A stretch of DNA of 64,000 nt from an uncultured Verrucomicrobiae bacterium (GTDB lineage: Bacteria; Verrucomicrobiota; Verrucomicrobiia; Opitutales; JABDGR01). Made by a program: the position numbers and the translations under genes. The stretch spans positions 544,001 through 608,000 of the forward strand of contig CAVXVB010000009.1 of assembly GCA_963765205.1 (NCBI GenBank), in the 5' to 3' direction. A model generated the notes under the pieces. It saw only the letters and a program-made list of their open reading frames with translations. It made no database searches and was not told the DNA's origin. This document shows positions 1 through 64,000 of this stretch, piece after piece (the stretch's first letter is position 1; every line of letters begins with the position of its first letter).

Positions 1-1809
1 GTCATCGGCGTGGTTATTGTGCCGCAGGACAGCATCGGCATCGTCAACAAGCGCTGGGTGCTCTTTGGCAAGAACCGCACGCTGCCCGACGGCGCCATCA
101 TCGCCCTCAAGGGCGAGGCGGGACTCCAGGCCGACACGCTGGCGCCGGGCATCCACTTCTGGCTCTGGCCGTGGAAGTTTGAAATCACCCGCCAGAAGTT
201 CATCAGCATTGACGAGGGCGAAATCGGCATTGTGGATTCGCGCGACGGCAAGCCGCTGTCGGGCGGGCGCGTGCTGGCCCGGCTTGTGCCGTGCGATTCG
301 TTCCAAAACGCCCGCGCCTTCCTCACCAATGGCGGCGAACGCGGCCCGCAAGTGGGCATCATCCCGCCCGGCACCTACCGCATCAACACGGGGCTTTTCA
401 CTATTACCGCCGAAAAGGTGCTCGAAATCCCCGACAACATGGTCGGCATCGTCACCACCAAGGAGGGCACGCCGCTGCGCACCGGCGAAATCGCGGGCAA
501 GGAAATCCCAGGCCACAATTCGTTCCAGGACGGCCAGACCTTTATTGACAACGGCGGCTTCAAGGGCCTGCAGGAGCAAGTCATGCTCGCGGGGCGCTAC
601 TTCCTCAACCCGCGCTTTGCCACGGTCGAAATTCGCAACATGACGGAGGTGCCCATCGCCTACGCCGGCGTGGTCATCGCCTATGTGGGCGAGCCGGGTG
701 TGGATGTCACGGGCGATTCGTTCAAGCATGGCAATTTGGTGGACAAGGGCAAGAAAGGCGTATGGGTCGAGCCGTTGGACCCCGGCAAATATCCGATTAA
801 TCCCTACACGCACAAAGTCGAAAACGTCCCCACCGCCAACGTCGTCCTTAATTGGGCCACCGGGAAATCGGAGGCGCACAAACTCGACGCCAACCTCTCG
901 ACCATCACGGTGCGCTCGTCGGACGGCTTTAAGTTCAATCTGGATGTGAGCCAGATCATCCACATTCCGCGCATTGACGCCCCGCGCGTCATCGCCCGGA
1001 TGGGGAGCATGTTGAATCTTGTCACGCAGGTGCTCGAACCGACCATCGGCAACTATTTCCGCAACGCCGCCCAAGGCTCCGACGTCATTGACTTCCTCCG
1101 CATGCGCGCCGAGCGCCAGGCCGACGCCAAGAACCGCATCTCCGCCGCCCTCCAGGAATATAATGTCGGCGCGGTGGACACCCTCATCGGCGATATCACG
1201 CCGCCCGAGGAATTAATGAAGCCGTTGACCGACCGCAAAATCGCCGAGCAGGAAAAAGTCACCTACGAAACGCAACGCCTCGCGGAGCAAACCCGCAAGG
1301 AACTCCAGCAAGCCCGCGCGCTGGCCGACACCCAGGCGAAGGTTGTGGACGCCGAACGGCGCGTGCAAATCGCCGACTTCGACGCCCAGTCCACCGTCAA
1401 GCAATCGGAAGGCTCCGCGCGCTCGAAAATCATCAACGCCGAAGGCGACGCCAAGGCGAAGACGACCAACGCCGACGCCGACGCAAAAGTCCTGCAAATG
1501 GTCGGCGCGGCCGAAGCCAGCAAGACCAAGCTGGTCGGCACGGCGGAAGCGGATGTTATCAAGCTAAAGATCGAATCCATGCAGTCGGGCAACTACGCGG
1601 GCATCGAAATCGCAAAAGCCCTGGCCAGCAGCGGCCGGAAACTCGTGCCCGACATCGTCGCCACCAGCGGTGGTAACGGCGGCGGGCTGGCCGGCAACGG
1701 CTCCCTCGTCGAAGTCCTTCTCGCCAGCATTATCCGCGACCAGTTGCAAAAGAGGGCGGGGGAGGGGTCGGCACCCTCAAAGCCTGACGAGGATGCAGGG
1801 GATAAGTAG
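1..1809 (+). CDS. SPFH/band-7 (flotillin-like) domain protein, 5'-truncated by window
   Basis: Frame open from base 1; repeated G..G.Q...L.PG.Y..N units, SPFH core (ITVRSSDGFKFNLDV...EPTIGNYFRN), Ala/Glu-rich coiled-coil tail. Confidence 0.85.
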   Translation, partial: VIGVVIVPQDSIGIVNKRWVLFGKNRTLPDGAIIALKGEAGLQADTLAPGIHFWLWPWKFEITRQKFISIDEGEIGIVDSRDGKPLSGGRVLARLVPCDSFQNARAFLTNGGERGPQVGIIPPGTYRINTGLFTITAEKVLEIPDNMVGIVTTKEGTPLRTGEIAGKEIPGHNSFQDGQTFIDNGGFKGLQEQVMLAGRYFLNPRFATVEIRNMTEVPIAYAGVVIAYVGEPGVDVTGDSFKHGNLVDKGKKGVWVEPLDPGKYPINPYTHKVENVPTANVVLNWATGKSEAHKLDANLSTITVRSSDGFKFNLDVSQIIHIPRIDAPRVIARMGSMLNLVTQVLEPTIGNYFRNAAQGSDVIDFLRMRAERQADAKNRISAALQEYNVGAVDTLIGDITPPEELMKPLTDRKIAEQEKVTYETQRLAEQTRKELQQARALADTQAKVVDAERRVQIADFDAQSTVKQSEGSARSKIINAEGDAKAKTTNADADAKVLQMVGAAEASKTKLVGTAEADVIKLKIESMQSGNYAGIEIAKALASSGRKLVPDIVATSGGNGGGLAGNGSLVEVLLASIIRDQLQKRAGEGSAPSKPDEDAGDK

Positions 1810-1896
1810 TTTTTGATAGCGTATCGTTATCGGCCCATTTTTCGCATGGCCATCCGTCTATACAATAAAATGGAATGGATTCTAACTGTTTAATTT

Positions 1897-2055
1897 ATGT
1901 CTATCACGCTCAAACGTCAATTAAACGATGAAGAGAAAGCTATTGTGCTAAAGACACATGGCAGAAAATGTTTTGCCAATGGCCACACGATTCCTGAAGG
2001 AGAGCCCCGGAATAAGCCCCTAGCTTTGAAGATTGTTCTTGCCAGACGCATATAA
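1897..2055 (+). pseudogene. 52-codon AT-rich ORF, probable N-terminal remnant of an HNH-endonuclease-type gene
   Basis: MSITLKRQLNDEEKAIVLKTHGRKCFANGHTIPEGE resembles the start of HNH proteins but lacks the following DH motif; low GC. Confidence 0.4.
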
Positions 2056-2068
2056 TCCTATGCAGAAT
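2039..2068 (+). promoter_or_regulatory. hicAB promoter with palindromic operator
   Basis: TTGCCA-N18-CAGAAT, 5 nt before GTG; GCATA-N6-TATGC palindrome at 2048-2063. Confidence 0.5.
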
Positions 2069-2073
2069 AGGTC

Positions 2074-2319
2074 GTGAACAAAGCAGACAAGTTGAAGGCG
2101 AGGCTGTTGGCCGGGCCAGGCTATCATAATTTTGCTTTTTCCGACGCCGTCTTGCTCCTAAACAGTCTTGGGTTTGCCTTCGACCATATACGGGGCGGCC
2201 ACCACTGGTTCAAGCATCCACGCATTCCCCAGCCAGTCAATCTCCAGCCTATTCAGGGCCAATGCAAGCCTTACCAACTTCGCCAAATCCGTGACATCAT
2301 CCGGGAGCATAACCTATGA
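2074..2319 (+). CDS. hicA: HicA-family toxin
   Basis: 81 aa, LGF...GGHHWFKHP...NLQP..GQCKPYQLRQI; ATGA overlap with next gene. Confidence 0.85.
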   Translation: MNKADKLKARLLAGPGYHNFAFSDAVLLLNSLGFAFDHIRGGHHWFKHPRIPQPVNLQPIQGQCKPYQLRQIRDIIREHNL

Positions 2320-2723
2320 AAACCCGCAAAAAATTCAAAACGCCTTCCGCCATCTACCCGGTGGTCATCGAATATAGCGCCGAGGACGAGGGTTTCGTCG
2401 CCCGTGTGCCGGCGCTCAAATACTGCTCGGCTTGGGGGGAGACCTACGAGCAGGCCGCCCATGAAATTGAGATCGCCATGGAGGGCTGGCTTGCATCCGC
2501 CAAGGTCCATGGCACGCCGATTCCCCCGCCCATCAAGAATGCCCAACTGAGCACCGCTGCCGAATTGCTTAACTTGACGGCCTTGGCCCGCGAGGCCGGC
2601 ATTCCGGCGCAAACCTTGTTTGCCAAGCTGCGTCGGGGAACGACCTTGAAATCGGGCGAAGCCCTGGCCATCGCCCGGGCGCTTAATGAAGCGGGACTTC
2701 ACCTCGTGGCCAAAGCAGGTTAA
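2316..2723 (+). CDS. hicB: HicB-family antitoxin with C-terminal HTH
   Basis: YPVVIEYSAEDEGFVARVPAL..CSAWGETYEQA...G.PIPPP, then LNLTALAREAGIPAQTL HTH. Confidence 0.85.
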   Translation: MKTRKKFKTPSAIYPVVIEYSAEDEGFVARVPALKYCSAWGETYEQAAHEIEIAMEGWLASAKVHGTPIPPPIKNAQLSTAAELLNLTALAREAGIPAQTLFAKLRRGTTLKSGEALAIARALNEAGLHLVAKAG

Positions 2724-2740
2724 GGTGCGCCGCAAAAATG

Positions 2741-2835
2741 CACCGCCAAGACGCGAAGGGCGCGAAGGAATTAATTCTGACAATTCTGTAATTCTGGCAA
2801 AAAACTTTCTTGGCGCGCTTCGCGCCTTTGCGGTG
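2741..2835. repeat. Palindromic element built from 9-bp units
   Basis: caccgccaagacgcgaagggcgcgaag ... cttggcgcgcttcgcgcctttgcggtg. Confidence 0.7.
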
Positions 2836-2846
2836 AATCATACCGC

Positions 2847-3269
2847 TCAGCGCCAGCCGCCGCGGATGAAGACGTTGACACCGTTGCGATTCTCGTAGTG
2901 ATGGGGCACCCAGACCGCGCCGGGACGCGGCGGGTAGGCCCAGCGCCCAGCCGCCCAAACCCAGCGGCCATTCCATTCCCACGCGCCGGGGATCCAGACA
3001 TAGCCCACGGCGGGCGGGGCGGTGACTACCTCCACCAAGGGCGCGGGTGGGGCCGAATCAACGACGATTTCCGTTCCGACGGGATAGGCTGGTTGTTCCA
3101 CCACGACAGGTGGCGGGGGCTGGCGCACGATCACCTCCCGGCGGGGATAGACCACGCAAGCGCCCAATAAAAGCGCGCCTGCCGCCGCCAGCAACGCAGG
3201 CCGTAGCGGGCGGGCGATTAAGGAAAGCTTTTTTGAGCGAGCGAGGAAAGAGGGTGATTGGGCATGCAT
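2847..3269 (-). CDS. YXWGXW-repeat lipoprotein
   Basis: Lipobox LLGAC; GYVWIPGAWEWNGRWVWAAGRW and VWVPHHY repeats. Confidence 0.8.
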   Translation of the reverse strand: MHAQSPSFLARSKKLSLIARPLRPALLAAAGALLLGACVVYPRREVIVRQPPPPVVVEQPAYPVGTEIVVDSAPPAPLVEVVTAPPAVGYVWIPGAWEWNGRWVWAAGRWAYPPRPGAVWVPHHYENRNGVNVFIRGGWR

Positions 3270-3449
3270 GGCGGGCCTCCGGATTTTAGGGTTTAAGGAC
3301 AATCGCTGGTAACAACATAGAGACATCTGGCCACATTCGCAAGTTTCCTGGCGTCGCCAATGACAGATTAATTGGGCGTTTTTTACAGGGAATTCACAAA
3401 CGAATTCGGACTGTTCGAGCTTTAATGTTTTCCAAAAGAAGTGGTCGGT

Positions 3450-5246
3450 TCACGCCGTCAGCCCGCTGCCGCTGATTTTGAAGCCATAGACGTAGTTGCC
3501 GACTTTTTGGTCGGGGAGGGTAACATTCAAGCCTTTGGCATCGCGAGTGAAGACCAGCGGGGCGCCGACGCCGATGATTTCCACGCGCTCGACCTTGCCT
3601 GGCGCCGTCGGCGCGCCGTCGGCGAGGGATTTAATGACGAGCTTGCCGTCCGCCGGCCAGTCCATCACGAAGGCATAGAGCGTTTCACCTTTTTGCATAA
3701 AGCGGAAGTCCTGCGCCGTGTATGACGGCGGCGGGGTGTTGCCGCGGCGGCCGCCCACGCCGTTGCCGGCGGCGGGCGCACTGGAGCCTTCGCCAAAGAC
3801 CCGCCAAGGGCGGGTGGCGTAAATGCCCTCGTTGTTCCGGTCCATCCAAGTGGTGAAGTCGGCGATGATGGCCAATTCGTCGGCGTCGGGCTGGCCATGG
3901 CCAGGCAGGGGGATGTTGAGCATGAGGTTGCCGTTCTTGCTCGCGTTGTCCACGAGCATGCGGGCGATGTCGCGCGCATTTTTGTAGTCGTGCTTGGTAA
4001 GGTGTTTGATGTCGTAATGCCAGGAACCAATACAAGTGTCCGTTTGCCAAGGCTCGGGGCGGATGGCATTGGCCCCACCGCGTTCAATGTCCATGACGAG
4101 GGCCTGGCTCTGTTGCAGATTCAGCCCTTTGCCCGTCAGCACGCAATCGAGGCGGCCTTTATTAAGCTTTAAATTGTGATTGTAGAAGTAGGCGGCGATG
4201 CGCAGGCCGATGTCCGACATGGGGTAATGGGGCAAGACCGTGTCGTCGAAATAGAGCAGATCCGGATTGTGCTTGTTGATGAGGTCAATGATGCGATTAA
4301 AGAACTTTTCACTGAATTCTTTGGCCACTGGCGGGGTCGTTCCGCTGGCCGCGCCGCCTCTCCGGCCACCCTGCGGGCTGAGTTCCCAATCGTAATTGCC
4401 GAGGGTGTGATACTGCGCGTAGTAATCCTGGGGGTCGAGACCTTCCCACCACAAACCCTTGCCGTCGGCCTTGGACATTTGGCCATCGTAGGGGACCCCT
4501 GCATAAGGGCCCATCGTGTCCCCCTTCTGGGAGTCCTCATACCAGCTCCAAGCCCGGTCGCCATGGCTGGAGATGGCGAATTTCAATCCCGCGGCACGCA
4601 CGGCTTTTTCCCAGCCGCCCACCAGGCTCTTTTTCGGCCCGATGGCGATGGAGTTCCATGGCTGATAGGTGGAATCGAACATGTCGAAGTTGTCATGGTG
4701 GTGGGCCATGCACATGAAGTATTTGGCGCCGGCGCGTTTGTAGAGGCCGATGAGGTGTTCGGGGTCCCATTTTTCCGCCTTGAACAGCGGCAGGATGTCC
4801 TTGAACCCAAACTTGGAAGGGTGGCCATAGTGCTCGACGTGGAATTTATGGACCGGGTGGTTTTCCTGATAGATATACTGCGCATACCAGTCGCCCTGTT
4901 CGGGCACGCATTGCGGACCCCAATGCGCCCACATGCCGAATTTGGCGTCGCGAAACCAGTCGGGCGCGGATTTATAATTTTGGAGCGAATCGAAATTCGG
5001 TTGAAAGGGCCCTTCCATCTCGCCAAAACCCGGGGGAGGCACAATCGGCGCCGGAGCGGGCGGCATGGGGCGTGGCACAACGGCCACGGGAGCGGCCGTG
5101 GCCGAGTCGGCGGCGGAGGCGGCAGCCGGAGCCGCGGTGGCGGCCGCATTGGCGGCGGAGAGTTTGGTCAAGAGGCGGGGAGCGGCCAGGCTGGCAGCGG
5201 CTGCGAGGGTGGTTTGCTGAATGAATTTGCGACGATGGAGGGACAT
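3450..5246 (-). CDS. Alpha-L-fucosidase (GH29), Tat-exported
   Basis: HRRKFI Tat motif; PDWFRDAKFGMWAHWG, AHHHDNFDMFDS, LYFD, SKNGNLMLNIP. Confidence 0.9.
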   Translation of the reverse strand: MSLHRRKFIQQTTLAAAASLAAPRLLTKLSAANAAATAAPAAASAADSATAAPVAVVPRPMPPAPAPIVPPPGFGEMEGPFQPNFDSLQNYKSAPDWFRDAKFGMWAHWGPQCVPEQGDWYAQYIYQENHPVHKFHVEHYGHPSKFGFKDILPLFKAEKWDPEHLIGLYKRAGAKYFMCMAHHHDNFDMFDSTYQPWNSIAIGPKKSLVGGWEKAVRAAGLKFAISSHGDRAWSWYEDSQKGDTMGPYAGVPYDGQMSKADGKGLWWEGLDPQDYYAQYHTLGNYDWELSPQGGRRGGAASGTTPPVAKEFSEKFFNRIIDLINKHNPDLLYFDDTVLPHYPMSDIGLRIAAYFYNHNLKLNKGRLDCVLTGKGLNLQQSQALVMDIERGGANAIRPEPWQTDTCIGSWHYDIKHLTKHDYKNARDIARMLVDNASKNGNLMLNIPLPGHGQPDADELAIIADFTTWMDRNNEGIYATRPWRVFGEGSSAPAAGNGVGGRRGNTPPPSYTAQDFRFMQKGETLYAFVMDWPADGKLVIKSLADGAPTAPGKVERVEIIGVGAPLVFTRDAKGLNVTLPDQKVGNYVYGFKISGSGLTA

Positions 5247-5493
5247 GGGGGTAGGGGTGGGGGGTGGGGGGATGGGGGAATAAACTGGGTTAAAAATGAG
5301 ACGGAAGTTTGCAAGTTTCAAATGGAAAAACGAACCACGGTAGCCCGCGCGAAAGATGGCAGGCGTGGGACGCGATCGTGGCAGTATGATGATCACAAGA
5401 AGAACGACAGGAAGTAATCCAAAAAAGGTTTGCCAATTGACCCCACCCGCAACCCTCACCAATCTCAAAGAACAAAATTTGCTCCGTTTGGAG

Positions 5494-6886
5494 ATGCCCA
5501 TGATATCGCTTGAACAGATTAACCTACCTGACTTCGGCAAACCGGCCGCGCTGCCGGCCATCAGCGCCGCAGAGTATGGAGAGCGTCTGGGCCGGATGAT
5601 GGAGCGGATGCAAAAGGAAAAGCTCGACGTGGTGGTGATTTACGCGGATCGCGAACATTTCGGCCAACCTGAACTACCTGATCGGGTTCGACCCGCGATT
5701 TGAGGAAGCTTTGCTGCTGTTGGACACGAAAGGTGGGCGGCTCCTGCTCGTGGGAAACGAGTGCATGGGTTGCTTGCCGGAGGCCGCGCGTGGGTGCCGG
5801 GTCAAGTTGTTCCAAGAGTTCAGCCTGATGGGGCAGCCGCGGGATGGGTCGGCGTCGCTGAATATGTTGCTCGCGGATTTCGGCCTCGGCCGCGGCGTCA
5901 GGGTTGGATGCGTGGGATGGAAATTTTTTGCCGGGGCGAACATCGAGCACCCGCGCACAGCCCTTGAAATCCCGAGCTATATCGTGGATGCGCTGCGCGC
6001 CCTGGTCGGCGATCCGGCCCAGGTGGTCAATGCCAATTCACTTTTGATGTCGGCTGAAAACGGGCTGCGGCTGTTCAACTCAGCGGACCAGATTGCCCGG
6101 TTCGAATATGCGGCGGCGTATGTTTCCACAAGTGTCCGCGAGGCGCTGGCAGCGCTGCGGGTGGGCATCGCGGAAAAGGACGTGGCCCGCCATATTGACT
6201 GCGGCGGGTTGCCGCTGTCCTGCCACCCGATGGTCAGCTTTGGCGAGAAGGCGCGTCGCGGACTTGCTAGCCCTTCAGACCGCCGGGCGCAATTGGGTGA
6301 TGCGTTTACGATGGCCTTTGGCATTGAAGGAGCATTGACGGCGCGAGCGGGCGTAATTGCATCCGGGCCAGACGAACTCGGCGCGGAGTTACGGGATTTC
6401 TACCCGCGGTTGGTGGCCAATTATTTCGAAGTGGTCGTGGCCTGGTATGAAGCGATGAAAGTCGGCGCGGTGGCCGGAGACGTGTTCGCCGCCGTCGAAA
6501 CAGCCCGCGCGCCCGCGTTGTTTTCATTCGCCCTTAACCCGGGGCACTACATTCACCTCGACGAGTGGGTGCATTCGCCGTTTGCCCGGGGCAGCCGCGT
6601 GGTGTTGCTGTCCGGCATGGCTTTGCAGTCGGACATCATTCCTGTTTCAGCCGGGCCATTCTGCTGCAGCAATGCGGAGGACGGAGTTGCGCTAGCCGAT
6701 GAGGTGTTGTGCGCCGAGCTGGCCGCGTGCCATCCCGACTGCTGGCGCAGGATTGCCGCCCGGCGGCAGTTCATGCGCGAAGTGCTGGGGATCAAGTTAC
6801 ATGACAGCGTGCTGCCCTTGAGCAACACTCCGGCCTGGCTGGCACCGTATGCATTAGCGCCGGGACTGGTGCTGCGGGTGGGCTGA
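5494..6886 (+). CDS. M24/Xaa-Pro aminopeptidase-like protein, frameshift near 5662
   Basis: VIYADREHF continues in another frame as ANLNYLIGFDPRFEEALLLL; LNPGHYIHLDEW, EDGVALAD. Confidence 0.7.
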
Positions 6887-6989
6887 GACTGGTTGCGGCG
6901 GAGCGTTTTGCCGGCGCAAGCCGGGCCATGGCAAGGAAATTGATTTGTTTAGAATTGGGATTATAGAGATTAAAAATCCAACTCGATTA

Positions 6990-7625
6990 TTATAATGGGC
7001 CATCCTTCAAATACCATTTGCCGTTGATTTTGATAAAAGTAACGGGGTCCGCGTTGCCGCCGACCGCAAAGCCCCCATCAGTTGACGGGATAATTCCCTG
7101 TTTCAAATAAGTGGCTTCGTTGCCCGTGTCGTTAAAAGTCGGGGTCTGGTATTCAAGGGCTTCCCAAGACCGTGCAATCGTGTCGCGAAGTTGTTGCACA
7201 GACTGTTGCATTTCCGAAATCTGGGCACTTCGCTCGTCGTCATCCTGCATTGCTTGATAGAGAACGGGTTCAAATTTGTCCGGCGGGGCGTAAATTCTAT
7301 AGGCCTCGGCCTGATTGCCAGCCCGATGCAAACGCGCAACGTCCGCGAGAGAGGTTTTCAAATCCGCCTGAGGGTCTGCTTCAGCAGCCAAAGTCGGTGT
7401 GGCGGCGACTGGCACGGCGTCGGGTTTCGGCATGGGCGGCACAACGGGTGGGGCAATCGTCTGAGGCGCGACATGCTTGGGGGTAGCATCAGCCTTACCC
7501 AGCGTCGGCGCTTCTGCTGTCCTTTCTGGGGCAGCCACCGTAGGCCAAGTGCCCCACCAGATACCGAGGCAAACGATAACTACGGCAACGATGACAGTGA
7601 CCAAGATGAAGTTTTTCGGCTTCAT
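6990..7625 (-). CDS. MKPKNF-family membrane-anchored/exported protein, copy 1
   Basis: N-terminal TM segment, Pro/Ala linker, C-terminal PVTFIKINGKWYLK; paralogous to 31045 and 57179. Confidence 0.8.
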   Translation of the reverse strand: MKPKNFILVTVIVAVVIVCLGIWWGTWPTVAAPERTAEAPTLGKADATPKHVAPQTIAPPVVPPMPKPDAVPVAATPTLAAEADPQADLKTSLADVARLHRAGNQAEAYRIYAPPDKFEPVLYQAMQDDDERSAQISEMQQSVQQLRDTIARSWEALEYQTPTFNDTGNEATYLKQGIIPSTDGGFAVGGNADPVTFIKINGKWYLKDGPL

Positions 7626-7729
7626 GGGGCCTTTTCTAATCCCTTTTGATTGAGGAACGCAAACACTTCCAAATCTCCGGCGACGTGAGATGGCGCCGGG
7701 GTTTCGCAGAAAACTTTAAACCACCAGGA

Positions 7730-8632
7730 TTATTTTGTGACCAAAAACTTGCGGTCGCGCAGCCAGCCGTAAAACATTTGCGGCCATTCCGCCCGGACAT
7801 CCGTATAGGAGGGACGCAGGCCGAAGCCGTGGCCGATGCCCGCGAGGATGTGCAAATCCACGGGTACGCCGGCTTTTTTAAACAGCAGGTAAACATTGGG
7901 CAGGCCTTCGGAGATGTCGGGCCGGTCGGCGCCGCCACACAGGAGAAAGGCCGGGGGCGAGTCTTTATCCGGCTGGATGGCTTTGGAATTGCCGGGGTAG
8001 AACAAGCCTTGGAAGGCCGGCTTGGTGCCCTGGCGCTCAATCGGGTCGGGGTCGTCGGGCTTGCCATTATCATAGCGCATCGAAATCATCGCGGCGAGTT
8101 CCCCGCCCGCGGAAAAACCCATCACGCCGAGGCGCGCCGGGTCAATTTCCCAGTCTGCCGCCCGGGAGCGCACGAGGCGCATGGCGCGGGCAACGTTGTT
8201 GTATTCGTCTTTTTCCACAGTGTAGGGTTGGCCGGTGTCCTCCGTGGGTCGGGTGGCGCGCGGGGCCAGGCGGGCCAGGCGGTTTTTCAACACAAACGCC
8301 GAAATGCCGTGGTCGGCCAGCCATTGCGCGACGTAGCAGCCTTCGGAGTCGAACGACAACTGGTAGTGTCCACCGCCCGGCATTACGATCACACCCGCGC
8401 CGGTGGCTTTATCCTTGGCGGGCAGAAAAATAGTCAGGCTGGGAAAATTCACATTGGTGATGACGCGTTCGCCAGTACGGGCGTCCGTGGCGACTTTTTC
8501 CGGGGAAGTGTTGCCTTCAGAGCCGGGGGCGCCGTTGGGCCACAATAAAACAACGGGCGGGGCGTCCGCGGCGCGAACGTTCAACAGGAGCAAAGCCAGG
8601 GCGGCGAATAACAAAGCGGGGGTTTTTTTCAT
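7730..8632 (-). CDS. Secreted alpha/beta-hydrolase (carbohydrate esterase-like)
   Basis: Signal peptide; PGGG, GFSAGG nucleophile elbow, GHGFG. Confidence 0.85.
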   Translation of the reverse strand: MKKTPALLFAALALLLLNVRAADAPPVVLLWPNGAPGSEGNTSPEKVATDARTGERVITNVNFPSLTIFLPAKDKATGAGVIVMPGGGHYQLSFDSEGCYVAQWLADHGISAFVLKNRLARLAPRATRPTEDTGQPYTVEKDEYNNVARAMRLVRSRAADWEIDPARLGVMGFSAGGELAAMISMRYDNGKPDDPDPIERQGTKPAFQGLFYPGNSKAIQPDKDSPPAFLLCGGADRPDISEGLPNVYLLFKKAGVPVDLHILAGIGHGFGLRPSYTDVRAEWPQMFYGWLRDRKFLVTK

Positions 8633-8727
8633 GGGGGTGGTAGGGTAGAGCGGTATGTTCCAAATCAACCGGGCGCGCTGCAATACCTATTTTAACGCTC
8701 ATTCGGCGTAGTCATGGCGCATCTGGA

Positions 8728-9396
8728 TTGCCGGCCCAGCAGTTGGTTTGCCTGGGAAATCTTGCGAAAAACGCCGGTTGTTCAACCTTCTTGCCTTTGC
8801 CCCATATTCGCATACCGTTTTCTGAATCGGACCCAAACACCAACGAGGTGCTGGACATCTTTAAAAAGACGGGCGCGCTGCTCGAGGGGCACTTTGTCCT
8901 CCGCTCGGGGTTGCACAGCGGGCACTACTTTCAGTGTGCCCAAGTGTGCCAGAGCATGGAAGCCGTCACACGGTTATGCCAGATGCTGTTGGCGAAATTC
9001 GGGCGGGAGGACTTTGCCACGGTATTGGCGCCGGCGATGGGCGGACTCGTTCTCGGACAGGAAGTTGCCCGCCAGGCGAACAAGCGTTTTTTGTTTGCCG
9101 AGAAGGTGGACGACAAACTGGCATTGCGCCGTAATTTTAAATTTGCGCCGGGCGAGCGCGTGCTCGTGGTCGAGGATGTCATCACCCGTGGCGGGCGCGT
9201 GCAGGAATGTCTCGACTTGATCACCCAGGCCGGTGCCACGCCCGTCGGTGTGCTGGTGCTCGTGGATCGCAGCGAGGGGCAGGCCCGCTTTTCCATCCCG
9301 CACGTCTCGCTCCTCGAAATGAGTTTCCCCACCTATGCGCCCAACCAACTCCCGCCCGCGCTCGCCGCGCGGCCGGTGCAAAAACCGGGCAGTTGA
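8728..9396 (+). CDS. pyrE: Orotate phosphoribosyltransferase (true start uncertain, likely downstream)
   Basis: GALLEGHFVLRSGLHS..Y.QCA; VLVVEDVITRGG PRPP motif. Confidence 0.9.
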   Translation: MPAQQLVCLGNLAKNAGCSTFLPLPHIRIPFSESDPNTNEVLDIFKKTGALLEGHFVLRSGLHSGHYFQCAQVCQSMEAVTRLCQMLLAKFGREDFATVLAPAMGGLVLGQEVARQANKRFLFAEKVDDKLALRRNFKFAPGERVLVVEDVITRGGRVQECLDLITQAGATPVGVLVLVDRSEGQARFSIPHVSLLEMSFPTYAPNQLPPALAARPVQKPGS

Positions 9397-9399
9397 TCC

Positions 9400-10263
9400 A
9401 TGTTCAAACAAATCACCATTCTCGGCCCCGGTCTGCTGGGCGCTTCGCTGCTGCAGGCGGCGAAGGGCCGCGGCCTCTGCGAGCGCACGGCCGCCTGGTC
9501 GCGCCGCGCCGAAACCCGCGCCAAGTGCGAGGGCCAGCCGTGGTGCGACGCTGTTTTTGCCGACGCGGGCAAAGCAGTGGCCAAAGCGGACTTTGTGGTT
9601 GTTTGCACGCCGGTGGATACCATCGTGCCGCTGCTGGGCGAAATTGCGTCCATGCTGAAGAAAGGCGCGCTGGTGACGGATGTCGGCTCGACTAAAAGCC
9701 TCATTTGCCGGCTGGGCCGCGCCGCGCTGCCGAAAAAAGTCGCGTTCGTCGGCTCGCACCCGATGGCTGGCTCGGAGAAAGGCGGCCTCGAACACGCTGA
9801 CCCCGAGCTATTCCAAGGCCGCGCCTGTTTTGTCACCCCGCTGGTGGACACGCCAGCTAAGGACGTGGACCGCGTGACGCGTTTTTGGAAGGCGCTCGGT
9901 ATGGAAGTCTCCACCACCACGCCGGAAACGCATGACGAAATCGCCGCGCACCTGAGCCATCTGCCACATTTGCTCGCCGCCGCTTTTTGTGCCTACCTCG
10001 GTACGCGCGACCCGCACTGGATCCATTTCGCCGGGCCGGGCCTGCGCGACACCACGCGCGTCGCCGCCGGCGACCCGGCGCTGTGGAAAGCCATCGCCCT
10101 CGAAAACCGCGAAGAGATTCTGCGCGCCCTCGATGGTTTTCAAAAGGAAGTGGACCACCTGCGCGCCGCCCTGCACAACGCGCAACCATTTGCACTCCAG
10201 CACCTCCTCGAACGCGGCCGCGACTACCGCGTGCGCCTGCGGCCCCTCGGGGGGAAAGGATGA
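9400..10263 (+). CDS. tyrA: Prephenate/arogenate dehydrogenase
   Basis: GPGLLGAS, TDVGSTK, HPMAGSE, HD..A..SHLPH, RDTTRVA. Confidence 0.9.
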   Translation: MFKQITILGPGLLGASLLQAAKGRGLCERTAAWSRRAETRAKCEGQPWCDAVFADAGKAVAKADFVVVCTPVDTIVPLLGEIASMLKKGALVTDVGSTKSLICRLGRAALPKKVAFVGSHPMAGSEKGGLEHADPELFQGRACFVTPLVDTPAKDVDRVTRFWKALGMEVSTTTPETHDEIAAHLSHLPHLLAAAFCAYLGTRDPHWIHFAGPGLRDTTRVAAGDPALWKAIALENREEILRALDGFQKEVDHLRAALHNAQPFALQHLLERGRDYRVRLRPLGGKG

Positions 10264-10443
10264 AGGATGAGGGATGAAGGATAATAAAGCCTGCGTTGGC
10301 CGCCGCGCCCAACGCACCGCCCGCATTATCATAGAACACAATCGCTGATGATTACGGGAACTTTTCATCCTTCATAATTCATCCTTCATCCCTCATCCTT
10401 CATCCCTCATCCCTCATCCCTCATCCCTCATCCTTCATCCTTT
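10258..10443. repeat. Inverted heptamer arrays (GGATGAA / TTCATCC)
   Basis: About 3 forward units and about 11 reverse-complement units flank a spacer between tyrA and aroA. Confidence 0.85.
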
Positions 10444-10445
10444 CC

Positions 10446-11801
10446 GTGAAAGACCCCCTCTCCATTACCCCCTTCACCGCGCCCGTGCGCGGCGCGGTGG
10501 AGCTGCCCGGCTCGAAAAGCGTCACGAACCGCGCGCTCATTCTCGCCGCGTTGTGCCGCGACCCGGTGACGCTGCGTTACGCGCTGTTCAGCCGCGACAC
10601 GGAAATTATGGTGAAGGCCCTTCGCGCGCTGGGCTTCAAAATCACCACCAGCGAAAAAACGCACCGCATCCGCGTCGAGGGCCGCGGTGGGATGATTCCC
10701 AAGGCGAAGGCCGCGATCCACGTCGGCAACGCCGGCACCGCCGCGCGCTTTTTGCCCGCGGCCTTGTGCCTGAAAAAACGCGGACACTACATTTTTGATG
10801 GCGACGAAGCCATGCGCGAGCGTCCCATGAAGGGCCTGCTCGACGCCTTGCGGCGCCTCGGCGCGGACCTCGAATTCAAGGGACAGCCCGATCATTTTCC
10901 CTTTGTGCTGCACACGCACGGCATGTCCGGCGGAACAGTCGAGGTGGACGCCTCGGCCTCGTCGCAGATTCTGTCGGCGATGATGATTGCGGCTGCGTGG
11001 GCCAAGGGCCACCTTGAGTTGCACCGCCTCGGCCCGATGGTCTCGGAGCCGTTCATTCTGATGACGGCCAAGATGATTCCGCGTTTCAACCGCGGCTTTG
11101 TACCCGACATTGACGCGCCGGGGTTCAATGAGTTTTACCATGTCGAGCCGGACGCGACGGCGGCCAGTTATTTCGTCATGCTTCCGCTGGCCGCGCCGGG
11201 CGCCGCGCCGGGCTACCAAATCACCGGCCTCGGCGAGAACACCACTCTGCAGGGCGACCTGGCCTTTCTTACCGTCGCGCAAGCGGTGGGCCTGCACATC
11301 GCCAAAAAAGCCTATCACACGGAAATCACCGCCGGCACCGGCGCGCGCGGCGTCACGCAAAATTTTAATCCGTTTTCCGACACGTTTTTAACTCTCGCCG
11401 CCATGGCGCCGTTGCTCGAAGGCCCGACGCGCATCACCGGCATCGCGCACACGCGCAAGCAGGAGACCGACCGCGTGCTGGCGATGGCGACGGAGCTGAA
11501 AAAGCTCGGCCAGGAGGTCGAGGAATTCGAGGACGGCCTGGCAATTACGCCGAATCTGGAAAAACTGCGCGCGCTCGCGGCCCAAGGCGTGAAGAAGAGG
11601 AAATTACTCAGCATCGAGACCTACGACGACCATCGCGTCGCGATGAGCTTTGGGGTTCTCGGCTGCCGCGATTTGCTCGGCACCGGCAAACCCTGGCTGG
11701 AAATCCAACACCCCGCCTGCTGTGGCAAAACCTTCCCCAAGTTTTTCGAGACCCTCGATGACTTGCGAAAACAATCCAAAAATTGTCCACGCCGATTATA
11801 A
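10446..11801 (+). CDS. aroA: EPSP synthase
   Basis: LPGSKSVTNRAL, GNAGTAARF, SSQILSA, RKQETDR, YDDHRVAMSF. Confidence 0.95.
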   Translation: MKDPLSITPFTAPVRGAVELPGSKSVTNRALILAALCRDPVTLRYALFSRDTEIMVKALRALGFKITTSEKTHRIRVEGRGGMIPKAKAAIHVGNAGTAARFLPAALCLKKRGHYIFDGDEAMRERPMKGLLDALRRLGADLEFKGQPDHFPFVLHTHGMSGGTVEVDASASSQILSAMMIAAAWAKGHLELHRLGPMVSEPFILMTAKMIPRFNRGFVPDIDAPGFNEFYHVEPDATAASYFVMLPLAAPGAAPGYQITGLGENTTLQGDLAFLTVAQAVGLHIAKKAYHTEITAGTGARGVTQNFNPFSDTFLTLAAMAPLLEGPTRITGIAHTRKQETDRVLAMATELKKLGQEVEEFEDGLAITPNLEKLRALAAQGVKKRKLLSIETYDDHRVAMSFGVLGCRDLLGTGKPWLEIQHPACCGKTFPKFFETLDDLRKQSKNCPRRL

Positions 11802-11837
11802 ACCCCGCCCAAAATAGGTTTTGACCATCCAGGCTTT

Positions 11838-12212
11838 TTGCGTAAAGTTGGCTGTATGAGCTTCATGTTATTCTTGCTCGTGTTGATGGCGCTGCTGGTC
11901 ATTTGCCTTGTGGCTCTGCTGGCCGCCCTGCTGCATTGGGTGGTGCCCATGGTGGTGATGCTGGCCTTTCTGCTCTTCGGTCTGGCTTTGCTCGCCCTGT
12001 ATCCCGGCTCGATTATCTGGGCGTATTTGGACGCCAAGGCCCGCGGCAAGCCCGGCTGGGCGCTGGCGCTGCTGGTGGCCTTGTCCCCCATCTTGGCCTT
12101 GATTGGCTGGCCCTTGAGCCTCTTGGCGTGGGTCGTATTTCGCCCGGCCAAAACCTCCGCCGCCGGCAACCTCCCCGCCGGCGCTTATGGCAGCTCGCCC
12201 GCCCATCCTTGA
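11838..12212 (+). CDS. Small membrane protein (start uncertain)
   Basis: Hydrophobic segments; WAYLDAKARGKPGW motif. Confidence 0.6.
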   Translation: MRKVGCMSFMLFLLVLMALLVICLVALLAALLHWVVPMVVMLAFLLFGLALLALYPGSIIWAYLDAKARGKPGWALALLVALSPILALIGWPLSLLAWVVFRPAKTSAAGNLPAGAYGSSPAHP

Positions 12213-13008
12213 GACCGTGGAGACCGCACCCGGCCCTGCGGCAGCGCCGCTGATTGACCCGGCGGAACTCGCCCGCTGGATTTTTCACCAGGATGACGAT
12301 GTCGTGGTCGTAAACAAACCTGGCTGGGTCGTGTGCCATCCCTCCAAGCATGGCCCGTGGTCGTCGCTGGTCGGAGCGTTGCGCGAACATTTCGCCACCC
12401 CGACGCTGCATTTGGTCACGCGGCTCGACCGCGAAACGAGCGGCGTGGTCGTCGTCGCGCGGCATCCCCTGGCCGCGCGGCGTTACCAGATGGCGATGCA
12501 AAACCGTCGCGTCGAAAAAACCTACCTCGCACTGCTCACCGGCGAGTTGGCCGCCGCCATCGAAGTAACTGCGCCACTGGCCCGCGACGAAAAAAGTGTG
12601 GTCGCCGTGATGCGCCGAGTGGCTATGCCGGGCGAAACAGGCGCGGAATCCGCCCGCACCCGCTTTGTGCCGCTGGCGGCGAAAAATGGTTTCACCCTCG
12701 CGCGCGTCGAGCCGATTACCGGCCGCACGCACCAAATCCGCGTCCATGCCGCGCACCTCGGCCACGCCGTGCTCGGCGACAAGCTTTACGGGCCAGACCC
12801 GTCGCTCTATCTTGAATTTGCCAAGCAAGGCTGGACCCCGCGGCTGGCGGCAACGCTCCCCTTGCGGCGGCAAGCCCTGCACGCCGCGCGCGTGCGTTTC
12901 CTTGATGACGGCCTGGGCGACTTCACTGTGCCACCCCCGCCAGATCTAGCCGAATTCACCCGCGCTCAATTGGGCCTGGATTTGGCAGCGGCGTGGACGG
13001 ATGATTAA
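12187..13008 (+). CDS. RluA-family pseudouridine synthase
   Basis: VVNKPGW, RLDRETSG, TGRTHQIRVH, GDKLYG, QALHA. Confidence 0.92.
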   Translation: MAARPPILETVETAPGPAAAPLIDPAELARWIFHQDDDVVVVNKPGWVVCHPSKHGPWSSLVGALREHFATPTLHLVTRLDRETSGVVVVARHPLAARRYQMAMQNRRVEKTYLALLTGELAAAIEVTAPLARDEKSVVAVMRRVAMPGETGAESARTRFVPLAAKNGFTLARVEPITGRTHQIRVHAAHLGHAVLGDKLYGPDPSLYLEFAKQGWTPRLAATLPLRRQALHAARVRFLDDGLGDFTVPPPPDLAEFTRAQLGLDLAAAWTDD

Positions 13009-13018
13009 AATAGGGGAA

Positions 13019-13104
13019 AACACGGAGGATACGGACAGAGTGAGCAGTTTGGGTTTCGAGTTTGGAGTTGAACTCCCGCTGGGTTCTCCTTGTGTTCTGT
13101 GGTT
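13019..13104. repeat. Degenerate 9-bp-unit palindromic element
   Basis: aacacggaggatacggacagag ... ctccttgtgttctgtggtt. Confidence 0.5.
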
Positions 13105-13112
13105 TACTTGTC

Positions 13113-13670
13113 ATGTCATCAAATCAGCCTGCCGCTTACGGCCCGGATATCGCGTCTTTGTTAACCGGCGTTGCCCCGGCCCCGCTGGACATGGGCCGGC
13201 CCGAGGAAAAATTCCGTGCGGCCTTGGCGGCACTCACGCCGGAAGGCATTTTTGCAACCCTACGCAAGCCTGTCCGCGATGCGCGCATGGCGCGGTGCTG
13301 CCTCGCCGGGCTGTGGCTGCGGCATAATTTTTTCGACGAGTCGCACGCGCTTTCGCAGGAAATTGAAACGCCGAGCGGCAGCTTCTGGCACGCGATTCTG
13401 CACCGCCGCGAGCCGGACTACGGCAATGCCGGCTACTGGTTCCGGCGCGTCGGCGCGCACCCGATTTATCCCGCGCTGAACGCCGCGGCCATCGCCTCGG
13501 GCTGGCCGAAATCGGCGCGGTGGGATCCGTTGGTGTTTGTGAACCAAGTCGAAGAAGCCATCGGCAAAGGGACCGAAAATTCCACCACAAAACTATGCGT
13601 GCAAGTTCAACAACTCGAATGGGAATTATTGTTCGAGTATTGTTGGAAGCAGGCGATCGGCGCGAATTGA
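13113..13670 (+). CDS. Conserved hypothetical protein
   Basis: ESHALSQEIET..GSFWHAILHRREPDYGNAGYWFRRVG motif; coding-like GC3. Confidence 0.7.
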   Translation: MSSNQPAAYGPDIASLLTGVAPAPLDMGRPEEKFRAALAALTPEGIFATLRKPVRDARMARCCLAGLWLRHNFFDESHALSQEIETPSGSFWHAILHRREPDYGNAGYWFRRVGAHPIYPALNAAAIASGWPKSARWDPLVFVNQVEEAIGKGTENSTTKLCVQVQQLEWELLFEYCWKQAIGAN

Positions 13671-13692
13671 TTTGTCGGTTTATGGTGGAGTT

Positions 13693-13722
13693 CACCGCCA
13701 AGGCGCGGAGAACGCAAAGAAA
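13693..13722. repeat. Solitary arm of 9-bp-unit element
   Basis: caccgccaaggcgcggagaacgcaaag resembles left arm at 2741. Confidence 0.55.
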
Positions 13723-13880
13723 GATTTTGGCAAGTGGTTTAGCCAATCCATTTTGTGCTGCTCGATAGACATATTTTGCTGGTCATAGCGGACAAATAGT
13801 GTCATATCTCAAAACAACGGGCAAGGAATGTAAATGTTATCTTATTGCCTTTCAATAAGTAACGAAAATACCGGCAAAAT

Positions 13881-13896
13881 TGGCACGTTCCGTGTT
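13881..13896 (+). promoter_or_regulatory. Putative sigma54 promoter (-24/-12)
   Basis: TGGCACG-ttcc-GTGTT vs consensus TGGCACG-N4-TTGC; sigma54 activator gene in same locus. Confidence 0.55.
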
Positions 13897-13912
13897 ATCT
13901 ACTTCTCGCAAC

Positions 13913-16900
13913 ATGGAAATCTTACTTTTTCTCCTCGGGCTGTTTTACCTCCTCGTCTTGCCGATTCTGGCCTTCATCGCCTTGGGCAACACGAGCGGGA
14001 TGGAGCGGCGGTTTCGCGGATTGGAAGATCGGTTGCGCGAACTGGAGAGAAAATTGCGTGAACAAAATAGCGCGGTTGCGGAGCCGTCCAAGTGCGCCGA
14101 GGCAAAACAACCGGTGGCCCCGCAGCCACCGCCGTTGGCGCTGCGGCCAGTAACCGTTCCGCCGGCCATAGCCGTTTCGCCATTGGTTGCCGCCAAAATC
14201 CACCCGCCGACTGCTCCCACCCACCCACCTGCGCCGGTGATGGCACCCGCGCCGATTCCGAGCGCAAGAATTCCGTTCCCGCAAGCCAAGGAAGCGCCGG
14301 GCGAGGAAAAGCCCAAAGACCCCGGTGCGGAAATCACGCTGGGTGCGCGCTGGGCCACGCGGCTGGGCAGCGGGTTTCTGGTCATCGCAGTGGTTTTCTT
14401 TGGGGTCTATATCAGCAAATTTTCCACCCCGGGCGTGCGGTTGCTCGAAGTGCTGGCGCTGGCGGCAGCGGTGACGGGCGCGGGAGTCTGGCTCGAACGG
14501 CAAGCGCGGGAATTCGGCGAGGCAGTGTTTGCGGGCGGGCTGGCAATTTTCTATTTTGCAGCGTTTGCGGCGCACGCCATCGCGGCGATGCGGGTGATTC
14601 CCGAGCAAGCCATTGAGGAGGGGTTGGCCGTGCAATTTCTGGCCGTGGCGGCGATTGCGGTCATCGCGTGCTGGCGCAACCGGCCGCAGATCGCCATGAT
14701 GGCAGTGGCCCTCGGGATGCTTTCCTGCTTCTTCGCGCTGCACCGCGACCGGATGGAAATCTCACTCGGGGCGGCGCTGGGGCTGGCGGGGGCGGCGGCG
14801 GCACTGCGCGTGGCGCGCGGTTGGGTGTGGCCGCTGGCGCTGGGCTATGTGGGCGCGCAAATTTGCTATGCGGGTTCCATCCTCGTGTTGATGGGCTACA
14901 CGCTGGAGAACTTTTTCCGGGGCGAATGGCTGAATGTGCCACTGCACCATTTGGCCGAAGAATTCGCGCCGTGGCCGGGGATCACGCTGGTTTTTCCGAC
15001 CGCCTATTTTATTTTGCTGCTCGGCGCGGACCTCTGGGCCGAAAGACGGCAGCGCACGAACAGTCCCACGCTGCGCGGCGGTATCGTGCTGGTCGCCGCG
15101 ATCTTGTATGGCTTGGGTGGGTGGTGGGGTGGGGCGGAGTTTGGCCACTCGTGGGACTCGACCAATTTGCTCGCGGCCGCGATCATTTGCCTCGGCGCGG
15201 GCGCGGTTTACCAATGGCGCAAGGACACACCGGAAATTTATGAAGTCCTCTACGCCGCGGCGGGGACGTGGGCCGCCATTTATTTAATCAACGAATACAC
15301 GGGCTACATCCGCTGGCTGGCGCTGCTGCTGGAATGTTTTATCTTTGCCTGGCGCGCGCGGCGGCACGGCTCGAGTTTTGCCTGGGTTTGCCTCTATGGC
15401 GCCTGGGCGTGTTCTTTCGTGATGGCCTTTCACGATGCGGCCCAGTTAGCGGCGAGCGTGGACGCTTGGAACGCGGTGCGGCTGAAGTTTGCGCTCTGGC
15501 CGGTGGTGTCGCTGGCGTTGTGGGCGTGGCTGGAAAAAGCTCCGCGCGCGGTCCGCGAGGATGAACGCACCGGTTTGCTGATTGGCGGCTATGTGACGGC
15601 GGCCGGCACGGTCGCGCTGGGGTGGGCGGCGTGGATGGAGCCGGCGCAGACGTGGCTCTGGCTGGGCATCGCATCGGCGGCGCTAGTGGCGGGACTAGTG
15701 GGGAAATTGCGCACGGTCTGGCCGACGGTGTGGGGGACGCTTATTTTTTCGATGTGGCTGTATGCGCCGCCGGTTAACGCCGCGACGTTGGAAGTTGCTA
15801 TGGTGCTCGCGGTGTTTAGCGCGAGTGTGCTGGGGTTGACAGCCCTGCTCCAAAGCCGCGCGGATTGGGAGCACAAACGGATACTGGCCGAATTTGGCGA
15901 AGTGGTAAGCCGTGACGACGAGAAGCATAACCGGCTGCCGACTAATATCGGCGAAGTGGTGGGCTTTTTATCGCTGCTTGCTGTTTGGATTCGCGGCTTT
16001 TTCGCTTTGCCGCAGGGAGAGAATCATCTGGCCGTGGCCTTGACCGCGGCGGCGCTGGTGCTGGCCGCGCTCGCCTGGCGCGGGCCATGGCGCACGACGG
16101 GCGACCTCGCCTGGATTTGGGCCATGACCGGTTTAGTGGTTAGGGGTGGTGGACATTTTCAATTTCAGACGGTCGGCCCGGATCGCCTATGCCTGATGAT
16201 GGTGCTCGCGCTCGGCTGGCTCTGGGGCGCGCTGAGCCGAAAAGAAAAACCCGGCGTGTATATTCTTGGCCTCGACAAGACCGGGTTGATCCTGCCGGGA
16301 TTTTTGTTTGTCGGCTGGACGATGCTGGCAGTGCCGTGCGACGCCTCCGACTCGAACTGGGCGTTGTGGTTGGCCGGCAGCGCGGTGAGTTTTGCCTTGA
16401 TTGGCCGGCGCGAATGGCTGCCTGGCGGCGGGGCGGCGGCGGTTTTGTTGAGTCTCGGCGCGTTTATCCGTGCCATCACTTTGAATATTCATGCGCTGGA
16501 TGATTGCTGGGCGCCGGCGGCGGTAGGCGCGGCCTTTATTTTACAAGGCCTGATTCCCGACCGGCGCGTGAGCCAGGGTGGGGGTCGTCGGAGCATTAGC
16601 TTTTGCCTTTTTGTGATAGCGGCGGCCGCCCTCCTGGTTTTCGACTGGCCGGTGGCCGGCCTGCCCGGCGTGAACAGCCGGTATGTGACGATGCTGTGGG
16701 CGGGCGCGGGCGCGGGCCGCGTTCATTGCGGGGCTGGCGGCGCGCTTGCGTGAGTATCGCTATATTGGCCTGGTTGGGCTGGCGGTGTGCGTGCCGCGGA
16801 TGTTTGTCGTGGATATCACCGACCAATTTGGCCGCATTTTGGCGTTTGGCGCACTGGCGCTGGCGTTGCTGGCGATTGGATTTTCCTACCACAAGCTGCG

Positions 16901-16967
16901 CGCGTGGCTGGTGGGGCGCGAGACCAGTGCGCCCGCCGCGCCGCCACCGGTGAAACCTGCAGCTTGA
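13913..16967 (+). CDS. DUF2339-like polytopic membrane protein, frameshift near 16715
   Basis: TM, coiled coil, Pro linker, EITLGARWATRLG; C-terminus REYRYIGL...RMFVVDI...RILAF in second frame. Confidence 0.75.
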
Positions 16968-16998
16968 ATTTTCCCCTAAACCCAAACCACACAATCCC

Positions 16999-18585
16999 AT
17001 GCCTGCATCCCTGTTTGAAGCCGAAGACCGCCCGAAAGCCGAGGCCTTGTGCCGGCTGACGTGGTGCAACCCGTTTCACGACGAACGCGCCGCGCTCGAA
17101 CGCCAGGCCCTCGGCGACGCTTGGAAAATGCCGCCGCCCGACGGCATGGACTGGGAGGACGGGCTGCCCGTCGCCGCCGGCAACCCCAACACGGATGCGT
17201 TCGCGCCGCTGTCCAAGCGTCTCGTCAATGAGGCGCGGGAACGCCTGCGCCGCCGCACGCCGACCGCCAACGAGAGCGAAACCTACCGCGAGCTAGTCTT
17301 CTTCACGCTCTTTTACCAGTTCGTGGACGAATTCCACCGGCTTATCCGGCAGGCGCGTGAGCGCGGAGCGGCGCCGTTGCGCTGCGTGTTCTACGACCGT
17401 TTTCGCGCGGAGCTGGAGCGCCTCTGCCCGCCGGATGAGCCAGCTTTGCGCATGGAGACGCCGCCCGAGCGCGTCTTCGCAACGTTCTTCCAGGTGCGCC
17501 GCGCGTATGCGCACATTCACGAGTGCATCATCGGCTCCTCGGCGGAGTCGCGCCGGCTGCGCGCGCGGGTCTGGCAGTCCATCTTCACACGCGACATGGC
17601 GCGGTTCGAGCGCGCGCTGATCGGGCGGATGGGGGACTTGATCACGCTCATCACCGGCCCGTCGGGTTCGGGCAAGGAATTGGTCGCGCGCGCCATCGGC
17701 TTGTCGCGCCATGTGCCCTTTGACGTGACGCGGCGGGAATTCGCGGAGGACTACCTGCGCGGATTTTATCCCATCAATCTCGCGGCGCTGTCGCCGACGC
17801 TGATCGAATCGGAATTGTTCGGCCACCGGCGCGGTTCCTTCACCGGCGCGCTCGGCGACCGCCTGGGTTATTTCGAGGTCTGCGGCGCACACGGCACGGT
17901 GTTCCTCGACGAAATCGGCGAGACGGATTTGGGCATCCAGGTCAAACTTCTGCGCGTGCTGCAAACGCGCGTGTTCCAGCGCATCGGCGACACGGAACCG
18001 CGCTCCTTCGCCGGGAAAATCCTGACCGCGACCAACCGCGACCTGGCGCACGAGATGCGCGCCGGGCGCTTTCGCGAAGACCTGTATTATCGCCTCTGCG
18101 CCGACCATGTGCGCACGCCGGCCCTGTGCGAGATTTTGCGGGATGCGCCGGGCGAGTTGGCGACCTTGGTGCGGCACATCGCGGCGCGCGTGGCCGGTCC
18201 GGCGGAGGCCACGGCGTTGACCGACGAAGCCTGCACCGTGCTGCAACGCACGTTGCCGCCCGATTACGCGTGGCCCGGCAATTTCCGCGAACTCGAACAG
18301 GCGGTGCGGAATATTCTCGTGCATGGTGATTATATGCCGGAATCATCCAGCCCGGCTGCAGCCCCTTCGACCAACGGCGCGCCATCCAGCAACGGCCATG
18401 CTTCGCCGGAGTCGTTGGCCGCCGCCCTGGAAGCCGGCGAATGGACGGCCGACGAACTCCTGCGCCGCTACATCAGCCGGGTGCATCACCTGTCCGGCAG
18501 CTACGAGGAAGCCGCCCGGCGACTGGGTGTGGATCGCCGCACGGTCAAGAAATACCTGCGGCAACCTGCGGCGATGACTCAATAG
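16999..18585 (+). CDS. Sigma54-dependent transcriptional activator (AAA+, C-terminal HTH)
   Basis: GPSGSGKELVARAI, ESELFGHRRGSFTGA, FLDEIGE, FREDLYYRL, WPGNFREL, AARRLGVDRRTV. Confidence 0.92.
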   Translation: MPASLFEAEDRPKAEALCRLTWCNPFHDERAALERQALGDAWKMPPPDGMDWEDGLPVAAGNPNTDAFAPLSKRLVNEARERLRRRTPTANESETYRELVFFTLFYQFVDEFHRLIRQARERGAAPLRCVFYDRFRAELERLCPPDEPALRMETPPERVFATFFQVRRAYAHIHECIIGSSAESRRLRARVWQSIFTRDMARFERALIGRMGDLITLITGPSGSGKELVARAIGLSRHVPFDVTRREFAEDYLRGFYPINLAALSPTLIESELFGHRRGSFTGALGDRLGYFEVCGAHGTVFLDEIGETDLGIQVKLLRVLQTRVFQRIGDTEPRSFAGKILTATNRDLAHEMRAGRFREDLYYRLCADHVRTPALCEILRDAPGELATLVRHIAARVAGPAEATALTDEACTVLQRTLPPDYAWPGNFRELEQAVRNILVHGDYMPESSSPAAAPSTNGAPSSNGHASPESLAAALEAGEWTADELLRRYISRVHHLSGSYEEAARRLGVDRRTVKKYLRQPAAMTQ

Positions 18586-18901
18586 CGATTGTTCCAAGTG
18601 TCCAGAATTTAATCGCGCCCAGCCCTGCCTGCTTAACCAATCTGCTGGCCCATTGCCATGACCAAAATACCCACCCCCATCCTCCAAAAAATCAGGTAAT
18701 AAGCTATAAGGGCGCGTGGCGCATCGCCGATGAAGCTCGCAAGGCTATTTAAAAAATCGTCACTGTGCAGCTTCTCGGCTACACCACGACCGGCGCGAAG
18801 CGATGATTGACGCCGGGGCGATGATGGGTAGAGTGAGGCGCGGTGCTTGGAATTCTTCACCAGCGCCTAACCAGGCTTTTCCAAGGGGAGAAACCGCCCA
18901 C

Positions 18902-18976
18902 GCTTCCGTAGTTCAATGGATAGAACACTGGCCTCCGAAGCCGGTGATCTGGGTTCAAGTCCCAGCGGGAGCACCA
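18902..18976 (+). tRNA. tRNA-Arg (anticodon CCG)
   Basis: Cloverleaf GCTTCCG/CGGGAGC, anticodon arm CTGGC-CTCCGAA-GCCGG, GGTTCAAGTCC, encoded CCA. Confidence 0.95.
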
Positions 18977-19018
18977 CTTAAGCCACTGACAGTAAAAGGT
19001 TTAAGTTTTGAGCGAAGT

Positions 19019-19046
19019 TAGGTTGCCCAGTTGACATGGCAACCTA
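19019..19046. promoter_or_regulatory. Perfect 9-bp inverted repeat enclosing TTGACA
   Basis: TAGGTTGCC-cagttgacat-GGCAACCTA. Confidence 0.55.
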
Positions 19047-19109
19047 TCACTGGATTGGATCGGTACAAGCGAGTGGCAATTTTTAGCAAATAGCGGCAAC
19101 CATGACAAG

Positions 19110-19430
19110 GGCCGTGCCACACGCCAAGTTGAAGGCCAGATTCCGGCATCCTGTGCTTGACTGGCGGCCATCAGCTTCTCGGGCCAGTCTACCCGGGGTT
19201 ATCCCGAGCACTTGGCACCTACCCATTGGACGCTGCAACCCAAGGTTCCCCCTCCTCCATGGGCTGTCGCTCGGCAACCTGGCTAGCCCCTGCGGGATTG
19301 TCCCGGGTGGGGTTCGCGTGGAACCGGCTGAGCAACGCGACTGGTCAGCGTAGCTAAGCTTGCCGTCCTTTCGCCCAAAGTCAAATGGCGTCTGCCAGCC
19401 AACTCGTAGCGAGGACGAGCCAGGACCCAC
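19110..19430 (+). ncRNA. Candidate large structured non-coding RNA (or structured ssDNA origin)
   Basis: At least ten nested helices found by eye, several needing G-U pairs only on + strand; no convincing ORF. Confidence 0.45.
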
Positions 19431-19501
19431 GTGCAAACGATATTTCAAGTGGCGATTATTTGGGACTTATTAGAAGTTAGAACAAGCTCAGGCCCGCCAA
19501 C

Positions 19502-19534
19502 AAAAGCCCCCCGGCCCTTGCGGGCCGGGGGGCC
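19502..19534 (-). terminator. Intrinsic terminator
   Basis: Minus strand ggccccccggccc-gcaa-gggccggggggc-TTTT, just after the 19561 ORF. Confidence 0.8.
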
Positions 19535-19560
19535 ATTTGTGTGGCGGAGCCTCCGATCTC

Positions 19561-19938
19561 CTACACTATCTCACGAAGCGCCAGAAACGGCACTTGCAAC
19601 TTGCCATTGAACACTTCCAGCTCGCCGAGCGTGGCTTCCACGCGCGAATTCAATTTCGCGTGGGTGAATGTTCCCTTGATGAGCTGTCCCCGCTCCCCGG
19701 GCACGCTGGGCGCCGGGAAACCCGCAGCGGGAAGTCGGACCAGTTGTTGAATTTCGAGGAGTCCGCTGGCCTCGCTATGCACCTCGTAGACGAGGCGCAC
19801 GTTATCGGTGGCCGGCCGGTCTCCCTTGGCGGCAAAGGGCGCTCGAAACGCCTTGGCGGTGAGAAGCACGCCACGCAGGAGGAGTCCGTTTGGGACTTCG
19901 AGAGGTTTCGGTAAACTATCAGGTGTTGGTTTATCCAT
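19561..19938 (-). CDS. Hypothetical protein, possibly phage/plasmid ssDNA-binding (OB-fold-like)
   Basis: 125 aa, beta-strand-rich pattern, followed by a terminator; function is inference. Confidence 0.5.
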   Translation of the reverse strand: MDKPTPDSLPKPLEVPNGLLLRGVLLTAKAFRAPFAAKGDRPATDNVRLVYEVHSEASGLLEIQQLVRLPAAGFPAPSVPGERGQLIKGTFTHAKLNSRVEATLGELEVFNGKLQVPFLALREIV

Positions 19939-20100
19939 GACATTTGATTTCTATCGCTAGTGTCGACGTGGAGGACGCCGAAGCCTTCATACGCCTGGAG
20001 TTTGAGAATTGTTCCAATCTCCCGGCGTAAAAGTTGTTTCCACGGCTGCCGGGTTTGCGCCGAGCGGACTTTTTCGCCGCATTTCACCGTGACGCGACTG
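19935..20100 (-). pseudogene. Possible decayed rolling-circle Rep fragment
   Basis: VTVK...WKQLLRRE...LQAYEGFGVLHVD resembles spacing of HUH Rep motifs 1-2, second His lost. Confidence 0.25.
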
Positions 20101-20274
20101 GCCCAATCGGCCAGGCGCAGACGGGATCAGGCTGATGGTGCCCTTTTTTCCCTAACCAAGCTGACAGGGACACCTCGAATTTAATTGGCGTCCTTATTTT
20201 AGGCGCCACTTGCGCCTGCCCCATCGGATAGGTTCGACAGGCGGGGAAAATTCGCGTTGCCTTGCTGGACTCCC

Positions 20275-21711
20275 ATGAAGCCCTTCTACGACCTGATTGT
20301 CATCGGTTCCGGCCCCGCCGGTGAAAAGGCCGCCGCCATGGCGGCGTTTTACGGTCACGCCGTCGCCCTCGTTGAAAAGGAGCCGCGCCTGGGCGGCGCC
20401 GGCACCAACACCGGCACGCTGCCGTCCAAAACGCTCAAGGAAACCGCCGTGTTCCTCTCGGGCTTCAATGACCGCGGCCTCTATGGGGTCGAGCGGCGGC
20501 CCGACCGCGCCGTCTGCGTCGAGGATTTGCTCTTTCGCAAAAACACCGTCACGTCCAAACAGGCGGACGACATTCGCAATCGGTTGGGCACTTTGGGGGT
20601 CGAGGTTTTCCAGGGCGTTGGTGCGCTGGCGGACGCGCACACTGTCAAGGTCCAGCCCCCGGGCGGCGCGGCGGCGTTCATGCTCAAGGGCGAATTCATC
20701 CTCCTGGCGACTGGCTCGCGACCCTGGCACATACCGGGCGTGCCCTTTGATGGTTACCGCGTGCATGACTCGGACACAATTTTGGAAATTGACCACATTC
20801 CCACCTCGATTGTCATTGTCGGCGCGGGCGTCATCGGCTGCGAATATGCCACGGTTTTCGCCGCCTTGGGGTCGAAAGTCTCGCTGGTCAACGGCCACGC
20901 GGAATTTCTGACTTTTATTGACGGCGAAATTCTGGCGATCTTGCGCCGGCAAATGCAAAACGAAGGCGTCACGTTTCTCATGCCCAACCGGGCGGAGGGG
21001 GTGACGGTTTGCGAGCGTGATGGCAAAAAAATCGTCACCGCCCACCTGGCGGATGGCGCGGAAATTGATGCCGACATGTTTCTTTACGCCGCCGGGCGGG
21101 TGGGCAACACCGATTCCCTCAACCTCGCCGCAGCCGGCCTCAAAGCGAGCGAACGCCAGACTATCGAGGTGAACGAGCAATACCGCACCGCCACGCCGAA
21201 TATTTTCGCCGCGGGCGACCTGGTTGGTTTCCCGGCGCTCGCCTCCACGGGCACGGATCAGGGGCGGGTCGCCGTCACCCATATGTTCAACTTGACCGGC
21301 TTGCAGAAATTGGACCAGGTTTTCCCGATGGGTGTTTACACCATCCCGGAAGTCACCTGTGCCGGGCTTACCGAAGAGGACGCCAAAAAGACAAACAGGC
21401 CCTACCTGGTCGGCCGCGCCTGGTATAAGGACACGCCGCGCGGGCGCATTATTGGCTCGCGCTTCGGCCTGCTCAAGCTCCTCGCCGACCCCGACACGCT
21501 GGCCATCCTGGGCGTCCACATTGTCGGCCGCATCGCCACGGAATTGATCCACTTCGGCCTGCTGCTGGTCGAGGATCAGGTGTCCGCCACGCGCGTCGCC
21601 TCGATGATCTACAACCAGCCGACCCTGCACGAAATGTATAAGCACGCCGCCTTTGACCTTGTGCGTCAGAAACAAGGCTTGCCATCCATTAACGAGGCCC
21701 CCGCGCCTTGA
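20275..21711 (+). CDS. sthA: Soluble pyridine nucleotide transhydrogenase
   Basis: GSGPAG, NTGTLPSKTLKE with no redox CxxxxC, GAGVIGCEYA, GFPALAST..QGR, YTIPE. Confidence 0.85.
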   Translation: MKPFYDLIVIGSGPAGEKAAAMAAFYGHAVALVEKEPRLGGAGTNTGTLPSKTLKETAVFLSGFNDRGLYGVERRPDRAVCVEDLLFRKNTVTSKQADDIRNRLGTLGVEVFQGVGALADAHTVKVQPPGGAAAFMLKGEFILLATGSRPWHIPGVPFDGYRVHDSDTILEIDHIPTSIVIVGAGVIGCEYATVFAALGSKVSLVNGHAEFLTFIDGEILAILRRQMQNEGVTFLMPNRAEGVTVCERDGKKIVTAHLADGAEIDADMFLYAAGRVGNTDSLNLAAAGLKASERQTIEVNEQYRTATPNIFAAGDLVGFPALASTGTDQGRVAVTHMFNLTGLQKLDQVFPMGVYTIPEVTCAGLTEEDAKKTNRPYLVGRAWYKDTPRGRIIGSRFGLLKLLADPDTLAILGVHIVGRIATELIHFGLLLVEDQVSATRVASMIYNQPTLHEMYKHAAFDLVRQKQGLPSINEAPAP

Positions 21712-21736
21712 TCCATTCCCCCCTAAAGAAACTCCC

Positions 21737-22756
21737 ATGCCCGACCCCGGACCACCCACTGCGGACGTGGCGGAGATTGCCCCGCAGGGTCGCAGTGGCG
21801 GCGCTGATTCCGCGCCGAAATTCGGCCGGCTGGCCCGGGTTTACGCCTGCCTTGAATACATCGCCTTTGGCCGCGAGTTGGAACGGGCGCGATTTTGTTT
21901 TTTGGAGCAGTTGCGCGAGTGCCGGGAGATTTTGCTGATCGGCGAGGGCGATGGCCGCTGTCTTGCGCGCCTGGTGGAAATTGCGCCGGCCGCGCGGCTG
22001 CATTGTGTGGATGCCAGTCCAGGCATGTTGACTCGCGCCGCCGCGCGACTCCGGCCGGTGGATCGCTCGCGGGTGACGTTTACCTGCGCGGACGCGCGGA
22101 CGTGGCTGCCGTCTCCGCAAAGTTACGATGCCGTGGTCACCGCATTCTTTCTCGATTGCCTGACGCCGCAATCTGTCGCGGAGCTGGCGGCGCGGCTGCA
22201 GCCGGCGTTGCGGCCCGGCGCGCTTTGGCTGTTCGCCGATTTTGTGCTGCCGGAGTCCGGCTTCGCCCGCGGGCGCGCGCAGCTCTGGCTGTGGACCATG
22301 TATTTTTTCTTCCGCTGGCAAACCGGTCTGGCGGTGAAGGAATTGCCGCCCTCCGAAGAAATTTTGCGCGCCGCGGGCTGGCGGGAACGCGCCACCCGCG
22401 ATTTTCATGGGGTCTTCGTGCGCGTGGTGCTTTTTGATCGGCGCCGGCTCCGCTGCCATAGTCGGCAAATTCAGATTGCATTTCTCTCCTCATTGGCAAA
22501 AATTCGATTTTTACCCTCAGCTCCCATTGGAGAATACCCCCATGTTGTTTCACTCATTCACGCGGCGCACCCTCGGCGCCTGCCTCGCCTTGTCAACTTG
22601 GATGAACGTGGCCCACGCCCAACCGCCATCCGCACCGGCGGCCACGCTGCCGCCCACTTCGTTCAAGTTTCAATTCGGCACCGACCAAGCCGCTCCCGGC
22701 TACACCCTGGTTCCCACCAATTCGGTTTATTCCAAGGACACAGGCTATGGTTTTGA
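21737..22756 (+). CDS. Class I SAM-dependent methyltransferase; natural stop probably near 22460 (frameshift)
   Basis: LLIGEGDGR, VDASPGML, YDAVVTAFFLD; read-through tail overlaps next gene by about 215 nt. Confidence 0.75.
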   Translation: MPDPGPPTADVAEIAPQGRSGGADSAPKFGRLARVYACLEYIAFGRELERARFCFLEQLRECREILLIGEGDGRCLARLVEIAPAARLHCVDASPGMLTRAAARLRPVDRSRVTFTCADARTWLPSPQSYDAVVTAFFLDCLTPQSVAELAARLQPALRPGALWLFADFVLPESGFARGRAQLWLWTMYFFFRWQTGLAVKELPPSEEILRAAGWRERATRDFHGVFVRVVLFDRRRLRCHSRQIQIAFLSSLAKIRFLPSAPIGEYPHVVSLIHAAHPRRLPRLVNLDERGPRPTAIRTGGHAAAHFVQVSIRHRPSRSRLHPGSHQFGLFQGHRLWF

Positions 22757-23999
22757 GCCTGGCGCGCAAGTTAGCGCAGTTAATCAGGCGGACCCCAATC
22801 CCTTGCACCGCGGCGCCATTACGTCCAAGCAGCCTTATGCCTTCTCGGTGGCCGTGCCCGAAGGCAATTACCGGGTCACGGTGACCTTGGGCGACCCCCA
22901 GGCCGCCTCGGTTACCACCGTCAAAGCCGAAGCGCGCCGGTTGATGCTCGAAAGCGTTCACGCCGCCGCCGGCCAGTTTGCGACCCGCACTTTTACCGTC
23001 AATGTCCGCAGTCCGAAAATTTCCACCGGCGGGGAGGTCAACCTCGACAGCCGGGAGATGAACCTGACAACGCATGTCGCCCTCGTCAACGACTGGGATG
23101 ACAAGCTCACCATTACTTTTAGCGATGCCCATCCCGCCTTGGCGACATTGGAAATTCAGAAAGTGGAAGATGCCGTGACGGTTTTTGTCCTGGGCGACTC
23201 GACGGTCGTGGACCAGCCCAGTGGCGGCAACAGTTGGGGCCAGATGCTGACCCGCTGGTTCAAGCCCGAGGTGGCCATCGCGAACCACGCCGAATCGGGT
23301 GAAACGCTCAAGGGCTTCCTCAAGGAACGCCGCTGGGAAAAAGTTTTGGACTCGATGAAGGCCGGCGACTATGTGCTGATTCAATTCGGCACCAACGATT
23401 CCAAAAAAAGCGGCCCCCAAAACATTTATCCCGGCCAGGATTTCTCCGAAACTTACGCCGCGGCCGACACCACTTATAAAGACCTGCTCAAGCAATACGT
23501 GGCGGATTTTCGCAAAAAAGGCGGCATCCCCATCATCGTTTCCCCGCCGGCCCGCCGCGGTGAAACCGCCAATTCCACGCTTGGCGCTTATGCCGCCGCC
23601 GCGGGCGCCGCCGCCAAGGAGGTCAACGCGCCGTTCATTGACCTCAATGCCATGGGCATGGAGCTGAACAAGGCGCTCGGGCCCGACGCCACCCGCATGT
23701 ATGGCGACCAAACCCACACGGTGGATTATGGCAGCTATATGTTCTCCCGTTGCATCACCCTCGGTATTAAACAGAGCGGCCTGCCACTGGCCAAATTCAT
23801 CGTGGACGACTTTGGTGATTTCGACCCGAATCAACCGCATCCCACCCCCGCTGAATATACGGTGCCCGTGGATGCCGCCAATCGCGGCGGTGGCCGTGGT
23901 CCTCGCGCCGGTGGTGCGCGGGGTGGTGCTGCCAGCACGGATCCCGCCCCTGCGCCGGCGGCGGCGTCCGGCCCGGCGGCCACCACTGCGACGCAATAG
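22542..23999 (+). CDS. Secreted rhamnogalacturonan acetylesterase-like SGNH esterase
   Basis: Signal peptide, beta-sandwich N-domain, GDSTV, NHAESG, QFGTND, DQTH. Confidence 0.85.
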   Translation: MLFHSFTRRTLGACLALSTWMNVAHAQPPSAPAATLPPTSFKFQFGTDQAAPGYTLVPTNSVYSKDTGYGFEPGAQVSAVNQADPNPLHRGAITSKQPYAFSVAVPEGNYRVTVTLGDPQAASVTTVKAEARRLMLESVHAAAGQFATRTFTVNVRSPKISTGGEVNLDSREMNLTTHVALVNDWDDKLTITFSDAHPALATLEIQKVEDAVTVFVLGDSTVVDQPSGGNSWGQMLTRWFKPEVAIANHAESGETLKGFLKERRWEKVLDSMKAGDYVLIQFGTNDSKKSGPQNIYPGQDFSETYAAADTTYKDLLKQYVADFRKKGGIPIIVSPPARRGETANSTLGAYAAAAGAAAKEVNAPFIDLNAMGMELNKALGPDATRMYGDQTHTVDYGSYMFSRCITLGIKQSGLPLAKFIVDDFGDFDPNQPHPTPAEYTVPVDAANRGGGRGPRAGGARGGAASTDPAPAPAAASGPAATTATQ

Positions 24000-24021
24000 A
24001 CCGCGCTGCTTAGATGCATTT

Positions 24022-25863
24022 TTACAGCGGCTTCGTGCGCGCGGTGCTTTTCAACCAGCCCGGTTGGGGCTCTTGATCCTCCTGCAGGCGGCGCAGCCGC
24101 GCTTCGAGCACTGCTGCGCGGCCGAGGTAGCCCACGATTTTTTTCGGATTATCGCGGGCCACCACCGGCAGCCGCCCGCAATTGTTGCCCAGCATCCTCG
24201 TCAACGCGTCACTCAGCGTTTCATCCGGGTAGGTCACGACCGGGTGCGCGTTGCCTGCCTCGACCAGAGTGATTTTGCCCGACGGGTCGCGCTCGAAGGC
24301 CCGGACGAGGTCGCCGCGCGTGACAATCCCCGCGAGCTCGCCGCTCGCATCCGTCAATAAAAAGGCCTGGTGGTGCATGAGGGTTCCGTCCCGCGAGGAC
24401 AACCGCCGGGTCAGTTCGCCGACGGTAATATTGGCCGGCAGCACGGTTGGGCTTGGGTCCATCGCGCGCTCGACATTCACTTGCTGGAACACATCCACTT
24501 CATATTCCTGATACACCCGCAATCCCCGCCGCGCCAGCTTCTCCGTCAAAATGGAATTCTTCATGAAGATCAGTGCGACGAAATGCGCGATGGTCACGAC
24601 CAGCATCAACGGCAGCACGGAGTCGTAGTCGCGCGTCAGCTCGAAGGCGAAAATGATGAATGTAAACGGCGCGCGGGCGGCCGCGCCAAACACCGCCGCC
24701 ATCGCCACCAGCGCAAACGCGCTCGAGGACAAATGCGCCGAGGGGTCAATTTTGTTCGCCAGCCCGGCAAATAACGCGCCCGCCGCCGCGCCCACGGTAA
24801 AAGTCGGCGCGAGCACCCCGCCCGAATGGCCGGAGCCGAGCGTCAGGGTGACCACGAAGGCCTTGGCCACCAGCACCACGGCCACCATCCGCAGCGCAAG
24901 TTGCGGGGTGGGATTCAGCAGGTCGGAAATGGTGTCATAACCGATGCCGAGCACCCGGGGCACAAAATAGCCGACGACTCCCAGCACCGCGCAGGCCATG
25001 ACCGGCCACCAAAATTTGTCGCAATTCAACTTTTCAAAAAAATCCTCGAAGAGATAGAGCATTCGGGAATACACCACGGCCACCAGGCCGCAGACGATGC
25101 CCAGCGGCACATACCAGGGCAGCGCGGCGGGAAAATTAAAATTGGCCGCGCCCACCGAAAACATGGCCCCGTGCCCGAGCAGCACAAACCGCACCGCCGT
25201 GGCCACCGTGCTGGCAATCACGAGCGGAATGAAGGAGCGCGCCTTGTATTCAAACAGCAGCAGTTCGATGGCCAGCATCACCGCCGCCAGTGGCGTGCTG
25301 AAGGTGGCCGCCATGCCCGCCGCCGCGCCGCTGGCCAACAATACTTTGCGCTCGGCCGCGGTGACATGCAGGAACTGCCCCAAAATTGAGCCGAGGGCGC
25401 CGCCAGTCTGGATAATGGGTCCTTCTGCACCAAACGGCCCGCCGGTGCCAATGCCGATGGCCACCGACGTGGGTTTCAACAGCGCCACCCGCGGCTGCAC
25501 CCGGCTCTGGTTGAACAGCACCGCTTCCATCGCCTCGGGCAGGCCGTGGCCGCGAATTTTCGGCGAGCCATATTTGGCCATCAAACTGACGATGACTGCG
25601 CCAAGAATCGGCAGTGGGATGACCCACAGCCCCAGGTGATTATGGGAAGGCGGCAGGTCCGCAATGGACCATACCTGGTAAAACATCAGGTTCGAAACCA
25701 GCCGGATCATCGCGAACAGCCCATAGGCGGCCAGCCCCCCGCCCACGCCGACCAGCACGGCCAGCAGCGACATCGCCAACAGGCGCCGCCGCGGCGAGCC
25801 CACTTCGGGCAAATCGGGGAACAGGGAGGAGGAGAAGGCCATGACATCTTTTCGGGTGGACAT
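24022..25863 (-). CDS. ClC chloride channel protein with tandem CBS domains
   Basis: GHGLPE, GAEGP, GGVLAP, then CBS pair. Confidence 0.92.
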   Translation of the reverse strand: MSTRKDVMAFSSSLFPDLPEVGSPRRRLLAMSLLAVLVGVGGGLAAYGLFAMIRLVSNLMFYQVWSIADLPPSHNHLGLWVIPLPILGAVIVSLMAKYGSPKIRGHGLPEAMEAVLFNQSRVQPRVALLKPTSVAIGIGTGGPFGAEGPIIQTGGALGSILGQFLHVTAAERKVLLASGAAAGMAATFSTPLAAVMLAIELLLFEYKARSFIPLVIASTVATAVRFVLLGHGAMFSVGAANFNFPAALPWYVPLGIVCGLVAVVYSRMLYLFEDFFEKLNCDKFWWPVMACAVLGVVGYFVPRVLGIGYDTISDLLNPTPQLALRMVAVVLVAKAFVVTLTLGSGHSGGVLAPTFTVGAAAGALFAGLANKIDPSAHLSSSAFALVAMAAVFGAAARAPFTFIIFAFELTRDYDSVLPLMLVVTIAHFVALIFMKNSILTEKLARRGLRVYQEYEVDVFQQVNVERAMDPSPTVLPANITVGELTRRLSSRDGTLMHHQAFLLTDASGELAGIVTRGDLVRAFERDPSGKITLVEAGNAHPVVTYPDETLSDALTRMLGNNCGRLPVVARDNPKKIVGYLGRAAVLEARLRRLQEDQEPQPGWLKSTARTKPL

Positions 25864-25876
25864 AAGCCACCAAAAA

Positions 25877-25895
25877 TATATCCTGCCACGATATA
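25877..25895. promoter_or_regulatory. Putative MarR operator
   Basis: TATATC-N7-GATATA between divergent clc and marR genes. Confidence 0.55.
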
Positions 25896-25957
25896 AATCA
25901 AGCGCCATCTCCGCTGGACGACGGACAGAGAGTCTTTCGCCGGTTTTTCCTATCTCC

Positions 25958-26389
25958 ATGCCCCATCCCGCCGCCCCCAACCGCGCCGCCTACCGCGCGC
26001 TGGCCGCCTACCGCCACGCGCTGCGGCGCTTTTTGCATTTCAGCACGGAGGCGGCCCGCGCGGCGGGCGTGTCCCAGCAACAATACCAGGTGCTCCTCGC
26101 GGTCAAGGCCGCGCCCGGCCGCGCGTTGCTGACCATTGGCGAGCTGGCCGAAATCATGCACGTCCGCCATCACAGTGCCGTGGGCCTAGTGGACCGCCTC
26201 ACCCGGCATGGCCGGCTCCGGCGCGTGCGCGACACCGCTGACCGCCGCCGCGTGCGGGTGCGGTTGACCGCGTCCGGTGAAAAAGCCCTCCGCCGCCTCG
26301 CCACCCAACATCGCGACGAACTGCGCCGCCTCGGCCCGCAACTGGTGCGCTCGCTTAAATCCCTCGGGGTGGAGGGAGGGAAGAATTAA
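25958..26389 (+). CDS. MarR-family regulator
   Basis: QQYQVLLAV, TIGELAE...HHSAVGLVDRL, DRRRVRVRLT. Confidence 0.9.
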   Translation: MPHPAAPNRAAYRALAAYRHALRRFLHFSTEAARAAGVSQQQYQVLLAVKAAPGRALLTIGELAEIMHVRHHSAVGLVDRLTRHGRLRRVRDTADRRRVRVRLTASGEKALRRLATQHRDELRRLGPQLVRSLKSLGVEGGKN

Positions 26390-26510
26390 GATTTATGAAT
26401 TAAGAATTAAGAAGTTAGAAATCTCAGATCTCAAATTTCATATTTGCATTTACTTTCTGTCTATTCACCGGCTCTTCAACTAGAAACTTAAAAACCAGAA
26501 ACTAAAAACG
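26384..26510. repeat. Degenerate AT-rich heptamer arrays
   Basis: aattaag/atttatg/aattaag/aattaag/aagttag ... aactaga/aacttaa/aaccaga/aactaaa. Confidence 0.65.
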
Positions 26511-26516
26511 TTCAGT

Positions 26517-27818
26517 TCATTCCTCGCCGAGCAGTTCCGGCGGCATGTTTTTTTCGTCGAGGCGCTCGATGACCGCGCCGAGGCCGCGCAGTTTTTCATC
26601 GAATTTTTCGTAGCCACGGTCGAGGTGGTAAACGCGCCGCACCCACGTCTCGTCATTCGCGTGCAGGCCGGCGAGGATGAGGGCCGCGCTGGCCCGCAAG
26701 TCCGACGCCATCACCATCGCGCCCGACAGGCGGGTGCGTCCTTTGATGATGGCGCTCGGGCCCTCAATGGCGATGTCCGCGCCCATGCGCTGCAATTCCG
26801 ACACATACATGAAGCGGTTCGGGTAAACGCGCTCGGTGACGATGCTCAGGCCCGGCGTGACGGCGAGCAGGGCGCACATCTGCGCCTGTAAATCGGTTGG
26901 GTAACCGGGGTGGGGCAGCGTGATGATGTCCACCGGGCGCACTTTCAAATTGGTCGCGTTCACGCGCAGTTGGTCCGGCCCTTCGATGGTCACGGCGATG
27001 CCGGCTTCATCGAGTTTGTCGAAAAACGCGCCGAGGTGCTGGGCGTTCGCGCCGATCACCGTCACGTCGCCGCGCGTGATGGCGGCGGCAACCAGCCAGG
27101 TGCCCGCTTCAATGCGATCAGGGATGACGCGGTGGCGCGCGCCGCGCAGGCGGTCCACGCCTTCTACGGTCAAAACGTGGGTGCCGATGCCGTCAATGCG
27201 CGCGCCCATCGCCACGAGCATCCGGCACAAATCTTCGATTTCTGGCTCGCAGGCGGCGCTGTCAATGCGGGTGACGCCCGGTGCCAGCGTGGCGGCCATG
27301 ACCAGGTTGGCCGTGCCGGTCACGGTGCTGCCCTGGCGACCGCCCAGAAAAACTTCCGCGCCGCGCAAGCTGGCCCCGTCCACATGCAGGTAGCCTTTTT
27401 TCATGCGCACGCCGCAGCCGAGGCTCTTCAAGCCCTTGACGTGCAGGTCAATCGGTCGCGGGCCGATGTTGCAGCCACCCGGTTGCGACACCACGGCCTT
27501 GCGCAGCCGGGCGATCAACGGCCCGAGCAGCAGGACGCTCGCGCGCATTTTGCTCACGAGCTTGTGCGGCGCGAAGTGGCCGATTTTGCGCGCGGTGATT
27601 TGCCAGGTGTGCGCATCGAGCCGTGCCACCTGCGCGCCGAGTTCCGTGAGGATTTCGCCCATGAAGCGCACGTCGCTCAGGTCGGGCACGTTTTCGAGCA
27701 CGCACGTCTCTTCGGTCAGCAGCGTGGCCGCGAAAATCGGCAGGGCGGCGTTTTTCGCGCCGCTGACGGAAATTTGGCCGCGCAGCGGGCGGCCACCTTG
27801 TATGCGCACGACATCCAT
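26517..27818 (-). CDS. murA: UDP-N-acetylglucosamine 1-carboxyvinyltransferase
   Basis: GAKNAALP, PGGCNIGPRPIDLH, PDRIEAGT, PTDLQAQ, DLRASAAL. Confidence 0.97.
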   Translation of the reverse strand: MDVVRIQGGRPLRGQISVSGAKNAALPIFAATLLTEETCVLENVPDLSDVRFMGEILTELGAQVARLDAHTWQITARKIGHFAPHKLVSKMRASVLLLGPLIARLRKAVVSQPGGCNIGPRPIDLHVKGLKSLGCGVRMKKGYLHVDGASLRGAEVFLGGRQGSTVTGTANLVMAATLAPGVTRIDSAACEPEIEDLCRMLVAMGARIDGIGTHVLTVEGVDRLRGARHRVIPDRIEAGTWLVAAAITRGDVTVIGANAQHLGAFFDKLDEAGIAVTIEGPDQLRVNATNLKVRPVDIITLPHPGYPTDLQAQMCALLAVTPGLSIVTERVYPNRFMYVSELQRMGADIAIEGPSAIIKGRTRLSGAMVMASDLRASAALILAGLHANDETWVRRVYHLDRGYEKFDEKLRGLGAVIERLDEKNMPPELLGEE

Positions 27819-27836
27819 GGCAAAAAAGCGTCAGCG

Positions 27837-28946
27837 CTATTCCGGCCGGCGGTCGCCCCGGCGCTCGCCGCGGCTGTCGCCGCGGGGCTGGTCGTGGGAC
27901 TGGCGGCCTTGGCTGCCGCGATGGTGGCGATGATGCCCGTGGCGGTGGTGCGCGCCGTCGTCACTGCGGCCGTCGCCGTGCCTGGAGTGGCGCTCGCTGT
28001 CTGAATCATCTTCGTTGTCGCGTGCGGAAACCTCCCGCACTTTGGCGGGCACCGGGTCGCCAGTGAAAATCCGCTTGATGAAGCCAAGCAGTCCGCGGGA
28101 TTTGGCTTTCGGCGCGTCCTCGGAGGACGCCACATGCGCCGAGATGGTCGCGTTGGGTTTTGGTTTCACGTGCTCGCGCTTGCTTGATTTCGCGGCGGGT
28201 TCCCGGCGGCGGGACTCGTGCTCGTGTTTGACATGCACGGATTTGTCGGGCGCGCGGCCAAAAGCGGAGGGCGTGTATTCCTCCACCGGCACGGGCTTGG
28301 CCGTTTCCGTGCGCAGGCGGCGCGGCGCGGCGTCGGCCGGGTCGGGCTTCAATGCGACATAGTGGTCGCGTTCGCTGCGTCCATCCTGGGGCGGACGGTT
28401 CGAAGGCGGGCGATGAGACGCGGGCGATTCGCGACGCGGTTCGGAGGAAATTTCGCGTGGGCGCGGCGCGGGTGGCTCCCGGCGGGGTTCTTCGGCAGCT
28501 TCGCGCGAACGCGACGGGGCGCTGGGATAATCGCGGGGCGCTGGACGGGAAATGGGGGCGGCTTCCGCGCGCGGTGGCGGCGAAGGAGCTTGCCAAACCG
28601 GCGCGGCTTCCGCACGCGGGCGCGACTCATACTGGGGCGGCTCCGACCAGCGGGTTTCGCTCGACGACTCAACCCGCGAGGACGGCGCAACGGGTGCGGG
28701 CGGGGAAACCGGCCGGGGTGCGGGCGCGTCCTCGCGCTCATAACCTTTTACATGCTGGCCGGAAAGTGATTCGCGCGCGCTGGCAACGTCGGTGACCTCA
28801 CCGCACGCGGCCGGGGTCGCCGCCTTTTGGGCCACCGCGCCGACGCTGGGGGCGCGTTTCCAACGGCTCTTCAGGTTGGAGGTCCGGGTTGAGGCGGAAG
28901 GTGGGTTGGCCGGTGTCGAGGCGGGTTGGGGCGTGTCTGAATTCAT
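27837..28946 (-). CDS. Low-complexity, probably disordered protein
   Basis: Pro/Arg/Ser/Glu-rich, GLLGFIKRIF amphipathic segment, His/Arg/Gly tail; ends 18 nt upstream of murA. Confidence 0.65.
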   Translation of the reverse strand: MNSDTPQPASTPANPPSASTRTSNLKSRWKRAPSVGAVAQKAATPAACGEVTDVASARESLSGQHVKGYEREDAPAPRPVSPPAPVAPSSRVESSSETRWSEPPQYESRPRAEAAPVWQAPSPPPRAEAAPISRPAPRDYPSAPSRSREAAEEPRREPPAPRPREISSEPRRESPASHRPPSNRPPQDGRSERDHYVALKPDPADAAPRRLRTETAKPVPVEEYTPSAFGRAPDKSVHVKHEHESRRREPAAKSSKREHVKPKPNATISAHVASSEDAPKAKSRGLLGFIKRIFTGDPVPAKVREVSARDNEDDSDSERHSRHGDGRSDDGAHHRHGHHRHHRGSQGRQSHDQPRGDSRGERRGDRRPE

Positions 28947-29176
28947 CCGAAAAATTGGAAAGGGAACCGACGGGCGTCGAACCGGGTCGGTGCGCGCCGC
29001 TCGGCGTTTGCCCAAGAAAAATGCCGGGTTTCCCGAACGGCGGCAATCCTAATTTTCAATGGACCGTCTTGCAATGGGCGGTCCGTCATGTGCATAAAAC
29101 TTCGACCCGGGGGATTTCAGGCTTGTCCCCGCGCGCCGGGGCCGCTTTGTTGGACGGTTTCCCCCCTTCCTCGGAC

Positions 29177-30979
29177 ATGCAACGAACCCACCATTGCGGC
29201 GAACTGACTCAAACCAACGCCGGGTGCGACGTCACCCTCGTCGGCTGGATTAACGCCGTGCGCGACCACGGCGGCCTCGTGTTTGTGGACCTGCGTGACC
29301 GCGAGGGCCTCACCCAAATCGTGCTTGACCCGCAAAACGCCGCGATGGCTGCGGTGTTGCCTTCGTTGCGCGATGAATCCGTCATCCAGGTCGCCGGCCG
29401 CGTCAAACCGCGCCCGGTCGAGACCATCAATGTCAAGCTGGCCACCGGCCATATTGAGGTCGAGGCGCAGAAAATCACCATTCACAACGTCTGCGCTACG
29501 CTGCCTTTTCCGCTCGAAGATGAGAAGGCCGAAAAAGTCAACGAAGACCTCCGCCTGACTTACCGTTACCTCGACCTGCGCCGCCCGCAGAGCCTCGCCC
29601 TGCTCAAGCTCCGCCACCGCGCCGCGCAAACCGTCCGCCGCTACCTGGACGAACAGGGTTTTCTCGAAGTCGAGACGCCGATTTTGTTCAAAAGCACGCC
29701 CGAGGGCGCGCGCGAGTTTCTGGTGCCCAGCCGCCTCAACCCCGGCCAGTTTTACGCGCTCTCGCAATCCCCGCAGCAATACAAGCAAATCCTGATGGTC
29801 GCCGGCGTCGAGCGCTACTACTCGCTCGCGAAATGTTTCCGCGACGAGGACCTGCGCGCCGACCGCCAGCCGGAATTTACGCAGATTGACCTCGAAATGT
29901 CCTTCATTGAGCGCGGCGACATTTACGCCCTCATCGAAGGGATGCTCCAGCGCGTCTGGAAAGCCGTGCTCGACCGCGACATCCCCACGCCGTTCCCGCG
30001 CCTCGCCTTCCGCGACGCCATGAACCGCTTCGGCGTGGACAAGCCCGACACGCGCTTCGGCCTCGAATTGGTTGACCTGTCCGACGTTTTCAAGGGTTCG
30101 ACGTTCAAGGTTTTTTCCGGCGCGGTGGCGGCCGGCGGCGTGGTCAAGGCCTTCAACGCGAAGGGTTTGGCCGACATCACGCAGGGCGAAATTAAAAACC
30201 TGGAAGACATCGCCAAAACGCTCGGCGCCAAGGGCCTCGCTTTCATTCGGTCTGAAAAAGGCGAATTGAAATCGCCCATCCTGAAATTTTTCTCGGAAAC
30301 GGAAAAAGCGGAGCTGGCGAAACGCTTGCAAATTGAGGAAGGCGACATCGTCTTTTTCGCCGCCGCCGGTTGGGACCGCGCCTGCGCCATCCTCGGGCGC
30401 ACGCGCCTCGAAGCCGCCGCGCTGCTCGAAGCCCGTGGCCGCCTCGTCATCCCGCGCGACCAGTATAATTTCCTCTGGGTCGTGGATTTCCCCCTCATGT
30501 CCTACGACGAGGCGGAAGGCCGCTACCTCGCCACGCACCACCCGTTTACCTCGCCGGTGGCCGAGGACGTCGCGCTGCTCGACACCAACCCCAAGGAAGT
30601 GCGCGGCCAGCACTACGACGTGGTGCTCAACGGCGTCGAACTCGGCGGCGGCAGCATCCGCATCCACCAGCCCGACGTGCAAAAAAAGATTTTTGAGGAC
30701 GTGCTGAAAATTCCCGCCGACCTCGTCGAAAGCCGCTTCGGCTACCTCCTGCGCGCCTTCCAGTTCGGCGCGCCCCCGCATGGCGGCATCGCGCTTGGTT
30801 TCGACCGCCTCTGCGCCATCCTCGGCCACCGCGGCAGCATCCGCGACGTGGTCGCCTTCCCGAAAACCCAGCGCGGCCAGGATCTCATGACCATGTCCCC
30901 CGGCGCCGCCACCCCCCGCCAGCTCAAGGACGCCCACATCGCCGTCACTGTTGAGGTGGAAACGCAAAGTAAAGCGTAG
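29177..30979 (+). CDS. aspS: Aspartate--tRNA ligase
   Basis: MQRTHHCGEL, RDHGGL, STPEGARE, QSPQ, FRDED.R.DRQPEFTQ, GAPPHGG. Confidence 0.97.
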   Translation: MQRTHHCGELTQTNAGCDVTLVGWINAVRDHGGLVFVDLRDREGLTQIVLDPQNAAMAAVLPSLRDESVIQVAGRVKPRPVETINVKLATGHIEVEAQKITIHNVCATLPFPLEDEKAEKVNEDLRLTYRYLDLRRPQSLALLKLRHRAAQTVRRYLDEQGFLEVETPILFKSTPEGAREFLVPSRLNPGQFYALSQSPQQYKQILMVAGVERYYSLAKCFRDEDLRADRQPEFTQIDLEMSFIERGDIYALIEGMLQRVWKAVLDRDIPTPFPRLAFRDAMNRFGVDKPDTRFGLELVDLSDVFKGSTFKVFSGAVAAGGVVKAFNAKGLADITQGEIKNLEDIAKTLGAKGLAFIRSEKGELKSPILKFFSETEKAELAKRLQIEEGDIVFFAAAGWDRACAILGRTRLEAAALLEARGRLVIPRDQYNFLWVVDFPLMSYDEAEGRYLATHHPFTSPVAEDVALLDTNPKEVRGQHYDVVLNGVELGGGSIRIHQPDVQKKIFEDVLKIPADLVESRFGYLLRAFQFGAPPHGGIALGFDRLCAILGHRGSIRDVVAFPKTQRGQDLMTMSPGAATPRQLKDAHIAVTVEVETQSKA

Positions 30980-31044
30980 GCGAAAATTGGGGATTCAGAG
31001 GAAATGATTGTGCCCCGATCCCAAAGGGGTGTAGAGAACGCTAT

Positions 31045-31669
31045 ATGAAGCCTAAAAACTTCATCTTGATTGCCCTGGTCGTCGCCATCGTGTGCCTCGG
31101 CCTCTGGTGGTTCACGCGGCCAACTGCGGCAATCCCGGAAAAAAAATGTGGAAGCGCCAATGGCAACCAAGACCGATGCACCCAAGGCGGTCGCGCCGCC
31201 GACTATCGCACCGCCTGCGCCGAAGTCCGACACTGAGCCAGTTGCTGCCGCGAAGGCCCCAGATCCCAACGCCGATTCAAAAACGGAGTTGAATAGCGCC
31301 ATTGCGGACATCGTGCGTTTGTATCGGGCTGGCGATTTTATGGAGGTATACCAAACTTACACCACGCCGGACAAATTAGACCCCGAGTCGATTCAAAAAG
31401 TGCAAGAATCCCTGCAAAAGCTTCAGCATGACCAGCAAGAAACCAAAAACCCGCAATTAGCACAAGCTCTGGCACAAAATCTTCAACAGATTTATGAATC
31501 TAGTGCGCAGCTTTATGAAGCTCTCGAAAACCAGACCCCAACCTTTAACACTACAGGTGACGAAGCCACCTATATGATGACAAAGGATAGCTTTGACGGC
31601 ACTCAAACCGCAACGCCCATTACCTTCATAAAAATCAATGGCAAGTGGTATCTGAAGCCTGAAAATTAG
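31045..31669 (+). CDS. MKPKNF-family protein copy 2, frameshift in A8 run 31139-31146
   Basis: MKPKNFILIALVV..CLGLWW joins second frame ending QTPTFNTTGDEATY...PITFIKINGKWYLK. Confidence 0.8.
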
Positions 31670-31690
31670 ATTTCGAACGAATACACTACC
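31670..31690 (+). mobile_element. IS-terminus-like sequence
   Basis: atttcgaacgaatacactacc, similar to aattcaaactgagacactacc at 57492-57512. Confidence 0.5.
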
Positions 31691-31739
31691 CCTTCGACGG
31701 CTTGCTTGACTTTTGAACGGTATCGGGAAAAATTCAGAC

Positions 31740-31950
31740 ACGAAGCTGGCAGATTTTCCCGAGTTGGTGCAATTATCTCCCCGGCAGCGCTTGCTGATTG
31801 CCGAGGAATTGTGGGATTTCGGCGGTGGACGACAAAATTCCCGTGCAGGTTGAACACAAAAAACTGGTTCGTTCCCGGCGCGCGGCGTATGAGCGTGGAG
31901 AGATGCCGACCGTGACGATGAGTGGATTGAAGCGATCAGTGAGACGATAG
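31740..31950 (+). pseudogene. Addiction-module antitoxin (TIGR02574-like) remnant
   Basis: ACG start, KLADFPELVQLSPRQRLLIAEELWD, frameshift, SAVDD...RRAAYERGEM; no toxin follows. Confidence 0.65.
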
Positions 31951-31980
31951 GAGCGTTTTGGCAACGATTTCTCTTCGTCT

Positions 31981-32126
31981 CGGGGAGCGCGACCGTCCCG
32001 GTCGCTGCGGTCGGCGTCTCGCCGACCGCTTTCTTTCAGAAATGGCGGTGCAAAGCACATCACCGACTTTTGAAGATGTCCTCGGCGGGACGCCGAGGAC
32101 GGCGGGCGGGACGCCCGCGCTCCCCG
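31981..32126. repeat. REP-like nested palindrome doublet
   Basis: cggggagcgcg...cgcgctccccg outer IR with internal hairpins gcgaccg/cggtcgc, gcggtcggcg/cgccgaccgc. Confidence 0.75.
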
Positions 32127-32174
32127 GGATGAAGAACCGCGCATACTGAAGTCAAAAACAATTTTAAATGGAAA

Positions 32175-32528
32175 TTAATTTTTTATTCCAATGGATTTAA
32201 TTAACGGGAGTGTGTTCCCCACCACCCACTCCCGATATGGCCCGGCCACGGCGGCGGCTTCGACGGCGAGCCATTGCGGGGTGGAGTAGGGGTGGTGTGC
32301 CTTCAGCCAGGCTTCGATTTCTTTGGCGCGCGGGGTGGGAAATTTCACCCAGATGCGCCATTCCTTCGTGCGCTCCTGTTTGCCCTGCCAGATGTAATGC
32401 GAAGTCACCGGGCCGTCCACTTGCGCGCAGGCGGCCAGGCGCGCGGCGACGAGGCCGGCGGCCAGTTTTTTCGCGGCGGCGGCGGAATCCACCGTCGTCC
32501 AGCCGATGAGAATTTTTGCGGTCGCCAT
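32175..32528 (-). CDS. cutA: Divalent-cation tolerance protein CutA
   Basis: LVAARLAACAQV..PVTSHYIWQG, HHPYSTPQ. Confidence 0.88.
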   Translation of the reverse strand: MATAKILIGWTTVDSAAAAKKLAAGLVAARLAACAQVDGPVTSHYIWQGKQERTKEWRIWVKFPTPRAKEIEAWLKAHHPYSTPQWLAVEAAAVAGPYREWVVGNTLPLIKSIGIKN

Positions 32529-32693
32529 GCGGTTCCTTGGCGGAAAAGGGCATTCGCGGCGAAAAAGCAAGTGTTTCGTGCGCCGCGGCGGCGAATTTCA
32601 GCGCAGCTAATAACTCCGGGCGCGGGCTATTTCCGGCCTAAATCAGCGTGAATAAGCTTCCTAAATTCATTCCGTTCGCTATGTTCCTGCTCA

Positions 32694-32874
32694 GGCCTTC
32701 TGCTGTGACCGAGACCTCGCCAGTGTTCCTACTCTGATAATTATATAACAAAGGGAGCTCGCCACCCGGCGGTGGCTGCCACGCCGTAAACCGGAAGGCA
32801 AAAGCCGCCAGGAGAGCACCCACCTAAGCACCAGAGGTTCAGAACACCTGCTTTTACGGCATAAGTGGAAGGTC
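32694..32874 (+). ncRNA. ssrS: 6S RNA
   Basis: About 180 nt; ends ggccttc/gaaggtc pair; AT-rich central bubble; GAGAGCACCCACCT...GGTTCA...ACGGCA motif typical of 6S; T-run after. Confidence 0.8.
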
Positions 32875-32946
32875 ATTTTTTTTTGGCGGGTTGATTGGGC
32901 GGGGTGAGGCGGCGCAGGCTGGGCTGTTGCCTTAAAGCCGCAAGAC

Positions 32947-33038
32947 AACCACGGATGACACGGATAGCACGGATGCGTTTCACCAGCAGAGCTGTGGCTT
33001 GGATATTGTCATCCGTGCCATCCGTGTCATCCGTGGTT
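32947..33038. repeat. 9-bp-unit palindromic element (best-preserved copy)
   Basis: aaccacggatgacacggatagcacggatg ... catccgtgccatccgtgtcatccgtggtt. Confidence 0.85.
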
Positions 33039-33205
33039 TAATGGAAAAACCGAATCTAAAGCACCGCCCCCACGATGCCAGACCGTTTGCGGACCTAATC
33101 CAGCGCGTCCGGCGACTGGGCCAATTTTTAGGTTGAGCCGGCTGCGCGGATATGGTGAAATACCGCGCCTATTTTTCAAATTTTTATTTTTCGCGTTTTT
33201 TCACG

Positions 33206-34900
33206 ATGCTGAGAACCCTTAAGAAAATTCCGGTTCGCTTCCGCCCGGCCCTGGTGGATGCGCTCAAGGATTATTCCGGCGCCAAATTTTTGGCGGACCT
33301 GAATTCCGGCATCACCGTCGGCATCGTAGCGATTCCGCTGGCGATTGGTTTTGCGATTGCGAGCGGGGTGACGCCGCTGGCGGGGCTGATCACGGCGATT
33401 GTGGCCGGCTTTCTGATTGCCGCGCTCGGCGGCTCGCGCTACCAAATCGGCGGGCCGACGGGCGCGTTCGTGCCCATTCTGGCCGGCGTGGTGGCCACCT
33501 ACGGGGTGGACAATTTGCTCATCTGCACGTTCATGGCGGGTGTGATGCTGCTGCTGATGGGGATGGCCGGCTTGGGCAGGGTGATCAAATTCATTCCCTA
33601 TCCGGTGACGATGGGGTTCACCAGCGGCATCGCGGTCATCATTTTCGTCGGAGAGATCAAAGATTTTCTGCAATTGCCCATCGAGCATTTGGAGCCGGGG
33701 TTTCTGGACAAAATGGAACAGTATGCGGAGAATCTCGCCCAGCTCCACTGGACGGCACTGCTGCTGGGGTTCTTGACGATTTTGATTATGATTTATTGGC
33801 CAACGCGCTGGCAGCGGCGCGTGCCCGGCTCGATGGTGGCGTTGATTGTGGCCAGCCTGGCCGTCAAATGGCTGCATCTGTCCACGTTAACGATTGGCGA
33901 CAAGTGGAGCCTTAAAGGCTCCTTATCCTTTCATCTGCCGACTCTGCATCCCAGCGACATTTCGCTGCTGATGGGGCCGGCGATGACCATCGCCATGCTC
34001 GGCGCCATCGAGTCGCTGCTCTCCGCGGTGGTGGCCGACGGGTTGACCAACGACCGGCACGACTCGAACCAGGAATTGATGGCGCAGGGCATCGCCAACA
34101 TCTTTTCGCCGTTCTTTGGCGGCATCGCGGCCACCGGCGCCATTGCGCGCACGGGCACCAATATCCGTTGCGGCGCGCTCACGCCGGTGTCCGGCATCGT
34201 GCATGCGCTCACCCTGCTCGCCATCCTGCTGATCGCCGCGCCATTGGCCAATGCCATTCCGTTGTGTGCGCTCGCCGGCATCCTCCTCGTCGTGTCGTTC
34301 AAGATGGGCGAGTGGCACGAGTTCGCGCGCCTGCGGCGCATCCCCCGCAGCGACGCGCTCGTGTTTGTCATCGTGTTTTTGCTGACCGTCGTCATGAACC
34401 TGACCTGGGGCGTCGGGGTGGGCGTGGTCTTGGCCGCGTTGCTCTTTATCAAGCGCGTGTCTGAAAGCTCGGAAATTACCGCGCTGGACGACGCGCACCC
34501 CGCGACCGGCGGCCGGCCGATTTGGGCCGATGAGTCGTGGCCCGACGGTGTTTACCTCTTTCGCGTGCAGGGCGCGTTTTTCTTCGGCACGGCCGACATG
34601 TTGGAGACCTCGTTCCGCCGCGCCGGCGCGCAACTGCGCGTGATGGTTTTGCTCTGCGAAGACGTCTTCACGATTGACGCGACCGGCCTCAATGCACTCG
34701 AAAGCTTGAACGAGCGCCTCTGCCAGCACAAACGGCACCTTATCCTTTGCAAAGTCACGGGCCAGCCCCTCGAAGCCATCCAGCAAAGTGGCTTTTTGGA
34801 GGAACTCGGCGCGGACAACCTGACCAAGACGATTGATGACGCCCTCCAGCGCGCGCGCGCCCTGCTCTATGACCGGGCGGACGAAACCGCCGCCAAGTGA
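33206..34900 (+). CDS. SulP-family anion transporter with STAS domain
   Basis: GITVGIVAIPLAIGFAIASG, GGPTGAF, ESLLSAVVAD, NQELMAQG, FFFGTA, IDATGL. Confidence 0.92.
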   Translation: MLRTLKKIPVRFRPALVDALKDYSGAKFLADLNSGITVGIVAIPLAIGFAIASGVTPLAGLITAIVAGFLIAALGGSRYQIGGPTGAFVPILAGVVATYGVDNLLICTFMAGVMLLLMGMAGLGRVIKFIPYPVTMGFTSGIAVIIFVGEIKDFLQLPIEHLEPGFLDKMEQYAENLAQLHWTALLLGFLTILIMIYWPTRWQRRVPGSMVALIVASLAVKWLHLSTLTIGDKWSLKGSLSFHLPTLHPSDISLLMGPAMTIAMLGAIESLLSAVVADGLTNDRHDSNQELMAQGIANIFSPFFGGIAATGAIARTGTNIRCGALTPVSGIVHALTLLAILLIAAPLANAIPLCALAGILLVVSFKMGEWHEFARLRRIPRSDALVFVIVFLLTVVMNLTWGVGVGVVLAALLFIKRVSESSEITALDDAHPATGGRPIWADESWPDGVYLFRVQGAFFFGTADMLETSFRRAGAQLRVMVLLCEDVFTIDATGLNALESLNERLCQHKRHLILCKVTGQPLEAIQQSGFLEELGADNLTKTIDDALQRARALLYDRADETAAK

Positions 34901-34979
34901 AGGGGAATCCGGCACAGGCACCCGTTGATATTGGGTTTTTCACTCGCGTTGTTAGGGGAAATCTGCCAGCCCTAATGGC

Positions 34980-35363
34980 ATGAACCCCTTGCGCGAAGTG
35001 CGCGATTGCCGGCAGGTTCAGGGCGAGCCGCGGCGGCGGTGGTTTGGCTCTGACCAGTTGGACCTCATCGTGTGGTGCGACGAGGCCGGCGCGCCCGTCG
35101 GCTTTCAACTTTGTTATGACCTCGACCACACGGAACGGGCGCTGACCTGGAAGCCCACGTCGGGTTTTCAGCACAACAATGTGGATGATGGCGAAAGCGG
35201 CGGCCCGTTGCGGCCCAAAGGCAGTCCAGTGCTGGTGCCGGACGGGGCGATTGATTTCGAGCGATTAAGCAAGTTATTCGCGCAAGTAAACACGAAAGTC
35301 CCGGCGGATATTGCCGCGTTTGTGGCCGCCCGGCTTCAGTTGCCGCCCGCGCCCAAGGCTTGA
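34980..35363 (+). CDS. Hypothetical protein
   Basis: RRRWF...LDLIVW...GFQLCYD...ALTW...VDDGE pattern; coding-like. Confidence 0.65.
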   Translation: MNPLREVRDCRQVQGEPRRRWFGSDQLDLIVWCDEAGAPVGFQLCYDLDHTERALTWKPTSGFQHNNVDDGESGGPLRPKGSPVLVPDGAIDFERLSKLFAQVNTKVPADIAAFVAARLQLPPAPKA

Positions 35364-37933
35364 TTGAGGCTTTGAATGGAAATGGCGGCCTTGCCCTTTA
35401 ACACCGAGCGCAATGAGGCAAGGTTCTCGGGCGAGCCAGCGAAGAGATAATCCGGGTAAGTGCGGGTGTCCTTGATGTCATTGTAAATCGCCTTTTCAAT
35501 ATACAGGTTGGAGCCAAAGCCGGCCAGGTATTGCAGCCGCAGGTCGCGGTCACGGTTGATGGCGGCGTGGAGCAACCACGGTTCGAGGTCGTAGGCCGAG
35601 CCGCCGTAGGTCTTCAGCAGATCAAGCGCGGATGGAAAACCCACATCGGCCAGGGATTGCGCGACCCAGCCGTAATCCTTGCCGTCCAGGCGGGTTTGGA
35701 CTTCATCCACATCGATAACGGCAGGGTCGGCTTCGCCAAGCACGATGGCGTCGTAGCCCTCGCCGTTTTGGTCGTTGCTCCAGAGCGTGCCATCGGGAAA
35801 CACGGAAAAGAACGTCTTCAGTTCGCTCTGCACGGTGCCGACCGTGCTTTCATAGAACGGCACCCATTGCGTGACCATGCCGCCGGGGTTCAGATGGTCC
35901 TTGCACAACTGGAAATATTCCTGCGTATACAACACCGCGCTGCCTTTCACCCACGGGTGAATGGGGTCCGAGGTGATGATGTCGAATTTCTCCTTGGTCG
36001 TGAGCATGAAGTGGCGGGCCGTCGTCATACACCACCTCCAGTTGTTTGTCGCCGGAAGCCGTGTGGATGGTGCGGGGGTTTTCCTTCGTGATATCGTCCA
36101 CGATGTGGTAGTTTTGCTCGCCGAACCAGGGTGTGACAAATTGTGGGATGAGTGGCTCGATTTCACAGATCACGATCCGCTGGATGCTCGGATACTGCGT
36201 GAACGTCCCCGCTGTCACGCCCGCGCCGCAGCCCACGATGAGCACCGACTTCGGGTTGCTCTGCAACAGCGCGGGCAGATGGCCCAGCATCCGCTGTAGG
36301 CGCATGTCGGCGGGCAGCGTCGAGGCCTCGATTTTCCCGCTGACGTGGAAATTCAACGAGCCGTCGGCCGATTGCGAAACCGCGACCGAGGAATTCAGCC
36401 CTTCGCCGACATACTTAAATTCCGGCAGCGGCAGGTTTTTCAACAGGCTGCGGCCATAGGCGATGACGCCGTCGGGAATTTTGTCCACATGCCAGGCCAG
36501 AAAACCCACGAACGCCGTGGCCGCGATGAGGAAAATGGCGCGCAGGCCGAGCGCAAAGCCGTCGGGCCTAGCGCCCGCCGAATTTTCCTCGTGGTTGGGC
36601 AACAGGCGCGGCACCAGCATCAGCAGCGCCGCGACGAGGGCCAGGCCCATCAGCCAGCGCTCGGCAGCTTCGGGTGCCAAAGCGCGGGATGACGACGAGA
36701 CTGAACCAGAGCGCGCCCAGGATTGCGCCAACAGTGTTCGCTGCGTAAATACCACCCACCAGTTTGCCGGGATCCTGCTTCCGCGTCGCGGCGGCGGCCA
36801 GCGCCAGGGGGAAACTCGCGCCCCAGCATAGTGCCGGCGGCAGCACCACCCACAGGCAGCGCACCAGGTCGAGCTGGAAATTAAACCACGGCTGCACCGA
36901 GGACTCGGCATTCGGCGTGATGGAAATCGAGAACGTCAATCGGCCAATACGGCAGCGAATCCGCAATCATATACGCCGACCAGGCGATGGCGCCGGCCAG
37001 CAGCAACTGGCAGCACCCGAGCGCAAAGCGCGGCCGCAATGTGGCGCGCGACCACCACGAACCCACGCTGCTGCCCAGCCCCAGCCCGGTTAAAAACACC
37101 GCGAGAATCACCGAGAACGCGTAAACCGTCCCGCCGAGCAGCAACGACAGCAGGCGCGTCCACACCACTTCGGCGCCAAGGGCGGACATGCCGGACAAAG
37201 CTATCGCCCAATAAACAAAGGAGGCGTCGGGTGGGCGGGGAGCCACTGCGGCGGGGACGGACGGTTCGGCGGCGGGGGCCGGTTCCTCGCGCGGCAGTTG
37301 GGCGTCCAGTCCCACGCCGAGCAGCGCGACGGAGAAGTTGATGATCACCGCCACATAGGTGGCGATGGCCATGTCATGCACGCGCAATAAATAAAATCCC
37401 GCGAGCAGGCAGCCAAAGACCGCGCCCGCCAGGTTGCCGCCGTAAAAAAATCCGAGCCACGACACGCCCAGCGGCGTCGTTTCGAGCCGCCGGGAAATGG
37501 CGGGCAACGTCGCGCCCATCAGCAGCGTCGGCGGCAGCAGACAGATGGCGCTGACCAGCCCGCGCAGCAAAATCCCGAACATACCCGGGCGCGCGCCGGC
37601 GAGGTAAACGTGCTCGACCAGCGGCATCCCATACAGCACCGCCAGCCCGACCAGGCCGATGCACAACTCCAGCCCGGCATAAACACGCAGGGGCCGGCGT
37701 TTGGCGGAGAGCACTCTCGGCAGCAGCAAACTGCCCAGGCACATGCCGCCCATGAAGGTTCCCAGCAACACGCCCAGCGACACGGCCGTCGAGCCAATCA
37801 CCAGTTGCAGCATCTGGAACCAGACGATTTCGTAAATGAGCGCGGCGCAGCCGCTGCCGGCAAACAGCAGCAAGACCCAAGGCAGATAACGGCGCGAATC
37901 CGGCGGCGGGGCGGAAGTGGGGTGTTCGGTCAT
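35336..37933 (-). CDS. Fused MFS/spermidine synthase, three frameshifts (~36930, ~36670, ~36020)
   Basis: SGCAALIYEIVW, YAANTVGAILG, SGKIEAS, VLIVGCGAGVTAG, DD.RHF...KFDIITSDPIHPW spread over four ORFs. Confidence 0.85.
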
Positions 37934-38011
37934 GTCAAGGGGGCGGGCCGCTGGGTTGAGCGCAAGGGGTGAAGCGAGGTTGAACCACGCGGCGGGAGCA
38001 AGGTTGCGGTT

Positions 38012-38809
38012 TTATTCCCCGCGCGCCGCGCGCCACACCCGCAGACAGGAGGCGATCAGGCCGGGCAATTCCGCCAGGGGGATTTGGCTGGGACCATCCG
38101 AAATCGCGCGGGTGGGATCGGGATGGGTTTCGATAAACAGCCCGTCCGCCCCGGCCGCGAGGGCCGCGCGCGCGAGCGGGGGCACAAATTCACGCTGGCC
38201 GCCGGAGGCGCCGTTAGCTGCGCCAGGCAGTTGCACGCTGTGGGTGGCGTCGAATATGACCGGCGTGCCGTGGGTGCGCATGATCGCGAAGGAGCGCATG
38301 TCCACCACGAGGTTTTGGTAGCCGAAAGTCGTGCCACGCTCAGTCTGCCAAATTTCGCCCGCGCCGCCCGCGCGCAGCTTGGCGACGACGTGCGCCATTT
38401 CCATCGGCGAGAGGAACTGGCCCTTCTTCACGTTCACGACGCGCCCAGTCGCGGCGGCGGCGAGGAGCAAATCAGTTTGCCGGCAGAGAAAAGCGGGGAT
38501 TTGCAGAACGTCGCAGACTTTTGCCACCGGTTTGGCCTGCTCGGGTAGGTGGATATCTGTCAGCACCGGGAAGCCGTATTTCTTTTTGACGAAGGCCAGC
38601 AGCTTGAGGCCGGCGGCCAGGCCGGTGCCGCGCGCGCCGCGCCCGGAGGTGCGGTTGGCCTTGTCGAACGAGCCTTTGAAGACGATGTTCAAGGCCGGGT
38701 CAGCGTGCCGCAGGCGCGCCAGGGCCTCCGCCACGGCGCGGCAGGTCGCCTCGCTTTCGAGCGAACACGGCCCGGCGATCAACAGCAGGCGTTGGGGGTT
38801 GAACAGCAT
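38012..38809 (-). CDS. kdsA: KDO8P synthase
   Basis: [39 protein letters not shown]. Confidence 0.97.
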
Positions 38810-38821
38810 CAAAGAGGGCAA

Positions 38822-38848
38822 GGAAGATGGAAAATGGAAAATGGAAAA
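38822..38848. repeat. Heptamer run (GGAAAAT)n
   Basis: ggaagatggaaaatggaaaatggaaaa. Confidence 0.6.
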
Positions 38849-38943
38849 ACCGGAATAGAGAAAGGGGTAGGAATGGGATATACCGCCGAGTAACTTCTTG
38901 CGATAAAAATTGCACCAGGGCGGATGACTCGCAAAATGCGGCC

Positions 38944-39870
38944 ATGAGTACGGTAACCGACACTATAAATGCGAAAACTTTCGAGGGTGGGGCGGTGGGC
39001 TTTATTGGCTTGGGGGTGATGGGTCGCAGCCTCGCCGGGCATTTGCTCAAGGTTGGCTACCCCGTCATCGTTTACACCCGGTCGCGCGCGAAGGCCGAGG
39101 CCTTGCTGGCCGTCGGCGCGCAGTGGACCGAAAGTCCCGCCGACCTCGCCCGGCGCAGCCGGTTGATTTTTACGATGGTGGGTTTTCCCGCCGATGTCGA
39201 AGAAGTGTATTACGGCCCACAAGGGTTGATCGCCTGTGCCGCACTCGGAACGCTGTTGGTGGACCTGACCACCTCCACTCCCGCCTTGGCCCGGCGTATC
39301 GCCGATGCTGCCGCTGCGCGCGGGTTGGGTGCGCTCGACGTGCCGGTGACGGGTGGCGACATCGGCGCGCGCAACGCCCAGCTTTCCCTCATGGCCGGGG
39401 GCGATGCCGCGGACTTCGCCCGGGTTGAGCCGGTGCTGCACCTCTTTGGGCCCACGGTTGTTCTCCATGGTCCCGCCGGTAGCGGGCAGCACGCGAAGAT
39501 GTGCAATCAGATCATGATCGCCTGCACGATGATCGGGCTATGCGAGGCGCTGGCCTATGCGCGTGCGGCGGGGCTGGACGCTCAGTTGCTGTTGCAAAGC
39601 ACCGGCGGCGGCGGCGCGGCGAGCTGGTCGCTGCAAAAGCTCGCGCCTCGTATTTTGAGCGGGGACTTCGCGCCGGGCTTCTACGTCAAGCACTTCGTCA
39701 AGGACCTGGCCATCGCGCTCGCCGCCGCGCGGGAAATGGGGCTGGCCTTGCCTGGGCTGGAACTGGGCGAAAAATTATACCGCGAACTTGCCGCCGCGGG
39801 CCACGCCGACGACGGCACCCAGGCGTTGTGGAAATTGTATGAGTCAAAGTTGCCGCATTCGAAGCCTTGA
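38944..39870 (+). CDS. Beta-hydroxyacid dehydrogenase family NAD(P)-dependent oxidoreductase
   Basis: [39 protein letters not shown]. Confidence 0.9.
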
Positions 39871-39892
39871 CGTTCGCTGTATTTGGACCAAC

Positions 39893-39928
39893 AAAACGCC
39901 GCCGGTTTCGCGGGGAAACCGGCGGCGT
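39893..39928 (-). terminator. Intrinsic terminator between convergent genes
   Basis: acgccgccggtttc/gaaaccggcggcgt stem, T-run on minus strand. Confidence 0.75.
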
Positions 39929-39952
39929 GAAAGATCTCGTCGGGAACGATGC

Positions 39953-40885
39953 TTACTTGCTGGTGCTGGCCGGTGCCGAAGCGCCAGCTGGGGCCGACAT
40001 GCTTTGCAGCTTTTGCAGCATTTCTGGGCTTAGGCCGTCCAGCCCACTGGCACTGGCATCGGGCGGGGGCGTGGGTTTGAAATCCACCACGGTCGTGTCA
40101 AAGATCAGCGCGGCGCCCGGCGGCAGCGGCACATCCGGATCGTCGCCATAGGCCAGCTTCGCCGGGATGTAGAGCATGATTTCGCCGCCTTTGCCAATAA
40201 GTTGCAGTCCTTCCGTCCAGCCCTTGATGACATTGTCGAGGGCCATGTCGCGAGTCGGGCCGGCGGGGTCTTTGTCATCGGTTTTGTCGAAGACGGTGCC
40301 ATCCAGCAGCGTGCCTTTGTATTTGACGGTGACGGTATCGGTGCTCTTGGGTTTGGCATCGCCGCCGGGCGTGATGATTTTGTAATAAAGTCCATCGTCG
40401 GTTTTCTTGACGGTGGTGTCTTTGGCAAGATCGGCAAAGAACTTGTCATTCGCGGCCGACTGGGTGGCCAGATCCGCATCATGGACTTTCTCCGCGCGGG
40501 CGGTCAGGTAGTCTTTTGTCTTCGTCCAGTTGTCCGCGCCACCCGGAATATCATCGGGCCCCGTGGTGGACACAAGTTTGAGGCCGGCCGCAAATTGATC
40601 CACTTCATCCGACGTGAGGCCCAACTGCTTGAGGTGCATTTGCTGGCCGATGACCCAGCCGAAGGTTTTCAAATAGGATTTGATGTCGTCCGGGCTGACC
40701 TTGGAGAGATCCATCGGGGGTGGCTCGGCGGGCATCCCAGGAGCCGCACCGGGAGGCGCCGCCGCGGCGGGGGTGGCCGGAGCCGAGGCCGGGGTGGTTT
40801 GAGCCAGCAAGGGCACGAGGAGGGCCGCAAGCACGGCTAGCGAGGCGGCCGCCCAGGCGGCGCGAGTTTTTGATTTCGTGGTCAT
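39953..40885 (-). CDS. Exported FKBP-type peptidyl-prolyl isomerase (FkpA-like)
   Basis: Signal peptide; VTVKYKGTLLDGTVFD, VIKGWTEGLQL, IPAKLAYG. Confidence 0.9.
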   Translation of the reverse strand: MTTKSKTRAAWAAASLAVLAALLVPLLAQTTPASAPATPAAAAPPGAAPGMPAEPPPMDLSKVSPDDIKSYLKTFGWVIGQQMHLKQLGLTSDEVDQFAAGLKLVSTTGPDDIPGGADNWTKTKDYLTARAEKVHDADLATQSAANDKFFADLAKDTTVKKTDDGLYYKIITPGGDAKPKSTDTVTVKYKGTLLDGTVFDKTDDKDPAGPTRDMALDNVIKGWTEGLQLIGKGGEIMLYIPAKLAYGDDPDVPLPPGAALIFDTTVVDFKPTPPPDASASGLDGLSPEMLQKLQSMSAPAGASAPASTSK

Positions 40886-41079
40886 CTGTGGAGTTGGATA
40901 GGGGGAACAAGTAACCGAAGAAAAATGGCCGGATGCCGGACGGCAAGGGGCGCGAAACGAGGCACAATGACAAGCCGGTGAGGCTTTGCCAAGCGCAAAT
41001 ACGCAAGGGGTATTCGAGAGGGTGGGGCGGACCTCTTTGAACTAACACCCCCATCACTCGGGTGAATGCAGCAACCGCT

Positions 41080-41197
41080 TAATGTTCAATGCTCAACGTT
41101 GAACGCTCAATAAAGCAGCCCCATGGGGTGACGGGACGAAAATCTTGGTCGCCTTCAACTTGAGCGTTGAGCGTTAAACGTTAAAAGTTGAGCGTTA
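41080..41197. repeat. Inverted heptamer arrays (AACGCTC / TTGAGCG)
   Basis: aatgttcaatgctcaacgttgaacgctcaa ... ttgagcgttgagcgttaaacgttaaaagttgagcgtt. Confidence 0.8.
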
Positions 41198-41202
41198 GGA
41201 GA

Positions 41203-42714
41203 TTAGGCTGCCGGCGCTGGCGGCTTGTAGCCCCAGAGATGGCGGTTCTTGATGATGGCCGCGGCTTGCGCCGGCACCAGCTTCTCCCAAGCCGGGTCGC
41301 CGTCCGCGATTTTTTTAAGCACGTCGCGGGAGAAGATGCCGAGGTTTTCCGCATGAAAGCCCAGCAGGGGCTCGATGTAATGGTTTTCCAGCAGGTAGGC
41401 GTAGAGGTTGCGCAGGTGAATTTTGACCTGCAGGTTTTGCGCGGTGATCAGCCACTCGCCCGGCATGGGCAACGCTTGGGGCGCCGGCTCGGTGTGGGTG
41501 GCCCCGGCGACTTTGCCGGCCTGCTCGGCGAGGTAGCGGTTGTAGCCCGAACCCTTCATCGGGTAAACATACATCCGGGTGTTCTCCTTGAACAGGCGCC
41601 CGCATGCTTCCAGGATGCCTCCGGCCAAATTATCATAATATTGCTCGTTGAAAACTTCGAGGAGATTATTGATCCCCAGCGAGATGCCGACCATCTTTTT
41701 CGTGAAGCGCCGGAAATAATCCGTCAACCGGAAAAATTCGGAGTAATTCGAGATGAGCACATGGTAGCCCAGCGCCGCCAGCGTGTCCACCCGGGCCAGA
41801 AAATCGTCGAGGTTCAGCTCCCCGCCGGCCAAAAGGTTGTGGATGGTGATTTCGAGGAGAACGACGACCTCCTCGCCGCGGTTCTTTTCCTCCTGCAGGA
41901 ATTGCGCGCCGGCCGCCTCCAGCATGTCAATGTTCACATGGGTCACGGGTCGAAATGAGCCGCGCTCGACCAGGATCGCCTTTTTGTAGAGGATTTCCGA
42001 GGGCTGCAGCACATGCCGGTCCGGCGAATACATCACCGCGTTCGTCAGCCCATGCTGCACGAGGTGCAGGCAGATGGCACGGTTTTCAATGTGGGCGAAG
42101 TCCGGGCCGTTGAATTCAATCATGTCCACTTCGATGCGCTGGATACCGAGGCTGTCGGCCAGCGAGAGGATGAATTCCTCGATGTCGGTGTGCAGCAACG
42201 CCGCGCCGTAGACGAGGTTCACGCCGATGATGCCGAGGGCGTCCTGCTGGGCGACGGGCGTCTTGTCCCACATCCGCACATGGATGATGATGTCGTTGGG
42301 CGGCCCATGGGGGCGCAATTGCAGACGCATGCCCATCCAGCCGTGGCAGTCGCCGGTGCCGCGGAAACTGGCGGCGGCGACGGTGTTGGCGTAAACGAAG
42401 AAGGTCGTGCGGTCGCCGCGCGCCTGGCCCAGCCGCTCCGTCAAGAGTTGGTATTCGTGGTCGAGCATCTGCACTAGGCGCTCGCGGGAGACGTAGCGGT
42501 GCGCCTTGCCATAAATGTCGTCGCTGAACTTCATGTCGTAGGCCGACATGCTTTTGGCGATGGTGCCGGCCGCGCCGCCGGCCTGGAAAAAGTGCCGCGC
42601 CACCTCCTGCCCCGCGCCGATTTCGGCAAACGTGCCATAAATCTCGTCGTCGAGATTGATGGCCAGGGCTTTTTGGTTGGTCGAAAGTTTATCGCGTTGG
42701 GAAGATTCAGACAT
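41203..42714 (-). CDS. Conserved protein with nucleotidyltransferase-like C-domain
   Basis: YGTFAEIGAGQEV, AGTIAKSMSAYDM, ERGSFRPVTHVN (HIGH-like). Confidence 0.7.
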   Translation of the reverse strand: MSESSQRDKLSTNQKALAINLDDEIYGTFAEIGAGQEVARHFFQAGGAAGTIAKSMSAYDMKFSDDIYGKAHRYVSRERLVQMLDHEYQLLTERLGQARGDRTTFFVYANTVAAASFRGTGDCHGWMGMRLQLRPHGPPNDIIIHVRMWDKTPVAQQDALGIIGVNLVYGAALLHTDIEEFILSLADSLGIQRIEVDMIEFNGPDFAHIENRAICLHLVQHGLTNAVMYSPDRHVLQPSEILYKKAILVERGSFRPVTHVNIDMLEAAGAQFLQEEKNRGEEVVVLLEITIHNLLAGGELNLDDFLARVDTLAALGYHVLISNYSEFFRLTDYFRRFTKKMVGISLGINNLLEVFNEQYYDNLAGGILEACGRLFKENTRMYVYPMKGSGYNRYLAEQAGKVAGATHTEPAPQALPMPGEWLITAQNLQVKIHLRNLYAYLLENHYIEPLLGFHAENLGIFSRDVLKKIADGDPAWEKLVPAQAAAIIKNRHLWGYKPPAPAA

Positions 42715-42976
42715 GGAGGGAGGGGGGGCAGAGCCGGGCACTATACAGCAAAAACAGTGCCCCAACAGCGTAAACCGCGAGGACCGGAGGAACTCAATTA
42801 TATTCTTCGTCAAAATTCCGTTACTTTAGGCCGACGGCCGGTGTCTCCCATCATGTAACCTCCCACTCGTCCGCTGCCGGCCGCCGTGCATCTCCCGTCT
42901 CCTGACTTCTAGCTTCTTCTCTCCCCCCGATATCCCCCTTGCAGTTTGAGCCCTTCCCACTACACTACCTTCCCTC

Positions 42977-44842
42977 ATGCGATTTTTCTGGAAAACTGTT
43001 TTGGCCAATTTCGTGGCCATTCTCCTCACGTTGCTGGTGCTGGCCATGATCTGCGTCGTGGCCTTTATCATCGTTATCCGGGTGATGGCGGGCGCGGCCG
43101 CTGGCTTGCACAACCAGGCCGTCCATTCGGACTCCGTGCTCGTTTTCGACATGAACGTGGCCATCACCGATGCGCCCAACCATGCCAGCGCTGGCGACCT
43201 GCTCTCCACCAACGGTTCCTCGCGACTGGATCTTTACGATGTGGTCACGGCGATTGACCACGCCGCGGGTGACGACCACATCACCGCCCTTTATATGAGC
43301 GGCAGCCTCAACACCGACAACTCTGCCTCGGGCTACGCCACCCTGATGGAGGTGCGCCAGGCGCTCGAGCGCTTCAAGGCCAGTGGGAAAAAGATCTATG
43401 CTTATCTCGAACAGCCCGCGCTCAAGGATTACTACCTGGCCACCGTGGCCAATGAAGTTTCCCTCAACCCCTTCGGCTACCTCAGCATCAACGGCCTCGC
43501 CGCCCAGTCCTTCTTCCTGCGCGACGCTCTGCAAAAATATGGCATCGGCGTCCAGGTCACGAAAGTGGGCAAATACAAATCCTTCACCGAAATGTTCACC
43601 GAGACGCACATGAGCGACGCCGACCGCGAGCAGCTCACCCAACTGCTCAACGGCATTTGGGGCACCGTGTCCGGCGAAATCGCCGCCAACCGCAAAATTG
43701 ACCCCGCCGCGTTCCAAACACTCGCCAACGAGCCGGGCCTTTACATCGCGCAGGACGCCTTGAAGGACAAACTGGTGGACCGTTTGGCATATCAGGACGA
43801 AATGATCAAGGAAATGGAAGGCGTCGGCGCCTACGACGACGACAACGACACGTTCTACCAGGTCTCGCTCGCCGCCTATGCCAAGCGCCTTGCCGACAAT
43901 CGTGCGGCCGCCGCCAAAAGCCCCTTCGCCGACAGCGATAAAATCGCCATCGTCTATGCCGAGGGCGACATTGTGGACGGCGCCGGCTCCGACGGCGAAG
44001 TCGGCGGCGACCAGTTCGCCTACGACTTGCGCTCGATTCGCGGCGACAAGGACGTGAAGGCCGTCGTGCTGCGCGTCAACAGCCCGGGCGGCAGCGCCTA
44101 CGCCAGCGAGGTCATCCAGCGCGAGATGCGCAACCTGCTCGACAAGAAAATCCCGGTGGTCGTTTCCATGGGCACCTACGCCGCTAGCGGCGGTTACTGG
44201 ATTTCCGCCTACAGTGATTATATTTACGCCGAGCCGACCACCGTCACCGGCTCCATCGGCGTCTTCGGCCTCAAGCTCAATTTGCAGGACATCGCCACCC
44301 AGCACGGCATTGATTTCGACACCGTCAAAACCTCGCCGTATTCCGACATGGACACCCTCACGCGCCCCTGGACGCCCGACGAGCAGAAGCTCGCGCAGAC
44401 TTTGGTGGATGATTTGTATGACCAGTTCATCTCCAAGGTCTCCGAAGGGCGGAAGCTCAAGTATGACGACGTGGCGCAAATCGCCCAGGGCCGTGTCTGG
44501 AGCGGCCTCGACGCCAAGAACAACGGCCTCGTCAACGCCATCGGCGGCCTCGGCGACGCCATCAAAAAGGCCGAGCAGCTCGGCCACCTCAGCAGCGGCC
44601 ATTACACGCTCGAAGAATTTCCCGAGGCGCGCACGCCGATTGAGGCGCTCGTCCAAACCCTGTCCAACGACGATAATTCGTCGCCAGTGTCAAAAGCCGG
44701 CGTCCCGGCATCGCTGGCGCCCCAGGGCCGCGACGCGCTCTCGACTTCCCTCCGCCAAATCGAAACGCAGTTGAATCTCGTCCGCACCTTCAACGACCCC
44801 AGCGGCCTCTATGCGCGGCTGCCGTATTTCTTGCAGTTTTAG
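42977..44842 (+). CDS. sppA: Signal peptide peptidase SppA (long form)
   Basis: KVGKYKS, LRVNSPGGS, AASGGYWIS, TGSIGVFG, AQGRVWSG. Confidence 0.93.
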   Translation: MRFFWKTVLANFVAILLTLLVLAMICVVAFIIVIRVMAGAAAGLHNQAVHSDSVLVFDMNVAITDAPNHASAGDLLSTNGSSRLDLYDVVTAIDHAAGDDHITALYMSGSLNTDNSASGYATLMEVRQALERFKASGKKIYAYLEQPALKDYYLATVANEVSLNPFGYLSINGLAAQSFFLRDALQKYGIGVQVTKVGKYKSFTEMFTETHMSDADREQLTQLLNGIWGTVSGEIAANRKIDPAAFQTLANEPGLYIAQDALKDKLVDRLAYQDEMIKEMEGVGAYDDDNDTFYQVSLAAYAKRLADNRAAAAKSPFADSDKIAIVYAEGDIVDGAGSDGEVGGDQFAYDLRSIRGDKDVKAVVLRVNSPGGSAYASEVIQREMRNLLDKKIPVVVSMGTYAASGGYWISAYSDYIYAEPTTVTGSIGVFGLKLNLQDIATQHGIDFDTVKTSPYSDMDTLTRPWTPDEQKLAQTLVDDLYDQFISKVSEGRKLKYDDVAQIAQGRVWSGLDAKNNGLVNAIGGLGDAIKKAEQLGHLSSGHYTLEEFPEARTPIEALVQTLSNDDNSSPVSKAGVPASLAPQGRDALSTSLRQIETQLNLVRTFNDPSGLYARLPYFLQF

Positions 44843-44960
44843 GTTGGGGGTGGTCGGCGGAATCCGCGGGATGCTTTGGTTGCGTTAAAGGAGAAAATAC
44901 TTGTTGGCCACCGGGTTGATGCATATCACCCCATTAGGGATACCCTCAACACCCGCTCCC

Positions 44961-46127
44961 ATGCCCAAGCCCTTCTTCTCCGGCTTCCGCTCCGCTGCCT
45001 GGGTAATCTTCGTTGTGTCGGCCTATTTTTGTCTCCCGGCATTGGGCGTAACCATCTCGTCCTCCGTCGCTCCTGCCGCCGCCACTTCTGCCGCCCCTGC
45101 CCCGGTCGCGCCCGGCCCGGTCTCATCGGAGCGCTATCAGGTCAACCTGAGCCCGCCATTTAAGGTTGGGCAAAAATTCAGCCTCGCGGCCAATGTGACC
45201 AGTAAAATGCAGATGCACATGGCCATCACCTTGTTGGGCGTCCCCACTCTGGGCCCCAGCAAAAGCGAGGCGAGTTCCGTCCAACTTGAGGCGGAAGGCG
45301 AAGTCCTCGCGATTTTTCCCAATGGCAGCCCCCAAAAAATCTCATTGACGCTGAAAAGCCTGGCCGCCACCAAAGATGCCAAACCCGTTCCCCACCTCCC
45401 CACGGCCGGCGCGGTCATCGTGGCCGAGGCGCTTCCGCCAGAGGAAAAGTCCACCCGGGCGGTTGCACCCGCCACCAATCCCCCGGCCGAAAACCCGCCC
45501 GCCAGCAAAAAACCAGCGGAAACTCCCGCCTCCAAGAACAACGGGGGCAAGGACCCGCCCAGCCCTGGTCTGTTCAGTGGTCTCCAAGCGGGTTCGCCCC
45601 GCGTCGCCCTCACGATTGATGGCACGCCCGCCAGCGACGATCTGACGTCTTTGCTGAAAAACTGTCTTGGTCTGGGCGATGGAAGCCACACCCGCCAGGA
45701 CACGTTTGGCCCGGCCGCCCCGGTGGGGGTGAACGCAACCTGGTCGGCGAACACCACCCTGGTGGTTTCCGACCTGAAAAAATCCCTGGGCGGCTCCCCG
45801 AGCGCCAAAAGCACGGTAAAATTGGACAGTATTAATGGTGCCGGCGCCGGCCAGGTGGCCACGGTCTCCGGCAATTATTCCATAGACATGGGAAAAATCG
45901 ACCCGAAGTTGATCCCCGACCTGCCCCCGGACGTGCCACTTGATTTGACTGTTTCTGTCTTGGATGAATTGTCCCTCTCCGTTCCCGCGACCACCAGTTC
46001 TGGCACGGCTCAAACCAACTCGACCATGACCATGACGCTCGAAGCCCGCCTCACCAAATTCGGTTTTGGCATCAAGGCCACCGGCGCCGGCGAAGAGCAA
46101 AGCACCGCCACCTTCACCTTTCATTGA
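44961..46127 (+). CDS. Exported hypothetical protein
   Basis: N-terminal hydrophobic signal, beta-rich Ser/Thr-rich body. Confidence 0.65.
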   Translation: MPKPFFSGFRSAAWVIFVVSAYFCLPALGVTISSSVAPAAATSAAPAPVAPGPVSSERYQVNLSPPFKVGQKFSLAANVTSKMQMHMAITLLGVPTLGPSKSEASSVQLEAEGEVLAIFPNGSPQKISLTLKSLAATKDAKPVPHLPTAGAVIVAEALPPEEKSTRAVAPATNPPAENPPASKKPAETPASKNNGGKDPPSPGLFSGLQAGSPRVALTIDGTPASDDLTSLLKNCLGLGDGSHTRQDTFGPAAPVGVNATWSANTTLVVSDLKKSLGGSPSAKSTVKLDSINGAGAGQVATVSGNYSIDMGKIDPKLIPDLPPDVPLDLTVSVLDELSLSVPATTSSGTAQTNSTMTMTLEARLTKFGFGIKATGAGEEQSTATFTFH

Positions 46128-46299
46128 TGGGCTAACGCGCTGTTGCGCCAGCGGAACGGTGGCTTGTGCCGCTTGAGGCAGAAATTTTTGCAGTGCGAAA
46201 TAAGCACCTCCGCCGCGTTACATTTCCGTTTCCGTCGCGTTTCAGGCTTCCCAAAACGCGAATACCGCCTAAAGTGAGCGCGCTTATCTGCATTTTTCC

Positions 46300-47517
46300 A
46301 TGAGCAAAAAAAGCGTCAAAACCACGGACAACCGCGGCAAGGTCGTCATCATCGGCGCGGGCGGCGTCGGGGGGGTGGTCGCGCACAAATGCGCGCAGGC
46401 TGCCGAGCATTTCCCGGACATGGTCCTCGCCTCGCGCACGCTCGCCAAGTGCCAGGCCATCGCCGCGCAACTGCCGCGCCCCATCCGCACCGCCGCGCTG
46501 GACGCCGACGACGTGCCGGCGCTCACCCAATTCCTGAAAAAGGAAAAGCCCTTCCTCGTCATCAATGTCGCGCTGCCCTACCAGGATTTACCGATTATGG
46601 ACGCCTGCCTGGCCGCGGGCGTGCATTACCTCGACACCGCCAATTACGAGCCGCCCGACGTCGCCAAATTCGAATACAAATGGCAATGGGCCTACCAGCA
46701 GAAATTCCTCAAGGCCGGGCTGATGGCGCTGCTCGGCTCCGGCTTCGACCCGGGCGTCACGAATGTTTTTTGCGCCTACGCGCAAAAAAAACTTTTCGAC
46801 CACATCGAGCAGATTGACATCCTCGACGCGAACGCCGGCGACCACGGCCTGCCCTTTGCCACCAACTTCAATCCCGAAATCAACCTGCGCGAAGTCTCCG
46901 CGCGCGGGCGTTATTTCGAGCACGGCGAATGGGTCGAGACCGAGCCGCTCTCCTGGGGGCGCACGTTCGACTTTCCTGTCCTCGGCCCGAAGAAGCTCTA
47001 CCTGCTTTACCACGAGGAATTGGAATCGCTCGCCAAAAACATCTCCGGCGTCAAGCGCCTGCGCTTTTGGATGACCTTTTCGGACAACTACCTCAACCAC
47101 ATGCGCGCGCTGCAAAATGTCGGAATGCTCGGCATCGCGCCCGTCGAGCACCAGGGCAAACAGATCATCCCGATTCAATTCCTGAAAACGTTGCTGCCCG
47201 ACCCGGCTTCGCTCGGCCCGCGCACAAAAGGCAAGACGAACATCGGTTGCCTGGTCGAGGGCGTGAAGAATGGGAAAAAACGCCGTGTGTATATCTATAA
47301 CGTCTGCGACCACCAGGAATGTTACCGCGAGGTGCAATCGCAGGCCATCAGTTACACGACCGGCGTGCCCGCGGTGGTCGGCGCAATCATGATGACCTCC
47401 AGCGCGTGGCTCAAACCCGGCGTGTGGAACATGGAGCAACTCGACCCCGAGCCATTCCTCGCCGAACTCGCCCGCCGCGGCCTGCCGTGGAATGTGCTGG
47501 AATTGCCGGCGGAATAA
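46300..47517 (+). CDS. Carboxynorspermidine dehydrogenase (saccharopine dehydrogenase family)
   Basis: IGAGGVG, NVALPYQDL, YLDTANYE, GFDPGVTN, ATNFNPEIN; nspC nearby. Confidence 0.9.
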   Translation: MSKKSVKTTDNRGKVVIIGAGGVGGVVAHKCAQAAEHFPDMVLASRTLAKCQAIAAQLPRPIRTAALDADDVPALTQFLKKEKPFLVINVALPYQDLPIMDACLAAGVHYLDTANYEPPDVAKFEYKWQWAYQQKFLKAGLMALLGSGFDPGVTNVFCAYAQKKLFDHIEQIDILDANAGDHGLPFATNFNPEINLREVSARGRYFEHGEWVETEPLSWGRTFDFPVLGPKKLYLLYHEELESLAKNISGVKRLRFWMTFSDNYLNHMRALQNVGMLGIAPVEHQGKQIIPIQFLKTLLPDPASLGPRTKGKTNIGCLVEGVKNGKKRRVYIYNVCDHQECYREVQSQAISYTTGVPAVVGAIMMTSSAWLKPGVWNMEQLDPEPFLAELARRGLPWNVLELPAE

Positions 47518-47527
47518 TAGATGGTTT

Positions 47528-47600
47528 AACCACAAAAAACGCAAAAGACACAAAACGGGAACAGATTGGATTCCTTTGCGTCTCTTATGTTTTTTGTGGT
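47528..47600. repeat. 9-bp-unit palindromic element
   Basis: aaccacaaaaaacgcaaaagacacaaaa ... ctttgcgtctcttatgttttttgtggt. Confidence 0.7.
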
Positions 47601-47646
47601 GAATCTTATTCTTGCCAAAATCACCGCGTTGAACGAGAATTTGCCC

Positions 47647-48207
47647 ATGGCCACCGCAGTCAAAGCCTGGACGGAAGAGGAATTGCTGGCGCTCGAACAC
47701 CCCGGCGCCAAATGCGAACTCATTGACGGAGAACTCATCATGAGCCCGACTGGTTACAACCACGAATATATTGGGGCGCGATTGCTCACCAAAATGGCGA
47801 TCCACGCGGAACGCCACAAGCTCGGTTCGGTCTGTGGCTCCAGCTTCGGTTGCCTGATGGAATCGGGCAATGTGCTTTCCCCCGACGTTTCCTTTATCCG
47901 CCGCGACCGCCTGCCCCGTACCGCCGAAGAGAGCAAAAGATTTTTCCGTGGTGCTCCGGACATCGTGGTCGAGGTTTTGTCGCCGTGGGATCGCACCAGC
48001 CGCCTGCACGAAAAGATGGAGGAGTATTTCCACAGCGGCGCGCGCCTGCTCTGGGTCGTCAACCCCGAGGAGAAAACAGTGGAGGTCTGCCGCGCCCAGA
48101 CCGCATCCCGCCTGCTCACTGAACGCGACACCCTCGACGGCGAGGACGTGCCCCCCTGTTTTCGCTTGCCGTTGGCGGAGTTGTTTGGTGACATCACTGG
48201 CACATGA
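47647..48207 (+). CDS. Uma2-family endonuclease
   Basis: ELIDGELIMSP...H, SPDVSF, APDIVVEVLSP, KMEEYF..G..LLWVVNP. Confidence 0.9.
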   Translation: MATAVKAWTEEELLALEHPGAKCELIDGELIMSPTGYNHEYIGARLLTKMAIHAERHKLGSVCGSSFGCLMESGNVLSPDVSFIRRDRLPRTAEESKRFFRGAPDIVVEVLSPWDRTSRLHEKMEEYFHSGARLLWVVNPEEKTVEVCRAQTASRLLTERDTLDGEDVPPCFRLPLAELFGDITGT

Positions 48208-48306
48208 TCTTGGGGTGTCGCATTAGTTGTATCCGCTGAGCGTTATTGGTAGATGCAATTTATGGTTTCACTCTCTTTTCCAAATTGAACTATCTCCATT
48301 TAGGTT

Positions 48307-49311
48307 ATGCCTATCAACGACAGCATCGAGAATAGGACTTTTGAGGACCTGTTCAGCGGATTGGTCAACTTTGAGGTGCCATTTTTTCAAAGGAATTATT
48401 CCTGGGGCAGAGAGCAGTGGAAAACCTTGTTAGAAGATATTTGGGAGCAAATTATTGCAGATGTAATCGAGCAAATTAAATTTGAGAATCCTAATGACCT
48501 CATCACGCGTGAGCAGCTAAGCAAGCATTTAATCGAGCATGAGCATTATTTTGGAGCGATCGTCGTTCTTGAAAAAATGAATACGCACCCTGCATTAAAA
48601 TCATTTTTGATAATTGATGGTCAGCAACGAATTACAACGGCTTACCTACTATTGGCAATCGTCTCAGACCTCCTAAAAGAACAGGAGAATTTGTCGGCAA
48701 ATGCTCAATCTGTCCTACAGAAGTTGGATTCGTGTCTTCGAAACAATGTCGACCCTAAAGGCGATGATTATCGTCGTCTTAAGATAATCAGCAACAAAGG
48801 TGACCGTTTACCAACATACTTAAAGCTTAATAAGCAGAACCCGGAGTCTCCTTCGTTAGTTGTTGATAATCAACTATACACTCCGGGAAAAAACCAAATT
48901 GATGCGTTATGGGATTACGCTTATAAAAAATTGAAATCTTACAACGTCCCCCAACTTTGTGTCTTTGCAGAAGCAATCCTAAACGGCCTAAAAATTGTTT
49001 GGATACCACTGGACGAACACAAAGACAATCCACAGGCTATCTTTGAGGGCTTAAACGATAAAGGCATGCCCCTATCAGCAGTGGAATTACTATGCAGCTA
49101 CAAAAATACTTTAGGAAACCTTTGTCTTATTGGTGAACGCGCAAATAGTTCTCTTGGGAACGACCCGTTTGAGAGAAAAAGAGGGAGTTATACGGATGTC
49201 AGCGCACTATGCCGCGATATTAAATCGAGGCACGGTACCTGGAATATTTCGGCAATTAAACAGCGCTCAGGTGATTTATCAAAGAAGGCTCTCGAAATTT
49301 GGTCATGGTGA
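48307..49311 (+). pseudogene. DUF262/DUF1524 (GmrSD-like) gene with in-frame internal deletion
   Basis: VPFFQRNYSW, IIDGQQRITT, IFEGLNDKG, then directly NTLGNLCL...NSSLGN..F tail; low GC. Confidence 0.75.
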
Positions 49312-49331
49312 GGTCTTGATGCTGCTTCATT

Positions 49332-50523
49332 ATGTCCCAAAACCCCACGCCGCCGTTTCCGCCGGAGCGCCTGCGCCAGTTGGCCGCGCTGGATTATGCG
49401 CGCCTGCCTTCGCCTTGCTATGTCGTCCACCTCGGGCGGCTCGAGGAAAATTGCTGCCTGCTCGCCGACGTGGCCAAACGTGCGGGCTGCAAAATCCTGC
49501 TCGCGCAAAAAGGGTTTGCGATGCCCGCGGCGTATCCGCTCATCGCAAAATATCTGCCTGGCACGACCTCGAGCGGCCTGCACGAGGCGCTGCTGGCGCA
49601 CGAGTTTTTCCACGGCGAAGTCCATGTTTACAGCGTCGCCTACAAGGACGCCGAGCTGGAGCACCTGCTTGGGTTCGCGCACACGCTGATTTTCAATTCG
49701 CCCGCGCAATGGCGGCGCTTCCGGGAAAAAGTCCACGCGGCCCCGCGGCGCATCGAGGCCGGCCTGCGCGTGAACCCGGAGTATTCCGAGGTCGAAACCG
49801 ATTTATACAATCCCTGCGCGCCCTGCTCGCGCCTCGGCACGCCGCGTTCCGAACTTGAGCCGGGCGACCTCGCCGGTCTCGACGGCCTGCATTTTCACAC
49901 CCTCTGCGAGCAGGACAGCGACGCGCTCGAACACACCGTCGCCGCCTTCGAGGAAAAATTCAGCGAGTATTTTCCAAAACTCAAATGGGTCAACTTCGGC
50001 GGCGGCCACCATATCACGCGCCCCGGTTACGACCTCGACCGCCTCGTGCGCGTCGTGCAAAATTTTCGCGCGAAATATAAATTGGAAGTCTATCTCGAAC
50101 CCGGCGAGGCCGTCGCGCTGCACACCGGCGTGCTCGTCGGCACCGTGCTCGACCTGCCACGCAACACCATGCCCTTGGCGATTCTCGACGTTTCCGCCAC
50201 CGCGCACATGCCCGACGTTTTGGAAATGCCCTACCGTCCGGCCCGTCCTCAACGCCGGCGCGGCGGGCGAATTCGCGCACACCTACCGCCTCGGCGGGCC
50301 AACCTGCCTCGCGGGCGATGTTATCGGCGACTATTCCTTTCCCGCGCCACTAAAAATCGGCGACCGGGTGGTCTTTCTCGACATGGCGCACTACACCATG
50401 GTCAAGACCTCGACCTTCAACGGCGTCCCGCTGCCCAGCATTGCCGTCTTCGATCCGACCGCTGGCGATTTCCGCATCATTGCGCGCTTCGGCTATGAGG
50501 ACTACCGACGGCGGCTGGGGTGA
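49332..50523 (+). CDS. nspC: Carboxynorspermidine decarboxylase, frameshift near 50240
   Basis: LLAQKGF, LRVNPE, YNPCAPCSRLG, HFHTLCEQ, HMPDVLEMPYRP / GPTCLAGD, HYTMVK. Confidence 0.9.
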
Positions 50524-50648
50524 ATTAGGGCCGGGTCTAGGGTAAATTCAGCGGGCCTTGCGCCGATAGGCCAGGGAGTATTTCCACTCTTGCACGCGCC
50601 CCATAAACCCCTTATTGCTTAAACGCCGTGTCGCCATTGGTTTCTAAT

Positions 50649-51785
50649 ATGGTTGAACCGCTCGCCGTCGAGGCGCCCGCCTTGCGTCTCGAGGAACATC
50701 CATTTTTCAAAGGCCTGACCCGCGAAAATGTCAACGCGCTGGCGGCGGCGGCCAACATCCTGCGCAACCAGCCGGGCGAGGTGATTTTTGAAGAAGGCGG
50801 CGAATCCGATGCGCTATTTCTCGTGCTCGAGGGGCGCGTGGCCTTCGAGAAATCCATTCCGGGTAACAAGTGGCGCGTCATCAGCTACGCGGAGACGGGC
50901 CACTTTTTTGGCGAGATCGGCGTGCTAACCGGCGCCCCGCGCGCCTTGCGGGCCGTGGCCGCCGGCCCGGCCACGATCGCCTGCCTGCCCAGCGGAGACT
51001 TGCGCGAGTTCATCCGCCGCGCTCCCGGCCCGATTGACCAGATTCTTCAGTCCATTGTCAACCATCTCCACCACACCACCCGGCATTATGTGGACGATAT
51101 GCTTCACCAGGAGAAAATGTCCTTGGTCGGCAACATGGTCAGTTCCATTATTCACGATTTCAAAAATCCCTTCACCCTCATCAGCCTCGGCGCGCAGTTG
51201 ATCGCCACCCAGCACCACGACCCCAAGACCCAGAAGCTTTGCGCCAACATGAACAAGCAGATTCAGCGCATGGTGGACATGGCTAATGAAGTAAGCGAAT
51301 TTGCCAAGGGCGTGCAGACTTTCAAGCCCGCCCGGGTGGACCTGCGCGAACTCGTCGCCCGCTTCCGCGAACTCAACGAGCCGTATTTCCAGAAGGAACG
51401 TGTCACCATCGAGACGGACATCGAGGCGGTCTTTATTGAGGCCGAGGAGAACAAGCTTCTGCGCGTGCTGCAAAACCTCGTCGGCAACGCCATTGACGGA
51501 TGCGACGAACGCCCGGATGGAAAAGTTCGCATCGAGGTGCGCGACCGCAAGGAGAGCGTCGAAATCATCGTGGCGGACAACGGCAAGGGCATCCCCGAAC
51601 AAATCCGCAACAACCTCTTCGACCCCTTTGTCACTTATGGCAAAACGGGCGGCACCGGCCTCGGCACCGCGATTGTTAAATCCATCGTCGAGGCCCACAA
51701 AGGCCGCATCCGCTTCGAGACTTGCACGGGCCAGGGCACGACCTTTTTCATCCTGTTGCCCAAGTCGCAGGGGCCGCGGTCCTAG
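50649..51785 (+). CDS. Cyclic-nucleotide-binding domain histidine kinase
   Basis: FFGEIGVL...PR; IIHDFKNP; NLVGNA; DNGKGIP; GTGLG. Confidence 0.9.
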   Translation: MVEPLAVEAPALRLEEHPFFKGLTRENVNALAAAANILRNQPGEVIFEEGGESDALFLVLEGRVAFEKSIPGNKWRVISYAETGHFFGEIGVLTGAPRALRAVAAGPATIACLPSGDLREFIRRAPGPIDQILQSIVNHLHHTTRHYVDDMLHQEKMSLVGNMVSSIIHDFKNPFTLISLGAQLIATQHHDPKTQKLCANMNKQIQRMVDMANEVSEFAKGVQTFKPARVDLRELVARFRELNEPYFQKERVTIETDIEAVFIEAEENKLLRVLQNLVGNAIDGCDERPDGKVRIEVRDRKESVEIIVADNGKGIPEQIRNNLFDPFVTYGKTGGTGLGTAIVKSIVEAHKGRIRFETCTGQGTTFFILLPKSQGPRS

Positions 51786-51850
51786 GGTGGGGGAGCGAAT
51801 TTCTGGAAAATTATTCCTTGTCTCACCCGCCGCCGATACTCTACTATCCA

Positions 51851-51879
51851 GCTAAACATTAATCAAGTAATTGTTTAGC
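51851..51879. promoter_or_regulatory. Imperfect palindrome before Rrf2 gene
   Basis: gctaaaca-N13-tgtttagc. Confidence 0.45.
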
Positions 51880-51882
51880 CCG

Positions 51883-52374
51883 ATGCACCTCACCAAAAAA
51901 GGCGAATACGCCCTGCGCGCGCTGATCAACCTCGGCCTTGCCAAAGAAGTTGGGCGCACCCATGTGTCCGTTTCCGAACTAACGGGCTTGAGCCAGTTGC
52001 CGCTCAAATACGTCGAACAGATTTTGCACCAGCTCCGGCTGGCGGGTTATGTGGACACGAAGCGTGGTAAATACGGCGGCTATTACCTCCGCAAACCCGC
52101 CGCCGAAATTAAAATCGGCGAAATCGTGCGCCTGCTGGACGGCCCGCTCGCGCCGATTTCCTGCGCCAGCCAGACGGCCTACGCCCCCTGCACCTGCCCG
52201 GACGAGGCCCACTGCGGCCTGCGCATGCTCATGGTGGACGTGCGCAACGCCATTGCCAACATCCTCGACAAATACTCCCTGGCCGACGTTGTCGAGGTCA
52301 CCATGCGCAAGATGAAACGGGATAAAATCCCACTCCCGTTTTCCCGGCCGGTCCGCGCGGCGCAGGCAGATTAA
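51883..52374 (+). CDS. Rrf2-family regulator
   Basis: TKKGEYALRAL, RGKYGGYYL, DGPLAPISC...CTC...HCGL. Confidence 0.92.
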   Translation: MHLTKKGEYALRALINLGLAKEVGRTHVSVSELTGLSQLPLKYVEQILHQLRLAGYVDTKRGKYGGYYLRKPAAEIKIGEIVRLLDGPLAPISCASQTAYAPCTCPDEAHCGLRMLMVDVRNAIANILDKYSLADVVEVTMRKMKRDKIPLPFSRPVRAAQAD

Positions 52375-52464
52375 AAATTTACCGTTGACATTGTCGCGAT
52401 ATTTGCGATTTTAATGTCTACCAACTTAATAAAGTATATCTATATCAAGATTAGGGGAATTACC

Positions 52465-53489
52465 ATGAAACCGCTTCGCATTCTTTCACTCGTCCTGCTG
52501 GGCACCGCTGTCTGGGCCGCTGCCTCCCGCGCGGGCGCGGCTGACGCGTCGGCGCCGAAAAAAATTTCCCTCGTCAATGTCTCCTATGATCCGACGCGCG
52601 AGTTGTATGTGGAAATCAACGCCGCCTTCGTCAAGTTTTGGAAGGCCAAAACCGGGCAGGACGTGGTGATTTCGCAGTCCCACGGCGGCTCGGGCACCCA
52701 ATCGCGCAAGGTGATTGACGGCGCGCCCGCCGATGTGGTCACGCTCGCACTCTCCGCCGACATTGACGCCATCGCGGACGCCAAGCTGATTTCCTCGCCC
52801 AACTGGCAATCCCGCCTGCCGAACAACAGCACGCCCTACACCTCGACCATCGTCTTCCTTGTCCGCAAGGGCAATCCCAAGGGCATCAAGGACTGGGACG
52901 ACTTGGTCAAACCGGGCCTTTCCATTATCACGCCGAACCCGAAGACCTCCGGCGGCGCGCGTTGGAACTACCTGGCCGCTTGGGCCTACGCGAAAAACAA
53001 ATACGGCTCCGATGCCGCCGCGAAGGACTTCGTCAAAAAAATCTACGCAGCGTCCCCGTGCTCGATTCCGGGGCGCGCAATGCTACCCTCACCTTCGCCA
53101 AGAACGGCCAGGGCGACGTGCTGCTCGCCTGGGAGAATGACGCCCACCTCGCCGTTCAGGAATTTGGCGCGGACAAAATCGAAATCGTCATTCCTTCACT
53201 AAGCATCCTCGCCGAGCCGCCCGTGGCACTGGTGGATCAGAATGTGGATCGGAATGGCACGCGCGCCGTGGCGCAGGCCTACCTGAATTACCTCTACACC
53301 GATGAGGCGCAGGACATTATCGGGAAAAACTTTTTCCGCCCCACCACCGAGAAGGCGAAGGCAAAATACTCCAGCCAGTTCCCGGACATCAAGCTCGCCA
53401 CCATTGCGGACTTCGGCGGCTGGGCCAAGGCGCAAAAGGAGCATTTTGCCGACGGCGGCACCTTCGACCAAATCTATTCGAAAAAATAG
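52465..53489 (+). CDS. sbp: Sulfate ABC transporter substrate-binding protein, frameshift near 53050
   Basis: [28 protein letters not shown] / [21 protein letters not shown]. Confidence 0.9.
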
Positions 53490-53500
53490 GCCCATTCGCA

Positions 53501-54418
53501 ATGTCCGCTAGCACCCTCGTCATCATCCCGACGCCCCCGCCGGCGCGGCCCGCGCCGCCCGGAGGATTCCGCGCGGCCCCGTTGCCGACCCGGCGCATCC
53601 TGCCCGGCTTCGGGTTGACGCTGGGCTATACGATTCTGTATCTAAGTTTGATTGTGTTGATTCCATTGGCGGCGGCGTTCCTCTCGGCCGCCCGACTGAC
53701 CGGGCCGGAATTCATCCACGCGGTTTGGAGCGAAGAGGTGCGCGCCGCCTTCGCCTTGAGTTTTGGCGCGGCGGCGGCCGCGGCGGCGTGCAACACGGTG
53801 GGCGGCTTTCTGTTGGCCTGGGTGCTCGTGCGCTACAATTTTCCCGGTCGCAATCTCTGCGACGCCCTGGTGGACCTCCCTTTCGCCTTGCCCACGGCCG
53901 TGGCGGGCATCGCCCTGACCGCCCTTTACGACGACCACGGCTGGATGGGCCGCCTGCTCGCGCCGCTGGGCCTCAAGGTGGCCTATACGCCGCTCGGGGT
54001 GTTTGTCGCATTGATGTTTATCAGCCTGCCCTTTGTCGTGCGCACGCTCCAGCCGGTTTTGGCCGAACTTGAGCCGGAATTAGAGGAAGCCTCGACGATG
54101 CTCGGTGCCTCGCGCGCGCAGACTTTCCGCCGGGTGCTGTTTCCGGTGCTCCTCCCGCCGTTGCTGACGGGTTTCGCGCTGTCCTTCGCGCGCGCGCTCG
54201 GCGAATATGGTTCCGTCGTGTTTATTTCCGGCAACATCCCCAACAAGACGGAAATCGTGCCGCAATTGATTTACGCGGAACTCGACAGTAACCAGGTCCC
54301 GCAAGCCACCGCCATCGCGGTGGTGATGTTGCTGATCTCTTTTCTCCTGCTGCTGGGCATCAACCTGCTCCAGCGCTGGGCTCGCCAGCGCATCGGCGCG
54401 GGCCTCACCCAAAACTGA
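53501..54418 (+). CDS. cysT: Sulfate ABC transporter permease
   Basis: PGFGLTLG, VDLPFALPTAVAG, RALGEYGSV. Confidence 0.92.
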   Translation: MSASTLVIIPTPPPARPAPPGGFRAAPLPTRRILPGFGLTLGYTILYLSLIVLIPLAAAFLSAARLTGPEFIHAVWSEEVRAAFALSFGAAAAAAACNTVGGFLLAWVLVRYNFPGRNLCDALVDLPFALPTAVAGIALTALYDDHGWMGRLLAPLGLKVAYTPLGVFVALMFISLPFVVRTLQPVLAELEPELEEASTMLGASRAQTFRRVLFPVLLPPLLTGFALSFARALGEYGSVVFISGNIPNKTEIVPQLIYAELDSNQVPQATAIAVVMLLISFLLLLGINLLQRWARQRIGAGLTQN

Positions 54419-54436
54419 CCGCGCCCATTTCCCGCC

Positions 54437-55318
54437 ATGGCCACCGCCAGCCCAACCCTTGCCCAACGCGCCGGCCTCGCCGCGCCGCCGCGCCCCGCCA
54501 CGAGCGAGCCGGCGTGGCTCCGGCGCGCACTCATCGCGGCGGCCCTCGCTTTCTTCGGGGTGTTTTTGGTGCTGCCGCTGCTCATCGTGTTCATCGAGGC
54601 CTTTCGCGCCGGGGTGGGCGCTTATTTCGATTCGTTGGGCGACGCCGACAATTGGGCCGCCATCAAGCTCACGCTGCTTATTGCCGTCATCGCTGTTCCG
54701 CTCAATACGTTGTTTGGAATCGCCGCCGCCTGGGCCATCGCCAAATACCACTTCCCCGGGCGGAGCCTGCTGCTGACGCTGGTGGATTTGCCTTTCGCCG
54801 TTTCGCCGGTTATCTCGGGCCTCGTTTATGTGCTGCTGTTCGGACGGACGGGCTGGCTGGGGTCGTGGCTCGGCGCGCACGGCATCAAAATCATTTTTGC
54901 GGTGCCCGGCATGGTGCTCGCCACCGTGTTTGTCACGTTTCCGTTTGTAGCGCGCGAACTCATCCCCCTCATGGAAGCGCAGGGCAATGACGAGGAATTT
55001 GCCGCGCTTACCCTCGGCGCGAATGGCTGGCAGACGTTTTGGCGCGTCACTCTGCCCAACATCAAATGGGGCCTCTTTTACGGCGTGGTCTTGTGCAATG
55101 CGCGCGCCATGGGCGAATTTGGCGCGGTTTCCGTCGTTTCCTCGCAAATCGCCGGGTTGACGAACACGCTGCCTCTGCAAATCAAAAACCTCAGCGAGAC
55201 CGCCGGCGTCGGCGCATTTGCCTGCGCCTCGCTGCTGGCCCTTCTGGCGCTGGCCACGATGATCATTAAAAGTTTTATCGAATGGCTCTACGCGCGAAAC
55301 GAAAAAGCCGCCGATTGA
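54437..55318 (+). CDS. cysW: Sulfate ABC transporter permease
   Basis: [29 protein letters not shown]. Confidence 0.92.
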
Positions 55319-55358
55319 GTTTTTCCATTTTCCCTCTTCCCTTTTCCATTCTTTGTCC

Positions 55359-56435
55359 ATGAGCATCCACGCGGTCAACATTCGCAAGACCTTCGGCCAT
55401 TTTGTTGCGCTTGAGAACCTGGAATTAAAGGTTCCCGCGGGCCGCTTGGTCGCGCTGCTCGGGCCCTCGGGCAGCGGCAAGACAACGCTGCTGCGCGTCC
55501 TTGCGGGCCTCGAATACGCCGACCCCGGCAGCAACGGGCGCGTGTATCTGCATGGCCAGGACGTGACGAATACGCCGCCTGGCGAGCGCGGGGTCGGCTT
55601 TGTCTTTCAGCATTACGCGCTCTTCCGCCATCTCACGATTTTCGAAAATGTCGCCTTTGGCCTCAAGGTTCGCGGACGCAAAACCCGCCCGCCCAAGGCG
55701 GAAATCGCGAAGCGGGTAAATGATCTGCTTGAACTGGTGCAACTGCCCGGCATCGCCCACCGCCGCCCGCACCAGCTTTCCGGCGGCCAGCGGCAGCGCG
55801 TGGCCTTGGCCCGCGCCCTCGCCACCGAGCCGAAGGTGCTGCTCCTCGACGAGCCGTTCGGCGCGCTCGACGCCAAAGTGCGCAAGGAACTGCGCCGCTG
55901 GTTGCGCCGCTTTCATGAACAAGTGCAGTTGACCACCGTCTTCGTCACGCACGATCAGGAGGAGGCCCTCGAACTGGCCGACGAGGTCGTTGTGATGAAT
56001 AACGCGCGCATCGAGCAGGTCGGGCCGCCGCAGGAGGTTTACGATAACCCCGCCACGCCGTTTGTTTTCGAGTTCCTGGGCAATGTCAACCGCCTCGAAT
56101 TGACGGCGGTGCCCAACGCGCCGCCCGAGGCCACGCCCGCGCAAGGCGCCGTCACCTACGTCCGCCCGCACGACATCGAGCTGCTGCGCGAGCCGGCCCC
56201 CGACACCATTCCCGTCATCGTTCACCACATTTTTGCCGCTGGCGCCGGCGCGCGCGTGCAAGTCGTCGGCAACAAGACCGGCGAGTGGTTCGACGTCGAG
56301 CTGACCCGCTACGACCTCGATAAATTAAAACCCCGCTACGCCGAAATGGTTTACGCCCGTCTGCGCCGCCCGCGCATTTTCACCAAGGCGCCCATCCCGC
56401 CGCCAGCGGCGGGCGGTGACCAAATTAACAAGTAG
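55359..56435 (+). CDS. cysA: Sulfate ABC transporter ATPase
   Basis: [45 protein letters not shown]. Confidence 0.95.
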
Positions 56436-56461
56436 CAAATTGGGGCCTTTTTCGTAGCGCG

Positions 56462-56703
56462 TTTCCACTTCGTGTTCCTGCCCCCTTATGCTCCGCAGTT
56501 AAATCCGGTCGAGGGCGTGTGGAGCTGGCTCAAACGCAATCCCCTCGCCAACTACGCCCCCGTGGACGCCGCAGAACTAAACCGCCACGCCCACGGCCAC
56601 GCCCGCACCCTCCAGCGACGACCCAATCTCCTGCGCGCCTTCCTCAATCACAGTCCCCTTTTTGTCGGCCTCCAATAGGACTTTACTTATGCAGGTATCA
56701 ATA
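56462..56703 (+). mobile_element. IS630-family remnant (transposase C-terminus and right end)
   Basis: FLPPYAPQLNPVEGVWSWLK motif; ends ...gcaggtatcaaTA. Confidence 0.75.
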
Positions 56704-56760
56704 GCCCGCGCTTCTCCGTGATTCGCGCAATCCAGAACGCGGGCTAAAGCACCGCGCTAC
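56702..56760. repeat. GTAG-type REP palindrome, left arm interrupted
   Basis: tagcccgcg...cgcgggctaaagcaccgcgctac; matching gtagcgcg at 56454-56461. Confidence 0.65.
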
Positions 56761-57007
56761 GATACAAGCAAATTGACATGTTATTGCTTGAAACAATTAT
56801 CTCATGTTGTATGTTTTCGAGATGGCCCGCCGTTTCATTTTGCAAAACGCCAAGACCTTAAGCGCAGAGGATTTTTGTCCCGCTGCGGGACGAGAAGCGG
56901 CCACGCTTGGTGAATTGGAAAAAATGATGCATGAACTTGAAGGCATCGGGGCTGGACCTAAACGTTTACGAATATCGGCATCGCGACGAGGGCGCAGCAA
57001 ACGGCCT

Positions 57008-57512
57008 GATAGAGAACCATGAGCACTCGTTTGCCATTACGATGATGTTTCACAACTTCTGCCGGATTCACAAGACGCTCCGCGTCACCTCGGCCATGGA
57101 GGCCGGACTGACTGACCACGTTTGGGAGATTACGGAAGTTGTTGCGCTGCTAGACTAAAAGGGTATAGAGAAGGCGGCATGAAGCCTAAAAACTTCATTT
57201 TGATTACCCTTTCCGTTGCCATCGTGAGCGTTGGCAACGGATGCTTCACGCAGTCAGAGCCGCCTGCGGCGGTGGAAAATGCCTATGAAGGACAGAAAAA
57301 CGCACCAGCGAAAGAATTACTGGAACAAATACAAGCCCGGGACAAAGAGATCCAAATGGAGAGACAAATGCTCGAAATTGACTCCCCCGGCGCCGAATAC
57401 GTCTCCGAGGTCCCGGCAAATGGCTATAAGAAAATTAATGGCCGGTGGTTTTTCATTGAGCCAATCGCAAGTGACACAAATTGAAGGGTAAAATTCAAAC
57501 TGAGACACTACC
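57008..57512 (+). mobile_element. IS1-like element remnant: transposase C-terminus, passenger gene, right terminus
   Basis: ENHEHSFAITMMFHNFCRIHKTLRVTSAMEAGLTDHVWEITEVVALLD*; terminus aattcaaactgagacactacc. Confidence 0.7.
57179..57484 (+). CDS. MKPKNF-family protein copy 3 (short, possible lipoprotein)
   Basis: MKPKNFILITLSVAIVSVGNGC ... YKKINGRWFF. Confidence 0.7.
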   Translation: MKPKNFILITLSVAIVSVGNGCFTQSEPPAAVENAYEGQKNAPAKELLEQIQARDKEIQMERQMLEIDSPGAEYVSEVPANGYKKINGRWFFIEPIASDTN

Positions 57513-57562
57513 GGGCTGGGCCGTTGCTTGACTCCGCGGCGCACACCCGTTCGACTATCCCC

Positions 57563-59140
57563 GTGCCTGAAGCCTACCAAGTCATTGCCCGCCGTTGGCG
57601 GCCCAAACAGTTCGACGAAATCGTCGGGCAGGAGCATATCGTGCGCACGCTTAAGAACGCCATCACGCAAAACCGCCTCGCCCACGCCTACCTTTTTGTC
57701 GGCCCGCGCGGCACCGGCAAGACGACCACCGCGCGCATCCTCGCCAAGGCGCTCAATTGCGAGGGTGGCCCGCGCGTGGACCCCGACGACAATTCGCCGC
57801 TGGCCAAGGCCATCATGGCCGGTTCGTGCATGGACGTGCAGGAGATTGACGGTGCCTCGAACAACAGCGTGGACAACGTCCGCCAGTTGCGCGAGGACTG
57901 CCAATACGCGCCCACCCAGGGGAAATTCAAAATCTACATTATTGACGAAGTCCACATGCTGTCCGCGGGCGCTTTCAACGCGCTGCTCAAGACGCTCGAA
58001 GAACCGCCGCCGCATGTGAAGTTCATCTTTGCCACGACCGAGTCGCAAAAAGTCCCCGCGACCATCGTGTCGCGCTGCCAGCGCTTCGAGTTCCGTCCCA
58101 TTCCCGACGCGCAAATCGCGGACAAGCTCGGGCAGATCGCCCAGGCGGAAAAGATCAGCGTCACGCCTGCGGCGCTGCAATCCGTCGCGCGGCTGGCCCA
58201 GGGCGGGATGCGCGACGCCCAATCCATCCTTGACCAACTTATCTCCTTTTGCGGCCAGAAGATTTCCGACGACGACGTGCTGGATGTTTACGGTCTCGCC
58301 TCCGCCGGGCAGGTGCGCCGGCTGGCCCGCGCCCTCGCCGCCACGGACTATGCCGCGCTCGTGGCCGAGGTGGACAAGCTGGCCGCCGACGGTCGCGACC
58401 TCAACCGCGTGCTCACCGACCTCGAAGCGGAATTGCGCGAGGCGCTGCTCGACGCCGTGCGCGGCAGCGGCGCCACCGAGCGCCTGGGCGCGCCCACCCG
58501 CGCCGACTCATTGCTCCGCATTCTGGAAACCCTCCACGCTGGCGAGGATTCCGTGCGCACCGGCCTGAACGAACGCGTGAATTTTGAAGTCCTCCTCCTG
58601 CGCGCGGCAGAGCAGGGGCGAACGCGGGCTATTGATTCGCTGTTGCAAGACCTCACGGAACTCTCCGCCGGCCTCCCCCAGGAAGCCGGCCAAAAAAAAA
58701 TAAACGCGCCGCGCCTTCCCGTCCCGGTCACACCGCCGCCTGTGGAATTCGCCACCACCCGCGCCCATGTCCTGGAAGAAGCCGCGCCCGCACCAGTGCT
58801 GCCCATTGCCGCAAAATCCGCCCTGCAGCCAACCACGAAGACCGAAGCCATCGAGGCTTATCAGCGGCTCCCGGCGTCCACGCGTCAATTATTGGAAGGC
58901 GAGTTACACGCCACGGTGCGCGGGCTGCGTTCTTTGCCCTCCCGCCGGGAGGCTGATTTTTTACGGGATGGCGGCGGGCGGCTTCACGGTCACATAGATA
59001 AATCCGCCGGCGCTCCAGGTCTGGACGCGAAAACCATCCACGGTGCTATCATACATTTCTGGCGTGACTCGTGGGCTGGGAACTCGGCTTGGTTGAGAAT
59101 AAACAAATGCGTGATTACCGCGCCGGTTTGCACGATGTAA
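57563..59140 (+). CDS. dnaX: DNA polymerase III subunit gamma/tau (3' end uncertain)
   Basis: [40 protein letters not shown]9 run at 58692-58700. Confidence 0.95.
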
Positions 59141-59850
59141 TGGGTGATCGAATGGGTGGTCCAAACTTCCGCAGACACCGATCGAGGCGTCGCGCCGTTG
59201 GGAGAGGAGGCCAGGCCAAGCGGATCCGGCGGGTTGGGCGCGTGGTTGGCGGCCAAGTATTGCTGCATGTCCGCGAGCGTCTGGCCCGCGGGCGGCGGTG
59301 GTGCGAGCGCCGCCAGTTGCGCGGCGTAATGGGTGAAGGCGGGTAATTGCGCTTCGGCCAGGCCGCCGGATTTCGAGGAGACCGGCAGCACCGACAGCAG
59401 CGCCAGCAAAAAGATGACCAGCAGGGCCACGGACAGAACTGCCGCGCGCCACCACCAGGTCGGCGAAGACCCGCGTGTCGGTTCATCGTCCAGCCGCAAG
59501 TCTGCGGCCAGCGCAGCCACCGCCGATTTTTTGGGATTAGGTTCGTCCGCGATGGCGGGCAGTTCCGCCAAAGGTTCGCCGGTGGATTCCGCGATCAGGC
59601 GGCTCGCAAAAAAAATTGTCGCACCCCCGCGCATGATGGTCGCCGCAAGTTCTCCCGGCGGCGCCAGCGCGGCGAGTTTCCGGCTGAATTGCCGGTCGAA
59701 ATTCTTTTCCTGCGCCCACCAGGCGCCCAATTTCGAATCGTTCTCGGCCAGGCCCAGCGCCTCGCCCACGCCGGGCACCTCCGGGTTCGTCTCGTCGTCG
59801 GGCGGGCACAGGTTGAGTATCGCTTTCGCTTCGTCGGGGGTCATGGCCAA
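58961..59850 (-). CDS. Putative membrane anti-sigma factor, frameshift near 59065
   Basis: Directly follows ECF sigma; N-terminal EAL..A..D..L..W...FD helix, one TM, periplasmic domain ending [14 protein letters not shown]. Confidence 0.65.
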
Positions 59851-59856
59851 GGGTAA

Positions 59857-60357
59857 TCAGGTTGGGGTGGACCGGTCGGAAATGATCTTCTTGAGCTGGG
59901 CTTTGCCTGCGGCCACGCGCGTGAAGATCTCTTTGATCGGCAGGTTCAACGCCCCGGCGATTTCCGCGTAGCTCAGGTCGTGCAAATAAAAGAGCGCCAG
60001 CGGGGCGCGCAACTTCTCTTCCAGGTGCGCGAATGCCGCCGCCGCGCTGGGGCCGTCCAATGCCGCGATAAATTCCGGGATGGCTAACGGTAGCGCACCC
60101 GGCGGCGTGGACGGCGTCTCGGGATGCGGCGCGCTGCGCTGGCGGAGAAACTCGTTATGCAGCGTGGCGTAGAGCCACGGTTTGATCCGGGTTCCAGCGG
60201 GCAGCGTGGCGCCCTTGTTGGCGTAGAGGAAAAACGTGTGCTGCGTGAGGTCGCAAGCCGTCTGCTCATCATGGGCCAGGCAATAGGCAAACCGATAGAG
60301 GCCGGCGAAATGGTTTTCCACCAGTTTCTTGAAATTGAGCGACTGCGTGCGGGACAT
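59857..60357 (-). CDS. ECF RNA polymerase sigma factor
   Basis: LYRFAYCL...ACDLTQHTF, WLYATLHNEF, LFYLHDLSYAEIAGALNLP. Confidence 0.85.
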   Translation of the reverse strand: MSRTQSLNFKKLVENHFAGLYRFAYCLAHDEQTACDLTQHTFFLYANKGATLPAGTRIKPWLYATLHNEFLRQRSAPHPETPSTPPGALPLAIPEFIAALDGPSAAAAFAHLEEKLRAPLALFYLHDLSYAEIAGALNLPIKEIFTRVAAGKAQLKKIISDRSTPT

Positions 60358-60525
60358 GGGCGCGCGAAAGGAAATTTCCCTGCCAGCCGGAAAATGGGGG
60401 TAAAAACCAGCACGGGCGGAGCGTTTCATCGGTATCGCGGGGCGGGGGGTATGGCAAACGAATTGTGCGTCTGCCAGGGGTGGTTTTGGCTTGTTGGCAA
60501 CGTGGCCGTGAGGTAACGTGGGGCG

Positions 60526-61368
60526 ATGTCCGTTCCCCTGCATTGGCATAACGAGCCCTTGCTGCTCCTCAGCCTGTTGTTTTCTGGCTGGATTTATGCC
60601 GTCGGTGCCGGGCCGTTGCGCGCGCGCCTCGCGCCGCCGGGCACGCCTTATCCAGTTGGAAAGGCCGTGGCGTTTTTTGCCGGCCTGGTCTTGAACTACC
60701 TTGCCGTCGGCTCGCCGCTCGACCAGTTCGGCGAGGATTACCTCTTCAGCGTCCACATGGTGCAACACCTCATTATTGTCTACATCACGCCGCCCTTGCT
60801 CTTGTGGGGGTTGCCGTGGTGGCTGGTGGACACGGTGCTCGCGCGGCCCTGGATCAAGGCCATCGCCCGGCCACTGCTGCACCCGGCGGTGTGCTGCATG
60901 GCCTTCGTGCTTACCTTTGCGCTTTGGCATCTGCCGGAGTTGTATGAAGCCGCTCTGCGCAGCCGGCCCATTCATATCCTCGAGCACCTGACGATTTTCT
61001 TCACCGCCCTGCAAATGTGGTGGCTGTTCCTCAGCCCCTCGCGCGTGCTGCCCCCCTGCAACTACCCGGTGCGGATGGTCTGCGCGTTCATCCTCATGGC
61101 CGCGCACATGCCCATTCTCGGCCTGCTCGCCTTTTCCGACGACCCCCTCTACCGCACCTACGAACTCGCCCCCCGCATCATCCAAAATTTCGACGCGATG
61201 GACGACCAGCGCACCGGCGCCGCCATCATGGAAATGAGCGCCGCCATCGTCTCCGTTGCCCTCCTCGGCGGGAGCCTCTGGGGTTGGATGAAGGAAGACG
61301 ACCACCGTCAGGCCCGGCCCCCCGCTTCTAATATTCTGAAGACAGTGTGCTTAAATCCGCTATCGTAA
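60526..61368 (+). CDS. Cytochrome c oxidase assembly protein (caa3-type CtaG)
   Basis: SPLDQFGEDYLFSVHMVQHL, ALWHLPELYE, HILEH, DDQRTG. Confidence 0.85.
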   Translation: MSVPLHWHNEPLLLLSLLFSGWIYAVGAGPLRARLAPPGTPYPVGKAVAFFAGLVLNYLAVGSPLDQFGEDYLFSVHMVQHLIIVYITPPLLLWGLPWWLVDTVLARPWIKAIARPLLHPAVCCMAFVLTFALWHLPELYEAALRSRPIHILEHLTIFFTALQMWWLFLSPSRVLPPCNYPVRMVCAFILMAAHMPILGLLAFSDDPLYRTYELAPRIIQNFDAMDDQRTGAAIMEMSAAIVSVALLGGSLWGWMKEDDHRQARPPASNILKTVCLNPLS

Positions 61369-61420
61369 ATTTGGAAGGTTAAGCTGCATCTGTGTTGGCA
61401 CTTGGAATGGGGGGTCTGGC

Positions 61421-62152
61421 TCAAATCTGATAATCCGCGCGGCCATTGGATTCGTGCAGCCCGCATTCGCGTTTGACGCCGTTGAAGCGCGTGTCCTCGG
61501 CGGTCTGCCCGGCGGTGAGGGGCGCGCTGCTGTGGGCGTCGCCGACGGAGACGTAGCCCTTTTCCCACAAGGGGTGGTAGGGGAGCCCGTGCTTCGTCAG
61601 ATATTGGTAAACGTCGCGCTCGCTCCAATCCAGGATGGGGTGGATTTTGTAGGTGCGCTTTTGCAACTGGACGATGTCGAGGTGCTCGCGCGTGCGCGAT
61701 TGCGCGCGGCGCAGGCCGGCCAGCCAGGCGGTCGCGCCCAGTTCCTGCATCGCGCGGTTCATCGGCTCGACCTTGTTCAGGAAATTGTATTTTTCGAGGC
61801 CCTCGCGGCCCTGCTCCCAGAGGCGGCCATGCAGGGCTTCCTGGCGCGCGGCGGTCATCGCGGCCTGATAAACCTTGAGGTTGAGCCGGAGCCGGCCTGT
61901 CAATTCGTCGGCAAAACGGTAGGTTTCGGGAAAGAGATAACCCGTGTCCACAAAGACCACCGGAATTTCCGGCTCGATTTGCGTCACCAAATGCAGCATG
62001 ACGGCGGACTGGATGCCAAAACTCGTACTCAGGATCAACCGGCCGCCAAATTGCTCGACCGCCCAGCGCACGCGCTCTTCCGCCGGGAGCCGTTCCAGGC
62101 GCTCGCTTTCCGCCGGCAGCATCTTCGGGTGCAGCAATGTGGCAGTGTCCAT
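61421..62152 (-). CDS. cysH: PAPS/APS reductase
   Basis: [45 protein letters not shown]. Confidence 0.93.
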
Positions 62153-62317
62153 GGCCTTAATATGACTATCTTGGGTAAGATAGTAAACAATAAAATTGTT
62201 TTTTGCAATCAACATGTTTATAAAAAACATCTTGCAAGATTATTTTTTGGATAAATCCAGCAATCTCTATCGAATATATCGGGGTAAGTTGCTGGTAGAT
62301 TGATCGTCCCTGGGTGC

Positions 62318-62354
62318 GTTGACCCGAGGTAGCTCGCTCCTCGCAACCCCGGGC
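62318..62354. repeat. REP-like hairpin
   Basis: acccgaggtagc-tcgctcctc-gcaaccccgggc. Confidence 0.45.
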
Positions 62355-62516
62355 TGGATGAGGGCAGTCCCGGTCGAATTGCTCTGGCCGATTTACGGAT
62401 ACCACGCACAGAACACTTTTGGCTTATAACAACGGCATCGCTGCAATGATGAGCACTACAGCTAAAGTCTAGAAGCTTTCCATAAATGGTATAATATCCT
62501 GCCAGCCGCAAAAGTT

Positions 62517-62993
62517 TTACTGGAAACCAATATCAGCAACCTGCACTTGAATCGAACTGACATCTTTAAGCCGCACCTTCCCGTCAGAACTGGTAGTTGT
62601 CGCGCCATTACGCCCTACGGTATCTTTCGGAATTGTAGTAAATGTCGTGCTGGTATGCGGCGGGCAATTGACAGTAAACATAAAATCTAGATAATGCGGC
62701 CAATACGGGAGCGCGTTTCCTTTAGCGTCAAAGCACTGAAATGTTAGAGTGATTGTCTTGATGGCTTTGTCAGATTTATTGTAAAGAGTTCCAGAAATAT
62801 TACAGTAATTAGACTCGTTGTTGTAGGCTGCCATATCAGAGAAGATCATAAGAGCCGCATCTCTATGCTTTTCATAAATCGCCAAAAGTGAATTCCCCGA
62901 AACCAATAATAACCTTGCTCGCATAAAAATGACCCGGCAAAAATACGCGGAAACAACAATGCCAACAATGTAGAAAATGGTTCTGCGGTTCAT
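62517..62993 (-). CDS. FxLYD-like domain membrane-anchored protein
   Basis: ISGTLYNKSDK..KTITLTFQCFDAKGN; low GC. Confidence 0.65.
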   Translation of the reverse strand: MNRRTIFYIVGIVVSAYFCRVIFMRARLLLVSGNSLLAIYEKHRDAALMIFSDMAAYNNESNYCNISGTLYNKSDKAIKTITLTFQCFDAKGNALPYWPHYLDFMFTVNCPPHTSTTFTTIPKDTVGRNGATTTSSDGKVRLKDVSSIQVQVADIGFQ

Positions 62994-63215
62994 TTTGCGA
63001 TTGGTTTATGTCTGGAAAATTAACTCCTACGCCAGACCCCGGCAACCCAAAAGGGTCAAATCCCTGCCAGTTCTATCCGATTTGTGTCTTAATGGAATTA
63101 AAAATTAGGGAACTATATACAAAGTTACCCTAAGCCGGAAACCGGGTCTGGCAACCCTAAGCTGCGCCAGCCCCAAACGTAGGGAGTTAAAAAGTGTATT
63201 GGAGGGAAATGAAAA

Positions 63216-63665
63216 CTATTTCCGCTCTTCTTGTGGAATTTCTGTTCCGTCTGCTTGAAACATCTTTATGGCTTCCATTATTTGTGCGTCGGTGGGTCTG
63301 GATACGCCTTTTAAGACTACCAGATAGTGCAAAGCAGCCAGAACATTATTCTCGGTTTTGGCGTGCTTTTTTGTCGTCTTCTTGGCAAAAAGCCCTTGTG
63401 AAATCAATGCTGCCGGTGGGTTATTTAACAGTTCCAGAATATCATCCATTGCCTTGGAACAAAAACTGGATTTTTTGGCATCGTTATATTTCGTATTAAG
63501 ATACCTAGAAAAGACTTCCTTGGATTCAGTAGGTTTTGAATTTGGGCCTAGTCCTCTGACTAGGACTAAATATACCTCGTAATCTTCTGAAAATTTAGTG
63601 AAAGGATAGTCTATGGCTAAATTACTTCCATCCGTAATCTTTTCCAATGCCTCTTTAAACCCCAC
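63216..63665 (-). CDS. Hypothetical low-GC passenger protein
   Basis: 149-aa ORF directly downstream of transposase. Confidence 0.55.
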   Translation of the reverse strand: MGFKEALEKITDGSNLAIDYPFTKFSEDYEVYLVLVRGLGPNSKPTESKEVFSRYLNTKYNDAKKSSFCSKAMDDILELLNNPPAALISQGLFAKKTTKKHAKTENNVLAALHYLVVLKGVSRPTDAQIMEAIKMFQADGTEIPQEERK

Positions 63666-63697
63666 GCCAAGGGGTTAATGTATTTTTCTTGGTCTGC

Positions 63698-64000
63698 TCA
63701 TATAGGAAGGGTGTTTTTCGTGAGTCTTTTATAGCCCAACTGATTGCTCATGGCAACCTTTTCCACGGTATCGGAAAAGACAGTTTGTAGGCCATCTTTG
63801 CGACGGTTAAAACGATAGGCAAATTCGTCAACATACCGTTGCAAATGCTTGCGACTCATTGAATGGTAAATGCCGTAATACCCGCGCTTGAACAAGGCCC
63901 AAAAGGATTCAATGGTATTGGAATGGACATCGCCCCTTCTGACATACTGGCCGTCCTTGTGCTTTAGAATCTTGTGTCGGTAGAACTCTCCCATTTTGGA
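63698..64000 (-). CDS. IS1595-family transposase, C-terminal part
   Basis: H...YVRRGDVHSNTIESFWALFKRG..G.YH.MSRKHLQRYVDEFAYRFN. Confidence 0.9.
   Translation of the reverse strand, partial: SKMGEFYRHKILKHKDGQYVRRGDVHSNTIESFWALFKRGYYGIYHSMSRKHLQRYVDEFAYRFNRRKDGLQTVFSDTVEKVAMSNQLGYKRLTKNTLPI

Follow-up and report, generated by a model that had tools for sequence, protein, structure and literature searches.

In the available part of PMC8464778, RatA, SR4 and SR5 of Bacillus subtilis are described as RNAs that overlap the 3' ends of toxin mRNAs and trigger decay by RNase III. The element reported here is like them in several respects: they have a promoter of their own and a length of 160-260 nt, lie antisense to the 3' end of a toxin transcript, and reside on mobile DNA (same part of PMC8464778). 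Orphan Rhs/CDI arrays consist of a main gene followed by modules of core fragment, toxin and immunity gene; the part of PMC3150448 consulted proposes that modules are exchanged by recombination at conserved coding motifs and calls the exchange mechanisms unknown.

We analysed a 64,000-nt stretch of genome G000 (contig C9, positions 544001-608000; the window). Its minus strand carries one divergent member of a family of structured non-coding RNA genes; the family is dispersed, apparently new and apparently tied to polymorphic-toxin cassettes. Among described systems, the element appears to work most like RatA, SR4 and SR5. Judged by sequence, it has its own promoter on the strand opposite a toxin gene, a trait of convergent antitoxins. 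It fails, however, their defining toxin feature: theirs is a small hydrophobic toxin without a protein antitoxin, whereas here Rhs toxins with immunity genes, or other cargo, are found. It also differs in that one conserved multi-junction fold is common to the whole class, once per cassette, and in that its mRNA overlap is a predicted one. The layout of a main gene followed by modules is that of the orphan Rhs/CDI arrays, but the consulted part of PMC3150448 reports no conserved structured non-coding element between modules, and here one closes many of them.

Integron attC sites and group IIC-attC introns resemble the element in their position at gene 3' ends, fixed orientation, occurrence in arrays and folded bottom strand (partly general background; available parts of PMC3053210, PMC3001079 and PMC7923331). 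The element differs from both: it is 210-362 nt long, branched and unpaired at its ends, has its own promoter, and occurs mostly in the absence of IntI and reverse transcriptase (RT). A helix scan detected no end-to-end helix of the kind formed by R- and L-boxes, and the distal ends vary. Nor was there a match to group II intron Domain V or D1-D4 over the element in Rfam searches of the window, 6 loci and 20 loci.

ROOL, GOLLD, OLE, raiA and MISL are comparable as multi-junction folds with covariation, no known function and a link to mobile DNA; the element is distinguished from them by having no Rfam match at E 0.05-10 and by its Rhs context, which was not found in the literature searched. 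MISL, a motif of Verrucomicrobia, is about 780 nt long and consists mostly of independent hairpins. The element is smaller (210-362 nt) and had no Rfam match. It shares a closing helix around a variable arm with retron msr-msd RNAs, and a conserved 3' end followed by a variable flank with TnpB/IscB omega RNAs, but no RT or nuclease gene was adjacent at any scanned locus. RT (PF00078) was detected in one of five genomes tested and was absent from the closed genome G154, and the TnpB domain (PF07282) was detected in none of five.

Discovery and distribution of the family

A blastn search with the stretch under study found it in 2 of 401 genomes, this one and G001. In G001, one copy and part of another lie behind an Rhs gene that has a Tle1-like domain and behind a small lipoprotein-like ORF. 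Profile searches revealed more distant paralogs in this genome, one of which matched 7 of 10 genomes in the family and, across the order, 20 of 301. A covariance model, R1, was then built from 16 copies, with the window and G001 copies left out. Within the order it matched 23 of 151 genomes, within the phylum 8 of 151 and within the class 9 of 121, and a single genome contained as many as 10 matches; the related genomes carrying the element are not statistically independent. On the minus strand, R1 recognized the window copy at 19088-19360 with 24.9 bits (E 1.3e-7 within 3 kb and 1.8e-4 across the genome); this copy has a mean identity of 49% to the other members. R1 missed the G001 copy, which is shorter by about 85 nt.

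The initial annotation had reported an RNA that it could not assign to a known class, and this held: cmscan against Rfam 15 (E 0.05-10) of the window, 6 loci and 20 loci, long forms included, returned no match over any element. Supposed likenesses to RNase P, to the glmS, cobalamin, c-di-AMP and SAM-I motifs and to the ColE1 primer had no Rfam match either. In the genome_contigs collection, at least 119 stretches were among the matches listed, none of them homologous by blastn or nhmmer; metagenome_contigs gave two matches, both within a coding gene; and five pattern scans of viral_contigs gave 0, 0, 9, 0 and 12 matches, none real. No relative of the element was found in plasmids and phages. 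No description of it was found in the literature searched, though a motif screen may have listed it before. The main texts of PMC5737381 and PMC11109978 contain no mention of Verrucomicrobia, Opitut-, Rhs or MISL.

Of 19 sequencing runs, 4 were compared with the window, all of them as contigs. Those of X1 and X3, from two studies, span parts of the element with 0-2 differences. From RNA run X19, one 204-nt contig covers 19251-19350 with 4 differences at a depth of 2.5 and extends 98 nt beyond the predicted start; because contigs show neither strand nor start, it is not evidence of transcription. Even with a modest role, the family would be a 210-360-nt multi-junction RNA with tree-aware covariation, missing from Rfam, in a phylum with few described RNAs, and the value lies in the family rather than in the window copy.

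Conserved fold and covariation

In the family fold, helices P1, P2 and P5 meet in a three-way junction closed by P1, and P2 in turn closes another junction, from which P3 and P4 branch; a linker, hairpin P6 and a conserved tail follow. RNAalifold on 22 copies predicted 22 pairs in the minus sense and no structure in the plus sense; on 17 copies with other settings, it returned -47.8 (minus) versus -30.3 (plus) kcal/mol. At 26 pairs with two Watson-Crick types, G-U combinations on the minus strand numbered 104 versus 22 for A-C. In the 16 training sequences, from which the structure was itself derived, 88.9% of cells were paired and 29 of 49 pairs showed double changes; none of 500 shuffles reached this, and slid partners gave 32-46%. 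The 36 R1 matches outside the training set, in an alignment fitted to the model, were 85.3% paired, with double changes at 31 of 38 pairs. P1 was paired in 95.8% of cells in the family.

The significance of covariation was assessed with a custom, R-scape-like tree-aware null of 20 replicates. When 66 copies were aligned by fitting to the model, 23 of the 32 proposed pairs in helices P1-P5 passed a two-set test and 8 an all-pairs test. A structure-blind alignment of 45 of these 66 copies (225-312 nt) left 11 of the 32 in the two-set test and 1 in the all-pairs test. Non-canonical covariation (A.A/G.G) in the internal loop of P5 passed the all-pairs test in both alignments, and the single-stranded junction bases were near-invariant across copies. 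Pseudoknots with covariation support were not detected. We consider it very probable that the family is a real, minus-strand structured RNA.

The initial annotation had instead proposed a plus-strand RNA of 13 helices at 19110-19430. All 13 lie where it placed them and 11 are fully paired, the exceptions being 19222-30/19256-63 (7/8) and 19341-50/19389-98 (8/10); G-U pairs on the plus strand do occur in at least five of them, as it had said. The listed helices overlap, and they cannot all form together because bases 19206, 19389-90 and 19418-19 are shared. The annotation had named a folding z-score against dinucleotide shuffles as its own test; the 321-nt region folded no better than shuffles (MFE z -0.34 plus, -0.48 minus), and on single-sequence grounds the plus-strand proposal would fail. 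Possible plus-strand helices of at least 5 bp were only slightly in excess (269 versus 222-255 in six mononucleotide shuffles), and the nine plus-strand helices that could be mapped onto 20 family members in a structure-blind alignment (A3) paired in 29-50% of cells. Three of the 13 (19194-98/19202-06, 19286-90/19309-13 and 19293-97/19301-05) are complements of arms of the minus-strand fold.

With the covarying fold and a promoter candidate on the minus strand, the strand, most helices and the 3' boundary of the earlier proposal were wrong. The conserved element spans 19088-19351, a promoter-like region lies at 19357-19384, and 19385-19430 is without conservation. The notion of a large multi-junction structured non-coding element was right and is retained here, on the other strand. 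Folding z-scores discriminate neither strand nor structure: over 22 copies, the mean single-sequence z was -0.05 (minus) and -0.12 (plus), and the value of -3.07 for the G001 copy on the plus strand became 0.00 with flanks.

Two coding interpretations were rejected. Differences between the window and G001 copies fall 7, 10 and 12 by codon position, which speaks against a coding remnant, and a mini-ORF behind the purine-rich P4 loop was dismissed by eye, its start codon and frame not being conserved in the alignments.

The window copy and its promoter candidate

The divergent window copy is an RNA gene of about 264 nt (19088..19351, minus strand), delimited by the R1 match and by a predicted start near 19351 that follows from the promoter candidate. 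It retains 31 of 35 model pairs, several through double changes. On the model alignment, the closing helix P1 (19167..19349) comprises 19343-19340/19175-19172 and a weak extension, 19349-19346/19170-19167. P2 (19230..19338; 19338-19332/19236-19230) has 7/7 pairs, three of them changed on both sides relative to the family, and encloses the variable P3 arm (19328-19277) and P4. P4 (19237..19265; 19265-19260/19242-19237), placed in the same way, has 6/6 pairs and keeps the purine-rich loop conserved in the family. The P5 arm (19181..19219) appears in the unconstrained fold with pair probabilities of 0.65-1.0; it is variable in the family and up to about 100 nt longer in some copies. Hairpin P6 (19126-19122/19107-19103), which overlaps a sigma-54-like site at 19119-19104, and the conserved 3' tail after it occupy 19088..19126.

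In the structure-blind alignment A3, P1 and P6 of the window copy are the only helices in register; the cells paired number 69/140 for P2, 51/116 for P4 and 15/40 for the base of P5, so that their assignment in this copy comes from the model alignment. The family fold of the window copy lies 13.6 kcal/mol above its MFE, and pair probabilities of P1, P2, P4 and P6 are at most 0.02. This copy is an outlier and may be decaying, and we give roughly even weight to its still working and its having failed.

A sigma-70-type promoter candidate lies at 19357..19384 (minus strand), with the -35 hexamer TTGACT at 19384-19379, a 16-nt spacer and the -10 hexamer CAAGCT at 19362-19357; the latter is kept in the G001 copy. 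A stricter promoter scan of the window did not list this candidate. Across the family, a 20-nt interval upstream of the minus-strand 5' end contains TTG(A/C)(C/A) in 27 of 67 copies, against an average of 4.1 and at most 12 in shuffles; the flanks are otherwise unrelated among copies. TTG alone, located -55 to -47 relative to the conserved core, was found in 46/66 copies versus 8-18/65 in other intervals, and a -10 hexamer of the form xAxxxT followed 16-18 nt past the TTG in only 22/66. A -35-like motif whose upstream distance is fixed speaks for RNA rather than folded DNA, as far as an argument from sequence goes.

A second motif, near the 3' end, fits either hairpin P6 or a sigma-54 site. 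The sigma-54 consensus is GG-N10-GC, and this geometry is present in 43 of 62 copies; among 53 parsed copies, the P6 loop has a length of 7 in 32 and of 14-15 in 20, and RpoN was detected in all five genomes tested. These observations are those expected of a DNA regulatory region in which a sigma-54 promoter at P6 reads into the antisense strand of the cargo gene and the remainder provides upstream sites. That reading leaves long-range covariation and the G-U bias unexplained, and in several copies the geometry has gone while the hairpin stays; such a promoter and the RNA could exist side by side, and we regard the reading as highly improbable. In this genome, copy L158 (contig C9, 881578-881883) points into ureD, about 45 bp upstream of the ORF as called, and might bring the urease genes under the control of its promoter or its sigma-54-like site.

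The decayed element around the window copy

The window locus is a decayed integrated element. The likely integration site is a tRNA-Arg(CCG) gene at 18902..18976 (plus strand; Rfam RF00005, 68.8 bits; ARAGORN). It is followed at 18977..19046 (plus) by a tyrosine-integrase leader that closes with an inverted repeat; the gene to which such a leader belongs is absent here. Look-alikes of this 70-bp leader at five loci (L005, L006, L013, L023 and L024) follow tRNA or tmRNA ends and lead into an integrase ORF, and the L005-type ORF matches a PHROG integrase (E 2.9e-14). Between the leader and the RNA tail, 19047..19086 (plus) probably encodes the last 12 codons and stop (TAG at 19084-86) of a deleted cargo gene that abutted the tail, as family copies usually abut a gene end. 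Upstream of the tRNA, a short degenerate fragment of a second element copy (18754..18782, minus; 26/29 bases identical to a C9 paralog; HMM E 0.049) was recognized, and the site may have been hit twice.

On the other side, a sharp junction with an SSB-Rep element and an intrinsic terminator (19506-19533) make up 19458..19533, as identified from look-alikes and a terminator scan. All five look-alikes (L002, L010, L012, L020 and L022) begin at 19458-60, with unrelated DNA to the left, and this common start suggests a nick site or the fixed end of a small Rep-SSB element. The SSB/G5P-like ORF (125 aa; 19561..19938, minus) is a lead from the Atlas feature PF17426 Putative_G5P at 0.90; it had no Pfam or PHROG match, and no relative of the protein was found in viral contigs. 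The C-terminal remnant of a rolling-circle Rep gene occupies 19650..20108 (minus). It is 84% identical to L019, whose 307-aa ORF matches a PHROG replication initiation protein (E 3.6e-4), and the gene is longer in G002 than in the window.

The tRNA-Arg site, the integrase-leader remnant and the Rep remnant lend support to the earlier suggestion that the RNA was retained from a mobile element. Its further statement, that the RNA faces the SSB gene across a terminator, was correct as to the parts, the terminator at 19506-19533 and the SSB-like ORF at 19938-19561 both being present; the minus-strand element, however, is co-directional with the SSB-like gene and lies downstream of that gene's terminator.

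The annotation's alternative, a single-strand origin, can be extended to an RNA that primes the adjacent SSB-Rep rolling-circle element. This genome has four full copies, two of which do lie about 80-100 bp from an SSB/terminator junction, but the junction also occurs in four other places with no element next to it, none of the 108 nearest ORFs matches a Rep family, and viral contigs, plasmids and phages gave no true match. Such an origin is hardly credible.

Further features were recorded in and around the window. A sigma-54 activator gene (PF00158) at 16999-18585, just upstream of the tRNA, is probably unrelated to the element. A 6S RNA lies at 32694-32875 (64.4 bits), and low-GC stretches at 48001-49000 and 62001-64000 (0.43-0.46 versus about 0.61) are probably acquired DNA. 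Elsewhere in this genome, a Rep-like gene and an integrase are accompanied by a C/A-rich repeat of 53 bp, present as five copies of 100% identity and one partial copy (L154:2314-6441; contig C5, 48313-52440). Weaker copies are scattered across the genome, and a related motif is found at 18616-18704 of the window.

Genomic context and candidate functions

The copies stand tail-to-tail with the cargo genes before them, most prominently with Rhs toxin-immunity modules. An ORF of at least 80 aa ends at the RNA tail in 32 of 59 copies versus 12 of 59 at the other end, and an Rhs peptide pattern (a custom regular expression) was found in the fetched flanks of 26/59 copies on the gene-sense strand versus 1/59 on the other strand; 33 of the 59 have no Rhs motif nearby. 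In the same 151-genome sample, an Rhs core is present in 20 of 23 element-bearing genomes versus 56 of 128 without the element, a comparison confounded by kinship and genome size, and only 20 of 76 Rhs-bearing genomes have the element. In the closed genome G154, which has 12 Rhs cores, 4 of the 7 copies lie 1.3-3.8 kb downstream of a core and share its orientation. Further copies stand behind genes for housekeeping or sugar metabolism, for example those for guanylate kinase and a PEP-utilising enzyme, and in G244 a single copy persists in a genome without an Rhs core.

We read the element as a cassette-end module, that is, a promoter-bearing antisense RNA that would double as a repeated recombination arm of toxin-immunity cassettes, and put the probability at about 40%. 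Because there is little terminator room between the immunity stop codon and the tail, the cassette mRNA would run into the element's complement. The RNA might pair with the 3' end of this mRNA or block read-through, and would set the end and level of toxin-immunity transcripts in the manner of convergent antitoxin RNAs. As DNA, the repeated 250-350-bp block could, next to the Rhs core, offer another arm of homology for the swapping, duplication and loss of modules. In line with such recombination, tandem copies agree at 98% (G052) and 93% (G254) over exactly the element, whereas their flanks are unrelated. An antisense RNA may thus control or shuffle toxin-immunity cassettes. The window copy would have travelled as cargo of the tRNA-Arg-integrated element and lost its partner gene. 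For orphan toxin-immunity arrays, a conserved structured RNA with a candidate promoter closing the modules offers a concrete object for the study of build-up, exchange and silencing.

A plain antisense role needs neither near-invariant junction bases nor non-canonical A.A/G.G covariation. Both suggest a defined three-dimensional fold and are better explained by a trans-acting RNA, be it ligand- or protein-binding, a ribozyme or a decoy for nuclease toxins, that would protect the cell while being carried on conflict cassettes, its orientation inherited rather than functional. The persistence of single copies without Rhs nearby, as in G244, agrees with this, and complementarity of the tail to the last 8 nt of this genome's tRNA-Gln(CTG) is a weak hint in the same direction. 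The tight abutment on stop codons and the several copies per array would then go unexplained, and the patchy distribution (23/151) and frequent decay of copies are at odds with a protective function; we judge the trans-acting role quite unlikely.

The junctions raise a different question. In G052 and G254, an Rhs coding sequence breaks off at the tail and is joined to it without microhomology (two cases, one of them judged against another genome's ortholog). Across copies the tail boundary is sharp, partial copies mostly retain the tail and lack the RNA's 5' part, and short tandem repeats of the tail occur at L178, L261 and L265. All this, together with the copies behind guanylate kinase and PEP-utilising enzyme genes, is what one would expect if the RNA were the active part of a cassette-capture or mobility system with its 3' tail as the precise joining end, and it accounts for the tail junctions better than a cassette-end module does. 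Such a system might use target-primed copying, or RNA-directed strand transfer by some protein; it would build Rhs orphan arrays and drop copies behind unrelated genes.

A matching enzyme was not recovered in the genomes tested: RT was found in 1/5 (and not in G154), TnpB in 0/5, and IntI above cut-off in 1/6. Among 108 neighbouring ORFs, nothing but Rhs repeats recurred, and no RT, Rep family or partner protein was present. Target-site duplications gave no clear signal (12/53 versus 15%), and neither did a comparison for guide-like loops that match target and donor flanks, as in the bridge/seek RNAs of the IS110 family: matches of at least 9 nt to a copy's own flanks occurred in 5-10 of 53 copies versus 9-13% for foreign flanks. 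The promoter lies outside the RNA, yet is mostly kept, and retention of the tail could come from its overlap with stop codons. Capture by the RNA is, in our estimation, rather unlikely. Its boldest form, an integron-like system for polymorphic toxins in which the folded RNA, as ribozyme or ribonucleoprotein, captures or rearranges Rhs modules through its 3' tail without IntI, standard RT or TnpB, is less likely again.

Position after stop codons in fixed orientation, repetition in arrays and a bottom-strand fold with G-T pairs would also suit a folded single-stranded DNA recombination site of the attC type. IntI, however, was missing from five of six genomes tested, the covarying closing helix encloses only about 180 nt and leaves the ends unjoined, there is no conserved GTT at the far end, and an unpaired -35 motif lies outside the fold. 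We hold a DNA site of this kind to be very unlikely.

Y1/RAYT transposases were detected in 5/5 genomes, and no link between them and the element was found; Y1/RAYT genes lie near Rhs cores in G154 and G218. In this genome, the same REP-like hairpin stretch precedes four copies of the element (L155, L156, L157). Finally, seven atypical tRNA genes form an array beside a Y1 transposase-like gene (contig C9, 1287772-1288740), with a weak tail-like match just upstream (E 0.11).
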